64,000 nt of DNA from Alphaproteobacteria bacterium (GTDB lineage: Bacteria; Pseudomonadota; Alphaproteobacteria; JAAXGF01), in contig CAUVXB020000001.1 of assembly GCA_963555825.3 (NCBI GenBank), forward strand, positions 1,024,001 to 1,088,000. The letters run 5' to 3'. The notes below the pieces were generated by a model. That model saw only the letters and a list, made by a program, of their open reading frames with translations, ran no database searches and was not told the DNA's origin. Shown here piece by piece: positions 1 through 64,000 of this stretch. Position 1 is the stretch's first letter. Every line of letters starts with the position of its first letter. The position numbers and the translations under genes were made by a program.

Positions 1-285
1 CGCCGCGTTGACCTTCAGGCGGTTGCGGATGATGCCGGCGTCGGCGAGCAGTCGTGCGCGGTCGGCCTCGTCGAAGGCGGCGACGGCGTCGATATCGAAG
101 CCGGCGTAGGCCGCCTTGAAGGCCGCGCGTTTCTTCAAGACCGTCAGCCACGAGAGACCAGCCTGGTTGATCTCGAGGACCAAGCGCTCGAACAACGCGG
201 CCTCGTCGGCCAGCGGAAAGCCATATTCGGTGTCGTGGTAGGGTCCGTGGAACGGGTGTCCCGGGGCGGCGTCACAATAGCTCAT
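1..285 (-). CDS. tag: DNA-3-methyladenine glycosylase I (3' end runs off the window)
   Basis: Hand translation from ATG 285: MSYCDAAPGHPFHGPYHDTEYGFP...LFERLVLEINQAGLSWLTVLKKR...IIRNRLKV; ATGA overlap with the DUF1467 stop. Confidence 0.9.
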   Translation of the reverse strand, partial: MSYCDAAPGHPFHGPYHDTEYGFPLADEAALFERLVLEINQAGLSWLTVLKKRAAFKAAYAGFDIDAVAAFDEADRARLLADAGIIRNRLKVNAA

Positions 286-530
286 TGGTCTTGCATGTAC
301 TCGCGGAAGCCGATCAGATCATATTCGACGGCGGCGGCCACGGCGCCCGTGATCGTCACGGCGATCGCCGTGGTGATCGCCGCCTTGATCCAGAGCCTCG
401 GTTTCTCCGGCGCGCTCGGCGCATGACCCGGCTCGGGCTCGTCGGGCGGGTGCACGCCGAACGGCAGGGTCATGAAGAAGACCAGCCACCAGACGATGAA
501 GAAGACGACGAAGGCACCGAACGGCTCCAT
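282..530 (-). CDS. DUF1467 family small membrane protein
   Basis: 82 aa, WWLVFFMTLPFGV...GHAPSAPEKPRL; usual position after mce. Confidence 0.85.
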   Translation of the reverse strand: MEPFGAFVVFFIVWWLVFFMTLPFGVHPPDEPEPGHAPSAPEKPRLWIKAAITTAIAVTITGAVAAAVEYDLIGFREYMQDQ

Positions 531-533
531 CGC

Positions 534-938
534 TCAGGCCTGCTCGATCTCGATCAGAGTGCCGCAGAAATCCTTCGGGTGCAGGAACAGCACCGGCTTG
601 CCGTGGGCGCCGATCCGGGGTTCGCCGTCGCCCAGCACCCGCGCGCCCGCCGCCTTCAGGTGGTCGCGCGCGGCGAGGATATCGTCGACCTCGAAGCAGA
701 CGTGGTGCATGCCGCCCGACGGGTTGCGCTCGAGGAACGGCGCGACGGGCGACGCGTCGCCGAGCGGGCACAGCAGCTCGATCTTGGCGTTGGGCAGCTC
801 GACGAACACGGTGGTCACGCCATGCTCGGGCATGTCGACCGGAGCCGACACGGTCGCGCCCAGCGCATCGCGGTAGAGCGCGCAGGCGGCACCGAGGTCG
901 GGGACGACGATGGCGACGTGATTGAGACGGCCGATCAT
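534..938 (-). CDS. mce: methylmalonyl-CoA epimerase
   Basis: RLNHVAIVVPDL, EHGV, IELL, GGMHHVCFEV VOC-fold motifs. Confidence 0.95.
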   Translation of the reverse strand: MIGRLNHVAIVVPDLGAACALYRDALGATVSAPVDMPEHGVTTVFVELPNAKIELLCPLGDASPVAPFLERNPSGGMHHVCFEVDDILAARDHLKAAGARVLGDGEPRIGAHGKPVLFLHPKDFCGTLIEIEQA

Positions 939-951
939 TGACTCGTTTCTC

Positions 952-2637
952 CTAGATACGGACGACCTGAACCTCGACCACCGGGCGCTTGTCGCGTTCC
1001 GGCTTGAGCACCCGGCGCGCCGCGATGCGCGCCGCCTCGCCGACCGTCTCGTCGTTGTTGCGGGCGCGCGGCGGCAGCGCCGCGAGTGCCGTGCGGACGG
1101 CGTCGGCCGCGTCGATCAGCGCCACCTCGCCCTCCTCATCGGGGTCATCGGTACTGAACACGCCCTGGGCGACGACGCGCGGCTCGGCCATCAGCGTGCC
1201 ATCGCCGTCGAGCACCAGAGTTACGAAAGCGACGCCGTTGTTCATCAATCGACGCCGCGCGCGGATGACGTCGCTTTCGGTGCTGAGCAGCCTTTTGCCG
1301 TCAAGGAGCAGGCGCCCCGAATGGACGTGATCGACGACCTCGGCCGGCCCCGGCGCGAGCCTCAGGAGGTCGCCGTTCTCGACGACCACCGATTCGGGCA
1401 CCTGTAGCGTTCGCGCATAGCGCGCGTGCTCCAGCAGATGGCGCGCCTCGCCGTGCACCGGCACCGAGATTCGCGGCTGCACCCATTGGTACATCTGCGC
1501 CAGCTCGTCGCGGCACGGATGGCCGGAGACGTGGATGTCATGGTCGTCCTCGGTCATGATCTCGACGCCGAGCCCGATCAGGCGGTTTTGCAGGCGGTTG
1601 ATGGCGAGTTCGTTGCCCGGAATGATCTTCGACGAAAAGATCACCGTGTCGCCCTCGCCCAGGGTGATATGCGGGTGGTTGTTTGAGGCGATGCGCGAGA
1701 GCGCCGCGCGTGGTTCGCCCTGGCACCCGGTGCACAGATAGAGCACCTTGTCGGGCGGCAGGAGCCCGCCGTCGCGATCGGTCAGCAGGGGCGGCAGGTC
1801 TTCGAGATAACCGGTCACCCTCGCCGCCTCGGTGATACGCCACAGCGAGCGGCCGACCAGCGCAACATGCCGACCGGCCGCCTCGGCCGCCGCGACGATG
1901 GTCGCGACGCGCGCGACGTTCGAGGCGAAACAGCCGACGGCGACACGGCCGGTGAGGCCACCGATCAGTTCGATCAGGTTCGCGCGCACGTCGGCCTCGG
2001 ACCCCGACTCCCCGGCGCGAAAGACATTGGTCGAATCGCAGACCATGGCGAGCACGCCGTCGTCGGCCCAGCGGCGCAACGCGGCCTCGTCGGTCACCGC
2101 GCCGACCAGCGGGTCGGGGTCGATCTTCCAGTCTCCGGTGTGCAGTACGGTGCCGGCCGGCGTCTTGATCGCCAGGGCATTGGGCTCGGGGATCGAATGG
2201 GTCAGCGAGATGAACTCGATTTCGTAGGGGCCGAGCGTGAGGCTGCCGCCAAGCGGCACCTCGGTGATCACAAGGTCCTCGATGCCCGCCATCATACCGT
2301 CGCCGCCGGCGAGCTTGCGGCGCAACACCTCGGCCGCGAAGGGCGTGGCGTAGACCGGACAGCGCAGTTGTGTCCAAAGGTAGGGGACGGCGCCCAGATG
2401 GTCCTCGTGGGCGTGGGTCAGCACGATGCCGAGCAAGTCGTCGCGATGCTCGACAATGAAGCCCGGATCGGGCAGCACGACGTCGATGCCGGGCAGCGAA
2501 TCGTCGGCGAAGGTGATGCCGAGATCGACCATTAGCCACTGGCCGTCATAGCAGTAGAGGTTGAGATTCATGCCGATCTCGCCGGCCCCGCCGAGTGGCA
2601 GGAAGAGGAGCTCGGCAGGTTCCCCACCAGGGTTCAT
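952..2637 (-). CDS. rnj: ribonuclease J
   Basis: [35 protein letters not shown]; ATG 2637 overlaps the coaX stop. Confidence 0.95.
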
Positions 2638-3422
2638 CGGGCGGCACCGCTGTTGAGGCGGTAGATTTCCAGCAGGCCGCGCATGGTGAGGTCGGCGTCG
2701 ACCAGCTCGATGGCCTCGGTCGCCGCATGGAACAGGGGCGCCAGGCCGCCGGTGGCGATCACCGTCATGGGCTCGCCGAACTCCGTCTTGATTCGCGCAA
2801 CCAGGCCCTCGATGAGGCCGACATAGCCCCAGTAGACGCCGGACTGCATCATCGGCGTGGTCGCCGTGCCGATCACCGCCTGGGGCTTCTTGGCGGCCAC
2901 TCGGGGTAATTGGGCGGCGGCCATGTGCAACGCCTCGAGGGACAGGTTGATGCCCGGCGCGATGGCGCCGCCACGATAGGCGCCGGAGGCGTCGACCACG
3001 TCGAAGGTGGTCGCAGTGCCGAAGTCGATGACGATCAGCGCGCCGGGATAGCGGCTGTGGGCGGCCACCGCGTTGACCACCCGGTCGGCGCCCACCTCGT
3101 GCGGGTTGTCGACGGCAAGCTCGGCGCCGACGTCGGCGTTCTCGCCGACGATCAGTGGTTCGCAGCCGTAGAAGCGCTGGCACAGGGCGCGCAGGTGGAA
3201 CACGGTCTCGGGCACCACGCTGGCGATGATGGCCGCGCCGATTTGCTTGTGGTCGATGTCGTCGAGGCCGAGGAGCTGGATCAGCCAGACGGCATACTCG
3301 TCGGCGGTGCGGTCGGCGCGGGTCGCGGCCCGCCACTGGCCGCGCTGCTCGTCGCCATCGTAGACTGCGAACACCGTATTGGTGTTGCCGGCGTCGACGG
3401 CGAGCAGAAATCCGCCGCTCAT
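2634..3422 (-). CDS. coaX: type III pantothenate kinase
   Basis: [37 protein letters not shown]. Confidence 0.95.
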
Positions 3423-4183
3423 GCCGCACCACCGAAGAAGACGTCGCCGGTGTGGACGGTGCGCAGGCTGCCGTCGACCATCTCGACGATCAGCGCGCCG
3501 GTCTCGTCGATGTCGGCGAAGATGCCCTCGATCTCCTCGTCGTCGAGCGTGACCGTGATCGCCTCGCCGACACCCTTGGCGTAGCGCATGACCTCCTCGC
3601 GGATCGGCGCGAAGCCGCCCTCGACCCATGTGTTGGCGCGGGTCTGGAAGTGGCGCGCGAAGCCTTCCAACACCTCGCCCGGCGTCACCTCGCCGCAACC
3701 CTCGGCGCGCAGCGCGGTGGCCGGAATGTTGGGGTCGTCGGGCGCGCTGGCGACATTGACGCCCATGCCGACGATCAACCAATCGAGCGCGTCCGGTCCG
3801 GTCGTCGACGCCTCGAGCAGGATGCCCGCTACCTTGCGTCCGTTGAGCAGCACGTCGTTGGGCCATTTGAAATCGATTTGGCTGTGCGGCGCGACCAGCA
3901 TGTTCAAGGCGCCGGTCAGGGCCATCGCGGCGACGAACGAGAGTTGCGCCGCTTCGCCGGGCGGACAGTCCGGTCGCAGAAGCAGAGAAATGTACAGATT
4001 GCCCTCGGGCGACGCCCAGTCACGGCCACGCCGGCCGCGGCCCATGCGCTGGCTGAGGCCCCAGACCAGTGTGCCCTCCTCGGCGCCGCCTTCGGCGAGC
4101 CGTCTGGCCTCGTCGTTCGTGCTGTCGACCTCGTCGAGCACCACCAGCCTGAAGGCCGGCGGCAACTGTACGTCCCGGGTCAC
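3419..4183 (-). CDS. birA: biotin--[acetyl-CoA-carboxylase] ligase
   Basis: [34 protein letters not shown]; GTG start overlapping the nuoN stop. Confidence 0.93.
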
Positions 4184-5619
4184 GGCATCAAGGCGGATGC
4201 CGCTGCCTGCGCCGCCTGCAGCAGCTCGGTCGGCCATGCGAAGAAGAGCAGCGTGAACAGCGTCGTCGCAGCGACGATGATGCTGAGTTCGCGGCCGATC
4301 GGCCGGTCGAACGGGTCGGCCGGTTCGTCGAAGTACATCACCTTGACGATGCGCATGTAATAGAACGCCGCCACCACGCTGCTCAGCAAGCCGATCACAG
4401 CGAGGCCGTAGAGCCCGGCATCGATCGCCGCGAGGAAGACGAAATATTTGCCGAAGAAGCCGGCGAGCGGCGGAATACCGGCCATGGCGAACATGAAGAC
4501 GGCGAGCGCGAAGGCGAGCAGCGGGTTGGTGCGCGACAACCCGGCCAGCTCGTCGATGCCCTCGACCATGCGGTCCTGGCGGCGCATCGCCAGGATGCAG
4601 CCGAACGCGCCGACGCTCATCATCAGATATATCGCCATGTAGATGATGACGCCGTGCACGCCGGCGCCGGTGCCGGCCGCCAGACCGACCAGCGCATAGC
4701 CGACATGGCCGATCGAGGAGTAGGCCATCAGGCGCTTGATGTTCGACTGGCCGATCGCGGCGAAGGCGCCGAGCAGCATCGAGGCGATCGAGACGAAGAC
4801 GATGATCTGCTGCCACTGGGCGGCCAACTCGCCGAACGGCTGCATGGTGACGCGCAGCAGAAGCGCGATGGCGGCGATCTTGGGCGCCACCGAGAAGAAC
4901 GCGGTCACCGGCGTCGGCGCGCCCTCGTAGACGTCTGGCGTCCACATGTGGAACGGCACTGCCGAGATCTTGAAGGCGAGACCGGCGGCGATGAACACGA
5001 TGCCGACGACGACGCCGATCGACACATCGCCGTGGGCGCCGGCGAAATGGTCGGCCAGCGCATCGAAGCGCGTCGTGCCGCTAAAACCATAGACCAGCGA
5101 GCAGCCATAGAGGAGCATCCCGGAGGCGAGCGCGCCGAGCACGAAATACTTGAGCCCGGCCTCCGTCGAGCGCAGCGAATCGCGCTGGAACGCGGCGACG
5201 ACGTAGAGCGCCAGGCTCTGCAACTCGAGGCCGACATAGAGCGACATGAGGTCGTTGGCCGACACCATCATCATCATACCGAGCGTCGCCAACAGCAAGA
5301 GAACCGGGAACTCGAAGCGTTCCATGTTCTCGCGCCGGATGAAGCCGAGCGACATGATCAGCGTCAGCCCGGCGCCGATCAGCACCAGGAGCTTCATGAA
5401 TATGGCGAAGTCGTCGACCACGAACAATCCGTCGAAGGTCGTCGTCGTGGGTGACGATGGGCCGGCGATCAGTATATAGGCGACGATGAACGAGGCGACG
5501 ACCAGGCCCGAGATCGTGCGCGTCGCGCGGTGGCCGCGGAAGGCGCCGAACATCAACAGCCCCATGGCGGCGAGCGCGAGCCAGATTTCGGCGAGGACCG
5601 GGGTCAGCAAGGCCGCCAT
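4180..5619 (-). CDS. nuoN: NADH-quinone oxidoreductase subunit N
   Basis: [30 protein letters not shown]; operon order. Confidence 0.97.
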
Positions 5620-5628
5620 CGTCGCCTC

Positions 5629-7146
5629 CTAGCGTCCGACCAGCGCCGTCGCGACGCTGGTCACGCTCGGCGCGCCGCCGGCCTGAACGATCAGATTTTC
5701 GACCGAAACGCGGAGCACCGAGAGGAAGATCTCGGGATAAACGCCCATCACCATCACCGCAACGACCATCGGCGCGAAGATCACGATCTCGCGGCGGTCC
5801 ATGTCGAGAATGTCTTTCAGGTGATCCTTGGTCAGGTTGCCGAACACGACGCGGCGGTAGAGCCACAGCATGTAGGCCGGGCCGAGGATTATGCCGGTCA
5901 TCGCCAGCATGGCGACCCAGGTGTTGACCTGATAGACGCCAACCAGCGCGAGGAATTCGCCGACGAAGCCGGACGTCCCCGGCAGGCCAACCGACGCCAG
6001 GGTGAACAGCAGGAAGACGAAGGCGTACACCGGCATGCGGTGGACCAGGCCGCCGTAATGGGCAATGTCGCGCGAATGGCAGCGGTCGTAGATCACGCCG
6101 ACGCAAAGGAACAGCGCGGCCGAGACGACACCGTGGCTGAGCATGAGCAGGAGCGCGCCCTCGATGCCTTGCGTGTTGAACGAGAAGATGCCGATCGTCA
6201 CGAACCCCATATGGGCGACCGACGAATAGGCGATCAGCTTCTTCATGTCCTCCTGCGCCAGCGCGACCAGCGAGGTGTAGATCACGGCGACGACGCTGAG
6301 CGTGAAGATCAATGGCGTGAAGAACGCGCTCGCCTCGGGCAGCATGGGCAGCGAGAAGCGGATGAAACCGTAAGCGCCGTATTTCAAGAGCACGCCGGCC
6401 AGCACCATCGAACCCGCCGTCGGCGCCTCGACATGGGCGTCGGGCAGCCAGGTATGCACCGGCCACATCGGCACCTTGACGGCGAACGACGCGAACAGCC
6501 CGAGCCATAGCCAATACTGCATGTCGACCGGAAAGTCGGTCGCCATCAGCGTCGGGATGTCGGTCGTGCCGGCGACGAAGTACATCGCCAGGATGGCGAG
6601 CAGCAGCAGCACCGAGCCGAGCAGCGTGTAGAGGAAGAACTTGAACGCCGAGTAAACGCGGCGCGGCCCACCCCAGATGCCGATCAACAGGAACATCGGG
6701 ATCAGCGTGCCTTCGAAGAACAGGTAAAAGAGCACGAAATCGAGCGACGAGAAGACGCCGACCATCATCGTCTCGAGCACCAGGAAGGTGATCATGTATT
6801 CCTTCACGCGGCTCTCGATCGCACGCCAGCTGGCGAGGATGCAAATCGGCGTCAGGAAGGTGCTCAAGAGCACAAAGAACAGCGTGATGCCGTCGATGCC
6901 GACGTGATAGGCGATGTTGAAGTCGGGAATCCATGGGACGCGCTGGACGAATTGGAACTCGGCCGTCGTTTTATCGAAACCGAGCCACAACAGCAGCGAC
7001 AGGACGAAGGTGATCAGCGAGGTCCAGAGCGCGACGTTGCGGGCATTGCGCGCGACGATCGCATCTTCGCCCCGGATAAACGCGATCAACAGCGCACCGA
7101 CCAGCGGCAGGAAGATCGTCAGGGAAATAATCGGAAGTTCGGTCAT
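5629..7146 (-). CDS. nuoM: NADH-quinone oxidoreductase subunit M
   Basis: VKVPMWPVHTWLPDAHVEAPTAGS. Confidence 0.97.
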   Translation of the reverse strand: MTELPIISLTIFLPLVGALLIAFIRGEDAIVARNARNVALWTSLITFVLSLLLWLGFDKTTAEFQFVQRVPWIPDFNIAYHVGIDGITLFFVLLSTFLTPICILASWRAIESRVKEYMITFLVLETMMVGVFSSLDFVLFYLFFEGTLIPMFLLIGIWGGPRRVYSAFKFFLYTLLGSVLLLLAILAMYFVAGTTDIPTLMATDFPVDMQYWLWLGLFASFAVKVPMWPVHTWLPDAHVEAPTAGSMVLAGVLLKYGAYGFIRFSLPMLPEASAFFTPLIFTLSVVAVIYTSLVALAQEDMKKLIAYSSVAHMGFVTIGIFSFNTQGIEGALLLMLSHGVVSAALFLCVGVIYDRCHSRDIAHYGGLVHRMPVYAFVFLLFTLASVGLPGTSGFVGEFLALVGVYQVNTWVAMLAMTGIILGPAYMLWLYRRVVFGNLTKDHLKDILDMDRREIVIFAPMVVAVMVMGVYPEIFLSVLRVSVENLIVQAGGAPSVTSVATALVGR

Positions 7147-7156
7147 GGTTCGACCC

Positions 7157-9091
7157 TTACACCCCCGGCCCCAGCAGGTACCAGGTGACCAGCCCGGCAA
7201 CGCCGATCAACATGGCGAATGCGTAGTGATAAAGGTAACCGGTCTGCAGCCGTGTCGCCCGGCGCGCCAGGTCGAGCACCGCGGCGGCGATGCCGTCGGG
7301 TCCGACGCCGTCGATGACAGCGCCGTCGCCGCCCTTCCAGAATCCCCGGCCCAGGTAGTTGGCGCCGCGCACGAACACGATGTCGTAGAGTTCGTCGAAA
7401 TACCATTTGTTGAGCAGGAACAGATAGACCGGCCGGCATTGCGCGACGATGCGCGCCGGCAGCCCGGGCGCCGACATGTACATGACATAGGCGATCGCGA
7501 TGCCGACCGCGCCGACCGCGAGCGGCAAGCCCTTGACCCACGCCGGTACGTGATGCGCCGCCTCGAGCACGTTGTTCTTGGCGAGCACGACGATGCTGCC
7601 GCGCCAGAACGCGCCGTCGGCGTCGACCATGCCGAGCTGCACGCCGATGTAGCCCGAGAAGATCGCGCCGAGCGCCAGGAGAATGAGCGGAATGGTCATC
7701 ACCTTGGGCGATTCGTGGACATGCGCCAAGACCTTCTCGTCGGCGCGCGACGCGCCGTGGAAAGTCATGAACAAGAGCCGCCAGGAATAGAACGCGGTCA
7801 TGATCGCCGCCGCGATGCCCAGCCAGAAAGCGTAATAGCCGATCCCCGATTGCGCCGCGAAGGCCGATTCGAGGATCATGTCCTTCGAGAAGTAGCCGGC
7901 GAAGAACGGCACGCCGGCAAGCGCCAGGCTGCCGACCCACATGACGCCGTAGGTCAGCGGGATCATCTTCCACAAACCGCCCATCTTGCGCATGTCCTGC
8001 TCGGCCGACATGGCGTGGATCACCGAGCCGGCGCCGAGGAACAAGAGCGCCTTGAAGAAGGCGTGGGTCGTCAGATGGAAGATGCCGGCGGAATAGGCCG
8101 AGACGCCGCAGGCGAAGAACATGTAGCCGAGCTGGCTGCAAGTCGAATAGGCGATGACCCGCTTGATGTCGGTTTGGCAGGTCGCGATGGTCGCCGCGAA
8201 GAAAGCAGTGCTGGCGCCGACCACGGCGACGACGGCGAGCGCGGTCGGCGAAAGCTCGAACAACGGCGAGAGCCTGGCCACCATGAAGACGCCCGCGGTC
8301 ACCATGGTCGCCGCATGGATCAGCGCCGAGACCGGCGTCGGGCCTTCCATCGCATCGGGCAGCCAGGTGTGCAGGCCGAGCTGCGCCGACTTTCCCATGG
8401 CGCCGACGAACAGCAGCAGGCAGATCAGCGTCAGCGTGTCGAACTGGACGCCGAGGAACTCGATCGTCGTGCCGACGTACTCGGGCGCGGCGGCGAACAC
8501 CGCGTCGAAGGTCACCGCGTTGAAGACGAAGAAGATCGCCAGGATGCCGAGCGAGAAGCCGAAGTCGCCGACACGGTTGACCAGGAACGCCTTGATCGCC
8601 GCGGCGTTGGCCGCCGGTCGCGTGTACCAGAAACCGATCAGCAGGTACGAGCACAGGCCGACGCCTTCCCAACCGAAGAACATCTGCACCAGGTTGTCGG
8701 CGCTGACCAGCATCAGCATCGAGAAGGTGAACAGGCTGAGATAGGCGAAGAACCGCGGGATGTGCGGGTCGTGCGACATGTAGCCGATCGAATAGACGTG
8801 GATGATGAACGACACGGTGGCGACGACGGTGATCATCACCGCCGAGAGCGTATCGAAGCGCAGCGACCACGCCGCCTCGAAGGCGCCTGAATCGATCCAG
8901 GTGATCGGTTCGACGGTTATCGTCCGGCCGAGCAACGCGACGTCGTAGAACACCAGCCACGAGGCCAGCATGGCGATCGCCATGAAGACGCAGGTGATGA
9001 TCGCCGCGGCACGGTCGCCCAGCGCACGGCCGAAGAAGCCGGCGATGATTGCGCCGATCAGTGGTGAAATGACAGAAGCGGCGTGCAACAT
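7157..9091 (-). CDS. nuoL: NADH-quinone oxidoreductase subunit L
   Basis: GKSAQLGLHTWLPDAMEGPTPVSALIHAATMV. Confidence 0.97.
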   Translation of the reverse strand: MLHAASVISPLIGAIIAGFFGRALGDRAAAIITCVFMAIAMLASWLVFYDVALLGRTITVEPITWIDSGAFEAAWSLRFDTLSAVMITVVATVSFIIHVYSIGYMSHDPHIPRFFAYLSLFTFSMLMLVSADNLVQMFFGWEGVGLCSYLLIGFWYTRPAANAAAIKAFLVNRVGDFGFSLGILAIFFVFNAVTFDAVFAAAPEYVGTTIEFLGVQFDTLTLICLLLFVGAMGKSAQLGLHTWLPDAMEGPTPVSALIHAATMVTAGVFMVARLSPLFELSPTALAVVAVVGASTAFFAATIATCQTDIKRVIAYSTCSQLGYMFFACGVSAYSAGIFHLTTHAFFKALLFLGAGSVIHAMSAEQDMRKMGGLWKMIPLTYGVMWVGSLALAGVPFFAGYFSKDMILESAFAAQSGIGYYAFWLGIAAAIMTAFYSWRLLFMTFHGASRADEKVLAHVHESPKVMTIPLILLALGAIFSGYIGVQLGMVDADGAFWRGSIVVLAKNNVLEAAHHVPAWVKGLPLAVGAVGIAIAYVMYMSAPGLPARIVAQCRPVYLFLLNKWYFDELYDIVFVRGANYLGRGFWKGGDGAVIDGVGPDGIAAAVLDLARRATRLQTGYLYHYAFAMLIGVAGLVTWYLLGPGV

Positions 9092-9096
9092 GTCGC

Positions 9097-9405
9097 TCAG
9101 CCCTTCATCACGTTGATGTCCTCGACCTCGATCGAGCCGCGATTGCGGAAATAGACGACCAGGATTGCGAGACCGATGGCGGCCTCGGCCGCCGCGACGG
9201 TGAGCACGAACATGGCGAACACCTGGCCGGTCAGATCACCCAGATGGGTCGAGAACGCGACCAGGTTGATATTTACCGCAAGCAGCATCAGCTCGATCGA
9301 CATCAAGATGATGATGACGTTCTTCCGATTGAGGAAGATGCCGAAGATGCCGAGCGTGAACAGGATCGCCGCGACAGCCAGGTAATGGGACAGGCCGACG
9401 GCCAT
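9097..9405 (-). CDS. nuoK: NADH-quinone oxidoreductase subunit K
   Basis: [23 protein letters not shown]. Confidence 0.97.
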
Positions 9406-10013
9406 TACGCACCCTCCCCCGGCGAAACCTTCTTGAGCTCGACCGCCTCCTCGCGGGTGCGGCGAACCTGTCGGCCGATGTCTTGCTTCCTGACCCCGGT
9501 GCGCACCCGGTGGGTCAGCACGATGGCGCCGATCATGGCGACCAGCAACACCATGCCGGCGCCCTGGAACAGATAGACGTAATCGGTATAGAGAACCGCG
9601 CCGAGCGCCTCGGTATTGGTCGTCCCGGCCGGCGTCGGCGTCGCGGCCGGCGCCTGGCTGTCGGGCGCCAGGCTCCAGCCGGCGATGACCAGGACCAGTT
9701 CAGTCATCAGCAGGAGGCCGATCATGGCGCCGGTTGGCAGGTATTGGAGGAATCCCTCACGCAGCGCCGTGAGGTTGATGTCGAGCATCATGACGACGAA
9801 CAGGAACAGCACCGCGACCGCGCCGACGTAGACGACGACCAGGATCATCGCCAGGAACTCGGCGCCCATCAGCACGAACAGCCCCGCCGAATTGCAGAAG
9901 GCGAGGATTAGGAACAGCACAGAATGCACCGGATTGCGCGCGGCGATGACCATCACCGCGGCACCGACGGTGACGCCGGCGAACATATAGAAGGCGAGCG
10001 TCGCGATGATCAT
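9405..10013 (-). CDS. nuoJ: NADH-quinone oxidoreductase subunit J
   Basis: [28 protein letters not shown]; ATG 10013. Confidence 0.95.
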
Positions 10014-10060
10014 CGCCGTGCCTCCGTCTCCGTGGTGTCGATCCGGCTCATTCGCACGGC

Positions 10061-10549
10061 CTAGCGATACGGCGCATCGGCGGCCAGGTTGGCGGCGATC
10101 GCCGCTTCCCAGCGATCGCCGTTGGCGAGCAGCTTCTCCTTGTCGTAGAGCAACTCCTCGTGGGTCTCGGTGGCGTACTCGAAGTTTGGTCCCTCGACGA
10201 TGGCGTCCACCGGACAGGCTTCCTGGCAGAAACCGCAGTAGATGCATTTGGTCATGTCGATATCGTAGCGCGTCGTGCGCCGGCTGCCGTCCTCGCGCGG
10301 CTCGGCCTCGATGGTGATCGCCAGCGCCGGACAGACCGCCTCGCACAGCTTGCAGGCGATGCAGCGCTCCTCGCCGTTGGCGTAGCGGCGAAGCGCGTGC
10401 TCACCGCGGAAGCGCGGCCCCAGCGGCCCCTTCTCGTGCGGATAGTTGATGGTCGCCTTGCGGGTGAAGAAATAGCGCAACGTCACCGACATGCCCTTGG
10501 CCAGTTCGACCAGCAGGAGCGTCCGTGCGGCGCGGTCCAAGAATGTCAT
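10061..10549 (-). CDS. nuoI: NADH-quinone oxidoreductase subunit I
   Basis: Two 4Fe-4S motifs, [12 protein letters not shown] and [12 protein letters not shown]. Confidence 0.97.
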
Positions 10550-10565
10550 GGTTATCTCCTCACCG

Positions 10566-11576
10566 TCATTTCGGCACCCAGTCGAAGGCAACCAGCACAC
10601 CCGAATAGACCGCGACGGCGCCCAGCGACAGCGGCAGGAAGACCTTCCAGCCAAGGCGCATGAGCTGGTCGTAGCGGTAGCGCGGGAAGGTCGCGCGGAT
10701 CCACAGATAGAGGAACAGGAGCGTGGCGACCTTGCCGGCGAACCAGATCGGCCCGGGGATCCAGTTGAACGGCGCGATGTCGAACGGCGGCAGCCAGCCG
10801 CCCAGGAACAGGATCGTCGTCATGCCGCACATCAGGATCATGGCGGCGTATTCGCCAAGGAAGAACAGCGCGAATGTCATCGCCGAATACTCGACGTTGT
10901 AGCCGGCGACCAGCTCGGCCTCGGCCTCGGGCAGGTCGAATGGCGCGCGGTTGGTCTCGGCCAGCGTCGAGATGAAGAAGATGACGAACATCGGAAACAG
11001 CGGAATGAAGAACCACAGGTCGCGCTGCGCAAGCACGATGTCGGTAAGCCTGAGCGAGCCGACGCAGACCAGCACCGTGATGATGACGAAGCCCATCGAG
11101 ACCTCGTAGGACACCATCTGCGCGGCCGAGCGCAGGGCGCCCAGGAAGGCGAAGCGCGAATTGCTCGCCCAGCCCGCCATGATGATGCCGTAGACGCCGA
11201 GCGAGGAAATCGCGAAGAGATAGAGCATGCCGACGTTGAGATCGGCGATCACCCAGCCCTCGTTGACCGGCATGACGGCCCAGGCGACCAGGGCGAGCAC
11301 GAAGGTCAGCATCGGCGCCATGATGAACAGCACCTTGTTGGCGCCGGACGGGACGATGGTTTCCTTGGTCATCAGCTTCAGCGCGTCGGCGATCGGCTGC
11401 AAGAGACCGAACGGGCCGACGACGTTGGGGCCCTTGCGGATCTGCATGGCGGCGATCACCTTGCGCTCGAAATAGGTGAGATAGGCAACGCTGATCATCA
11501 GCGGCACGAGCAGCGCGACGATCCCCGCGACGATGATCACGCCCGGCCAGATGAAGCCATTCCACAGCTCAACCAT
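10566..11576 (-). CDS. nuoH: NADH-quinone oxidoreductase subunit H
   Basis: [35 protein letters not shown]. Confidence 0.97.
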
Positions 11577-13632
11577 CGGTGCCAGTCGCTCCCTTGCGCG
11601 GCGCGACGAACAGCGCGCTGCACTCGGCCATGGTCGGCGAGGCGCGGCTGATCGAGTCGGTCATGTAGAAGTTCGTCATCGGCATCGTGAACGGCGTTGC
11701 GTCCATCGTGCCTGCGGCGCCGAAGGGCTGCCATTCGGCGGGCGTGACGTCGTCGACGTCGGCGAGCTGCGGCGCGATCTCGGCCATACGGACGCGAACG
11801 CCGCGCAGCTTGTCGTAGGCCAAGGATTGGCCCATCGCGGCCGACAATGCGCGCAGAACCTTCCAGTCCTCGCGCGCCGCGCCCGGCGGAAACACGGCGA
11901 GCCGGGTCCGCTGCGGTCGGCCCTCGGTGTTGACGTAGGTCGCGTTCTTCTCGGTATAGGCGGCGCCCGGCAGGATGACGTCGGCGCGGTGCGCGCCGCG
12001 GTCGCCGTGGTGGCCCTGATAGACGACGAACGCATCGCCCAGGCGCTCGGTGTCGATCTCATCGGCGCCCAGCAGATAGACCAGCTCGATGTCGCCGGCC
12101 GCCGCGCCGTCGAGGATAGCGCCGGCATCCCGGCCACCCTCGCCTGGCACCAGGCCGAGATCGAGGCCCGCGACCCGCCCCGCCGCGCAGTGCAGCACGT
12201 TGAAGCCGTTCCAATCATCGCGGACCATGCCGTAGGCCTCGGCGATGGCGCGTGCGGTGGCCAACACCGTGGCCCCGTCGGGTCTCGCCAGCGCGCCCAT
12301 GCCGACGACGATCATAGGCCGCGCGGCGGTGCGTAAAATTTCGCAAAATGAATGCGTTCCGGCGAGTATCTCACCTAATGTTTCAGGTCCGGCGCCGAGC
12401 AGGTCGGCCCTGTAGGTAAGATCCATTGCCGGGCCGACGACGCCGATGCGGAAGCCACCCATGAGATAGCGTTTGCGCAACCGGGCATTGACCAGCGGCG
12501 CCTCGTAGCGCGGGTTCGTGCCGACCAGCAGGCAGGCATCGGCGTCCTCGATTCCGGCGATCGTCGTGTTGAACAGATAGCCCGCGCGCACCGCTGGATC
12601 GAGCTTGGCGCCGTCCTGCCGGCAATCGAGATGGGGCGAACCCAGGGCCGCCATCAGGTCCTTCAACGCGACCATCGCCTCGGCGTCGGCGAGGTCGCCG
12701 GCGAGCGCCGCGATCCGACCGCCCGCGAGACCCTTGGCGCGCTCGGCGACGGCGCCGAGCGCTTCGTCCCAGCCGACCGCCTCGAGGCGGCCGTCGCGCC
12801 GCACCATCGGCGTATCGAGGCGTTGCAGGCGCAGCCCGTCGTTGGCGAAGCGCGTCTTGTCGGAGATCCACTCCTCGTTGACGTCTTCGTTGAGCCGGGG
12901 CAACACGCGCATGACCGTCGCGCCTCGCGCATCGACCCGGATGTTGCTGCCGACGGCGTCGTGCACGTCGATCGTCTCGGTGCGCTGCAGTTCCCACGAA
13001 CGGGCCGCGAAGGCGTAGGGTTTCGACGTCAGCGCGCCGACCGGGCAAAGGTCGATGATGTTGCCCGACAATTCCGAGCTCAACGCCTTCTCGATATAGG
13101 TGTCGATCTCCATGTGCTCGCCGCGATTGACGACGCCGAGTTCGGTGACGCCGGCGATATCGTCGAGGAAGCGGACGCACCGCGTGCAGTGGATGCAGCG
13201 CGTCATGAAGGTCTTGACGAGCGGCCCGAGGTCCTTCTCCTTGACCGCGCGTTTGTGCTCGCCGAAGCGTTTGCTGCCGCGGCCGAACGCCATCGCCTGA
13301 TCCTGCAAATCGCATTCACCGCCCTGATCGCAGATCGGGCAGTCGAGCGGATGGTTGATGAGCAGGAACTCCATCACCCCTTCCCGGGCCTTCTTGACCA
13401 GAGCCGTGTCCGTCTTGATCACCATGCCATCGCCGGCCGGCATGGCGCACGACGCGATCGGCTTGGGAGAACGCTCCATCTCGACCAGGCACATGCGGCA
13501 GTTGCCGGCGATGGCGAGCTTGTCGTGGTAGCAAAATCGCGGCACGTCGACGCCGGCGAGTTCGCAGGCCTGCAGCACCGTCATGCCCTGCGCGACTTCG
13601 ATTTCCCGTCCATCGATGGTGAGTGTCGGCAT
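11569..13632 (-). CDS. nuoG: NADH-quinone oxidoreductase subunit G
   Basis: [43 protein letters not shown]. Confidence 0.97.
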
Positions 13633-13642
13633 GGTCGGTTCC

Positions 13643-14935
13643 TCAGGCGGCCTGCGGCGACGTCGACGACGTCTTGCGCTCGACGATGCGATGCTCGAGT
13701 ACGGACCGGAAATGCCGGATCAGGCCCTGCACCGGCCACGCCGCGGCGTCGCCCAGCGCGCAGATCGTGTGGCCTTCGACTTGGTACGATACGTCGAGCA
13801 ACAGGTCGATCTCCTCGACCTCGGCGTCGCCCTCGGCGATGCGTTCGAGCACGCGCCACATCCACCCGGTGCCCTCACGGCATGGCGTGCACTGGCCGCA
13901 GCTCTCGTGCATATAGAAGTGCGCCAGCCGCGCGATTGCCCTGATCACGTCGGTCGAGGAGTCCATCACCGTAACCGCAGCGGTGCCGAGGCCCGATTTC
14001 ACCTCGACCAGCGAATCGAAGTCCATCAGCACGGTGTCGCAGATCGATTTCGGGATCAGCGGCACCGACGAGCCGCCCGGGATGACCGCGAGCAGATTGT
14101 CCCAGCCGCCGCGCACACCGCCGGCGTGCTTCTCAATGAGCTCCTTCAGGGGGATGCCCATCTCTTCCTCGACGTTGCACGGATTGTTGACGTGGCCCGA
14201 GATGCAAAACAGCTTGGTGCCGGTGTTGCGCGGCCGACCCAAGCCGGCGAACCAGGCCGGACCGCGGCGCAGGATGGTCGGCGCGACGGCGATCGTCTCG
14301 ACGTTGTTGACCGTCGTCGGACAGCCCCAGACGCCGGCCGCGGCGGGGAACGGCGGCTTGAGGCGCGGCTGCCCTTTCTTGCCTTCGAGGCTCTCGATCA
14401 GCGCAGTCTCCTCACCGCAGATATAGGCGCCGGCGCCGCGATGCAGATAGACGTCGAAGTCGTAGCCCAAGCCGCAGGCGTTCTTGCCGATCAGCCCGGC
14501 CGCGTAGGCCTCGTCGATCGCGGTCTGCAGATAGCGCGCCTCGGCGATGAACTCGCCGCGGATGTAGATGTAGGCCGCGCAGGCGCCCATCCCAAAGCCG
14601 GCCAGGAGGCAGCCCTCGACCAGCTTGTGCGGGTCGCCGCGCATGATCTCGCGGTCCTTGCAGGTGCCCGGCTCGCTCTCGTCGGCGTTGACCACCAGAT
14701 AGGCTGGCCGGTCGCCCGGCTCCTTGGGCATGAACGACCACTTGAGGCCGGTCGGGAAGCCTGCGCCACCACGTCCGCGCAGCTCGGAGTTCTTGATCTG
14801 CTCGACGATCCACTCGCGGCCCTTGGTCATGAGTTCCTTGGTGCCGTCCCAGTCGCCGCGCTTCAAGGCGCCCGGCAGATGCCAGTCCTCCAAGCCATAA
14901 AGGTTGGTGAAGATGCGGTTCTCGTCGCGCAGCAT
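13643..14935 (-). CDS. nuoF: NADH-quinone oxidoreductase subunit F
   Basis: [45 protein letters not shown]. Confidence 0.97.
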
Positions 14936-15531
14936 TACGGCCCCTCCGCCCGCTGTTGGTGTTTCAGCGTGGTCAGCGCGCCGACCGGCTCCGACGAGAC
15001 GCGCCCGGTCTGCGACCCGGTCTTGGGCTGCTCGCCCTTCATGAGGGTCTCGAGCACATTCCGTGTCGCATCGGCGTCGAGGTCCTCATAGAAGTCGTCG
15101 TTGATCTGCATCATTGGCGCGTTGCAGCAGGCGCCGAGACATTCGACCTCCATCAGCGTGAATAGCCCGTCCTCGGTCGTTTCGCCGATGCCGATGCCGA
15201 GAAAATCCCGGCAGGCATTCAAAACATCCTCCGAGCCGCGCAGCCAGCACGGCGTCGTGCGGCACAGCTGCACCAGGTGCCGACCGACCGGCTTGGTGTT
15301 GTACATGGTGTAGAAGGTTGCGACCTCGTAGACGCGGATGCGCGGCATGTCGAGGTAGTCGGCGACGTAGTCGAGAACCTCCCGCGGCAGCCAGCCGCCG
15401 GCCTGGCGCTGCGCCAGATCAAGGAGCGGCATCACGGCGCTTTGTTGCCGGCCTTCGGGATAGCGCGCGATGAACACCGCCGCCTGCTCGGCGTTCTCTG
15501 GCGAAAACGTGAAGCTCGTGTCCGCGCTCAC
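14935..15531 (-). CDS. nuoE: NADH-quinone oxidoreductase subunit E
   Basis: [30 protein letters not shown]; GTG start overlapping the nuoD stop. Confidence 0.95.
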
Positions 15532-16706
15532 CGGTCGATCTCGCCGAAGACGATGTCCTGGGTGCCGATGATCGTCACCACATCGGCGAGCATATGCCCC
15601 CTGGACATGAAGTCGAGGCCCTGGAGATGGGCGAAGCCGGGCGCCCTGATCTTGCAGCGGTAGGGCCGGTTGCTGCCGTCGGCAATGAGATAGACGCCGA
15701 ATTCGCCCTTTGGCGCCTCGACCGCGGTATAGGTCTCGCCCGCCGGCACGTGATAGCCCTCGGTGTAGAGCTTGAAGTGGTGGATCAACGCTTCCATCGA
15801 GCGCTTCATCTCGGCGCGCGGCGGCGGCGCGATCTTGCGATCCTCGGTCTTGATCGGCCCTTCGGGCATCTCGGCGAGGCACTGGTCGATGATCCGCATG
15901 CTCTGGCGCATCTCGTCCATGCGCACGACATAGCGGTCGTAACAGTCGCCGTTCTTGCCGACCGGGATGTCGAAGTCCATGCGGTTGTAGACGTCGTAGG
16001 GCTGCGCCTTGCGTAAGTCCCAGGCGATGCCCGAGCCGCGCAGCATGGCGCCAGAGAAGCCCCAGTCCATCGCCTCCTCGGGCGACACGACGCCGATGTC
16101 GACGGTGCGCTGTTTCCAAATGCGGTTATCGGTCAGGACGTTCTCGATGTCGTCGAGGCGCTTGGCAAACCCGACGTTGAACTCGGCGATGCGGCCGTCG
16201 AGCCCGGCCGGCATGTCGAGGTGGACGCCGCCCGGACGGATGTAGGCGGCGTGCATGCGCGCGCCCGAGACCGCCTCGTAGAACTCCATCAGCGTCTCGC
16301 GGTCCTCGAACATCCACAGAAATGGCGTCATCGCGCCGACGTCGAGCGCGTGGGTCGAGAGCCAAAGGAGATGATTCAAGATTCGCGTGATCTCGCAGAA
16401 CAGCACGCGGATGTATTGCGCCCGTAAGGGTACGTCGCAGCCGATCAGCTTCTCGACGGCGAGGCTGTAGCAATGCTCCTGCGCCATCATCGAGACATAG
16501 TCGAGACGGTCGAAATAGGGCAGCGCCTGGAGATAGGTCTTGTGCTCGATCAGCTTCTCGGTACCGCGGTGCAGCAACCCGACATGGGGATCGGCGCGCT
16601 CGATGATCTCGCCGTCCATCTCGAGAACCAGGCGCAGCACGCCATGCGCCGCGGGATGCTGCGGTCCGAAGTTGAGCGTGACGTTCTTGATCTGAACTTC
16701 AGCCAT
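15528..16706 (-). CDS. nuoD: NADH-quinone oxidoreductase subunit D
   Basis: [33 protein letters not shown]. Confidence 0.97.
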
Positions 16707-17310
16707 CTTCGTTGCCCGCCTTCTCGTCGCCCGGCAGGACGTATTCGGCGCTCTCCCACGGGCTCATGAAGTCGAAGCGCCGGAACTCCTGGGTCAACTT
16801 CACGGGTTCGTAGACGACACGTTTCTGCGCCTCGTCGTAGCGCATCTCAACGAAACCGGTGAGCGGGAAATCCTTGCGCATCGGATGCCCTTCGAAACCG
16901 TAATCGGTCAGAATACGGCGCAGGTCGGGGTGGTCCGAAAAATAGATCCCGAAGAGGTCCCAGGCCTCGCGCTCCCACCAGCCGGCCGAATTGAAGACCC
17001 CGGTCACCGACGGCACCGGCGTCTCCTCGTCGGTCGTCAGCTTGATCCGGATGCGCTGATTGTGGCGCAGGCTGAGCAGGTTGTAGACGACCTCGAGACG
17101 CTCGCTACGGCCCGGGTAGTCGACGCCGCAGAGGTCCATCAAGCACTTGAAGTGGCAACCGCTGTCGTCGCGCAGGAAGCTCAACACGCGGACGATCGCG
17201 TTCCGCTGCACCCGCACCATCAGCTCGCCGTGGACGATCTCGACGTCGATGACGGCTTCGGGCAATGCCGCTGCGATATTCTCGCCAAGCTCCTTGAGCG
17301 CTTCAGACAC
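16699..17310 (-). CDS. nuoC: NADH-quinone oxidoreductase subunit C
   Basis: [30 protein letters not shown]. Confidence 0.97.
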
Positions 17311-17333
17311 GATTTACCTGGCGGCTGGCGCGG

Positions 17334-17882
17334 TTAGCGGAGGATAGTGCCGGTGCGCCGGATCTTCTTCTGCAGTTGCAGAATGCCGTAGAGCAGCGCT
17401 TCGGCGGTGGGGGGACAGCCGGGAACGTAGATGTCGACCGGCACGATACGGTCGCATCCACGCACCACGGAATAGGAATAATGATAGTAGCCGCCGCCGT
17501 TGGCGCAGCTGCCCATCGAGATGACCCAGCGCGGTTCTGCCATCTGGTCGTAAACCTTGCGCAGCGCCGGCGCCATCTTGTTGCACAGCGTGCCGGCGAC
17601 GATCATGACGTCGGACTGGCGCGGGCTGGGCCGGAAAATCACGCCGAATCGATCGAGGTCGTAGCGACTGGCCGCGGTATGCATCATCTCGACCGCACAG
17701 CAGGCGAGCCCGAAGGTCATCGGCCAGAGCGATCCGGTACGCGCCCAGTTGACCAGCTTGTCGACGTTCGAAAGCACGAAGCCCTTGTCGGCTATGGTAT
17801 CGGTGATCGAATGCAGGAGCGCGTCCTGTTCGGCGCCCGGCGCCAGTGGCTGTGCCGGCGCAGCGGTGCTTTCTACTCCCAT
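17334..17882 (-). CDS. nuoB: NADH-quinone oxidoreductase subunit B
   Basis: [33 protein letters not shown]. Confidence 0.97.
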
Positions 17883-18238
17883 TCCAGTGCCCCCTTCTTC
17901 CACTCGTAGATGAATCCGATGGTGAGCACACCGAGGAAGATCATCATCGACCAGAAGCCGAACAGGCCGATGTCGCCGAGCGCGGTTGCCCAGGGAAACA
18001 GGAACGCGACCTCGAGGTCGAAGATGATGAACAGGAGCGTCACCAGGTAGAAGCGCACATCGAAACGGCTTCGCGAATCGCCGAACGCCTCGAAACCGCA
18101 TTCATAGGACGAGAGTTTCTCGCTGTCCGGCCGCTGCGGCGCGATCAGATACGACATGCCGACCATGGCCATCGCCATGACCGTCGCGATCGCGAAAAAG
18201 ATCAGGATCGGAAGGTATTCAGCCAGCAGCGATTCCAT
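17873..18238 (-). CDS. nuoA: NADH-quinone oxidoreductase subunit A
   Basis: [30 protein letters not shown]. Confidence 0.97.
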
Positions 18239-18416
18239 CGTCACCCCGCTTCATCCGACCACGCCCAGGCGCGGTCCGTTTGCGATGCACCCGCCCCCGC
18301 GGGGCCGCTGACCGAGACGTGCGCGTTAGCAACCACGCGAACGCCCTGAACACTGCCACACGCTTGGTCATTCCAGACTATGGACCAAGCCCACGGCGCC
18401 ACGCTAAACCGCGGCG

Positions 18417-18493
<77 letters not shown>

Positions 18494-18591
18494 GGAATTC
18501 AACAACGCCGGACGATCGATCGTGTACTTGACGGCCCATAGCGTGTCAAGCGCCCCAGACCGCCATTTTTCCGTCCACCGAACCTTTGGAA

Positions 18592-18667
18592 TGGTGGGCG
18601 ATGACGGGCTCGAACCGCCGACCTCCTCGGTGTAAACGAGGCGCTCTCCCGGCTGAGCTAATCGCCC
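18592..18667 (-). tRNA. tRNA-Val(TAC)
   Basis: 76 nt, GGGCGATTAGCTCAG...CCTCG TTTACAC CGAGG...GGTTCGAGCCC...CGCCCACCA. Confidence 0.97.
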
Positions 18668-18689
18668 ATTCGCCGAATTTGATGCAACG

Positions 18690-18729
18690 CAAACAATAAT
18701 GCCGGCCAGTGGGCGTCGACCGGCATTAT
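18690..18729 (-). terminator. probable intrinsic terminator after the HU gene
   Basis: ATAATGCCGG (18696-18705) / CCGGCATTAT (18720-18729) stem followed by TGTTT on the minus strand. Confidence 0.6.
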
Positions 18730-18749
18730 CGCATTACGTGCAATCGGGA

Positions 18750-19025
18750 TCAGTAGTTGACGGCTCCCTTCAGCGCCTTGCCGGCCTTGAATTTCGGTTG
18801 TCTCGAAGCCGCGATGTGAATGCGCTCGCCCGTCCGCGGATTCCGCCCCATCGATGCAGCCCGATTCGCAACACTGAAGGTTCCGAATCCGACAAGGCGA
18901 ACCTCACCACCACCGGCGAGGGCGTTCGCGATCGATTCGAAAACGCTGTCCACAGATTTGCCCGCATCGGCTTTGCTCAAACCGGCGGAACCCGCCACAC
19001 TTGCAATGAGCTCGTTTTTGTTCAC
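18750..19025 (-). CDS. hupB: DNA-binding protein HU
   Basis: GTG start, (M)NKNELIASVA, VRLVGFGTFSV, GRNPRTGE, PKFKAGKALK; GGGGG RBS. Confidence 0.93.
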   Translation of the reverse strand: MNKNELIASVAGSAGLSKADAGKSVDSVFESIANALAGGGEVRLVGFGTFSVANRAASMGRNPRTGERIHIAASRQPKFKAGKALKGAVNY

Positions 19026-19088
19026 TGTTAAGCCCCCTTTAAGGAAGTGATTACGTCCAAATTTTGCGACACGCATATAGCCGCGGTC

Positions 19089-19118
19089 AGTTTATGCTTG
19101 CGGCGGAGGCGGCGTCAA
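19089..19118 (-). promoter_or_regulatory. candidate sigma70 promoter for HU
   Basis: TTGACG-N18-TAAACT on the minus strand. Confidence 0.4.
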
Positions 19119-19178
19119 TGTCCGGGGCGCGCAATTCTGCGATTTTCAGCCGATTCCGCACCGATAATCCGAAACCGA

Positions 19179-19202
19179 GTCGGCGGCCGTGAGGCCGCCG
19201 AC
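19179..19202 (-). terminator. hairpin/terminator downstream of lon
   Basis: Perfect 10-bp stem GTCGGCGGCC-GTGA-GGCCGCCGAC, 24 nt after the lon stop; weak U tract. Confidence 0.5.
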
Positions 19203-19226
19203 AGGATCGTTCTCTCCGAGGCGGAT

Positions 19227-21626
<2,400 letters not shown>

Positions 21627-21716
21627 AGCGTTAACCTCGCGTGTAGCGACGTGGCCGCAATAGCGGTCACGTCCAATCCTCGACGAATCCTCCCCTTAGA
21701 AGTGGGGCCCCCTTAA

Positions 21717-21745
21717 AAATGGGGGAAAGACGGGCTCGGTTCAAG
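21717..21745 (-). promoter_or_regulatory. sigma32 (RpoH) heat-shock promoter for lon
   Basis: CTTGAA-N15-CCCCATTT on the minus strand matches the RpoH consensus. Confidence 0.75.
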
Positions 21746-21749
21746 AGCG

Positions 21750-23018
21750 CTAGGACGCTCCCGAGCTCCGTTCCTCGCGCTGCTCCGAATAGATCAGCAA
21801 CGGCACGGCGCGGCCCTCGACCACTTCCTTGTTGATGACGACCTCTTCGACGTTATCGAAGCTCGGCAGATCGAACATCGGATCGAGCAAGATGCTCTCG
21901 AGGATCGACCGCAGGCCCCGGGCGCCGGTCTTGCGCAAGATCGCCTTCTTCGCGATGTCGCGCAGCGCGTCGTCCGAGAAGGTCAGCCGTACATCCTCCA
22001 TGCTGAACAGGCGCTGATACTGTTTCATCAACGCGTTCTTGGGCTCGATCAGGATCGCGACCAGCGAGTCTTCGTCGAGATCGTCGAGCGTCGCGATGAC
22101 CGGCAGACGGCCGACGAACTCTGGGATCAGGCCGAACTTCAAGAGATCCTCGGGTTCGATGTCGCGCAGGATGTCGCCGGTCCGGCGCTCGTCGGCGGCG
22201 CGTACATCGGCGGCGAAGCCGATCGACGAACCTTGACCGCGCGAGGCGATGATCTTCTCGAGGCCGGAAAAGGCGCCGCCGCATACGAACAGGATATTCG
22301 TCGTGTCGACCTGGAGGAATTCCTGCTGCGGGTGCTTGCGCCCGCCCTGGGGCGGCACCGACGCGATGGTACCCTCCATGATCTTCAACAGCGCCTGCTG
22401 CACGCCCTCGCCCGAGACGTCACGGGTGATCGACGGGTTGTCGGACTTGCGCGAAATCTTGTCGACCTCGTCGATATAGACGATGCCGCGCTGCGCGCGC
22501 TCGACGTTGTAATCGGCCGACTGGAGCAGCTTGAGGATGATGTTCTCGACATCCTCGCCGACATAGCCGGCCTCGGTCAACGTCGTCGCGTCGGCCATGG
22601 TGAACGGCACATCGAGGAAGCGCGCCAGCGTCTGCGCCAGCAGAGTCTTGCCGCAGCCGGTCGGGCCGACCAGCAGGATGTTCGACTTGGCGAGCTCGAC
22701 GTCGTTCGACTTGGCGCCGTGGTTCAGCCGCTTGTAGTGGTTATGGACGGCCACCGAGAGCACGCGCTTGGCGTAGTTCTGGCCAATCACGTAGTCGTCG
22801 AGGACACCGCAGATCTCATGCGGCGTGGGCACCCCGTCGCGCGATTTAACTAGCGCGCTCTTGTGCTCCTCGCGGATGATGTCCATGCACAGCTCGACGC
22901 ACTCGTCGCAGATGAACACCGTCGGCCCGGCAATGAGCTTGCGGACCTCGTGCTGACTCTTGCCGCAGAACGAGCAATACAGCGTGTTTTTGGAGTCGCC
23001 GCCACTCGACTTATTCAT
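21750..23018 (-). CDS. clpX: ATP-dependent Clp protease ATP-binding subunit
   Basis: CSFCGK...ICDECVELC zinc finger, [25 protein letters not shown] loop. Confidence 0.97.
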
Positions 23019-23136
23019 AACCGTTCACCGTCGGAACGTCGCACTGTGTCATGGCCCATGTTAGCCAAACCGCGCCGCTTTGCACAAGCCTTCAGCAAAA
23101 CACCGGATTCCGTGCCGTTCGGGCCCCATTTCACCG

Positions 23137-23787
23137 TCATTCGTCCTTCGCAGCAGTGTCCGCATCGTCATCCAACGGGGGCCGGCTCGTGAGGACCTCG
23201 TCGATGATGCCGAAATCCTTGGCTTCCTCGGCGCTGAAAAACTTGTCGCGTTCCATACTCTTCTCGATGGAATCGAGGGTCTGACCGGTATGTTTGGCAT
23301 AGATTTCGTTGAGCCGCGCCCGTGTCGTGAGGATTTCGCGCGCATGGATTTCGATGTCGGTCGCCTGCCCCTGAGCGCCGCCCGAGGGCTGATGGACCAT
23401 GATCCGCGCGTTGGGCAGGGCGAAGCGCTTGCCCTCGGCGCCGCCGGCGAGCAGCAACGAGCCCATCGACGCCGCTTGGCCGATGCACAGCGTCGAGATC
23501 GCTGGCCGGATGTACTGCATGGTGTCGTAGATCGCCAGGCCCGACGTCACCATCCCGCCCGGCGAGTTGATGTAGAACGAGATGTCCTTGGTCGGGTTCT
23601 CCGCCTCGAGGAACAGGAGCTGCGCGGTCACCAGGCTCGCCGAGTGATCTTCGATCGGGCCGGTCACGAAGACGATGCGCTCCTTCAAGAGGCGCGAGTA
23701 GATGTCGTAGGCGCGTTCGCCACGCGCCGTCTGCTCGACCACCATGGGCACGAGCTGGTTGGTGATCGTCTCGACGGGGTCAGCCAT
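23137..23787 (-). CDS. clpP: ATP-dependent Clp protease proteolytic subunit
   Basis: [32 protein letters not shown]; alternative GTG start at 23796. Confidence 0.97.
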
Positions 23788-23816
23788 GTTGGTCACTCGT
23801 CATCAGTTCCACGGAC

Positions 23817-25250
23817 CTAGTCGGATTTCTTCGCGGTCTTCTTCGCGGCCGCCTTTTTCGCGGGCGCCTTTTTCGCCGGCGCCTTCTTGGCGGCCTTCTT
23901 CTTCGGCTTTGCCGTGGCCTCGGGCGCCTCGGCATCCGGGTCGCGCACGAGTTCCTCAAGGGTCACGGTCTTGTCGGTGATCTCGGCCATCTCGAGAATG
24001 AAGTCGACGACCTTCTCCTCGAACAGCGGCGCCTGAAGCTCGTTCATCGCTTCGGGGTTATCGCGATAGTATTTCATGACCATTTCTTCCTGCCCGGGCA
24101 TCGAGCGGGCGCGCATCGCGATCGCGCGGTTGACGTCATCCTGGCCGACCGAAATGCCGTTGCGCTGGCCGACTTCGGAAAGCAGCAGGCCAAGGCGCAC
24201 GCGGCGCTCCGAGATCGCGCGGTATTCCTCGCGCAGCTCGTCCTCGCTGCGCGCCGCGTCGTCCGCATCGAGCCGGTCGTTCTCGCGGTCTTCGGTGATG
24301 CGCTGCCAGATCGCGTCGAACTCGCTGTCGATCATGCCCTCGGGCACCGCGAAATCATAGGCATCGGACAGCGCGTCGAGCAGCGCGCGCTTGAGCTTGG
24401 CGCGCGACAGCCCGCTGTAGTCGCGGGCGATCTGTTCCTTGACGATGTCACGCATCGCGCCGAGGTTCTCGAAACCATGGCTCTGCGCGAAGGCCTCGTC
24501 GACGGCGACTTCCTCGACCGCCTGGACCTCCTTGACGTCGACCTCGAACACCGCCTCCTTGCCGGCCAATCCCTCTTTCGGATAGCCCTCGGGAAAGGTG
24601 ACGTTGACCGTCACGTGATCGCCCGCCTTGGCGCCGATCAGCTGGTCCTCGAAGGTCGCGATGAAGCTCGACGAGCCGAGCTCGATGACGTGGTCGGACC
24701 CGGTGCCGCCCTCGAATGGCGCGCCGTCGACCGAACCGACGAAATCGATCATCAGCGAATCGCCGGATACCGCCGGCCGGCCGTCGGTCACGGCCACGAA
24801 GTTCTTCTCGCGCGCGGCCAGCCGGTCGATCGCCTCGTCGATCTCGCCTTCGCCGACTTGCGCCGTCTCGCGTGTCAGCTTGAGCTCGCGGAAGTCGCCC
24901 GGCTCGATCTCGGGCAGCATTTCGACCGCCAGCGTGTATTCGAGGTCGTCGCCGTCTTCGAACGAGATCGATTCGATGCGCGGCTGCAAGGCCGGACGCA
25001 CGCCCTTCTCGGCGAGCGCCTGGGACGAGGTCTGCTGGAGCGCCTGCTCGAGCACCTCGCCGCGCACCGTTCCGCCGAACCGCTTGCGCAGCAGCTCGGT
25101 CGGCACCTTGCCCGGGCGGAAGCCGGGGATACGCACGGTCCGGCCGAGCTCGGCGAGACGGTCGACGATACGGTTTTCGATGTCCTGTGTTTCGACGACG
25201 ACCTTGTATTCGCGCTTCAGTCCGTCGGCGCAGGTCTCGGTTACGTTCAT
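23817..25250 (-). CDS. tig: trigger factor
   Basis: IPGFRPGKVP signature, FKBP domain, Lys/Ala-rich tail. Confidence 0.97.
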   Translation of the reverse strand: MNVTETCADGLKREYKVVVETQDIENRIVDRLAELGRTVRIPGFRPGKVPTELLRKRFGGTVRGEVLEQALQQTSSQALAEKGVRPALQPRIESISFEDGDDLEYTLAVEMLPEIEPGDFRELKLTRETAQVGEGEIDEAIDRLAAREKNFVAVTDGRPAVSGDSLMIDFVGSVDGAPFEGGTGSDHVIELGSSSFIATFEDQLIGAKAGDHVTVNVTFPEGYPKEGLAGKEAVFEVDVKEVQAVEEVAVDEAFAQSHGFENLGAMRDIVKEQIARDYSGLSRAKLKRALLDALSDAYDFAVPEGMIDSEFDAIWQRITEDRENDRLDADDAARSEDELREEYRAISERRVRLGLLLSEVGQRNGISVGQDDVNRAIAMRARSMPGQEEMVMKYYRDNPEAMNELQAPLFEEKVVDFILEMAEITDKTVTLEELVRDPDAEAPEATAKPKKKAAKKAPAKKAPAKKAAAKKTAKKSD

Positions 25251-25315
25251 TTATGCTGGTGATCCGATTGCGGTAAGCGAGGAATAATTGAAGCACCTTC
25301 GGGGCTCGCGGTCTT

Positions 25316-25400
25316 TGGTGCGGGCGGAGGGACTCGAACCCCCAAGCCTTGCGGCACCAGATCCTAAATCTGGCGTGTCTACCAGTTCCACCACGCCCGC
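25316..25400 (-). tRNA. tRNA-Leu(TAG)
   Basis: 85 nt, GCGGGCGTGGTGGAACTGGTAGAC...CCAGA TTTAGGA TCTGG, long variable arm, ...CCGCACCA. Confidence 0.97.
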
Positions 25401-25548
25401 ACGGCAGCGTTCGCGGACGAATCCGGCACCCGGCCGCCCCGGAGCACGCGCTCTATAGCATAAATGCTCTGCGCGAAACCAGCGCAAAGGGGCAGTTTTC
25501 GGTGATCTCCCGCAACCAACCGCGCGACGGCCGGGTTAGTAAGGAAAA

Positions 25549-27960
25549 TTAGCCCCCACGCCCGCCCAGGCAAGCCGCCGCCGCGGCGTCGAGGATGGCG
25601 TCGACGTCGAGGCGGTAGTGGCGGTAGAGGTCGGGCAGGTCGCCCGACTGGCCGAAATGCTCGACGCCCAGGGGGTGAACGCGATGACCGCGCACCGCAC
25701 CGAGCCAGCCCAAGCCCGCCGGGTGGCCGTCGAGCACGGTGACCAGCGCGGCGCTGGGGGCGAGCGGCGCGAGCAGCGCCTCGACCTCGGCGCGGGCATC
25801 CCCGGTGCCGGCCTGGCGCGCGCGTTCGGCGGCGTGCCAGCCGGCGTTGAGGCGGTCGGCGGAGGTCACGGCCAAGAGGCCGGCGTCGGGCACGTCCTCG
25901 ACGATCTGGCGGTGCGCCTCGATCGCCTCGGGCGCAACGGCGCCCGAAAACGCGATGGCGAGTTCGGCGCCCGGCCCCGGTGGCACCAGCCAATAGCCGC
26001 CGTCGATGATGCCGCGCTTGAACGCTTCGCTCGGCGCGCGGTCGGGCTGGTCGAGCGGACGCGTCGAGAGCCGCAGGTAGACCGAGCCACCCTCCCGGTC
26101 GCGCAACCAAGCGGTGTCGGTGGCGCCCGAGCCATCGCGCTGCAGGTAATCGAAGGCCCAGGCCAGGATGACCGAGAGTTCATCGACGAAAGCCGGTTCG
26201 AACGCCGCGAGGCCGTCCTGCGCCATGCCGATCAGCGGCGTGCCGATCGACTGATGCGCGCCGCCCTCGGGCGCCAGCGTCACGCCCGACGGCGTCGCCA
26301 CGACGATGAACCGGGCGTCCTGGTAGCAGGCGTAGTTGAGCGCATCGAGGCCGCGCTGGATGAACGGATCGTACAGCGTGCCGATCGGCAGCAGCCGCGC
26401 GCCGAACAGCGAATGCGACAAGCCGAGCGCGCCGAGCAGCAGGAACAGGTTGTTCTCGGCGATGCCGAGTTCGATGTGCTGGCCTTTGGGCGACATCGCC
26501 CAACGCTGCGCCGAGACGACCTTCTCCTCGCGGAAGACGTCGTCGCGCGGCGTGCGGTTGAAGATTCCGCGCCGGTTGACCCAACCGCCCAGGTTGGTCG
26601 AGACGGTGACGTCGGGCGAGGTCGTGACGATGCGGTCGGCGAGTTCGCTTTCGCCGCGCCCGAGATCGGCGAGGATGCGGCCGAAACCCTCCTGGGTCGA
26701 CATGGTCGCGGCGCTCGGCATCGGGAAATCCGCCGGCAAGGCGATCCGTGGCGCGGCGGCGCTTCGTTGCTCCCTGGCGGCGAACGGTACTTGGGCGATG
26801 AACGCTTCGAGTTCGTCCGCCGGCCGATCGAGCGCCGCCAGACGGTCCCATTCGGCGCCGTCGGTGATCTCGTTTTGGCGCTTGAATTCGGCCATCTGGT
26901 CGGGGTTCATCAGGCCGGCGTGATTGTCCTTGTGGCCCGCGAAGGGCAGCCCGAAGCCCTTGATGGTATAGGCGATGAAGCAGGTCGGCAAATCGTCGTC
27001 GACCGCATGGAAGGCCTCGAGCACGCTCACCATGTCCTGGCCCGCCAGGTTGGTCATCAGCGCGTGCAGCGCGTCGTCGTCGTGCTCGTCGAGCAGCGCC
27101 GCCATGCCGCGCACGCCGCCGAGGTCGGCGGTAAGATGCTTGCGCCACGCCGCGCCGCCCTGGAACACGAGCGCCGAGTAGAGCGAGTTCGGGCAGTCGT
27201 CGATCCACTGGCGCAGCGCCTTGCCGCCGGGCCGCTTGAAGGCGGCCTGCAGCCGCGTGCCATACTTCAGGGTAACGACGCGCCAGCCCATGTTGCGGAA
27301 GATTTCGTCGATGCGCCCGAACAATCGGTCGGTGACCACCGCGTCGAGGCTCTGGCGGTTGTAGTCGATGACCCACCAGACGTTGCGCACGTCCTGCTTC
27401 CAGCCCTCGAACAGCGCCTCGAAGATGTTGCCCTCGTCGAGTTCGCCGTCGCCGACCAGCGCGACCATGCGGCCCGGCGCAATGTCGTCGCCCAGCCAGC
27501 CCTTGAGCCGGACGTAGTCCTGCACCAGGCTGGCGAAGCTGGTCAGCGCGACGCCGAGACCGACCGAGCCGGTCGAGATGTCGACGTCGTCGGTGTCCTT
27601 GGTGCGCGACGGGTAGGACTGCGCCCCGCCGAATGCGCGGAATGCCTCGAGCTTGGCGCGCGTCTGCCGGCCGAAGAGATACTGGATGGCGTGGAACACC
27701 GGGCTCGCGTGGGGCTTGACCGCGACCCGATCCTCGGGCCTCAGCACATCGAAATAGAGCGCCGTCATCAGCGTCGTCAGCGAGGCGCAGGACGCCTGGT
27801 GGCCGCCGACCTTGAGGCCGTCGCGCGACGGCCGGATATGGTTGGCGTTGTGGATCATCCACGACGCCAGCCACAGCACCTTGCGCTCCAGCGCATTAAG
27901 GCAGGCGAGGCGATGTGCGTTCGTCGCCGCCTGTTGCTTGGCCGTGCTCGCTGCCGTCAT
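25549..27960 (-). CDS. homodimeric AceE/MdeB-like 2-oxoacid dehydrogenase E1 (transketolase superfamily, ThDP-dependent)
   Basis: VGGHQASCAS, STGSVGLG, GDGELDEG...IDYNRQSLD ThDP motif, GIAENN, TLAPEGGAHQS; strong RBS before ATG 27960. Confidence 0.85.
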   Translation of the reverse strand: MTAASTAKQQAATNAHRLACLNALERKVLWLASWMIHNANHIRPSRDGLKVGGHQASCASLTTLMTALYFDVLRPEDRVAVKPHASPVFHAIQYLFGRQTRAKLEAFRAFGGAQSYPSRTKDTDDVDISTGSVGLGVALTSFASLVQDYVRLKGWLGDDIAPGRMVALVGDGELDEGNIFEALFEGWKQDVRNVWWVIDYNRQSLDAVVTDRLFGRIDEIFRNMGWRVVTLKYGTRLQAAFKRPGGKALRQWIDDCPNSLYSALVFQGGAAWRKHLTADLGGVRGMAALLDEHDDDALHALMTNLAGQDMVSVLEAFHAVDDDLPTCFIAYTIKGFGLPFAGHKDNHAGLMNPDQMAEFKRQNEITDGAEWDRLAALDRPADELEAFIAQVPFAAREQRSAAAPRIALPADFPMPSAATMSTQEGFGRILADLGRGESELADRIVTTSPDVTVSTNLGGWVNRRGIFNRTPRDDVFREEKVVSAQRWAMSPKGQHIELGIAENNLFLLLGALGLSHSLFGARLLPIGTLYDPFIQRGLDALNYACYQDARFIVVATPSGVTLAPEGGAHQSIGTPLIGMAQDGLAAFEPAFVDELSVILAWAFDYLQRDGSGATDTAWLRDREGGSVYLRLSTRPLDQPDRAPSEAFKRGIIDGGYWLVPPGPGAELAIAFSGAVAPEAIEAHRQIVEDVPDAGLLAVTSADRLNAGWHAAERARQAGTGDARAEVEALLAPLAPSAALVTVLDGHPAGLGWLGAVRGHRVHPLGVEHFGQSGDLPDLYRHYRLDVDAILDAAAAACLGGRGG

Positions 27961-28005
27961 CACCCCTCCCCCCGTCGACTTCGGCGACCCTATCACAGGT
28001 CCGCC

Positions 28006-29448
28006 TCAGCCCCCGCCGCAGGCCGCGCGTTCGCGGCGCGCCAGGCCGCGCACCGACGAGGCGGCGACGACCTTGCCCTCGTCGGAATAGGCCTCGTGGT
28101 TCTCTTCGATGTCGTCCAGCTTGTAGACGTAGTTGACCATCATGCCGGCCGACTGCGCGAGGCCCTTCACCGAGGGATCGCCGAGCCAGTTGATGCGCGC
28201 GATGCACGCGCCGTTCGACAGATGAAAGCGCACCACCGGGTCGAGTGGCCGGCCGTCGCCGCGCTTCTCTCGCAGCAGGTAGCGCGCGCACAGCTTCATC
28301 AGCGGCTGTTTCAAGAGCTGCGCCGTCCCCTCGCCCTCGTGCCACGGCATGTCGAGCAGCGCGCGCAACGCCCCGGCGCCGTCATCCACGCCGGTCTCGG
28401 CGACCAGCGCCTTGGCGTCGGCGTCGGTCAACAGGCCGGCGCCATCGGCCGCCAGCATGCCGTCGAGCCAGTGGCGGAAACCCGGCACCGGCGACAATGT
28501 GGCGAAGGTCTTGAGACCCTTGAGCTCGGCCGCCAGGTCGTCGACGACGCGCTTGATCAGGAAATCGCCGAAGCTGATGCCGGCGAGCCCGCGCTGGGCG
28601 TTCGAGATCGAATAGAAGATCGCCGTGTCGGCGTCCTGCGCGTCGATCGCCGGCGCCGACTGGTCGAGCAGCGCCGCGATGTTGCCGGCCATGCCGTCGA
28701 CCAGCGCGACCTCGACGAAGATCAACGGTTCGCTGGGCATTCTGGGATGGAAGAAGGCGAAGCAGCGGCGGTCCGGGTCGAGCCGGTTCTTCATGTCGTC
28801 CCACGAACGGATCTCGTGCACCGCCTCGTAGGCGATGAGCTTCTCCAACAGCGTCGCTGGCGCGTCCCAGGTGATGCGCTCGAGATCGAGGAAACCGATG
28901 TCGAACCACGAAGCAAGCAGGTCCCTGAGATCGGTCTCGAGCCGCCCCAGTGCGGCGTCGCCCTTGCCGAGCCGGATGATATCGGCGCGCAGGTCGACCA
29001 GGAACTTGACGCCCTCTGGCAACGCGTTGAAGCCGGTCAGCAGGCGTTGCCATGGCGGCAGAAGGGCGCGGCGCAGATCGGCTTCGGCGTGCTGACGCGC
29101 GGCCTCGTCGCCGGCCGCCTGAACCGCGGCGATGGCGGCGTCGACGGCCGCATGGTCGGCCGCGAACTCGCCCGCCAGCATGCCAAGGAAGCGCGCCCGG
29201 CCGGTGTCGTCGAGGGTCAGATAGACGCGCCCGAGATCGGCGGCGCGCGCCCGCGCCGAGACCTCGCCGCCGCGCCCTTCGAGGCAGGCGACGATCTGGC
29301 GCTTGAGCCGTGCGGCGTCGTCGTCGGGCAGGTCGGGGCGTACCGCGCCGGTCACCGCGACCCGCGTCGAGGCCGCGACATCACGCCACGCATCGCGCAA
29401 CTGCGAGAGCGTGCGGTCGATCAGGCCGGGCTTTTCCGTTCGAGCCAT
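28006..29448 (-). CDS. matA: malonyl-CoA decarboxylase
   Basis: YEAVHEIRSW, FFHPRMPSEPLIFVEVAL, FYSISNAQRGLAGISFG, TLSPVPGF, FHLSNGA. Confidence 0.92.
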   Translation of the reverse strand: MARTEKPGLIDRTLSQLRDAWRDVAASTRVAVTGAVRPDLPDDDAARLKRQIVACLEGRGGEVSARARAADLGRVYLTLDDTGRARFLGMLAGEFAADHAAVDAAIAAVQAAGDEAARQHAEADLRRALLPPWQRLLTGFNALPEGVKFLVDLRADIIRLGKGDAALGRLETDLRDLLASWFDIGFLDLERITWDAPATLLEKLIAYEAVHEIRSWDDMKNRLDPDRRCFAFFHPRMPSEPLIFVEVALVDGMAGNIAALLDQSAPAIDAQDADTAIFYSISNAQRGLAGISFGDFLIKRVVDDLAAELKGLKTFATLSPVPGFRHWLDGMLAADGAGLLTDADAKALVAETGVDDGAGALRALLDMPWHEGEGTAQLLKQPLMKLCARYLLREKRGDGRPLDPVVRFHLSNGACIARINWLGDPSVKGLAQSAGMMVNYVYKLDDIEENHEAYSDEGKVVAASSVRGLARRERAACGGG

Positions 29449-29462
29449 GGTCCTCATATTGG

Positions 29463-30935
29463 TTAGCCGGCGTCCGATGTCAGCGCCGCGAGCACGGCCG
29501 GCAGCGCTTCGCTCAAATCCTCGGCGATTAGGCCGGGACCGACATGCGTGGCGCAGGCGCCGTGCAGCCAGGCCGCGGCACAACCGGCGTCGAAGGCGCC
29601 CATGCTTTGCGCCATGAGCCCGAGAGCCAGCCCGGCGAGCACATCGCCCGCACCCGCGGTGGCGAGTTCGGGTGGCGCGTTGTCGTTGATCGCCGCGCGC
29701 CCATCCGGCGCCGCGATCACCGTGTCGGCGCCCTTCAGAAGCACCGCCGCGCCCGAGGTCTCGGCCGCCGCCCGGGCGCGCGCCACCTTGTCGCCGGCGA
29801 CGTCGAACAGGCGGCGGTATTCGCCATCGTGCGGTGTTAGCAAACAAGGCGAGAATATCGCCGTAAACAATTCATCCGGCTTATTTTTAAACACCGTGAG
29901 CGCATCGGCGTCCAGGACGCACGCCTTGCCCGCGGAAAGCGCCGCGAGCGTCTTTGCGCGGGTCTCCTCGGTGACGCCGCCGCCGGGGCCGAGCAGCACC
30001 GCGTTCTTGCGCGGATCGGCGATCAGGTCCGCGAAGGCATCGGCGTCTGCGGTCACGCGCGTCATGACGGCTTCGAGCGTCGTGGCATAGATCGGCAGCG
30101 CATCGGTCGGCGCCGCCACGGTGACCAGCCCGGCGCCCACCCTGAGCGCCGCGCGCGCGGCGAGCCGGGCCGCCCCCGTCGTCTCGACGCCGCCGCCGGC
30201 GACGATGGCGTGGCCGCGGCTGTATTTGTGGTCGCCCGCCGCCGGCCAGGGATAGCGCGTCAGCCACAAAGCGGGCGCATTGACGCAGCATATCGGGCCA
30301 ATGTCGTCGAGCACCGCCTCGGGGATGCCGATGTCGGCAACCACGACCTCGCCGCAAAGCGTCGGACCGGGCAGCAGCAGGTGACCGGGCTTGCGCCGGA
30401 AGAAGGTCACCGTCAGCGCGGCCGGCGCCGCGGCGCCCATGACCGCGCCGGTGTCGCCATGAACGCCGCTCGGTACATCGATGGCAACACTTGGCAATCG
30501 TCGCGCCGCGATCGCCTCGACCACCGCGCGTGGTACGCCGTCGAGCGGCCGGGTCAGCCCGGCGCCGAACAGGCCGTCGACCACCAGTTCGGCGTCGTCG
30601 AGCACGGCGAGGTCGAGCGCCACGACGGCGCCACGCCAGCGCCCGGCCATAACGGCCGCATCGCCCTTGAGGTTCTCGACGCTACCGAGCAGCGCGACGG
30701 TAACCGGCCAGCCGGCCGCGTCGAGCAGCCGCGCGACGACGAAACCGTCGCCGCCGTTGTTGCCGGGTCCGCAGAGGATCGCCACCGGACGCGGCGTCCA
30801 GCGCTCGAGGATCGCCCGCGCGATCGCGCCGCCGGCGTTCTCCATCAGCGTCTCGCCCGGGACGCCCGCGTCTATCGCCGCCTTGTCGGCGGCGTACATC
30901 TCGTCGACCGTCAGCAGCGCCGTGTCGCCGCTCAT
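29463..30935 (-). CDS. nnr: bifunctional NAD(P)HX epimerase/dehydratase
   Basis: YjeF_N motifs LMENAG and CGPGNNGGDG; kinase-like HKYSRG, LTPHDGE, ATAGAGDVLAG. Confidence 0.93.
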   Translation of the reverse strand: MSGDTALLTVDEMYAADKAAIDAGVPGETLMENAGGAIARAILERWTPRPVAILCGPGNNGGDGFVVARLLDAAGWPVTVALLGSVENLKGDAAVMAGRWRGAVVALDLAVLDDAELVVDGLFGAGLTRPLDGVPRAVVEAIAARRLPSVAIDVPSGVHGDTGAVMGAAAPAALTVTFFRRKPGHLLLPGPTLCGEVVVADIGIPEAVLDDIGPICCVNAPALWLTRYPWPAAGDHKYSRGHAIVAGGGVETTGAARLAARAALRVGAGLVTVAAPTDALPIYATTLEAVMTRVTADADAFADLIADPRKNAVLLGPGGGVTEETRAKTLAALSAGKACVLDADALTVFKNKPDELFTAIFSPCLLTPHDGEYRRLFDVAGDKVARARAAAETSGAAVLLKGADTVIAAPDGRAAINDNAPPELATAGAGDVLAGLALGLMAQSMGAFDAGCAAAWLHGACATHVGPGLIAEDLSEALPAVLAALTSDAG

Positions 30936-31639
30936 GCCCCGGCGCCGCGATAGAGGTTGACCCGCGTGCGGTGCTCGAAGACGAAGCCGTCGTCGGTACG
31001 GCCGGCCTCGAACAGGGCACGCACGGCGGGCGTGTCGACCGCCTCGCGACGGTGGTCGTTGTAGGATCGCTCGAGCGTCGGCACGAGGAAGGCATCGAAG
31101 TCGGCGTAGCGCACCGGCTGGGCGTAGCGGTGCTCGGACATCTCGGCGAAGCGGGGCGCGATACAGCGCGCCAGGGCCTGGCAGGCCAGCCGGCGCACCT
31201 CGGTCTCGTCGTGGAACGGGCGCATCAGCTCGGCATAGCTGCCCGCCATCACCGGCTCGGCGATATAGAGGAACCCGGCGCGCGGCTTGAGCACGCGCAG
31301 CGCCTCGGCGAGCGCCGCGTCCATCTCGGCGGGCGGCACGTGGTGCAGCGAGCATTTGAAGACGACGCCGTCGATCGATGCGTCGGCAGCGGGCATCGCC
31401 TGGCCGGGCGCCTTGGCGAAGGTGACGCCGGGCGTCTTCGGTGACGCGCGGTTCTTCGCCGCCTGGATCGGGTCGGGTTCGATGGCGAGCACCTCGGCGC
31501 CGCGTTCGGCGAGCGCGCGGCTGAAATCGCCGGCGCCGCAACCGACGTCGAGCAGCCGCAAGCTGCCGACCGCGCACAGGCGGTCGAACGCCTCGAGGTC
31601 GCTGCATTCGCCAAAGCTCTCGGGCGCCGGGGCCGTCAT
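30932..31639 (-). CDS. class I SAM-dependent methyltransferase
   Basis: LLDVGCGAG, SLHHV, RVLKP; GAGGAGGA RBS. Confidence 0.85.
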   Translation of the reverse strand: MTAPAPESFGECSDLEAFDRLCAVGSLRLLDVGCGAGDFSRALAERGAEVLAIEPDPIQAAKNRASPKTPGVTFAKAPGQAMPAADASIDGVVFKCSLHHVPPAEMDAALAEALRVLKPRAGFLYIAEPVMAGSYAELMRPFHDETEVRRLACQALARCIAPRFAEMSEHRYAQPVRYADFDAFLVPTLERSYNDHRREAVDTPAVRALFEAGRTDDGFVFEHRTRVNLYRGAGA

Positions 31640-31797
31640 GCTGTCCTCCTCCTCGTTCGGCGCGACCATAACGCCCCTCGCCCGCCCTTGTCGCGAGGTT
31701 AGTGCAGTCCTGGTATGACTTTAACGCGGGCTGTGAATTGCCGTGCCGCGGCGGTAGTATCCGGCCAACAGCGAACATCGAATATATGGAGACCATC

Positions 31798-33021
31798 ATG
31801 AGCCAGCCCGCCGAAGCCGGCGCCGCGCCCGCCCCCGCCAGCACCGCACGCGCGCCCTTCCAATGGGACGACCCGTTCTTCCTCGACGACCAGCTCACCG
31901 AGGACGAGCGCATGATCCGCGACACGACGCGCGATTATGCGCAGGAAAAGCTGATGCCGCGCATCCTCGAGGCCAACCGTCACGAGCTGTTCGACCGCGA
32001 CGTGATCACCGAGATGGGCCAGCTCGGCCTCTTGGGCTGCACACTCGAGGGCTATGGCTGCGCCGGCGTCAACTACGTCTCCTATGGGCTCATCGCGCGC
32101 GAGATCGAGCGCGTCGATTCGGCCTATCGCTCGGTCATGAGCGTGCAGTCGAGCCTGGTCATGTTCCCGATCCACGCCTATGGCTCCGAGGCGCACCGCG
32201 AGACCTACCTGCCGCGCCTGGCGGCGGGCGAGATCGTCGGCTGCTTCGGCCTGACCGAGCCCGACCACGGCTCCGACCCAGGCGGCATGACGACCCGCGC
32301 GCGCTCGGTCGATGGTGGCTTCCGGCTGTCGGGCGCCAAGATGTGGATCACCAATTCGCCGATCGCCGACGTCTTCGTCGTCTGGGCGAAAAACGACGAG
32401 GGTATCATTCGCGGCTACCTTCTCGAACGTGGCATGGAGGGCCTCTCGACGCCCAAGATCGAGGGCAAGTTCTCACTCCGCGCCTCGCCGACCGGCGAGG
32501 TCGTCATGGAGGACGTGTTCGTGCCGGCCGAGAACGAGCTGCCCGGCGTGGCGGGCCTCAAGGGGCCGTTCGGCTGCCTCAACAACGCGCGTTTCGGCAT
32601 CGGCTGGGGCGCGTTGGGCGCCGCCGAGTTCTGCTGGCACGCGGCGCGCAATTACACGGTCGATCGCAAACAGTTCGGCCGGCCGCTCGCCGCCAACCAG
32701 CTGATCCAGAAGAAGCTCGCCGACATGCAGACCGAGATTTCAATCGGCTTGCAGGCTTGTGTCCGGATGGGCCGGCTGCGCGACGAAGGCCGCTGCGCGC
32801 CCGAGCTGATCTCGCTGATCAAACGCAACTCCTGCGGCAAGTCACTCGACATCGCGCGCACCGCGCGCGACATGCACGGCGGCAACGGCGTGTCCGATGA
32901 ATTCCATGTCATCCGCCACGTCATGAACCTCGAGGCGGTCAACACCTACGAGGGCACCCACGACGTCCACGCGCTGATCCTGGGTCGCGCCCAGACCGGC
33001 ATCCAGGCGTTCACCGGCTAG
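31798..33021 (+). CDS. gcdH: glutaryl-CoA dehydrogenase
   Basis: [53 protein letters not shown]. Confidence 0.92.
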
Positions 33022-33024
33022 ATC

Positions 33025-33504
33025 ATGTCTCCCTTCCGGGTCCGCCGGGCGCGCCGCACCGACGTGCCGGCGGTCGTCGAGATGGCGCGCGCGCTGGCCG
33101 TTTGGCTGGGCAACAAGAAGCCGGCGATTACCGCCGAGAAGCTCACCCGCAACGCTTTCGGCCGCGCACGCTGGTGCACCTGCCTGGTCGCGACGCTGGG
33201 CGGCGAGCCGGTCGGCTATGCGATCTACTGCCCGACCTTCGAGGGCCACGTCGGCAACCGCCAGATCTATTTGTCGGACCTATACGTCCGGCCCGAGGCG
33301 CGCGGCTCGGGCGCCGGCCGCGCCCTGATGAAGGCGGTCGCCCGTGTTGCGGTCGCCAACGATTGCGTCGCCGTGATCTGGGAGCTGTGGAACGAGAACG
33401 CGCTCGCCCGTGACGTCTACGAGAAGCTCGGCGGCTGGGTCGCCGAGGACGTCAACCCGATGCGCCTCGACTCATCCGCGCTCGGGGCCATGGCGAAGGA
33501 CTAG
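33025..33504 (+). CDS. GNAT family N-acetyltransferase (SSAT-like)
   Basis: [26 protein letters not shown]. Confidence 0.85.
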
Positions 33505-33810
33505 CCCGGCTTTCTCACCAAGGATAGGTGCGGCACGGCGGATATCGGTCGACAGGCTAGGAAAAGCGCGCGGCGCGATGCTTGCGCATCGGGCAAGCGC
33601 TTTGACGCGGTCCTGTCGTCCGAGATCCGCCGCCCTTAAGGGTCCGCGCCGGGCGGGCCGCCTGCGGCGTCGAAGGCCTTGCGCGTAGCCCCGGCTACGC
33701 GCGGCGGCCTTCTCCTGGCGGCTCGGCGACGCCGATCGTCCTGGTAGCCAGCCAAGCACTGGCCGCCCGACGCGATGACGCGCCTGTCCTTGGTGAGAAA
33801 TCCGGGCTAG
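33501..33810. mobile_element. 310-bp non-autonomous MITE-like element with CTAG ends
   Basis: 35-bp terminal inverted repeats at 33501-33535 and 33776-33810 (31/35 match, CTAGCCCGG(C/A)TTTCTCACCAAGGA...); internal hairpins; no credible ORF. Confidence 0.8.
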
Positions 33811-35129
33811 CCAGCCAAGCACTCGCCGATCGCCTGGTCGAGGATGGCGAGGCCTTCGTCGAGTTCGGCCTCGGCGATGGTCAGCGGCGGCGCGATGCGC
33901 CAGACGCTGGCCGCGCTCCGGTAGCCGCTGATGTTCATGCTGAGGCCCAGCTCGAGGCAGCGGTCGGTGATGCGCGCGCCGAGCTCGTGATCGGGCTCGC
34001 GCGTCTTGCGGTCGCGGACGATTTCGACGCCCCACATCAACCCGGTGCCGCGCAGATCGCCGATCACCTCGTAACGCTGCATCAGGTCACTCAGGCCAGC
34101 GCCCAAGCGTTCGCCCAGTTCGGCGGCGCGCTCGACCAGGCGCTCGCGCGCGATGACCTCGAGCACGGCGAGCCCGGCCGACGCCGGCAGCGGGTCCGAG
34201 ACATGCGAGGTCAGATGCCCGAAGCCCTTGGCGTGGCAATCCTCTTCGATGTCGGCACTGGTCACCGTCGCCGACAGCGGCAGGCCGCCGCCGAGCGTCT
34301 TCGACAGCGTCAGGATGTCGGGCACGACGCCGGCGAGGTCGAAGCCGAAGCGCGTGCCGAGACGCCCGAGTCCGGTCTGCGCCTCGTCGAGGATCAGCAG
34401 CATGCCGCGCGCCTCGCACAGTTCCTTGAGGCGCGGGAAGTAGCCCGGCGGCGGCACGATGATGCCGCCCGCCGACAGCACCGGCTCGGCGATCGCCGCG
34501 GCCAGCGCGCCGGTCGACTGGGTGTCGACCATCGCGAAGCCGGTCTCCAGACAGGTCAGGTCGCAGCGCTCGGTGCAGTGGCGGATCGGGCAGTGGTAGG
34601 CGTTCGGCGTCGGCAGCGCCATGGCGCCCGGCAGGCCCGGGCCATAGCCGCGGCGCGGCCGCGAATAGGTGCTCGAGCCGGCGCCCGCCGTCAACCCGTG
34701 ATACGAACCGGCGAGACCGACGACCTCGTATCCACCGGTCGCGATGCGCGCCATGCGCAACGCCGCCTCGTTCGATTCGCCGCCCGTGTTGAGCAGCATG
34801 ACCTTCTGCAACTTGGGCGGCAGCAGCGCCGCGAGTTCGCGGCACAGCTCGACCGTCTCGGGCGCCAGCATCCAGCTGAACAGATGCATGACGCGCTTGC
34901 CGCTCGCACTGAGCGCGGCGACGATCGCCGGGTGATTGTGGCCGATCGTCGCGCACATCTGGCCCGACGTGAAATCGAGAATCCTGCGCCCCGAGTCGTC
35001 CCAGATATAGCTCCCATCGCCGCGCTCGATGAAGAACGGGAAGAAGTCGCCGGCGTAACGGATCATGTGATCGTCGACCGCCGCCTGTAACTCGGCGCGG
35101 CGCGCCTGCCAGCCTTCCGTCGCTGTCAC
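33807..35129 (-). CDS. class III PLP aminotransferase, 2,2-dialkylglycine decarboxylase-like
   Basis: LDFTSGQM, TGGESNEAA, AEPVLSAGG, LILDEAQTG, LTLSKTLG, HVSDPLPA, RIAPPL resemble the DGD subfamily; GTG start. Confidence 0.8.
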   Translation of the reverse strand: MTATEGWQARRAELQAAVDDHMIRYAGDFFPFFIERGDGSYIWDDSGRRILDFTSGQMCATIGHNHPAIVAALSASGKRVMHLFSWMLAPETVELCRELAALLPPKLQKVMLLNTGGESNEAALRMARIATGGYEVVGLAGSYHGLTAGAGSSTYSRPRRGYGPGLPGAMALPTPNAYHCPIRHCTERCDLTCLETGFAMVDTQSTGALAAAIAEPVLSAGGIIVPPPGYFPRLKELCEARGMLLILDEAQTGLGRLGTRFGFDLAGVVPDILTLSKTLGGGLPLSATVTSADIEEDCHAKGFGHLTSHVSDPLPASAGLAVLEVIARERLVERAAELGERLGAGLSDLMQRYEVIGDLRGTGLMWGVEIVRDRKTREPDHELGARITDRCLELGLSMNISGYRSAASVWRIAPPLTIAEAELDEGLAILDQAIGECLAG

Positions 35130-35139
35130 GGCGATTCCC

Positions 35140-35898
35140 TCATGCCGCGGTGACGCCGCCGTCGGCGAACAGCGCCGAGCCGGTGATGAAGGTCGCATCG
35201 TCCGAGGCCAGGAAGGTGATCGCGCCGGCGATCTCGTCGGGCGTGCCGATGCGGCCCATGGGCGTCTCCTCGGCGATTTCCTTGAGCCTTTCCTCAGGGT
35301 TGTCGCGGTGGCCGACGAGCAGCGGCGTGTCGACCGGGCCGGGGCAGATTGCGTTGACGCGGATGCCCTCGCGCGCGTGGTCGATCGCCATGGCGCGGGT
35401 GAACTGCAGCACCGCGCCCTTGCTGGCGGCATAGGCGGCATTGTTGCGCGGCGCCGTGATTGCGAGCTCGGAAGCGGTGTTGACGATGACCCCGCCACCC
35501 TGGCGCTTCATGATCGGCAGCGCCCGGCGGCTCAGGAAGAACATCGCATCGAGATTGACCGCGAAGGTCAGCCGCCAATCCTCGTCGGACATCGTCTCGA
35601 CCGTTCCGCGGCGGCTGATGCCGGCATTGTTGACCAGCACGTCGAGGCACCCGAAGCGCGCCACGGTCTGGTCGATCGCCTCGTCGCAAAACGGGCGCAG
35701 GGCGAGATCGCCTTGCAGGTACGCCGCCTCGCCGCCGCCCGCCGCGATGTCGTCGACCACCGCGCGACACCCTTCCTCGTCCAGAGCACAGACCATGATG
35801 ACCCGGCCGCCCTCGGCGCCGAAGCGGCGCGCCGTGGCGGCGCCGATGCCCGAGCTCGCGCCGGTGATCAGGATTGTCTTGCCGTCGAACCGCGCCAT
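35140..35898 (-). CDS. short-chain dehydrogenase/reductase
   Basis: TGASSGIG, NNAG, YAASK, ICPGPVDTP. Confidence 0.9.
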   Translation of the reverse strand: MARFDGKTILITGASSGIGAATARRFGAEGGRVIMVCALDEEGCRAVVDDIAAGGGEAAYLQGDLALRPFCDEAIDQTVARFGCLDVLVNNAGISRRGTVETMSDEDWRLTFAVNLDAMFFLSRRALPIMKRQGGGVIVNTASELAITAPRNNAAYAASKGAVLQFTRAMAIDHAREGIRVNAICPGPVDTPLLVGHRDNPEERLKEIAEETPMGRIGTPDEIAGAITFLASDDATFITGSALFADGGVTAA

Positions 35899-35901
35899 GG
35901 C

Positions 35902-36792
35902 CTACGCCCAGCTCTCGATCATCTTGATGATGCCCGAGAAGTCGACCTCCGCGTTGCCGCCCTCGCAGTAGCGCCCGTAGAGCGCTTCGGCCTGTGCACC
36001 GAGCGGGGTCGTCGCGCCGGTCGCGTTGGCCGCCTGCTGGGCCAGGCGCAGGTCCTTGAGCATCATGGCCGCCGTGAAGCCGGCCTGATAGTCGCGGTTG
36101 GCGGGTGAGGTCGGTACCGGACCGGGCACCGGGCAGTAGGTCGTCAGCGACCAGCACTGGCCCGACGCGGTCGACGCGATATCGAACAGCTTCTGAGCCT
36201 CGAGGCCGAGGCACTCGGCAAGCACGAAGGCCTCGCCGACGACGATCATCGAGGCGCCGAGGATCATGTTGTTGCAAATCTTTGCCGCCTGGCCGTTGCC
36301 CGAGGGACCGGCGTGGACGATCGTCTTGCCCATCACGGCGAGCACCGGCTCGGCGCGCGCGAAGGCGTCATCGGCGCCGCCGACCATGAAGGTGAGCGTT
36401 CCGGCCTCGGCGCCCGCCACGCCACCGGAGACCGGCGCATCGAGCATCTCGAAGCCGGCCTGGGCGGCGGCCCGGTTGACCGCGCGCGCCGTTTCGACGT
36501 CGATCGTCGAGCAATCGATCAGCAGCGTGCCGGGCGCCAGCGCCGCGATGATGCCGCCGTCACCCGTATAGACCTCGCGGACGTGCTCGCCGGCGGGCAG
36601 CATGGTGATGACGACGTCGCCCGCCGCCGCGGCGTCGGCCGCCGTCGCGGCGAGCGTCGCGCCGGCGTCGCGCGCCGCCTGGCGGGCGTCCTCGACGACG
36701 TCGAACGCGGTGACCTCGTGCCGCGCGCCGATCAGGTTGCGGAGCATCGGCCCGCCCATGTTGCCGACGCCGATGAAACCGATGCGCGCCAT
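35902..36792 (-). CDS. mmsB: 3-hydroxyisobutyrate dehydrogenase
   Basis: IGFIGVGNMG, DAPVSGG, AAKICNNM, SGQCWS, CPVPGPVPTSPANRDY. Confidence 0.92.
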   Translation of the reverse strand: MARIGFIGVGNMGGPMLRNLIGARHEVTAFDVVEDARQAARDAGATLAATAADAAAAGDVVITMLPAGEHVREVYTGDGGIIAALAPGTLLIDCSTIDVETARAVNRAAAQAGFEMLDAPVSGGVAGAEAGTLTFMVGGADDAFARAEPVLAVMGKTIVHAGPSGNGQAAKICNNMILGASMIVVGEAFVLAECLGLEAQKLFDIASTASGQCWSLTTYCPVPGPVPTSPANRDYQAGFTAAMMLKDLRLAQQAANATGATTPLGAQAEALYGRYCEGGNAEVDFSGIIKMIESWA

Positions 36793-36861
36793 CACTGTCC
36801 TCCCTGCCCGCTCGCGACCGTTCGACCGATATCCCGTCACGGAACGGCCGTCGCGTCAATG

Positions 36862-38046
36862 CTAGTGTCCTGATCGATAAATTGATATGATTATGTCTCT
36901 ATTTGTTTTTAGGAGGCGCGATTGATGGCGAGAGTGGCGGTGACGATCTCTTTGAGCGATGACGAGCGCGCCGAATTGGAGGCGCTGTCTCGTCGTCGCA
37001 AGACGTCGCAGGGGCTTGCGCGGCGGGCTCGGATCGTCTTGGCGGCGGCGGAAGGGTTGGAGAACAAGGAGATCGCCGTTCGTCTCGAGGCGAGCGCGGA
37101 CACCGTGGGCAAGTGGCGTCGCCGCTATGCGGCGGAGGGCCTCGACGGTCTGTACGACGAACCCCGCCCCGGCGCGCCGCGTCAAATCGGCGATGACGCC
37201 ATCGCGGAAGCGGTCCGGCTGACGCTGGAAGAGACGCCGCCGGACGCGACCCATTGGAGCCTTCGCTCGATGGCGCGGGCGAGCGGCCACGCGCCCTCGA
37301 CCATTCATCGCATCTGGCGGGCCTTCGGCTTGCAGCCGCATCGCTCGGAGACCTTCAAGCTGTCGAGCGATCCCTTCTTCGTGGAGAAGGTCCGCGACAT
37401 CGTCGGTCTGTATTTGGCGCCGCCGGATCGTGCCCTGGTTCTCTGTGTCGACGAAAAGAGCCAGATCCAGGCCCTGGACCGTTCCCAGCCCCTCTTGCCG
37501 ATGCGCCCCGGGCAGGCGGAGCGGCGCAGCCACGACTACAAGCGCCACGGCACGACCTCTCTCTTCGCGGCCCTCGACATCGCCACGGGAGAGATCATCG
37601 GCAAATGTTTCCCGCGCCATCGGGCCCGAGAGTTCCGCAAATTCCTCGACCTCGTCGAGGCGAACGTCCCTGCTGATCTCGACATCCACATCGTCATGGA
37701 CAACTACGGGACCCACAAGACCAAGGCGATCCGCGACTGGTTCGCCAAACGGCCGCGCTGGCAGGCCCATTTCACACCCACCAGCGCCTCCTGGCTGAAC
37801 CAGGTCGAGCGCTGGTTCGGGCTGCTGACCGACAAGCAGATCAGGCGCGGCGTCCATCGCTCCACCAAGGAGTTGGAGCGCACCATCCTCGACTACATCG
37901 ACACGACAAACCAGAACCCCAAACCCTTCAAATGGACCAAATCCGCCGATGACATCCTCGGCGCCATCCAGCGCTTCTGCCTCCGAACAATCGAAATCGC
38001 TGAACAGCAGGCGAAAATCATGCGAACTTCGGAATCGGGACACTAG
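36862..38046 (+). mobile_element. IS630-family insertion sequence, copy 1 (intact)
   Basis: Inverted ends CTAGTGTCCTGAT / ATCGGGACACTAG; CTAG (TA core) at both ends. Confidence 0.93.
36925..38046 (+). CDS. IS630-family transposase
   Basis: HTH region, then [28 protein letters not shown] motifs; AGGAGG RBS; the stop codon is the terminal TAG. Confidence 0.95.
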
Positions 38047-39035
38047 AGGGTGAGGTCGCCGTCGGGGGGTGCTTGGAAATGGGCGTCTACGTCGGCCTCG
38101 GTCACGGCGGCGAGGCTCGCGGGCCGCCATCGCGGTGCATTGTCCTTGTCGATGACGACGCTGCGGATGCCTTCCGCGAAGTCGTGGTCGGCGCAGAAGC
38201 GTTGGCACAGCCGGTATTCGAGGCGCATGGCGGCGGCGAAATCGAGCGCGGCACCCGCGCGAAGTTGGCGCACCGTCACCTTGAGGCTGGTCGGCGACTT
38301 GGCGGCGAGCGTCGCGCGCGTCGCCTCGGCCCATTCGGTGCCCTCGGCCTCGAGCGCGGTGATGATCGCCTCGATCGTCGCGCCGGCGAAGCAGCGATCG
38401 ATTGCCGCGGCGAAGCCCGCCAGACAATCCTCAACCGGGCACGCGGCCAGCGCGTCGACGAGTTCACCTAGCCGCGCACGCGGCACGAAATGGGTGCCGA
38501 CACCCGCGCACATGACATCGGCGGCACGCAGACGTGCGCCCGTGAGCCCCAGATACATGCCCAGCGCGCCCGGTATGCGCGGCAGGAAATGTGTCGCGCC
38601 GACATCGGGAAACAGGCCGATGCCGGTCTCGGGCATGGCGAACAGGACGTTCTCGGTGACCACCCGATGCGAGCCGTGCACCGAGACGCCGACGCCACCG
38701 CCCATGACGACGCCGTCGATCAACGCGATATAGGGCTTCGGATAGGCATGGATACGGTGGTTCAGCGTGTATTCCTCGCGGTAGAAGGTGGCGCTGAACC
38801 GGTCGCCAGGCGTCGTCATCGAGGCATAGAGCGCGCGGATGTCGCCGCCGGCGCAGAACGCCCGATCGCCGGCGCCCTCGACGACGACTGCGGCGATCCG
38901 CTCGTCCGCCGCCCAATCGATCAGCCGCGCGTCGAGTTCGCGCGTCATGGCGAGCGTCAGGGCGTTGAGCGCCTTGGGCCGGTTGAGCGTCACCCGGCCG
39001 ACGGCGCCGACCACCTCGAAGAGGATTTCGTCCAT
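38043..39035 (-). CDS. 3-hydroxyisobutyryl-CoA hydrolase-like enoyl-CoA hydratase/isomerase
   Basis: [52 protein letters not shown]. Confidence 0.88.
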
Positions 39036-39202
39036 GCTGTCTCGATCCATTTTGCCAAGAGGTATAGGGACTTGTGGAGCACGTCCAGCCCCGAAACGCG
39101 GCCCCGAATACCTCAATTGGGCCGCCATGAAGCCTCATTCGAGCCACATTCTGGCGCTATTTCAACAGTTACCGCGATCGATTGTAGGAGGTTGGCTCGG
39201 AC

Positions 39203-39574
39203 ATGATCACAACGCTTCGTCAGGGTGTTCGCACCCTCGCCGTCATGGCGATCCCGCTTTTCGTCGGCAGCGCCGCCATCGCTGGGGGCATGCCGCCGGA
39301 GGTCGAGATCGACGCCAATGGCGTCCCGGTCACCGCCGATGAAGTGGTGCCAGGCGCCGCTGAACCCACCGTGGCGGCAACGGCCGGCGCAGCGGCCCCC
39401 CTTATTTCCGCTGCGTCGTCCGGCGATCGGCTCCAAGCGATACCCCCCGCCGAGCCGACCGTGACGGTTGCGATCGACGTCACGCCTCTCGACCCGACCA
39501 CCGCAGCATTCGATCCGGGGTCTTTTGTGGCAGGATCGGCCGTAACGCCAATCTGGGCAAAGGACCACCGCTAA
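39203..39574 (+). CDS. hypothetical secreted low-complexity protein (123 aa)
   Basis: AGGAGG RBS, Sec-like signal ending AIA, Pro/Ala/Thr/Val-rich body, downstream terminator. Confidence 0.6.
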   Translation: MITTLRQGVRTLAVMAIPLFVGSAAIAGGMPPEVEIDANGVPVTADEVVPGAAEPTVAATAGAAAPLISAASSGDRLQAIPPAEPTVTVAIDVTPLDPTTAAFDPGSFVAGSAVTPIWAKDHR

Positions 39575-39627
39575 GGCAGCAGGCGTCGCACCCCCGCGGC
39601 GCCCCGTTCTGCTCCCCCTCTCGACTT

Positions 39628-39657
39628 TGGGCGCCGTTCGCGGCACCCACTTTTTTT
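39628..39657 (+). terminator. intrinsic terminator
   Basis: TGGGCGCCG-TTCG-CGGCACCCA stem (1 mismatch) followed by C and T7. Confidence 0.75.
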
Positions 39658-39741
39658 GTGACGCAAAGCCTGCGGCTTTGCTGCGCTCAATCGCCGCGCA
39701 TGCTCTCGCCGCATTAGCGGCGGCCCGCAGTCGCGGGCTGG
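39648..39741. repeat. structured multi-hairpin element A (homologous to 40967-41064, inverted)
   Basis: Four consecutive hairpins; 50/61 ungapped identity to the reverse complement of 40967-41027, with compensatory changes. Confidence 0.75.
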
Positions 39742-39776
39742 CCTAGTCCGACCGATGCCGGTCGATCGGACTAGGC
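39741..39776. repeat. CTAG-containing palindrome
   Basis: GCCTAGTCCGA ... TCGGACTAGGC perfect 11-bp arms. Confidence 0.7.
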
Positions 39777-39777
39777 T

Positions 39778-40944
39778 CTAGTGTCCCGATTCCGAAGTTC
39801 GCATGATTTTCGCCTGCTGTTCAGCGATTTCGATTGTTCGGAGGCAGAAGCGCTGGATGGCGCCGAGGATGTCATCGGCGGATTTGGTCCATTTGAAGGG
39901 TTTGGGGTTCTGGTTTGTCGTGTCGATGTAGTCGAGGATGGTGCGCTCCAACTCCTTGGTGGAGCGATGGACGCCGCGCCTGATCTGCTTGTCGGTCAGC
40001 AGCCCGAACCAGCGCTCGACCTGGTTCAGCCAGGAGGCGCTGGTGGGTGTGAAATGGGCCTGCCAGCGCGGCCGTTTGGCGAACCAGTCGCGGATCGCCT
40101 TGGTCTTGTGGGTCCCGTAGTTGTCCATGACGATGTGGATGTCGAGATCAGCAGGGACGTTCGCCTCGACGAGGTCGAGGAATTTGCGGAACTCTCGGGC
40201 CCGATGGCGCGGGAAACATTTGCCGATGATCTCTCCCGTGGCGATGTCGAGGGCCGCGAAGAGAGAGGTCGTGCCGTGGCGCTTGTAGTCGTGGCTGCGC
40301 CGCTCCGCCTGCCCGGGGCGCATCGGCAAGAGGGGCTGGGAACGGTCCAGGGCCTGGATCTGGCTCTTTTCGTCGACACAGAGAACCAGGGCACGATCCG
40401 GCGGCGCCAAATACAGACCGACGATGTCGCGGACCTTCTCCACGAAGAAGGGATCGCTCGACAGCTTGAAGGTCTCCGAGCGATGCGGCTGCAAGCCGAA
40501 GGCCCGCCAGATGCGATGAATGGTCGAGGGCGCGTGGCCGTCGCCCGCGCCATCGAGCGAAGGCTCCAATGGGTCGCGTCCGGCGGCGTCTCTTCCAGCG
40601 TCAGCCGGACCGCTTCCGCGATGGCGTCATCGCCGTGACGCACCGTCGAGCCTCTATCTACATTCCGCCGCAAACGGCGGGCGATGATGACGCGCATGAC
40701 TTGCCCACGGTGTCCGCGCTCGCCTCGAGACGAACGGCGTGTTCTCCAACCCTTCCGCCGCCGCCAAGACGATCCGAGCCCGCCGCGCAAGCCCCTGCGA
40801 CGTCTTGCGACGACGAGACAGCGCCTCCAATTCGGCGCGCTCGTCATCGCTCAAAGAGATCGTCACCGCCACTCTCGCCATCAATCGCGCCTCCTAAAAA
40901 CAAATAGAGACATAATCATATCAATTTATCGATCAGGACACTAG
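39778..40944 (-). mobile_element. IS630-family insertion sequence, copy 2 (inverted; transposase broken as assembled)
   Basis: Near-identical reverse complement of 36862-38046 with the same CTAG ends; 1-bp deletion near 40540, mosaic patch 40636-40699, 7-bp deletion near 40740. Confidence 0.92.
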
Positions 40945-40966
40945 ATGAGACCCCATATGAACCGCC

Positions 40967-41064
40967 CCAGCGCGCGACCGCGCGCCGCCGACCGTTCGGC
41001 GGAAGCAAGCGCGGCGATTGAGCGCAGGTCAGCTTTACGCGAGTCAGTGACCGCACAAAAAGTG
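40967..41064. repeat. structured multi-hairpin element B (homologous to 39648-39741, inverted)
   Basis: Stems GCGCGC/GCGCGC, CGCCGA/TCGGCG, GCGC-GGCGATTGA-GCGC and GGTCA/TGACC; ends CACAAAAAGTG. Confidence 0.75.
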
Positions 41065-41078
41065 ACCACCGCCTCTAT

Positions 41079-42218
41079 CTACATTCCGAGCAAACGGCGG
41101 GCGATGATGACGCGCATGATTTCGTTGGTGCCTTCGAGGATCTGGTGGACGCGGACGTCGCGCAGGAAGCGCTCGATCGGATAGTCCATCAGATAGCCAT
41201 AGCCGCCGTGGAGCTGCAGCGCCTCGTTGCAGATGTGGAAGCCGGCGTCGGTCGCGAAGCGCTTGGCCATGGCGCAGCGCATGGTCGCGTCGGCGGCGCC
41301 GGCGTCGATCGCTGCGGCGGCGCTCAGCACCATCAACCGGGCGGCCTCCATCTCGGTCGCCATGTCGGCGAGCTTGAACTGGAGCGCCTGGAATTCGGCG
41401 ATCTTGCGGCCGAATTGCTCACGCGTCTGCATGTGTTCGCGCGCCGCCTCGAAGCACGCGCGCGCGCCGCCCAGCGAACAGGCGCCGATGTTGACCCGGC
41501 CGCCGTCGAGCGCCTTGAGCGCCATCTTGAAGCCCTCGCCCTCGGCGCCCAGCCGGTTGGCGAGCGGCACGCGGCAGTCCTCGAGGATCAGCATCGCGGT
41601 CGGCTGGCTGTGCCAGCCGAGCTTGCGTTCCTGGGCACCGAAGCTCAGGCCCGGCGTGCCGTCCTCGATGACCAGGCAGGAGATGCCGGCCGCTCCGTCG
41701 CCGCCGGTCCGTACCATGCAGAGGTAGAGGCCGCTGGCGCCGCCACCCGAGATGAACGCCTTCGAGCCATTGAGAATATAGTGGTCGCCGTCGCGCTCGG
41801 CGCGCGTGCGAAGCGCGGCGGCGTCGGAGCCCGAGCCCGGCTCGGTCAGGCAATAGCTCGCGAAGACGTCCATGGCGATCAGCCCGGGCAGCCAGCGCGC
41901 GCGCTGGTCATCGTCGCCGAAGGCATCGACCATCCACGCCGCCATATTGTGGATCGACATGTAGGCGGCGGTCGATGTGCAGCCGGCGGCCAGCGCCTCG
42001 AAGATCAGCGCCCCGTCGAGCCGGCTCACCCCGGTGCCGCCGTGCGCCTCGTTGACGAACAGGCCGGCCAGGCCGAGCGCCGCCGCCTTGCGCAACGTCT
42101 CGACCGGAAAGGTGCAACTCTCGTCCCATTCGGCGGCGAACGGCGCCATCTCGCCGGCGGCGAAATCGCTCGCCATCTGGTGGAAGGCGCGTTGCTCGTC
42201 GGAAAGCTCGAAGTCCAT
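41079..42218 (-). CDS. acyl-CoA dehydrogenase, isobutyryl-CoA dehydrogenase-like
   Basis: [44 protein letters not shown]; near mmsB and HIB-CoA hydrolase. Confidence 0.88.
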
Positions 42219-42276
42219 CGTCGGAATCCCCCTGCTGCGGCCCGTATGGCGACTGTAACGCGGCGCCTAAGCGAAA

Positions 42277-42308
42277 CCAATATCGTCGGACGCCAATTTC
42301 GTCGGACG
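42277..42308. repeat. tandem 16-bp direct repeat in a divergent promoter region
   Basis: CCAATATCGTCGGACG CCAATTTCGTCGGACG (15/16). Confidence 0.65.
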
Positions 42309-42395
42309 AGCGACGCGGCGGAACGGAGCGCTGTTTCCGCCGAAGAAATTGTCTCGGCAACAACCTCGTCGGTGTTGGTTGCGGCTGGCCTGTAG

Positions 42396-45040
<2,645 letters not shown>

Positions 45041-45059
45041 GCAGGCGTTATACCAAGGG

Positions 45060-45923
45060 TCAGGCGCCCGCAGCGACCTCGGCGAGCCAGTCGCGGACGA
45101 CGGCGATTTGGTCGTCGCTCATCAGCGCGGGCGCGTGGCCGACGCCGGCGAACTCGACGAGGCGCGCGGTCGGTCCGCGCGTCGTCATCTCGGCGGCCGC
45201 GTCGGCCGGCAGCACGTCCGACGTTTCGCCGCGCAGCACCATGACCGGGCAACTGAGCGCGTCCCACAACGGCCAAAGCTCGACGTCGGCCTTGGGCGGC
45301 GCACTCTCGAAGGCATCGCCGATCGCCGGGTCGTAGGCGAGGCCAAAACGACCGTCCGGCTTGGGCCGCGCGCTGATTTCCGCCATATGCCGCCATTGTT
45401 CGTCGGTCAACGGGCCGAATCCGGCATAGGTCTCGCGCAGGTACGCCTCGATCCCGGCCTTATCGTCGAACGACGGATCGGCGCCGGCATAGGCGCCGAT
45501 GCGCTCGAGCGCGGCGCGCGGCAGGACCGCGCCGATATCGTTGAGCAGCAGGCTGCGTACCGGGCTTTCGGGCAACGCCGCCGCGAGCATGCCGATCAGG
45601 CCGCCCATCGAGGTGCCGATCCAGTCGACCGTCGCGATGCCAAGGTGGTTGAGGAAGGCGAGCAGATGACCGACATAAGCCGGATTTGCGTAGCCCGCCG
45701 AATCAGCGAGCCAGTCGCTCTTGCCGCGGCCGACGACGTCGGGGCAGATGACCCGCCGCTCACCGGCCAGCGCGGCGGCCAACACATCGAAGTCGCGACC
45801 GTTGCGCGTCAGGCCATGGACGCAGAGAACGGCCCGCGCGTCCGACGCCACGCCCCATTCGGTATAGGCGAGGCGCAGCACCGCGCCGTCCGTGCCCGGC
45901 GTCTCGAACCAGTTCTGCTGCAT
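45060..45923 (-). CDS. alpha/beta fold hydrolase
   Basis: CVHGLTRNGRDF, GTSMGG nucleophile elbow, GHAPAL. Confidence 0.9.
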   Translation of the reverse strand: MQQNWFETPGTDGAVLRLAYTEWGVASDARAVLCVHGLTRNGRDFDVLAAALAGERRVICPDVVGRGKSDWLADSAGYANPAYVGHLLAFLNHLGIATVDWIGTSMGGLIGMLAAALPESPVRSLLLNDIGAVLPRAALERIGAYAGADPSFDDKAGIEAYLRETYAGFGPLTDEQWRHMAEISARPKPDGRFGLAYDPAIGDAFESAPPKADVELWPLWDALSCPVMVLRGETSDVLPADAAAEMTTRGPTARLVEFAGVGHAPALMSDDQIAVVRDWLAEVAAGA

Positions 45924-45938
45924 CGGGGGACCGGTCCG

Positions 45939-47096
45939 CTAGCCTTCTGCCGCTTGGAGCGCCGGCGCGCCGTCGGCGATCTCGACGAAGGTGTCGGGGA
46001 AGAAGCCGTTGAACTGGGTGCGCAGCGCGCTGCCGTAGGCGCCGATCTGGTCGATTTCGATCCAGTCGCCCTCGCGGACGTCGTCGGGCAGGCGGAACGG
46101 AAACGGCAGCACGTCGATCGAATCGCAGGTCGGTCCGCCAACCGTGAAGTCGCGCGTCGTCGCCGACGGTTCGCCGTCGAGGCGGACCAGGCGTACCGGC
46201 ATCTGGATGCGCGCCGTCACCATCTCCGACAGGCTGCCGTAGATGCCGTCGTTGATGTAGATCTGGTCGTCCTTGCGCAGCTGGACCTGGACGACCAGCG
46301 AGCAACAATCGGCGACGATCGCGCGGCCCGGCTCGCACATGACGACACAGTCGCGGCGCAGGTCGAGCGCCGCGAGGCCGGTGTTGATCGCCTCGATATA
46401 GTCCTCGAAAGGCGGCATGTTGACGCCGACGTAGGCCGCCGGAAATCCGCCGCCGACGTCGAGGAATTGCAGGTCGGTCTTGGCCGCCTCGGCGATCTCG
46501 CCGACCAGCTCGAGCGCCGTGCGGTAGGCGTGCGGGGTCAGACACTGCGAGCCGACGTGAAACGCCAAGCCGCCCTGGCAGCCTTCCTTGTGGACTTCCT
46601 TGAGCAGATCGGCGGCCATCGCGGGACGCGCGCCGAATTTCGTCGAGAGATCGTAGATCGCGCCGGCGCTGGGCGTCGCCAAGCGGACGATGATCGCGAC
46701 CCCCTCGCCGCCGGTCTCGTCGATCACCTTGGCGAGCTCGCTCGGGTGGTCGATGACGAAGTGGCGCACGCCGTAGACCTCGTAGGCGGTGTTGATCACG
46801 GCGCGGCCCTTGACCGGGTGCATGAAATAGGCGCCGGCGTCGCGGAACAGCTCGCGCACCTGGGCGATCTCGGGCAGCGACGCGGTATCGAAATGGCGGA
46901 TGCCGGCGTCGTAGAGCGCCTGCAGCACGCGCGGGTGCGGGTTGCACTTGATGGCGTACAGCACGCGGCCGGGGAACTGCTCGAGGAAGCGGCCCGTCGT
47001 CTCGGCGAGCACATGGGGTCTCAGGCAGTATATCGGATAGCTCGGCGTCATCGCCGCGACCATCGATTTCACGTCGTCGAACTTGGTTCCTGGCAT
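45939..47096 (-). CDS. ornithine/lysine decarboxylase (fold type III PLP)
   Basis: YAIKCN, FDTAS, FHVGSQ, DVGGGFP, EPGR, GPTCDSID. Confidence 0.9.
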   Translation of the reverse strand: MPGTKFDDVKSMVAAMTPSYPIYCLRPHVLAETTGRFLEQFPGRVLYAIKCNPHPRVLQALYDAGIRHFDTASLPEIAQVRELFRDAGAYFMHPVKGRAVINTAYEVYGVRHFVIDHPSELAKVIDETGGEGVAIIVRLATPSAGAIYDLSTKFGARPAMAADLLKEVHKEGCQGGLAFHVGSQCLTPHAYRTALELVGEIAEAAKTDLQFLDVGGGFPAAYVGVNMPPFEDYIEAINTGLAALDLRRDCVVMCEPGRAIVADCCSLVVQVQLRKDDQIYINDGIYGSLSEMVTARIQMPVRLVRLDGEPSATTRDFTVGGPTCDSIDVLPFPFRLPDDVREGDWIEIDQIGAYGSALRTQFNGFFPDTFVEIADGAPALQAAEG

Positions 47097-47216
47097 CTAT
47101 CCTCCGCGCGGGCTTGGGAGTGTCCCGCATTCAGGTTTATACGAAACCGGCGCGGTGCGCTATTCACCCATTGTCCGTCACGGCGCGGACGCTATGGTAC
47201 TTACGAGGGATTGAAG

Positions 47217-47987
47217 GTGGACATCGACTTCGGCAAGACGGCCGCCGACTTCGGCGCCTATCGCGCGGGCTTTCCCGACGCACTCAACGACAGGCTCGCG
47301 GCCTTCGGCATCGGCGGGATGAGCCAGCGCATGCTCGACCTCGGCACCGGCACTGGCGCGCTCGGACGCGGCTTCGCCCTGCGTGGCTGCGCGGTCACCG
47401 GGCTCGACCCCTCGACATCGTTGATCGAGGAAGCCAAGCAACTCGATGCCGCGGCCGGTGTCGAGACGCGTTATATCGTCGGCAGTGCCGAGGACACCGG
47501 CGAGCCGACGGCGTGCTACGATATCGTCGGCGCCGGCCAATGCTGGCACTGGTTCGACCGGCCCCGGGCGGCCGTCGAGACGCGCCGGCTGCTGGTCCCC
47601 GGCGGCTGGCTGGTGATCGCGCATTTCGACTGGATTCCCCTGTCCGGCAACGTGGTCGACGCAACCGAAAAGCTGATCGAGACACACAATCCCGCGTGGC
47701 CTTACGGCGGCCTGCCCGGCATGCACCCCGCCTGGCTCGCCGACGCCGCCACCGCCGGCTTCCGCGATATCGAGACCTTCTCATTCGATTTGGACGTTTC
47801 CTACAGTCACGAGGCATGGCGCGGCCGCATCCGCGCCAGCGCCGGCATCGGCGCGAGCCTGGCGCCCGAGGCGGTCGCGCGTTTCGACGCCGAACACGCG
47901 GCCATGCTCGCGGAACGTTTCGCCGCCGACCCGCTCGCCGTGCCACACCGCACCTTCGCCGTCGTCTGCCGCACGCCCGCCGCGTAA
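47217..47987 (+). CDS. class I SAM-dependent methyltransferase
   Basis: IDFGKTAADFGAYRAGFP, LDLGTGTG, AGQCWHWFD; GTG start with GAGGGA RBS. Confidence 0.85.
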   Translation: MDIDFGKTAADFGAYRAGFPDALNDRLAAFGIGGMSQRMLDLGTGTGALGRGFALRGCAVTGLDPSTSLIEEAKQLDAAAGVETRYIVGSAEDTGEPTACYDIVGAGQCWHWFDRPRAAVETRRLLVPGGWLVIAHFDWIPLSGNVVDATEKLIETHNPAWPYGGLPGMHPAWLADAATAGFRDIETFSFDLDVSYSHEAWRGRIRASAGIGASLAPEAVARFDAEHAAMLAERFAADPLAVPHRTFAVVCRTPAA

Positions 47988-48061
47988 CCGTAGTCGCGTT
48001 TCACATGAAAAACACGACATATCATTTTGTTTTAACTCTGTTATCCTGAACGTGTCATACC

Positions 48062-50434
48062 GTGTCTGACTCACGTTGGCGGACCTTCAAGACGTGGGTT
48101 TTGCGCGGCGTCATACTCGTTTCTCTGCTCGCCGGTACCGCGCTCGCCGTCGGCTATTGGGTGTTGCGCAGCTCGTTGCCGAACCTCGAGGGGCGACACG
48201 CGGTGGCCGGCTTGGACAGTTCGATCGAGATCGTCCGTGGCGCCTTCGGCGTGCCCCATATCTTTGCCGGCACCGCCACAGACGCCTACTTCGGCCTCGG
48301 CTTCGCACACGCCCAGGACCGGCTATGGCAGATGGAGGTACAGCGTCGCGTCGGCGCCGGCCGCCTGTCCGAGGTGCTCGGCACGGCGACCCTCGATCTC
48401 GACAAGTTCTTTCGGACCCTGGGGCTGGTCCGCGCCGCCGCACAATCGCTCGCAGCGGTCGACGATGCGACACGCGCCGTACTCGGCGCCTACGCCGCCG
48501 GCGTCAACGCCTTCCTGGCAACGCGAAAGGGTCTTCTGCCGCCCGAATTCCTGATCCTGCGCGCGCCAGCGCCGGAACCGTGGTCGGCCGTCGATTCGAT
48601 CGTCGTGCTCAAGCTGATGACCTGGCAGCTGAGCATGAACTGGCGCGACGAGCTGCTGCGCGCCCGCCTCGCCGACCGACTCGCGCCCGATCGGATCGAC
48701 GAGCTTTGGCCGCCGTACCCGGCCGATGCACCGGCCACCCTGCTCGACCTTTCGACCACGATGCTCGATGCTCTGTGGACACGAACGCCGTCCGGCGCCG
48801 GCCCGGGCACCGGCTCGAACAACTGGGCGGTCGCCGGCGCGCGCAGTGCGAGCGGCAAGCCGTTGCTCGCCAACGACCCGCATCTGGGGCTCAGCGCGCC
48901 GGGGCCGCTCTATCTCGCGCATCTCTCGGCGCCCGGGTTCGATCTCGTCGGCGCCACCCTGCCGGGCCTGCCGAACATCGTGCTCGGCCACAACGGCCGC
49001 ATCGCCTGGAGCCTGACGACGACCGGCGCCGACACCCAGGACCTGTTCGTCGAGCGACCCGATCCGGCCGACCCGGCGCGCTATCTCATGCCCGACGGGC
49101 CGATGCCGTTCGAGGCCCGCCGCGAGGTCATCGCGGTGCGCGGCGCGGCCGACGTCGAGATCACGGTGCGCGAGAGCCGCCACGGGCCGATCGTCTCGGA
49201 CGTCATCGACGACGCCGGGAACGGCGAACCGCTGGCGCTGCGCTGGACCGCGCTCGACGCCGACGACACCTCGCCGCAAGGGCTCCTCAAGCTCGACGCC
49301 GCGCAAGACTGGGACGCCTTCCTCGACGCCACGCGCGACATCCACGCGCCACAGCAGAACGTCGTCTACGCCGACGTCGACGGCAATATCGGCTTCTACG
49401 CGCCGGCGCGGGTGCCGATCCGCAAGGCAGGCGACGGCAGCGTGCCGGTCCCCGGCTGGACCGGTGATCATGACTGGATCGGCTACATTCCGTTCGACGA
49501 ACTGCCGCACAGCTTGAACCCATCGCGCGGCGTCATCGTCACCGCCAACAACCGGATCGTGCCCGATGGCTACCCCTATCTGATCGCGCGCGACTGGGCG
49601 CCACCCTACCGCGCGCGCCGCATCGAGGAACTGATCGCCGGGCAGCCCCGGCACACGCCCGAGAGCTTCCGCGTCATCCAGGCCGATGTCGTCTCGCTGA
49701 TGGCGCGCGACATGCTGCCGCATCTGGCCTCGGCCGAGCCGGGCACGGCGGCCGGTCGCGAGATCCAAGGGCTGCTCGCCGGTTGGGACGGGACCATGGC
49801 CGCGGACCGACCCGAGCCGTTGATCTTCTGGGCGTGGTATCGGGAGCTGACACGGTTGGTCTACGCGGACGAACTCGGCGATCTGTTCGGCGGCGCCTGG
49901 GGACCACGGCCGTTGTTCCTGCGTTGGGTGCTCGGCGGCGGCGGTGCGCGTTGGTGCGACGATATTGGCACCGACACGGTCGAGAGCTGCGCCGCGCGGG
50001 CCGCCACGGCCCTCGATAGCGCCGCCGCCGATCTCGCCGCGCAATACGGCGACGATCCGGCGGCGTGGCGTTGGGGCGATGCGCATGCCGCCGACCACGG
50101 CCACCCGGTGTTCCGCAATCGCGCGCTGCTCGGCGCACTGTTCGGCTACCGCCAAGGCAACGGCGGCGATCACTACACGATCAACGCGGCGGGCTTCACG
50201 CTCGGCAATGAATCCGCGCCCTTCACGCAGGTCCACGGTCCGGCGTTCCGGGCGATTTACGATCTCGCCGATCTCGAACGCTCGCTGTTCGTGCCGAGCA
50301 CGGGGCAGTCGGGCCATCCCCTGTCGCCGCACTACCGCGACACCGCCGAGCGCTGGCTGGCGCACCGGCCCTTCGCGATTCCAACCAGCCGCGAGGCAAT
50401 CGAGGGTCCACGCATCGTACTAACACCGCGTTGA
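48062..50434 (+). CDS. penicillin acylase family (S45) Ntn-hydrolase, membrane-anchored
   Basis: N-terminal TM segment, GVPHIFA, AQDRLWQME, GSNNW catalytic Ser, LLANDPHL, TANN, GQSGHP. Confidence 0.92.
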   Translation: MSDSRWRTFKTWVLRGVILVSLLAGTALAVGYWVLRSSLPNLEGRHAVAGLDSSIEIVRGAFGVPHIFAGTATDAYFGLGFAHAQDRLWQMEVQRRVGAGRLSEVLGTATLDLDKFFRTLGLVRAAAQSLAAVDDATRAVLGAYAAGVNAFLATRKGLLPPEFLILRAPAPEPWSAVDSIVVLKLMTWQLSMNWRDELLRARLADRLAPDRIDELWPPYPADAPATLLDLSTTMLDALWTRTPSGAGPGTGSNNWAVAGARSASGKPLLANDPHLGLSAPGPLYLAHLSAPGFDLVGATLPGLPNIVLGHNGRIAWSLTTTGADTQDLFVERPDPADPARYLMPDGPMPFEARREVIAVRGAADVEITVRESRHGPIVSDVIDDAGNGEPLALRWTALDADDTSPQGLLKLDAAQDWDAFLDATRDIHAPQQNVVYADVDGNIGFYAPARVPIRKAGDGSVPVPGWTGDHDWIGYIPFDELPHSLNPSRGVIVTANNRIVPDGYPYLIARDWAPPYRARRIEELIAGQPRHTPESFRVIQADVVSLMARDMLPHLASAEPGTAAGREIQGLLAGWDGTMAADRPEPLIFWAWYRELTRLVYADELGDLFGGAWGPRPLFLRWVLGGGGARWCDDIGTDTVESCAARAATALDSAAADLAAQYGDDPAAWRWGDAHAADHGHPVFRNRALLGALFGYRQGNGGDHYTINAAGFTLGNESAPFTQVHGPAFRAIYDLADLERSLFVPSTGQSGHPLSPHYRDTAERWLAHRPFAIPTSREAIEGPRIVLTPR

Positions 50435-50503
50435 GACGGAGGCGCGTGCCGGCGCTGGCGATTTCGCCTATTCTCGAACGAGTTGGATGCAAGGGAGATC
50501 GTC

Positions 50504-51269
50504 ATGGACTTTACTGGTAAGCGTGTTCTCGTCACCGGCGGCACGCGGGGTATCGGCCGCGCCACCGTCGAGGGTTTCCTCGCGGCGGGCGCGCACGTGG
50601 CGGTCAATGGCTCGACGGCCGAGACGGCCGGGCGCGCCGTCGCCGAGCTCGACGCCGGCGACAACGCCTTCGCCGTGCCGGGCAACATCGGCACGGTCGC
50701 CGGCTGCCGCGCGACCGTCGCCGCGGCGATCGAGGGCCTCGGCGGGCTCGACGTGCTGGTCAACAACGCCGGCGCCGCCGAGGGCCGGGCGCTCGCCGAT
50801 TGTGACGAAGCGCAGTGGGACCGGATCGTCGATACCAACTTGAAGGGCACCTTCTTCAGCATCCAGGCGGCGGCGCCGGCGCTCAAGGAAGCGCGCGGCT
50901 GCATCGTCAACATCGGCTCGATCCTTGGCGTCCGCGGCAGCGGCCACTTCAGTTCGATCTATTGCGCCTCGAAGGGCGGCGTGGTGAACCTGACGCGCGA
51001 TCTCGCCATCGAGCTCGGCCCCGAGATCCGCGTCAACTGCCTGTGCCCCGGCGCGATCGACACCGATGCTGCAGGGCCTCGCCGCCCGACTCGGCGACGG
51101 CGATATCGAGAAAGGCTACGACGCGGCTCTGAGCGCCAAGGCGCCCTTGCGCCGGGTCGCGAGGCCGCAAGAAATGGCCAACGCCGTACTCTACCTCGCC
51201 TCGGATATGGCGAGCTTCGTCACCGGCTCGATCCACCTCGCCGACGCGGGCATGTCGGCCGGCACCTGA
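50504..51269 (+). pseudogene. SDR oxidoreductase with a frameshift near 51066
   Basis: Frame 1 runs TGGTRGIG, NNAG, YCASK to PGAIDTD; the C-terminus MLQG...PLRRVARPQEMANAVLYLAS...FVTG is in another frame. Confidence 0.8.
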
Positions 51270-51397
51270 GTCGGCATTTCGGGCGCTGTGAACGAGTTGC
51301 TCGACGTCGCGGCCGTCTACCCGAGCAATCTACCCGTTCGATTGGGATCCCGATATGATCACCGCTTGACCGGCCACGCGCCTTAGGAAGACCGACG

Positions 51398-52210
51398 ATG
51401 GAACTCTTCAAGTTCTCCCCGGGCACGACGCCCTTGCTGGTCAGCATGCCGCATTGCGGCACCCATGTGCCCGACGCAATCGCCGGGCGCTTCACGCCGG
51501 TCGCGCACTCGCTGACCGACACCGATTGGCACGTCGACCGGCTTTACGACTTCGCCGCCGACTTGGGCGCCGGCGTGCTCGCCGCGACCCATTCGCGCTA
51601 CGTCATCGACCTCAACCGGCCGGCAGACGATCAGCCGCTCTATCCGGGCGCCGCGGGCACCGGCCTGTGCCCGGCGACGACGTTTGCGGGCGAGCCGCTC
51701 TACCAAGCCGGCGCCGGGCCCGACGAAGCCGAGAAGGCGCGGCGGCTGGAAACCTACTGGCGGCCCTATCACGAGCGGCTCGCCGCCGAACTCGCCCGGC
51801 TCAAGGCCGAACACGGCGTGGCGCTGCTCTACGAGGCGCATTCGATCCGCTCCGAGGTGCCGCGCCTGTTCGACGGCCGCCTGCCCGATCTCAACCTGGG
51901 CAGCGCCGACGGCGCTTCGCTCGACGCCGGCCTCGCGTCGCGGCTGGAAGCCGTGTGCGCGGCGGCCGACGGTTTCACCTGGGTGCACAACGGCCGCTTC
52001 AAGGGCGGCTACACGACGCGCGCCTACGGCGACCCGGCGAACGGCGTGCACGCCGTGCAGATGGAACAGTCGCAGATCACTTACATGGTCGAGGAACCGC
52101 CGTTCGACTATCTGGCCGAGCACGCCGAGCTGGTCCGCCCGACACTGCGCGCGCTGTTGGCCGAGATGCTCGACTGGGCGGCGTCACGACAGGGAGATGA
52201 AAATGGCTGA
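51398..52210 (+). CDS. hutG: N-formylglutamate deformylase
   Basis: LVSMPHCGT, DTDWHV, SRYVIDLNR, HSIRS, NGRFKGG, HAVQME. Confidence 0.9.
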   Translation: MELFKFSPGTTPLLVSMPHCGTHVPDAIAGRFTPVAHSLTDTDWHVDRLYDFAADLGAGVLAATHSRYVIDLNRPADDQPLYPGAAGTGLCPATTFAGEPLYQAGAGPDEAEKARRLETYWRPYHERLAAELARLKAEHGVALLYEAHSIRSEVPRLFDGRLPDLNLGSADGASLDAGLASRLEAVCAAADGFTWVHNGRFKGGYTTRAYGDPANGVHAVQMEQSQITYMVEEPPFDYLAEHAELVRPTLRALLAEMLDWAASRQGDENG

Positions 52211-52646
52211 AACACACGAAGGCGGCTGCGCCTGCGGCGCGGTGCGCTATCGGACGACCGCTGAACCGGTTCGCGTCGCGGCCTGCGCCTGCACCTGGTG
52301 CCAGAAGCGCACCGGCAGCGCGTTCGGCATCTCGGTGTATTTCAACGACGCCGAGGTCGAGTTTCTGCAAGGCTCGCTCCGCAAGCACCGCCTCGCCTCG
52401 GATGCCGGGCGCTGGTTGGAGAGCCAATTCTGCGAGGCCTGCGGCACGACCGTCACCTGGACCCTCGAGTTGCGCCCGGGATGGACCGGCATCGCCGGCG
52501 GCACCTTCGATCAGCCGACCTTCTGGTACGACCTCGAAGCCGTCGTCTTCGCGCGCTCGATGCCCGACTGGATGGTCATACCGGACGGCCTCGACGTCCA
52601 CGACACCATGCCCGGGCGCCCGTCGGTGACGGGGTCGGGCGAATAG
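52203..52646 (+). CDS. GFA (CENP-V/Mss4-like Zn) family protein
   Basis: GGCACGAVRY, CACTWCQK, FCEACGT. Confidence 0.88.
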   Translation: MAETHEGGCACGAVRYRTTAEPVRVAACACTWCQKRTGSAFGISVYFNDAEVEFLQGSLRKHRLASDAGRWLESQFCEACGTTVTWTLELRPGWTGIAGGTFDQPTFWYDLEAVVFARSMPDWMVIPDGLDVHDTMPGRPSVTGSGE

Positions 52647-52656
52647 CGCGCGGGCC

Positions 52657-54057
52657 TCAGACGCCCCGTTTCGCTTTCGTGACCATGCCGGCCGGCCCCT
52701 GGCTGGCGAACCAGCGTGTCACCGGGTCGGCCACGCGGCCCTGCTGCTGAAGGCGATCGACGCGATCGACCGCGCGGCGCACCAACGCACCGCCGACATA
52801 GCGTATCGGCTCGGGCGGGAAGTCGGGCGCCGGCCGCCGGACCAAGCCACTCGACGACCACTCGTCGTCGTGCTCCAGGACGAGCGAGGCCAGCACCTTG
52901 CCCATCAGCCGGCTGGGCCCGACGCCGTTGCCGGAAAAGCCGACGCAGAAGAATATGTTGGCGCAACCGGGCAGCGGACCGGCCATCGGCACGCCGGTCC
53001 AGTTGCGATCGATCGGGCCACACCAGCTGTGCTCGATCTCGACGTCGGCGAGCGCCGGGATACCCTGGGCCAGGTTCTCGCGCATCGCGCCCAGGCGGTG
53101 GGCGTGGCCTTCGAAGAAGTCGCCGACCCGGCCGGCGAACGCCAACCCGCCGCCGCCCTTGCCGAACTCGACGCGGCCATCGCTGGTCGGCCGATAATTC
53201 GCGATCATTACCCGGCTGTCGGTCGTGCCGGGTCCGTCGGCGAAGCCGAGATCGGCGAGCCGTTCGGGCATCGGCGGCGTGATCGCGGCTTCGGCGGCGG
53301 TGACGACGAAGGCGCGCCGCAGCTCGGGCAGCGCGGCGGCCCAGGCGTTCATGGCGATGACGACCTTGTCGGCGGTGACGACACCTTTGTCGGTGACGAC
53401 GCGGGCGGGACTTCGGCGCTCCAGCCGGGTCATCGGGCTGCTCTCGAAAATGCGCACGCCGTTCTCGAGCGCGACCCGGCGCAGGCCGCGCACCAGTTTG
53501 GCGGGTTGAACGAGCATGCAGCTCGGCTCCAGGACGCCATCGACGTGGCCCTCGATGCCCCAGCGGTCGGCGATCTCGCGGCCGGTCAGCCACTCGAACG
53601 GCGTGAGCTGGTGGCGCGCCAGCGTCGCGAGCACGTCGTCGAAGCCCTCGGCCTGGCCGCTACACGTCGCGCCCCACAGCCAGCCGGGCCGCCGCAGCGC
53701 GGCATCGATTGCGTGTCGTTCGCAGAACGCCGCGATCTCGCCGACCGCGTCGGCCGCCGCACCGGCGACGCGCACCGCTTCATCGCTCGGCATCATCTCC
53801 AGGAGCGTCGGAAACTTGGCCCACAGGTTGATGATGTAGCCGGCGTTCCGGCCGCTCGCGCCGCCGCCGCAGATGTCGCGCTCGATCACGACGACATCGC
53901 GTGATGGTTCTCTCTCCTTGATGGTCAACGCGGTCCACAGGCCGCAGAAGCCGCCGCCGACGATGACGACGTCGGCGCGTTCCTCGCCGGCCAGCGCGGG
54001 GGCCACCGCCGTGTCGGTGGCGAGGGCCTGCTTCAGCCAATGACTGCGCACATGCAC
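52657..54057 (-). CDS. FAD-dependent oxidoreductase (DadA/PuuB-like)
   Basis: VVIVGGGFCGLW, GASGRNAG, VQPAKL, GFSGNGVG. Confidence 0.88.
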   Translation of the reverse strand: MHVRSHWLKQALATDTAVAPALAGEERADVVIVGGGFCGLWTALTIKEREPSRDVVVIERDICGGGASGRNAGYIINLWAKFPTLLEMMPSDEAVRVAGAAADAVGEIAAFCERHAIDAALRRPGWLWGATCSGQAEGFDDVLATLARHQLTPFEWLTGREIADRWGIEGHVDGVLEPSCMLVQPAKLVRGLRRVALENGVRIFESSPMTRLERRSPARVVTDKGVVTADKVVIAMNAWAAALPELRRAFVVTAAEAAITPPMPERLADLGFADGPGTTDSRVMIANYRPTSDGRVEFGKGGGGLAFAGRVGDFFEGHAHRLGAMRENLAQGIPALADVEIEHSWCGPIDRNWTGVPMAGPLPGCANIFFCVGFSGNGVGPSRLMGKVLASLVLEHDDEWSSSGLVRRPAPDFPPEPIRYVGGALVRRAVDRVDRLQQQGRVADPVTRWFASQGPAGMVTKAKRGV

Positions 54058-54208
54058 CGTTCAGCCCCTACAACACTGATCCTTGGGTTTAAGGCTTGGT
54101 TCGGCACGCCGGTGGTCGACAAGCCGTGGCCCTGCGTTCTATCGCTTCAAGCCGTGCATCGGCATTCGGATGGTTCTACGCCGCGACCCCGAACCGATCT
54201 GACCCGGA

Positions 54209-54637
54209 TCACTCCGCTACCGCGTCACCGGAGCCACCGAGTTCCGCGGGAAAATCTTTCAGTTTGGGGCGACCGTCCTTCATCGGCAGAACCGTCTCTG
54301 CATAATTCACGTGAACAGCAGGCTCGAACTTCAAACTTGGCAAAATCGCGGCATAGACATCTATCAGGCCCCAATGCGGATGAACGGTCATGATGTGGCC
54401 GCCGCATTTCGTGCAGTAATGCCGCTCGCTGCGTTCGGTTTTGCCGTGTGTGCCGACATGATCGGCGCCCTTCGCGATCCGTACGGAGCCAGTCTGCCAT
54501 AACGTGAAGGCATTCACGGGTCCCGCCGACCAGGAACGGCAGGATTCACAGTGGCAATAGCCCATGGCTTCCGGCGCACCGGACACCTCGACCTCGACGG
54601 CCCCACAGAAGCAGTTTCCCTTATGATGATCGCTCAT
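54209..54637 (-). CDS. GFA family protein
   Basis: GNCFCGAV, CHCESCR, YCTKCGGH, GRPKLKDFP. Confidence 0.88.
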   Translation of the reverse strand: MSDHHKGNCFCGAVEVEVSGAPEAMGYCHCESCRSWSAGPVNAFTLWQTGSVRIAKGADHVGTHGKTERSERHYCTKCGGHIMTVHPHWGLIDVYAAILPSLKFEPAVHVNYAETVLPMKDGRPKLKDFPAELGGSGDAVAE

Positions 54638-54759
54638 TGAAGTACCCCCTTAATTGGAAATTTCGTGATTAACTCGCTAGCTAGGACCTCTAGATTAACC
54701 AGACGGCGCAATCTTAACCATGTTAAGCGCGCGGCCGTCGAGAACAAGCCGACAATCGA

Positions 54760-54880
54760 GCCCGACGCCGACATCGCGCCAATCGCCGTAATGCCGCGAA
54801 GCTCGCCGCCGGGGCCAACCGCGGGTACAATCGTGGCCCCGGCTCGCCATGGCGTCGCGGAATTCTCGCTGGTCGATGAC
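54760..54880 (-). pseudogene. degraded 5' fragment of a flavin reductase (DIM6/NTAB family)
   Basis: VIDQREFRDAMA in one frame, then AGATIVPAVGPGGELRGITAIGAMSAS in another. Confidence 0.6.
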
Positions 54881-55005
54881 CTGTCCTCGCAGGTCTTCGA
54901 TCACGCGGAGTTAACGCGCGATCTCCGGCGCCGGCAACCGTGCCAAGCATTGCCCCGGCGGCGATTTGGTCCCAGATTACACGCAGTCAACCGCGTCAGG
55001 CGCCA

Positions 55006-55506
55006 ATGGAACCGACACCGCAGAATTCCGAGATCGTCCCCGCCCGGGAGCCGGGCGCGCCGTGGCTCGACCATCTCGCCTACCCCGAGACCTATGGTGG
55101 CGTGACGATGCGGCGGCTCCTGGCCTATCTGGTCGACCTTTTGGTCATCGCGCCAACGGTTGCGGTCGTCGCGGTAATCTTCTGGATGCTCGGCGTCCTC
55201 ACCTTCGGCCTGCTGATGCCGCTTCTGGGCGTCATGCTGTTGGCCGTGCCCTTCTGCTACCACACGCTATTAATCGGCGGCACGGAATCGGCGACCTTCG
55301 GCATGCGCCTTTTCGGTCTGCAGGTGCGCCGCCTCGACGGTGGCCGCCCCGACCATATTCTGGCGGCGCTGCTGACCGCCGCGTTCTACATTTCGGTCGC
55401 GTTTACAGGCTGGCTGATCCTGCTCGTCGTCCTGTTCAACATGCGCGGCCGAGCGCTGCATGATTTCCTGTGCGGCACCGTCGTGATCAACGCGCGGGTA
55501 AGATGA
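55006..55506 (+). CDS. RDD family membrane protein
   Basis: RRLLAYLVD, ATFGMRLFGL, RALHDFLCGTVV. Confidence 0.9.
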   Translation: MEPTPQNSEIVPAREPGAPWLDHLAYPETYGGVTMRRLLAYLVDLLVIAPTVAVVAVIFWMLGVLTFGLLMPLLGVMLLAVPFCYHTLLIGGTESATFGMRLFGLQVRRLDGGRPDHILAALLTAAFYISVAFTGWLILLVVLFNMRGRALHDFLCGTVVINARVR

Positions 55507-55510
55507 CGGC

Positions 55511-57328
55511 ATGGAAGCGGTGATCTTCACGCCTCACATGGCGCTCGCTTACGGTGTCATCCTCGTCGCTCTCGTGCTCTATATGCGCGAGCGGGTGCCG
55601 ATGGAGCTGACGTCGCTCGGTATCGTCGCGGCGTTCATGATCCTCTTCCATCTGTTCCCGGTGGTGGGCAGCGACGGCGCCAACCGGCTCGACGCGACGC
55701 GCCTGCTCGAGGGCTTCGCCAACCCGGCGCTGGTCGCCGTCCTGTCGTTGCTGATCATCGGCGAAGGTCTCGTGCGGACCGGCATTCTCGACCGCGCGTC
55801 GCAGATCATCTTTCGCGTCGGACGTCGCAGCCTCTTGTCGATCGGACTGGTGCTCATCGTCGTCGCGACGGTCAGCGGCTTTCTGAACAACATCCCGGTC
55901 GTCGTCATCTTCATCCCGATCATGCAGGCGCTCGCCGAGCGACTGCGCCAGCCGACCGGCGGCCTGATGATGCCGCTGAGCTTCGCCGCCATCCTCGGCG
56001 GCATGACGACGCTGATCGGCTCGAGCACCAACCTGTTGGTCTCCAGCGCCCTGGTCGAAGCCGGCGAGGCGCCCTTCGCCTTCTTCGACTTCACCGTGCC
56101 CGGCCTAGTCATGGCCAGCGTCGGACTGGTCTACGTGATGGGCATCGCGCCCCGCATCCTGCCCCATCGCGAAGGCCCCATCACACCGTCGGCCGAGGGC
56201 GCCGGCCGTCAGTTCATCGCGCAGATTACGGTATCTGAAAACTCGGCCCTGGTTGGCACCGGCCCGGTCGCCGGCATCTTCCCCAAAATGCCGGCGATGA
56301 CCCTGCGCATGATCCAGCGCGACGGCGAGATCATTCTGCCGCCCTTCGAGGACATCGTCATGCAGCCGGGCGACGCGATTGTCGTCGCCGCGACGCGCAA
56401 GACCCTGACCGAGGCACTGACCGGCGATCCGGGCCTGCTGGGCGCCGCCAACGAGGCGCGCCTGCCAGGCAACCAGACGCTCGCCGAGGCGATGGTGACG
56501 CCGTCGTCGCGGCTGATTGGCCAGACGCTCGGCGAGGCACATTTTCCGGACGCCCACCACTGCGCCGTGCTCGGCATCCGGCGCCGCTCGCGCATGATCC
56601 GCGCGCAGATCACCGACATCCACGTCGAGGCGGGCGACGTGCTGCTCGTCCTCGGCCGGAGTGCCGACGTGCGTATGTTGCGCAGCGACCCCGAAGTCTT
56701 GCTGATGGAATGGTCGGCGACCGACTTGCCGACGCCCTATTACGGCGTGCGCGCGATGCTCATCTTCCTGGGCGTCGTCGCCTGCGCCGCCAGCGGGCTG
56801 CTGCCGATCGCCGTCGCCGCGGTATGCGGCGCCGGCCTGATGGTGGCGACCGGCGTGCTGAGTATACGCGAGGCGACCCACGCGCTCGACCGCCAGATCA
56901 TCATGATGATCGGCACCGCGTTGGCGATGGGCGCCGCGTTGCAGGAGACCGGCGGCGCGGCGTTTCTGGCGCATATTTTGATCGAGGTCATGGGTGATGC
57001 TAGTCCCATGGCGGTGCTGTCGGCTTTCTTCCTGCTTGTCGCGCTCCTGTCGAACGTCATCAGCACCAAGGCCTGCGCCGTCCTGTTCACGCCGATCGCG
57101 GTCGATCTGGCGCGCAGCCTGGGTGTCGACCCCATCGCCTTCGCGGTCGCCGTGGTGTTCGCGGCCAACTGTTCCTTCGCCTCGCCGATCGGCTATCAGA
57201 CCAATCTTCTCGTGATGACGCCCGGCCAGTACCGCTTCACCGACTTCATCCGCGCCGGCACGCCGTTGATTTTTATCGTCTGGCTGGCGTTTTCGTTCTT
57301 CGCGCCGTGGTATTATGGGATATCTTGA
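55511..57328 (+). CDS. SLC13/DASS permease with TrkA-C domains
   Basis: FLNNIPVV, GGMTTLIGSSTNL, two TrkA-C-like segments, SPIGYQTN. Confidence 0.9.
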   Translation: MEAVIFTPHMALAYGVILVALVLYMRERVPMELTSLGIVAAFMILFHLFPVVGSDGANRLDATRLLEGFANPALVAVLSLLIIGEGLVRTGILDRASQIIFRVGRRSLLSIGLVLIVVATVSGFLNNIPVVVIFIPIMQALAERLRQPTGGLMMPLSFAAILGGMTTLIGSSTNLLVSSALVEAGEAPFAFFDFTVPGLVMASVGLVYVMGIAPRILPHREGPITPSAEGAGRQFIAQITVSENSALVGTGPVAGIFPKMPAMTLRMIQRDGEIILPPFEDIVMQPGDAIVVAATRKTLTEALTGDPGLLGAANEARLPGNQTLAEAMVTPSSRLIGQTLGEAHFPDAHHCAVLGIRRRSRMIRAQITDIHVEAGDVLLVLGRSADVRMLRSDPEVLLMEWSATDLPTPYYGVRAMLIFLGVVACAASGLLPIAVAAVCGAGLMVATGVLSIREATHALDRQIIMMIGTALAMGAALQETGGAAFLAHILIEVMGDASPMAVLSAFFLLVALLSNVISTKACAVLFTPIAVDLARSLGVDPIAFAVAVVFAANCSFASPIGYQTNLLVMTPGQYRFTDFIRAGTPLIFIVWLAFSFFAPWYYGIS

Positions 57329-57362
57329 TGCTGCGACCGATTCTCAGATCACGCTCGATGTA

Positions 57363-58085
57363 ATGTCCAAGCCGATCGACCCCCCGCTCCAGTTCTTCTT
57401 CGGGACGCTCGCCCAGCCCTGCCCCTATCTGCCCGGCCGGATCGAGAGCAAGGTGGTCACCGAGCTCGCCGGCCCGGACGCCGTCGCACTCCACGACAAA
57501 CTGACGCGCGCCGGCTTCCGGCGCAGCCACACCCTGGCATACAAACCCGCCTGCCCGGGCTGTAACGCCTGCGTGCCGGTGCGCATCCCGGTCGCCGATT
57601 TCCGCTACACGCGCTCGTTCCGGCGTGTCGCGCAACGCAACGTCGGCCTGGTCGCACAAGAGCGTCGGCCGCACGCGACCGAAGAGCAATTCACGCTGTT
57701 CGCCCGTTACCAGGCCTCGCGCCACGGCAACGGCGGCATGGCCCTGATGAGCTTCGAGGATTACCGCTCGATGGTCGAGGACAGCACGGTCGATACGATG
57801 ATCGTCGAATTCCGCGACGCCGACGGCCGCCTCGCCGCGGCCGCGCTGACCGATCGGCTGAGCGACGGGTTGTCGGGCATCTACAAATTCTTCGACCCCG
57901 ACCAGGCGCGCGACAGCACCGGCACCTTCATCGTGCTGTGGCACGTCGAGCGGGCGCGCGAGCTCGGCCTGCCCTATGTCTATCTCGGCTATTGGATCGC
58001 CGACTGCCGCAAGATGGCGTACAAGACCCGCTTTCGCCCGATCGAGGCGCACGGCCCGGCGGGCTGGCAGACGATGGAGGATTAG
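57363..58085 (+). CDS. bpt: aminoacyl-tRNA--protein transferase (Bpt/Ate-like)
   Basis: PCPYLPGRIE, GFRRSH, CPGCNACVPVR, YVYLGYWI, KMAYK. Confidence 0.9.
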   Translation: MSKPIDPPLQFFFGTLAQPCPYLPGRIESKVVTELAGPDAVALHDKLTRAGFRRSHTLAYKPACPGCNACVPVRIPVADFRYTRSFRRVAQRNVGLVAQERRPHATEEQFTLFARYQASRHGNGGMALMSFEDYRSMVEDSTVDTMIVEFRDADGRLAAAALTDRLSDGLSGIYKFFDPDQARDSTGTFIVLWHVERARELGLPYVYLGYWIADCRKMAYKTRFRPIEAHGPAGWQTMED

Positions 58086-58639
58086 GTCGGCCGATAATCG
58101 TCGCGGTCGAGCACGTAGCGCACCTGCGCGACGCCATAGGCGTGGATGTCGGTGTCGAAGACGAAGCCTAGCCGTTCCATCAATGCCCTCGAGGCTTCGT
58201 TCTTCGGGTCGGTGATGGCGACCAGTCGCGCGCGGCCCCGATCGGCGAAGGCATAGTCGACGACCGGCGTCATGGCCTCCAACGCCACGCCGCGTCGCTG
58301 GAATGACGGGTGAACCGCCCAGGCAACTTCGAGCGCAACGCCGGTCGAAGTGTCGGCCTCGCCCTTCGACGGGTTGACGAACCCGCAATAGCCGACGAAA
58401 CGACCCTCGTCGCGCAGGACGATCGCCAGGAAGCCCGCGCCGTGGTCGCGCCAGCCAGCCTTGCTGTCGACAATCCGCTTCCTCGCCACCTCATGGGGGT
58501 CGTCGGGCATGCCGGGGATCGCCAGCACGTCCCACATGGCTTCCTTGCACGTGAAAATCTCAGCGACCGCGTCGACATCGCCGTCGTCGAGCGGCCTGAG
58601 CGTCAAGCGCTCGGTCTCGAGCGTCGGTGGCGCGCGCAT
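58082..58639 (-). CDS. RimJ/RimL-type GNAT acetyltransferase
   Basis: LETERLTLRP, EVAWAV..FQRRG, NEASRALMERLGF. Confidence 0.85.
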   Translation of the reverse strand: MRAPPTLETERLTLRPLDDGDVDAVAEIFTCKEAMWDVLAIPGMPDDPHEVARKRIVDSKAGWRDHGAGFLAIVLRDEGRFVGYCGFVNPSKGEADTSTGVALEVAWAVHPSFQRRGVALEAMTPVVDYAFADRGRARLVAITDPKNEASRALMERLGFVFDTDIHAYGVAQVRYVLDRDDYRPT

Positions 58640-58645
58640 CGTCGC

Positions 58646-60865
<2,220 letters not shown>

Positions 60866-60897
60866 GCCGTCGTCACGCAACCATGCAAGAATTCAAC

Positions 60898-61656
60898 TCA
60901 AGACGCCCCGTTCGCGACTATATCACCAGATGTTGTGGTCATGCGAGCGATACGATCAACAAATCGTTCGCGCGCCGGCGGCATCGCGCGACCGTCGGGG
61001 CCGAAGACATGGTCGTCGAGGAAGCGCCCGGCGAGCCGCAAGCCGGCCACCACCGCCGCGCCGTCGACCGCGCCCGCCCCGATCAGGAAGCCGGGCAACA
61101 CCAGCAACCGGTCGCGATAGGGCTCGCCGGCGGCACGGCTGACCGCCCGCCCCGTCTTGGGCGAAACATAGACCAGATCGTCGGTCCCGCCGGTCGCGGC
61201 GCAGCGCGCCAGATCGAGGCCGAAGCCCAACTCGCCGAGCAACCCGATCTCCCAGCGCACGTAATCGGTGGCCCAGCCGTCGGCGTCGACGATCGCCTCG
61301 ATCAGCGCGAATGTTGCATCGTAGAGCGCCGGATAGGGATGGCGTTCGGGCAGCGTCGCCTCGGCCACCGCGCAGGCCGACGCCAGGCCGGCCAGGCGCA
61401 GCGGATCATCGAGGATCCCCGCCGCATGCGAACGCACCAGCTCGCAGGTAAAGCTGCCGAGATGCTCGGCCAACCGGGCCCGCCACCGGGCGGCGACCAG
61501 ATTGCCCGCCTGATAGACGCCGCGCGCCCGCGACCCCGCGCCACCGCGCACCAGCCCGGCGTGCCGCCCGTGGCCGCGCGTAAAGAGCTGCACCACGGCG
61601 GACGCCTCGCCATGCTTCCGCGCCGCCAACACGATCCCGTCCTCGGTCCAGTCCAT
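60898..61656 (-). CDS. recO: DNA repair protein RecO
   Basis: MDWTEDGIVL..RKHGE, ARLAEHLG, LGFGLDL..CA, YVSPKTGRAVS. Confidence 0.93.
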   Translation of the reverse strand: MDWTEDGIVLAARKHGEASAVVQLFTRGHGRHAGLVRGGAGSRARGVYQAGNLVAARWRARLAEHLGSFTCELVRSHAAGILDDPLRLAGLASACAVAEATLPERHPYPALYDATFALIEAIVDADGWATDYVRWEIGLLGELGFGLDLARCAATGGTDDLVYVSPKTGRAVSRAAGEPYRDRLLVLPGFLIGAGAVDGAAVVAGLRLAGRFLDDHVFGPDGRAMPPARERFVDRIARMTTTSGDIVANGAS

Positions 61657-61706
61657 GGGGGAGGTATAGCAAACGCAGACGAAGTACGGCGGATGAATTT
61701 GAGTGG

Positions 61707-63261
61707 TTATAGGGGTTCGTCGGAGACGCCGCGGTTATCGCCATCGGTAAGACGCGCCAGGTCTTCCTGCATTTTTCTGTAACGTCGCCCGTGCTCGCTC
61801 TCCGGGTAGCGCTCGGCATAGGGCCGCATGAGATGTATGGCCTCGTCCGTCGCCTCGATCGCCGATTCGGTTTCCCCTGCTTCTTCAAGCCTGTCCGATA
61901 GAACCGAGAGGCTCAACGCCAGGTCCGGCTCGTAGCGCGCCGGACTCGCCGCCGCAAGGCGGCGAAAAATGTCCACCGCCTCGCGAACGGCCTCGAGCGC
62001 CGCCGGCGTGTCGCCGACTACGCTCATGTCAGCCGATAGGTTGTTGAGGCTCACCGCCAGGTTCGGCTCGTAGCGCGCCGGGCTCGCCGCTGCGAGGCGG
62101 CGATACAATTCCAATGTCTCACGAATGGCCTCCAGCGCCGCCGGCGCGTCGCCGACCGCGACCAAGCGGTTCGACAGGCTGTTCAGGCTCGACGCCAGGT
62201 CCTGCCCGTAGCGCGTCGGGCTCGCCTCCGCTAGACGGCGGCGTATCTCCACCGCCTCGCGAATCGCCTCCAGCGCCGCTGGCGCGTCGCCACCCTCGCT
62301 CAAGCGAATCGACAGGTTATTCAGGCTCGACGCCAGCTCCGGCTCGTAGCGCGCCGGGCTCGCCGCCGCTAGACGGCGAAATATCTCCACCGCCTCGCGA
62401 CTGGCCTCCAGCGCCGCCGGCGCATCGCCAACCGCGCTCAAACCATTCGACAGGTTGATCAGACTCCCCGCCAGGTCTGGCTCGTAGCGCGCCGGGCTCG
62501 CCGCCGCAAGACGGCGGCATATCTCCACCGCCTCGCGAATGGCCTCAAGTGCTCCCGCGTTGTCTCCTACACTCGCACGAGCAACTGACAGATTGGTAAG
62601 CCGTGCGGATTTTTGAACGTCGTCGTCCACGACATCGGCCAGAGTTTTCCACACCGCGACATCCAGGGGCATTAGGCCCACCGGCAGAATTGCTTCACTG
62701 ACGAATGGGACAGCATGAAGACATCGAGCGGGATGTCCCTCAAATGCCGAGACGAGCCAGTTACTCAATCGATGCGCGTGTAGTCCAAGAACAATCTCGG
62801 TATCGTGAGTGAGCCGGCCTAACCGTTCGAGGCCCCCGGCGACATCGTCGCTAATCGCGGTCCAGAGCCAATCCGGCGCCCTTGCCGGAACGCGACCGAA
62901 CACCGTCACCACCAAAGCGGCAGCAAGGATATCTGGCGTGGGAGCAGGGAAGACATCGTTCTCTAATCGCCCGGAATTGCGCACAGCATCGACAACTTCG
63001 TTGGGTGGCGGCAAGCCTAGATCCAGCTCGGTCATTTGTGCGAGGTTCGTCAAATCCGCGCCACTCAAATCGCCTCGGATGGCCGCAAAGGAAGCTAGCC
63101 GCGGCAAAGCCTCGGAATTTAATCCAACCGCAACGCCCTCGTCCGCAAGGCGGGCGTGTTCGCGACCAACAAGCGCATCGATTACCTCCGGACCGCTCAA
63201 AGTGACTACGGAAACATCTGGGTGCAACACGCTGTGAATGGCGGCAGCCGCGATAAATAAA
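61707..63261 (-). pseudogene. C-terminal part of a TPR-repeat protein (probably STAND NTPase-TPR), 5'-interrupted by IS1380
   Basis: Open frame with 46-aa TPR-like repeats; the sequence above 63261 is the IS end; lower GC than core genes. Confidence 0.75.
61800..62609 (-). repeat. 138-bp coding tandem repeats (5 full units plus 1 degenerate)
   Basis: GGCTCGTAGCGCG-like anchor recurs at 61927, 62065, 62203, 62341 and 62479. Confidence 0.9.
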
Positions 63262-64000
63262 CCGACATTCCCCAGATGCCCTTCAAATTCATGGAAATCA
63301 TACCACCGTTCCACCACCAAGGGAACGGCATCCCTTCCGCAGCCATCCGATGGCTTGATTCTGGAGATTGGTCCTCGTCCGGAAGGCCATTACCCGGATT
63401 TTCCGCCATTCAGACAGACCCCTCCTGTCGTTTTCACCTGGCCATCGATTTTCCCGGCCTACACCGGAACGGGTCTTCGTCGTAGATCATCGATCAGACT
63501 CAGGATATTCCGGAACAGTTCCCTCGGCACCGCGACCTCGGCCAATTGGAACGTGACGTAGCGGCCATGGCTGACCACCTTGGCGCCGATCTTGACCAGC
63601 TTCTCCCGTAGCGTGGTCAGCGACCAGTGCTCGATCTCCTTCGGCAAGGCCAGCATCCGCATGAAGTTGGCGAGATTGTAGGCCAGGGCATGAAGCTGGA
63701 GCCGGACAGCATTGTCGCGGAACTTGCGGCACGACAATCGCGTCCATTTGATCGCGTTCTTGCCTTCCTTGATGTATTGCTCCGCCTTGCCCCGCTGATT
63801 GTAGAACCAAGTCACCCGCTCGGCGGAACGGGACAAGTTGGTGAGGATGAAGCCGACACGGGGAACCAGTTCACCGGGATGCCATTCAACCTTGGCCACG
63901 ACACGACGCTTTCTGTCCCAACTTCCAGCCCGGTAGCTGAAGCTGGCGTAATAGCGCCGCACATGGTTGGGCGGACGACCGACGGGGCGGGTCAGCAGGT
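63262..64000 (-). mobile_element. IS1380-family element (right part; continues beyond the window)
   Basis: Terminus CATCTGGGGAATGTCGG (63278-63262), recalled as typical of IS1380-family ends, downstream of the transposase stop. Confidence 0.82.
63459..64000 (-). CDS. IS1380-family transposase, C-terminal part
   Basis: LLTRPVGRPP, RRVVAKVEWHPGEL, FYNQRGKAEQYIKEGK, NAVRLQLHALAYNL, WSLTTLREKLVKIGAK. Confidence 0.92.
   Translation of the reverse strand, partial: LLTRPVGRPPNHVRRYYASFSYRAGSWDRKRRVVAKVEWHPGELVPRVGFILTNLSRSAERVTWFYNQRGKAEQYIKEGKNAIKWTRLSCRKFRDNAVRLQLHALAYNLANFMRMLALPKEIEHWSLTTLREKLVKIGAKVVSHGRYVTFQLAEVAVPRELFRNILSLIDDLRRRPVPV

Follow-up and report, generated by a model that had tools for sequence, protein, structure and literature searches.

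The two structured elements A (positions 39648–39780, plus strand) and B (40967–41066, minus strand) of the 64,000 nt window, which is the whole stretch of DNA that was analysed, are two separate copies of one repeat and not a unique pair. Probably this repeat is a lineage-specific, high-copy, non-coding interspersed family whose behaviour is that of a non-autonomous mobile element, comparable in kind to MITE, BOX and Correia repeats. The family appears to be a new one of a known kind, a MITE/BOX/Correia-like mosaic. Its copies are numerous, intergenic and unbiased in orientation, their hairpins covary, its subfamilies are lineage-specific, and sites that are filled in one genome are empty in another.

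The inverted alignment of A and B, on which the earlier note had been built, was reproduced by a repeat search: the arms (39681–39741 and 40967–41027) are 61 nt long, match at 50 of 61 core positions (82% complementarity) and lie 1225 nt apart. Both elements were found by our covariance model (CM R1) and by nhmmer, A at 39649–39780 with 116 bits (nhmmer match C1:1063653–1063780) and B at 40927–41066 with 96.8 bits (nhmmer match C1:1064967–1065062, model columns 5–101), and they are the only CM matches within the window. The CM match to B runs 17 nt into the insertion sequence (IS) that separates the two elements. A is a full unit with the rarer form of the first hairpin (H0b, 39663–39681, an 8-bp stem with a 3-nt loop). 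It is followed on the plus strand by H1 (39683–39699), the best-conserved module, with a GCGC stem and the 9-nt loop TCAATCGCC, by H2 (39707–39722, stem 39707–39712/39717–39722, with a minority C-G closing pair and the loop ATTA), by H3 (39723–39738, stem 39723–39728/39733–39738) and by H4 (39741–39776), an inverted repeat with 15-bp arms that forms the 3′ module of the unit. B has the 5′ end, a degenerate H0 (41028–41053), H1 (41009–41025), H2 (40986–41001, stem 40986–40991/40996–41001) and H3 (40970–40985, stem 40970–40975/40980–40985), all on the minus strand, and is missing H4, an architecture common to 20 of the 224 profile matches in the genome. The compensated stem changes described earlier are both present, one in H2 and one in H3, the loop of H1 is identical in the two copies, the outer hairpins do differ in sequence, and the T-run followed by GTG is found. 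GTGAC does occur at 39658 and 41062 as had been noted, but it does not characterise the family, which ends in TA/CTAG.

As also described earlier, the flanking genes are convergent. Upstream of A lies a gene for a small, secreted-looking protein of 123 aa (39203–39574, plus strand), which was called by a crude codon-usage gene caller, has no Pfam match, and is matched in the related genome G005 by a counterpart at the corresponding position that shares its signal-peptide end motif. B lies just downstream of an acyl-CoA dehydrogenase gene (41079–42218, minus strand; Pfam Acyl-CoA_dh_N, _M and _1).

The IS between A and B (39781–40941, minus strand) is an ordinary IS630-family insertion into the terminal CTAG of A. 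It has a DDE_3 Pfam match (E 1e-21), terminal inverted repeats (39777–39808 and 40914–40945) and a duplication of its target, the terminal TA of A (39779–39780), at 40942–40943. According to the cited passages of PMC2170065, IS630 and ISY100 duplicate TA and IS630 prefers CTAG; the IS studied here resembles IS630/Tc1/mariner elements in its DDE_3 transposase, its terminal inverted repeats and its TA duplication, and all 68 of its full-length copies are flanked by TA on both sides, 66 of them within CTAG. Its plasmid relatives (74–75% identity) are annotated as "IS630 family transposase". The copy between A and B differs from the family in being defective (1161 bp versus the standard 1179 bp). 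Compared to a second, intact copy at 36865–38043 (plus strand; transposase ORF 36922–38046, 374 aa), it has lost 1 nt at one place and 7 nt at another, and it carries a foreign patch of about 66 nt (40637–40702) that replaces IS sequence and, as seen from direct repeats and from the alignment to the standard IS copy, is a copy of the 3′ end of the acyl-CoA dehydrogenase gene (41062–41122). In contigs of public runs the patch region holds the standard IS sequence, 73 other letters. Near-identical strains are represented in public runs, 14 of which contain at least 86% of the sequence words of 38600–39780. An allele free of the IS, in which 39777 is joined to 40941, was found in one contig each of the public runs X8 and X9. 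With the IS taken out, the 61-nt cores of A and B are 62 nt apart, in line with the roughly 60 bp of the earlier note, and the additional hairpin H4 of A leaves a spacer of only about 23 nt (40944–40966) between the element ends. No public-run contig joins across A alone or across B alone; a candidate joint from 39282 to 41538, with 20 letters on a side, was unreliable. The history of the locus is probably this: A and B inserted tail to tail downstream of the two convergent genes, an IS630-family IS then entered the CTAG at the end of A, duplicating TA, and this IS copy later decayed.

Searching the 6.04-Mb genome with nhmmer resulted in 224 matches that merged into 214 elements, making up 0.49% of the genome, and these numbers leave no room for A and B as a special pair. 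Blastn gave 157 matches for A and 187 for B, and the 19-mer of H1 (39682–39700) occurs 173 times with at most one mismatch, while its reversed control does not occur at all. More than half of the length overlaps with a called gene in only 13 of the 214 elements. Of the intergenic elements (201), 76 have convergent, 103 same-direction and 22 divergent genes on either side, compared to 641, 1712 and 781 for all intergenic gaps of at least 50 nt; elements are therefore enriched between convergent genes (76/201 versus 641/3134 gaps), with the reservation that all of these gene-context counts rest on the crude codon-usage gene caller. Between same-direction genes no bias in orientation was observed, with 48 elements in sense and 55 in antisense to the upstream gene. 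Nearest-neighbour identity among the copies is 87%, and since no pair of copies exceeds 92% identity, recent movement in this genome is not demonstrable.

The unit is 130–190 nt long, and the 117 full-length elements range from 100 to 283 nt with a median of 157 nt. It consists of a T-rich 5′ end, H0 in two alternative forms, the H1–H3 core and H4, with TA, mostly as part of CTAG, at both ends. The common H0 is present in 133 and the H0b variant in 5 of the 159 copies that bear H1, and H4, judged by occupancy, is present in 156 of the 224 profile matches. Between H1 and H2 an optional 21-nt module stands in 0 to 3 or more tandem copies, and its pairing partner is a module in the loop of H3. 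Among 138 elements the H1–H2 spacer measures 5–9 nt in 59, 20–29 nt in 53, 40–49 nt in 22 and at least 65 nt in 4, corresponding to zero, one, two and at least three modules, and an array of five was found at C2:1324–1326 kb. With end modules that are fixed and an internal module that varies in tandem number, the unit is BOX-like in architecture, which does not imply homology. With 214 copies too small to encode a transposase, the family also has the size (less than about 300 bp) and number expected of a MITE, and it has terminal inverted repeats as well, although in this genome these are short and imperfect (7.4 of 14 positions matching versus 3.3 ± 1.6 after shuffling, in 19 elements selected for having both TAs). 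The ends are the least conserved part here and the internal core the most conserved one: the 5′ end is 70% identical to the consensus, the 3′ end 76% and H4 77%, compared to 93% for H2 and a mean of 95.8% for H1. Of 150 elements, 96 have TA where the model ends on the 3′ side. At the other end, TA stands 12 nt before H0 in 38 of 109 elements and anywhere from −16 to −9 in 60 of 109, versus 13 of 109 in a control window.

Of the bacterial family, 13 genomes were searched with the covariance model; 10 gave matches, at least 133 in one of them and 46 in G005, and three genomes are without a copy. The H1–H3 core is the part that survives across genera: it is kept in eight or more of them, with the H1 loop unchanged. 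A scan of a genome collection with the 19-mer returned at least 33 stretches; among the matches listed, most are chance matches in unrelated phyla, and whole elements are carried only by MAG contigs of Alphaproteobacteria and by a single contig listed as NC10. Among the genomes searched, the repeat is confined to one small alphaproteobacterial order. The plasmid collection gave no match to the element, and three 17-nt strings of the core gave none in the literature full text of the limited library searched.

Comparison with the related genome G007 revealed three orthologous sites that are filled there and empty here; they were located with extended flanks of the G007 copies, flanks of 40 nt being too short. 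Two of these sites are in the window. At 531–533 (C1:1024531–1024533) the G007 locus L086 carries an element at positions 605–740 with TA on both sides, and at 953–959 (C1:1024953–1024959) the same locus carries an element at 1170–1303. The empty sites have diverged from their filled counterparts. The loci L026 and L027, compared with this genome, showed no clean empty site. At the counterpart of one of these two loci, this genome holds a different TA-flanked MITE. The acd-hibch locus, in which A and B reside, has no element in G005, G010 or G001. Such presence and absence at orthologous sites is what is expected of a MITE. G007 and G000 have different subfamilies (median pairwise identity 90% within G007 and 78% within G000), and a clear terminal inverted repeat of about 14 nt was present in all 20 G007 copies fetched. 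Subfamilies are lineage-specific.

Our data support the view that selection has kept the hairpins. In this genome 91–95% of the stem cells in H0–H3 are paired, versus about 50% or less for most slid controls, and in a cross-genus alignment of 33 rows 14 of 20 pairs change on both sides, values that none of 500 shuffles reached. Across the family, pair 70/75 in H2 is A-T in 174 rows and C-G in 13, pair 83/94 in H3 is C-G in 174 and G-C in 13, and pair 84/93 is C-G in 152 and T-A in 26. The proposal of a new structured motif has held up in that further homologues exist, both in this genome (214) and in relatives (10 of 13 genomes), in that covariation is present in the larger alignment, and in that neither a known Rfam family nor a known IS end was matched. 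The earlier note had also considered that A and B might be paralogous sRNAs or 3′ UTR elements, that is, structured functional RNAs with a role in stability or processing that are kept by selection on RNA structure. The covariation and the enrichment at gene 3′ ends would fit such RNAs, and A folds far better than shuffled sequences on both of its strands (z −5.2 and −6.3), but the sense strand of B does not (z −0.5). The unbiased orientation between same-direction genes speaks against a transcribed function, and so does the ratio of G-T to A-C mismatches (366 versus 280), which leaves no clear strand asymmetry after one consensus G-T pair is set aside. In the region 39100–41400 no promoter-like sites were found, and no terminator-like sites lie within A or B; the three that were found are in the 123-aa gene and in the IS. 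Contigs of an RNA library match the region of B; one of them ends loosely at 41062 and resembles a copy that belongs elsewhere in the genome. The contig that covers 39203–39609 stops before A; assembled contigs of this kind cannot show RNA ends. The Rfam scan of 38500–42500 gave nothing in A or B at E values up to 10, and in a scan of 10 further loci the sole overlap with an element was the rmf-motif, at 25 bits versus a gathering score of 45 (E 0.31). As copies are, moreover, absent from orthologous loci of relatives, we regard a functional RNA as very improbable.

Mobility as such, the other half of the original proposal, came close to the truth, but the REPIN-like doublet moved by an HUH enzyme did not. 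A REP/BIME-type family mobilised by a RAYT (HUH Y1) enzyme, with H1–H3 recognised as folded single strands and A and B as a REPIN-like doublet, would account for GC-rich, extragenic, covarying hairpins and for conservation in the internal core instead of the ends. The genome does contain three Y1_Tnp genes, but the nearest elements are 5, 35 and 24 kb away from them, and a CM search with E values up to 1 found no element within about 1.5 kb of eight RAYT-like loci in six genomes. One of the RAYT genes has a classical REP of the GTAG type (24–43 copies) of its own on its flanks, another has AT-rich repeats there, and only two close inverted doublets exist among the 214 elements, the window pair and C2:1897050–1897322. 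RAYT-like genes and the repeat are both present in 9 and both absent in 2 of 13 genomes; this co-occurrence may only mirror phylogeny, because related genomes are not independent, and the two discordant genomes are G003, with two RAYT-like genes and no element, and G011, with one weak element match and no gene. Taken together, mobilisation by a RAYT appears improbable. We give about as little credit to the idea that the H1–H3 core is a DNA motif recruited by the host as a binding site for a chromosomal protein, carried by a decaying mobile shell, much as BIMEs bind gyrase and IHF. A core conserved at 93–96% in a shell at 70–80%, kept across eight or more genera with an unchanged H1 loop in intergenic, orientation-independent copies, is compatible with such recruitment. 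By our estimate, however, the conservation of the core fits neutral decay of about 5–8% per copy, given the nearest-neighbour identity of 87%, so that no selection after insertion is needed; in addition, three genomes of the family do without a copy, orthologous sites are not conserved, and no binding protein is known. More generally, the H1–H3 core with its unchanging 9-nt loop might be the working part of the element, with an enzyme or a host protein recognising it in the form of folded single strands or of a cruciform, which we consider rather unlikely.

For the preferred reading, a non-autonomous mobile element, the copies would spread by transposition into TA/CTAG, with the transposase supplied in trans, most likely by an enzyme of the IS630/Tc1 type, and the stems may stay paired since replicating lineages need the folded or palindromic form. 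Hundreds of IS630-family copies of five or more types are present in this genome, and none of these types has ends matching the element. The DNA between element pairs consists of ordinary genes with no autonomous partner, and a pattern search of the genome gave no matching termini 600–3500 nt apart. Likewise, no element ends flank the only DDE_3 locus assembled in G007, so that a cognate IS, as is typical for a MITE, was found neither in this genome nor at that locus. G005, despite its 46 CM matches, gave no DDE_3 match, although in this MAG ISs may be unassembled. The right end of the IS in the window weakly resembles the 3′ end of the element (local score 17, reached by 10 of 1000 shuffles).

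Several known repeat systems share features with the family. RIME elements of Sinorhizobium (Rhizobium-specific intergenic mosaic elements) are alphaproteobacterial intergenic mosaic repeats of several palindromes, and by this description they are similar; the repeat studied here is confined, in the genomes searched, to its one order. Like the REP/BIME and REPIN-RAYT systems, it shows GC-rich extragenic palindromes in mosaic combinations with compensated stem changes, but its unit of 130–190 nt holds five different hairpins, doublets are rare, none of the eight RAYT-like loci checked is linked to it, and the genome holds a classical REP-RAYT pair besides, distinct from this family. REP sequences are also favoured landing sites for ISs (IS621, ISKpn1), judging from titles cited in PMC3184786. 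BOX of Streptococcus pneumoniae, as portrayed in the cited part of PMC3049150, is composed of boxA, boxB(n) and boxC, folds tightly if single-stranded and is regarded as MITE-like. The likeness lies in a composite intergenic repeat with fixed ends and a variable number of internal modules, whereas sequence and host phylum are unrelated, the unit here has five GC-rich hairpins, and its variable module pairs with a partner in the loop of H3. Correia (CREE/NEMIS) elements of Neisseria and ERIC elements of enterobacteria are, in the excerpts of PMC3184786 and PMC3049150 that we cite, MITEs of 100–160 nt or more with many copies and no transposase of their own. By description they agree with our family in size, copy number, terminal inverted repeats, TA flanks and location at gene ends, and their mobility, too, is inferred from presence and absence between relatives (PMC3184786, PMC3049150). 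Correia ends, as given in these excerpts, are well-kept inverted repeats of 26 bp, in contrast to the short ends here, which in this genome are the least conserved part, and it is the internal three-hairpin core that is best conserved. Compared to a classical MITE defined by its terminal repeats, the pattern of conservation is reversed.

For annotation, the family explains some 200 stretches of structured intergenic sequence here, and more in its relatives, that would otherwise be flagged as candidate ncRNAs. The CTAG ends of the elements serve as landing sites, and thereby as hot spots, for very active IS630-family elements: 11 of the 68 full-length IS copies adjoin an element end, and a second IS630-type IS was found twice at the identical TA of the 21-nt module. 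In this lineage the repeats are also likely places for genomes to break and rearrange and for MAG assemblies to become chimeric. With a core that is better conserved than its ends, the family provides a compact test case for what keeps repeats folded and how they move. If the core were the working part, the family would be mobile or recruited and defined by its hairpins, unlike terminal-repeat MITEs and GTAG-type REP/RAYT systems, and would have been kept in eight or more genera of a poorly known order of Alphaproteobacteria.

The genome that contains the window comprises two contigs, C1 and C2 (6.04 Mb), and blastn searches of it with the elements A (39648–39780, plus strand) and B (40967–41066, minus strand) gave 157 and 187 matches, respectively, with both contigs represented. 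A profile derived from 28 full-length copies yielded 224 matches at E ≤ 1e-3, which merged into 214 elements covering 0.49% of the genome. This number demonstrates that A and B belong to a family and are not a lone pair. A 19-nt stretch of hairpin H1 occurred 173 times with at most one mismatch, and its reversed control not once. Within the 64-kb window, a covariance model (CM) built from 16 copies matched only A (116 bits) and B (96.8 bits). Of the 13 genomes in the bacterial family, which make up the whole order among the genomes examined, 10 gave CM matches: at least 150 in the own genome, 133 in the relative G007, 46, 42, 30, 15, 10 and 8 in six others and one weak match each in G002 and G011, with none in G003, G008 and G009. 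The G007 copies form a separate subfamily, with a median pairwise identity of 90% compared to 78% in the own genome.

The consensus unit consists of a T-rich 5′ end, the hairpins H0, H1 (a GCGC stem with a 9-nt loop), H2 and H3 (GC-rich 6-bp stems with 4-nt loops), a long H4 and a terminal CTA(G). All modules were present in 49 of the 224 matches, while others lacked H0 or H4; 22 comprised only H0/H1 and 15 only H2–H4. Full-length copies span 100–283 nt (median 157). A 21-nt module can be inserted in tandem between H1 and H2, and its copy number, inferred from the H1–H2 spacer class in 138 elements, was 0 in 59, 1 in 53, 2 in 22 and at least 3 in 4; one locus has five tandem modules. The loop of H3 can hold a partner module, which is able to pair with the 21-nt module around H2.

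An inverted-repeat search recovered the arms of A and B (39681–39741 and 40967–41027; 61 nt, 82% complementary, spacing 1225 nt). The compensatory stem differences reported in the earlier note were seen again on reading the sequence, as both H2 (39707–39722 in A, 40986–41001 in B) and H3 (39723–39738 and 40970–40985) differ on both stem sides. The 9-nt loop in the GCGC stem, described there as invariant, is indeed the same at 39683–39699 (A) and 41009–41025 (B), and each copy has the further hairpin of unlike sequence with an outer T-run followed by GTG. This hairpin is H0, which has two forms, a common one (133/159 H1-bearing copies) and a rare one (5/159); the rare one is found in A, and B has the common one in a degenerate state. 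A strong hairpin with 15-bp arms at 39741–39776 is found in A and is missing from B. At 39629–39657, a GC-rich stem of 8 bp with a single mismatch, located immediately upstream of A, is followed by the T7 run of the element itself. To judge from sequence, this flank and the T7 run look like an intrinsic terminator, unlisted by the consensus scan, for a 123-aa gene (39203–39574). The small protein has a signal-peptide-like start and matched no Pfam family; the short motif closing the signal peptide is at the same position in its counterpart in the relative G005 (L099:513-818).

Standard pairs occupied 91% (H0), 94% (H1), 95% (H2), 93% (H3) and 79% (H4) of the stem cells in 224 rows. When partners were slid by one or two columns, pairing was mostly below 50%, except in the GC-repeat stem of H1 (75–78% at a slide of two). 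Both sides were changed in 126 cells of H0, 6 of H1, 16 of H2, 44 of H3 and 112 of H4. Variant pairs occur on mixed backgrounds, with all four combinations for most site pairs, so that a single subfamily split cannot account for them. RNAalifold recovered H0 to H3 from 16 copies, with both-side changes at 6 of 20 pairs. As to covariation, which the earlier note proposed to check, 14 of 20 pairs changed on both sides in a 33-row alignment that included five other genomes, with 98.1% of cells paired versus 88.9% after shuffling and 0 of 500 shuffles reaching any of the measures; these figures are generous, since related rows were aligned by fitting them to the model. Between genera H1 covaries (C-G versus T-A) while its loop is constant. 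Among stem mismatches, G-T (366, of which 57 come from one consensus G-T pair) barely exceeded A-C (280), which gives no sign of an RNA read from one strand alone. Selection acts on the hairpin structure without being confined to one strand. Nearest-neighbour identity of own-genome copies (median 87%, maximum 92%) points to 5–8% private divergence per copy, which by our estimate yields 91–95% paired cells without selection after insertion.

In 96 of 150 elements extending to the model end, its final two columns read TA; where TA lay near the end (n = 104), the context was CTAG in 41, CTAA in 21 and TTAG in 15. At the other end, TA was located 12 nt before H0 in 38 of 109 elements and within −16 to −9 in 60, compared to 13 of 109 in a control window. 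In 19 elements with both TAs, the terminal 14-nt inverted-repeat match averaged 7.4 versus 3.3 ± 1.6 after shuffling, and 20 copies fetched from G007 have a clear inverted repeat of about 14 nt inside CTAG. At three orthologous intergenic sites, G007 has an element where the own genome has none. Two of them map in the window, near 531 and 955, the first being TA-flanked on both sides in G007. Conversely, the acd-hibch interval, the locus of A and B in the own genome, has no element in G005, G010 and G001. A different TA-flanked MITE with terminal inverted repeats of about 30 nt is present at C1:466729-467000, and a close relative (JAPUHN01 MAG, L027) has a hairpin-repeat element at the matching site, so that the same convergent-gene gap was struck twice by unlike small elements. 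At G007:C168:7706-10369 (L005), the contig sides of one element match own-genome loci 1.26 Mb apart, each with an element; either the repeat mediated a rearrangement, or the MAG assembly is chimeric at this point.

Gene context rests on 4754 genes, covering 79% of the genome, that were predicted with a crude in-house caller based on codon usage. Of the 214 elements, 13 have more than half of their length inside a gene. Convergent genes flank 76 of the remaining 201, same-direction genes 103 and divergent genes 22, against a baseline of 641, 1712 and 781 gaps of at least 50 nt, which indicates enrichment at gene 3′ ends and depletion at promoters. In same-direction gaps, the orientation relative to the upstream gene is sense for 48 elements and antisense for 55. 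Inverted doublets did not prove to be a rule of the family, as the only close ones were the window pair and C2:1897050-1897322.

The 1161-bp insert between A and B (39781–40941; inverted ends 39777–39808 and 40914–40945), which carries a DDE_3 domain, is one of 68 full-length copies, among 82 blast matches, of a 1179-bp IS. Its relatives on plasmids have been annotated as members of the IS630 family, of which at least five types occur in the genome. Each of the 68 has TA at either end, and for 66 the context is CTAG, as already published for IS630 (PMC2170065, including a 1991 title by Tenzen and Ohtsubo from its reference list). Eleven of the 68 adjoin a repeat element, at one or the other of its ends, and a second IS630-type IS (~1179 bp, ~80 blast matches) has entered two different elements (C1:1188870-1190070 and C2:1324423-1326000) at the same TA of the 21-nt module. 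The CTAG/TA of the elements are thus places where ISs land. The A/B copy is a defective one, having lost 1 nt at one place and 7 nt at another and carrying a patch of ~66 nt. The patch (40637–40702) duplicates 41062–41122, at the 3′ end of the neighbouring acyl-CoA dehydrogenase gene, 420 nt off, and with its short shared edges looks like templated repair or gene conversion; contigs from public runs have standard IS sequence there. An IS-free allele does exist, since 39777 is directly joined to 40941 in a single contig from each of two public runs, which belong to different studies. Sequence near-identical to window positions 38600–39780 occurs in public runs of at least five studies, with two labelled sponge metagenome and several bearing host labels; the source organism may be host-associated. 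An intact second copy of the 1179-bp IS (36865–38043; 374-aa transposase ORF 36922–38046) lies directly downstream of an enoyl-CoA hydratase/hydrolase gene (38043–39128). Head-to-tail arrays of 2–4 IS copies with single-TA joints are present at C1:235252-239973, C1:1422089-1425629, C2:2331988-2336707 and four more loci. As G is the first base of the IS and C its last, an IS end plus TA can rebuild the favoured CTAG target; the arrays would then be explained by repeated self-targeting, although they may instead be an artefact of assembly.

Rfam gave no family match to the elements, and a linked RAYT gene was not borne out either: for the three Y1_Tnp genes the closest element is 5, 35 and 24 kb away, and no elements were found in 8 RAYT-like loci of 6 genomes. 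RAYT-like genes and the repeat are both present in 9 of 13 genomes and both absent in 2 (discordant: G003 and G011), a co-occurrence that is a mere lead because the genomes are related. One Y1_Tnp gene has a GTAG-type GC-rich palindrome (24–43 copies) on either side, a classical REP-RAYT pair, and a second is flanked by AT-rich repeats (13–15 copies); the two loci are C2:2726247-2729507 (L003) and C1:1323746-1327075 (L002). Three 17-nt core strings matched no paper in a full-text search of the literature covered. Relatives in kind are REP/BIME and probably the RIMEs of rhizobia, as well as Correia and ERIC elements. The latter two are described as having TA flanks and terminal inverted repeats and as lacking their own transposase (PMC3184786). 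BOX elements have a variable tandem internal module (PMC3049150), like the 21-nt module here.

In the own genome, conservation is lowest at the ends (70–77%) and highest in the internal H1–H2 core (93–96%), the part that persists across genera. This is the main caveat to a mobile repeat and leaves some room for two alternatives, a mechanism that recognises hairpins or a motif recruited by the host. The search for an autonomous element with matching ends found none in the own genome or at the one assembled DDE_3 locus of G007. A non-autonomous mobile repeat of the MITE/BOX/Correia kind is the best account of the family. Such a repeat would probably insert into TA/CTAG by a transposase acting in trans; replicating lineages would keep their hairpins, and fixed copies would decay afterwards.
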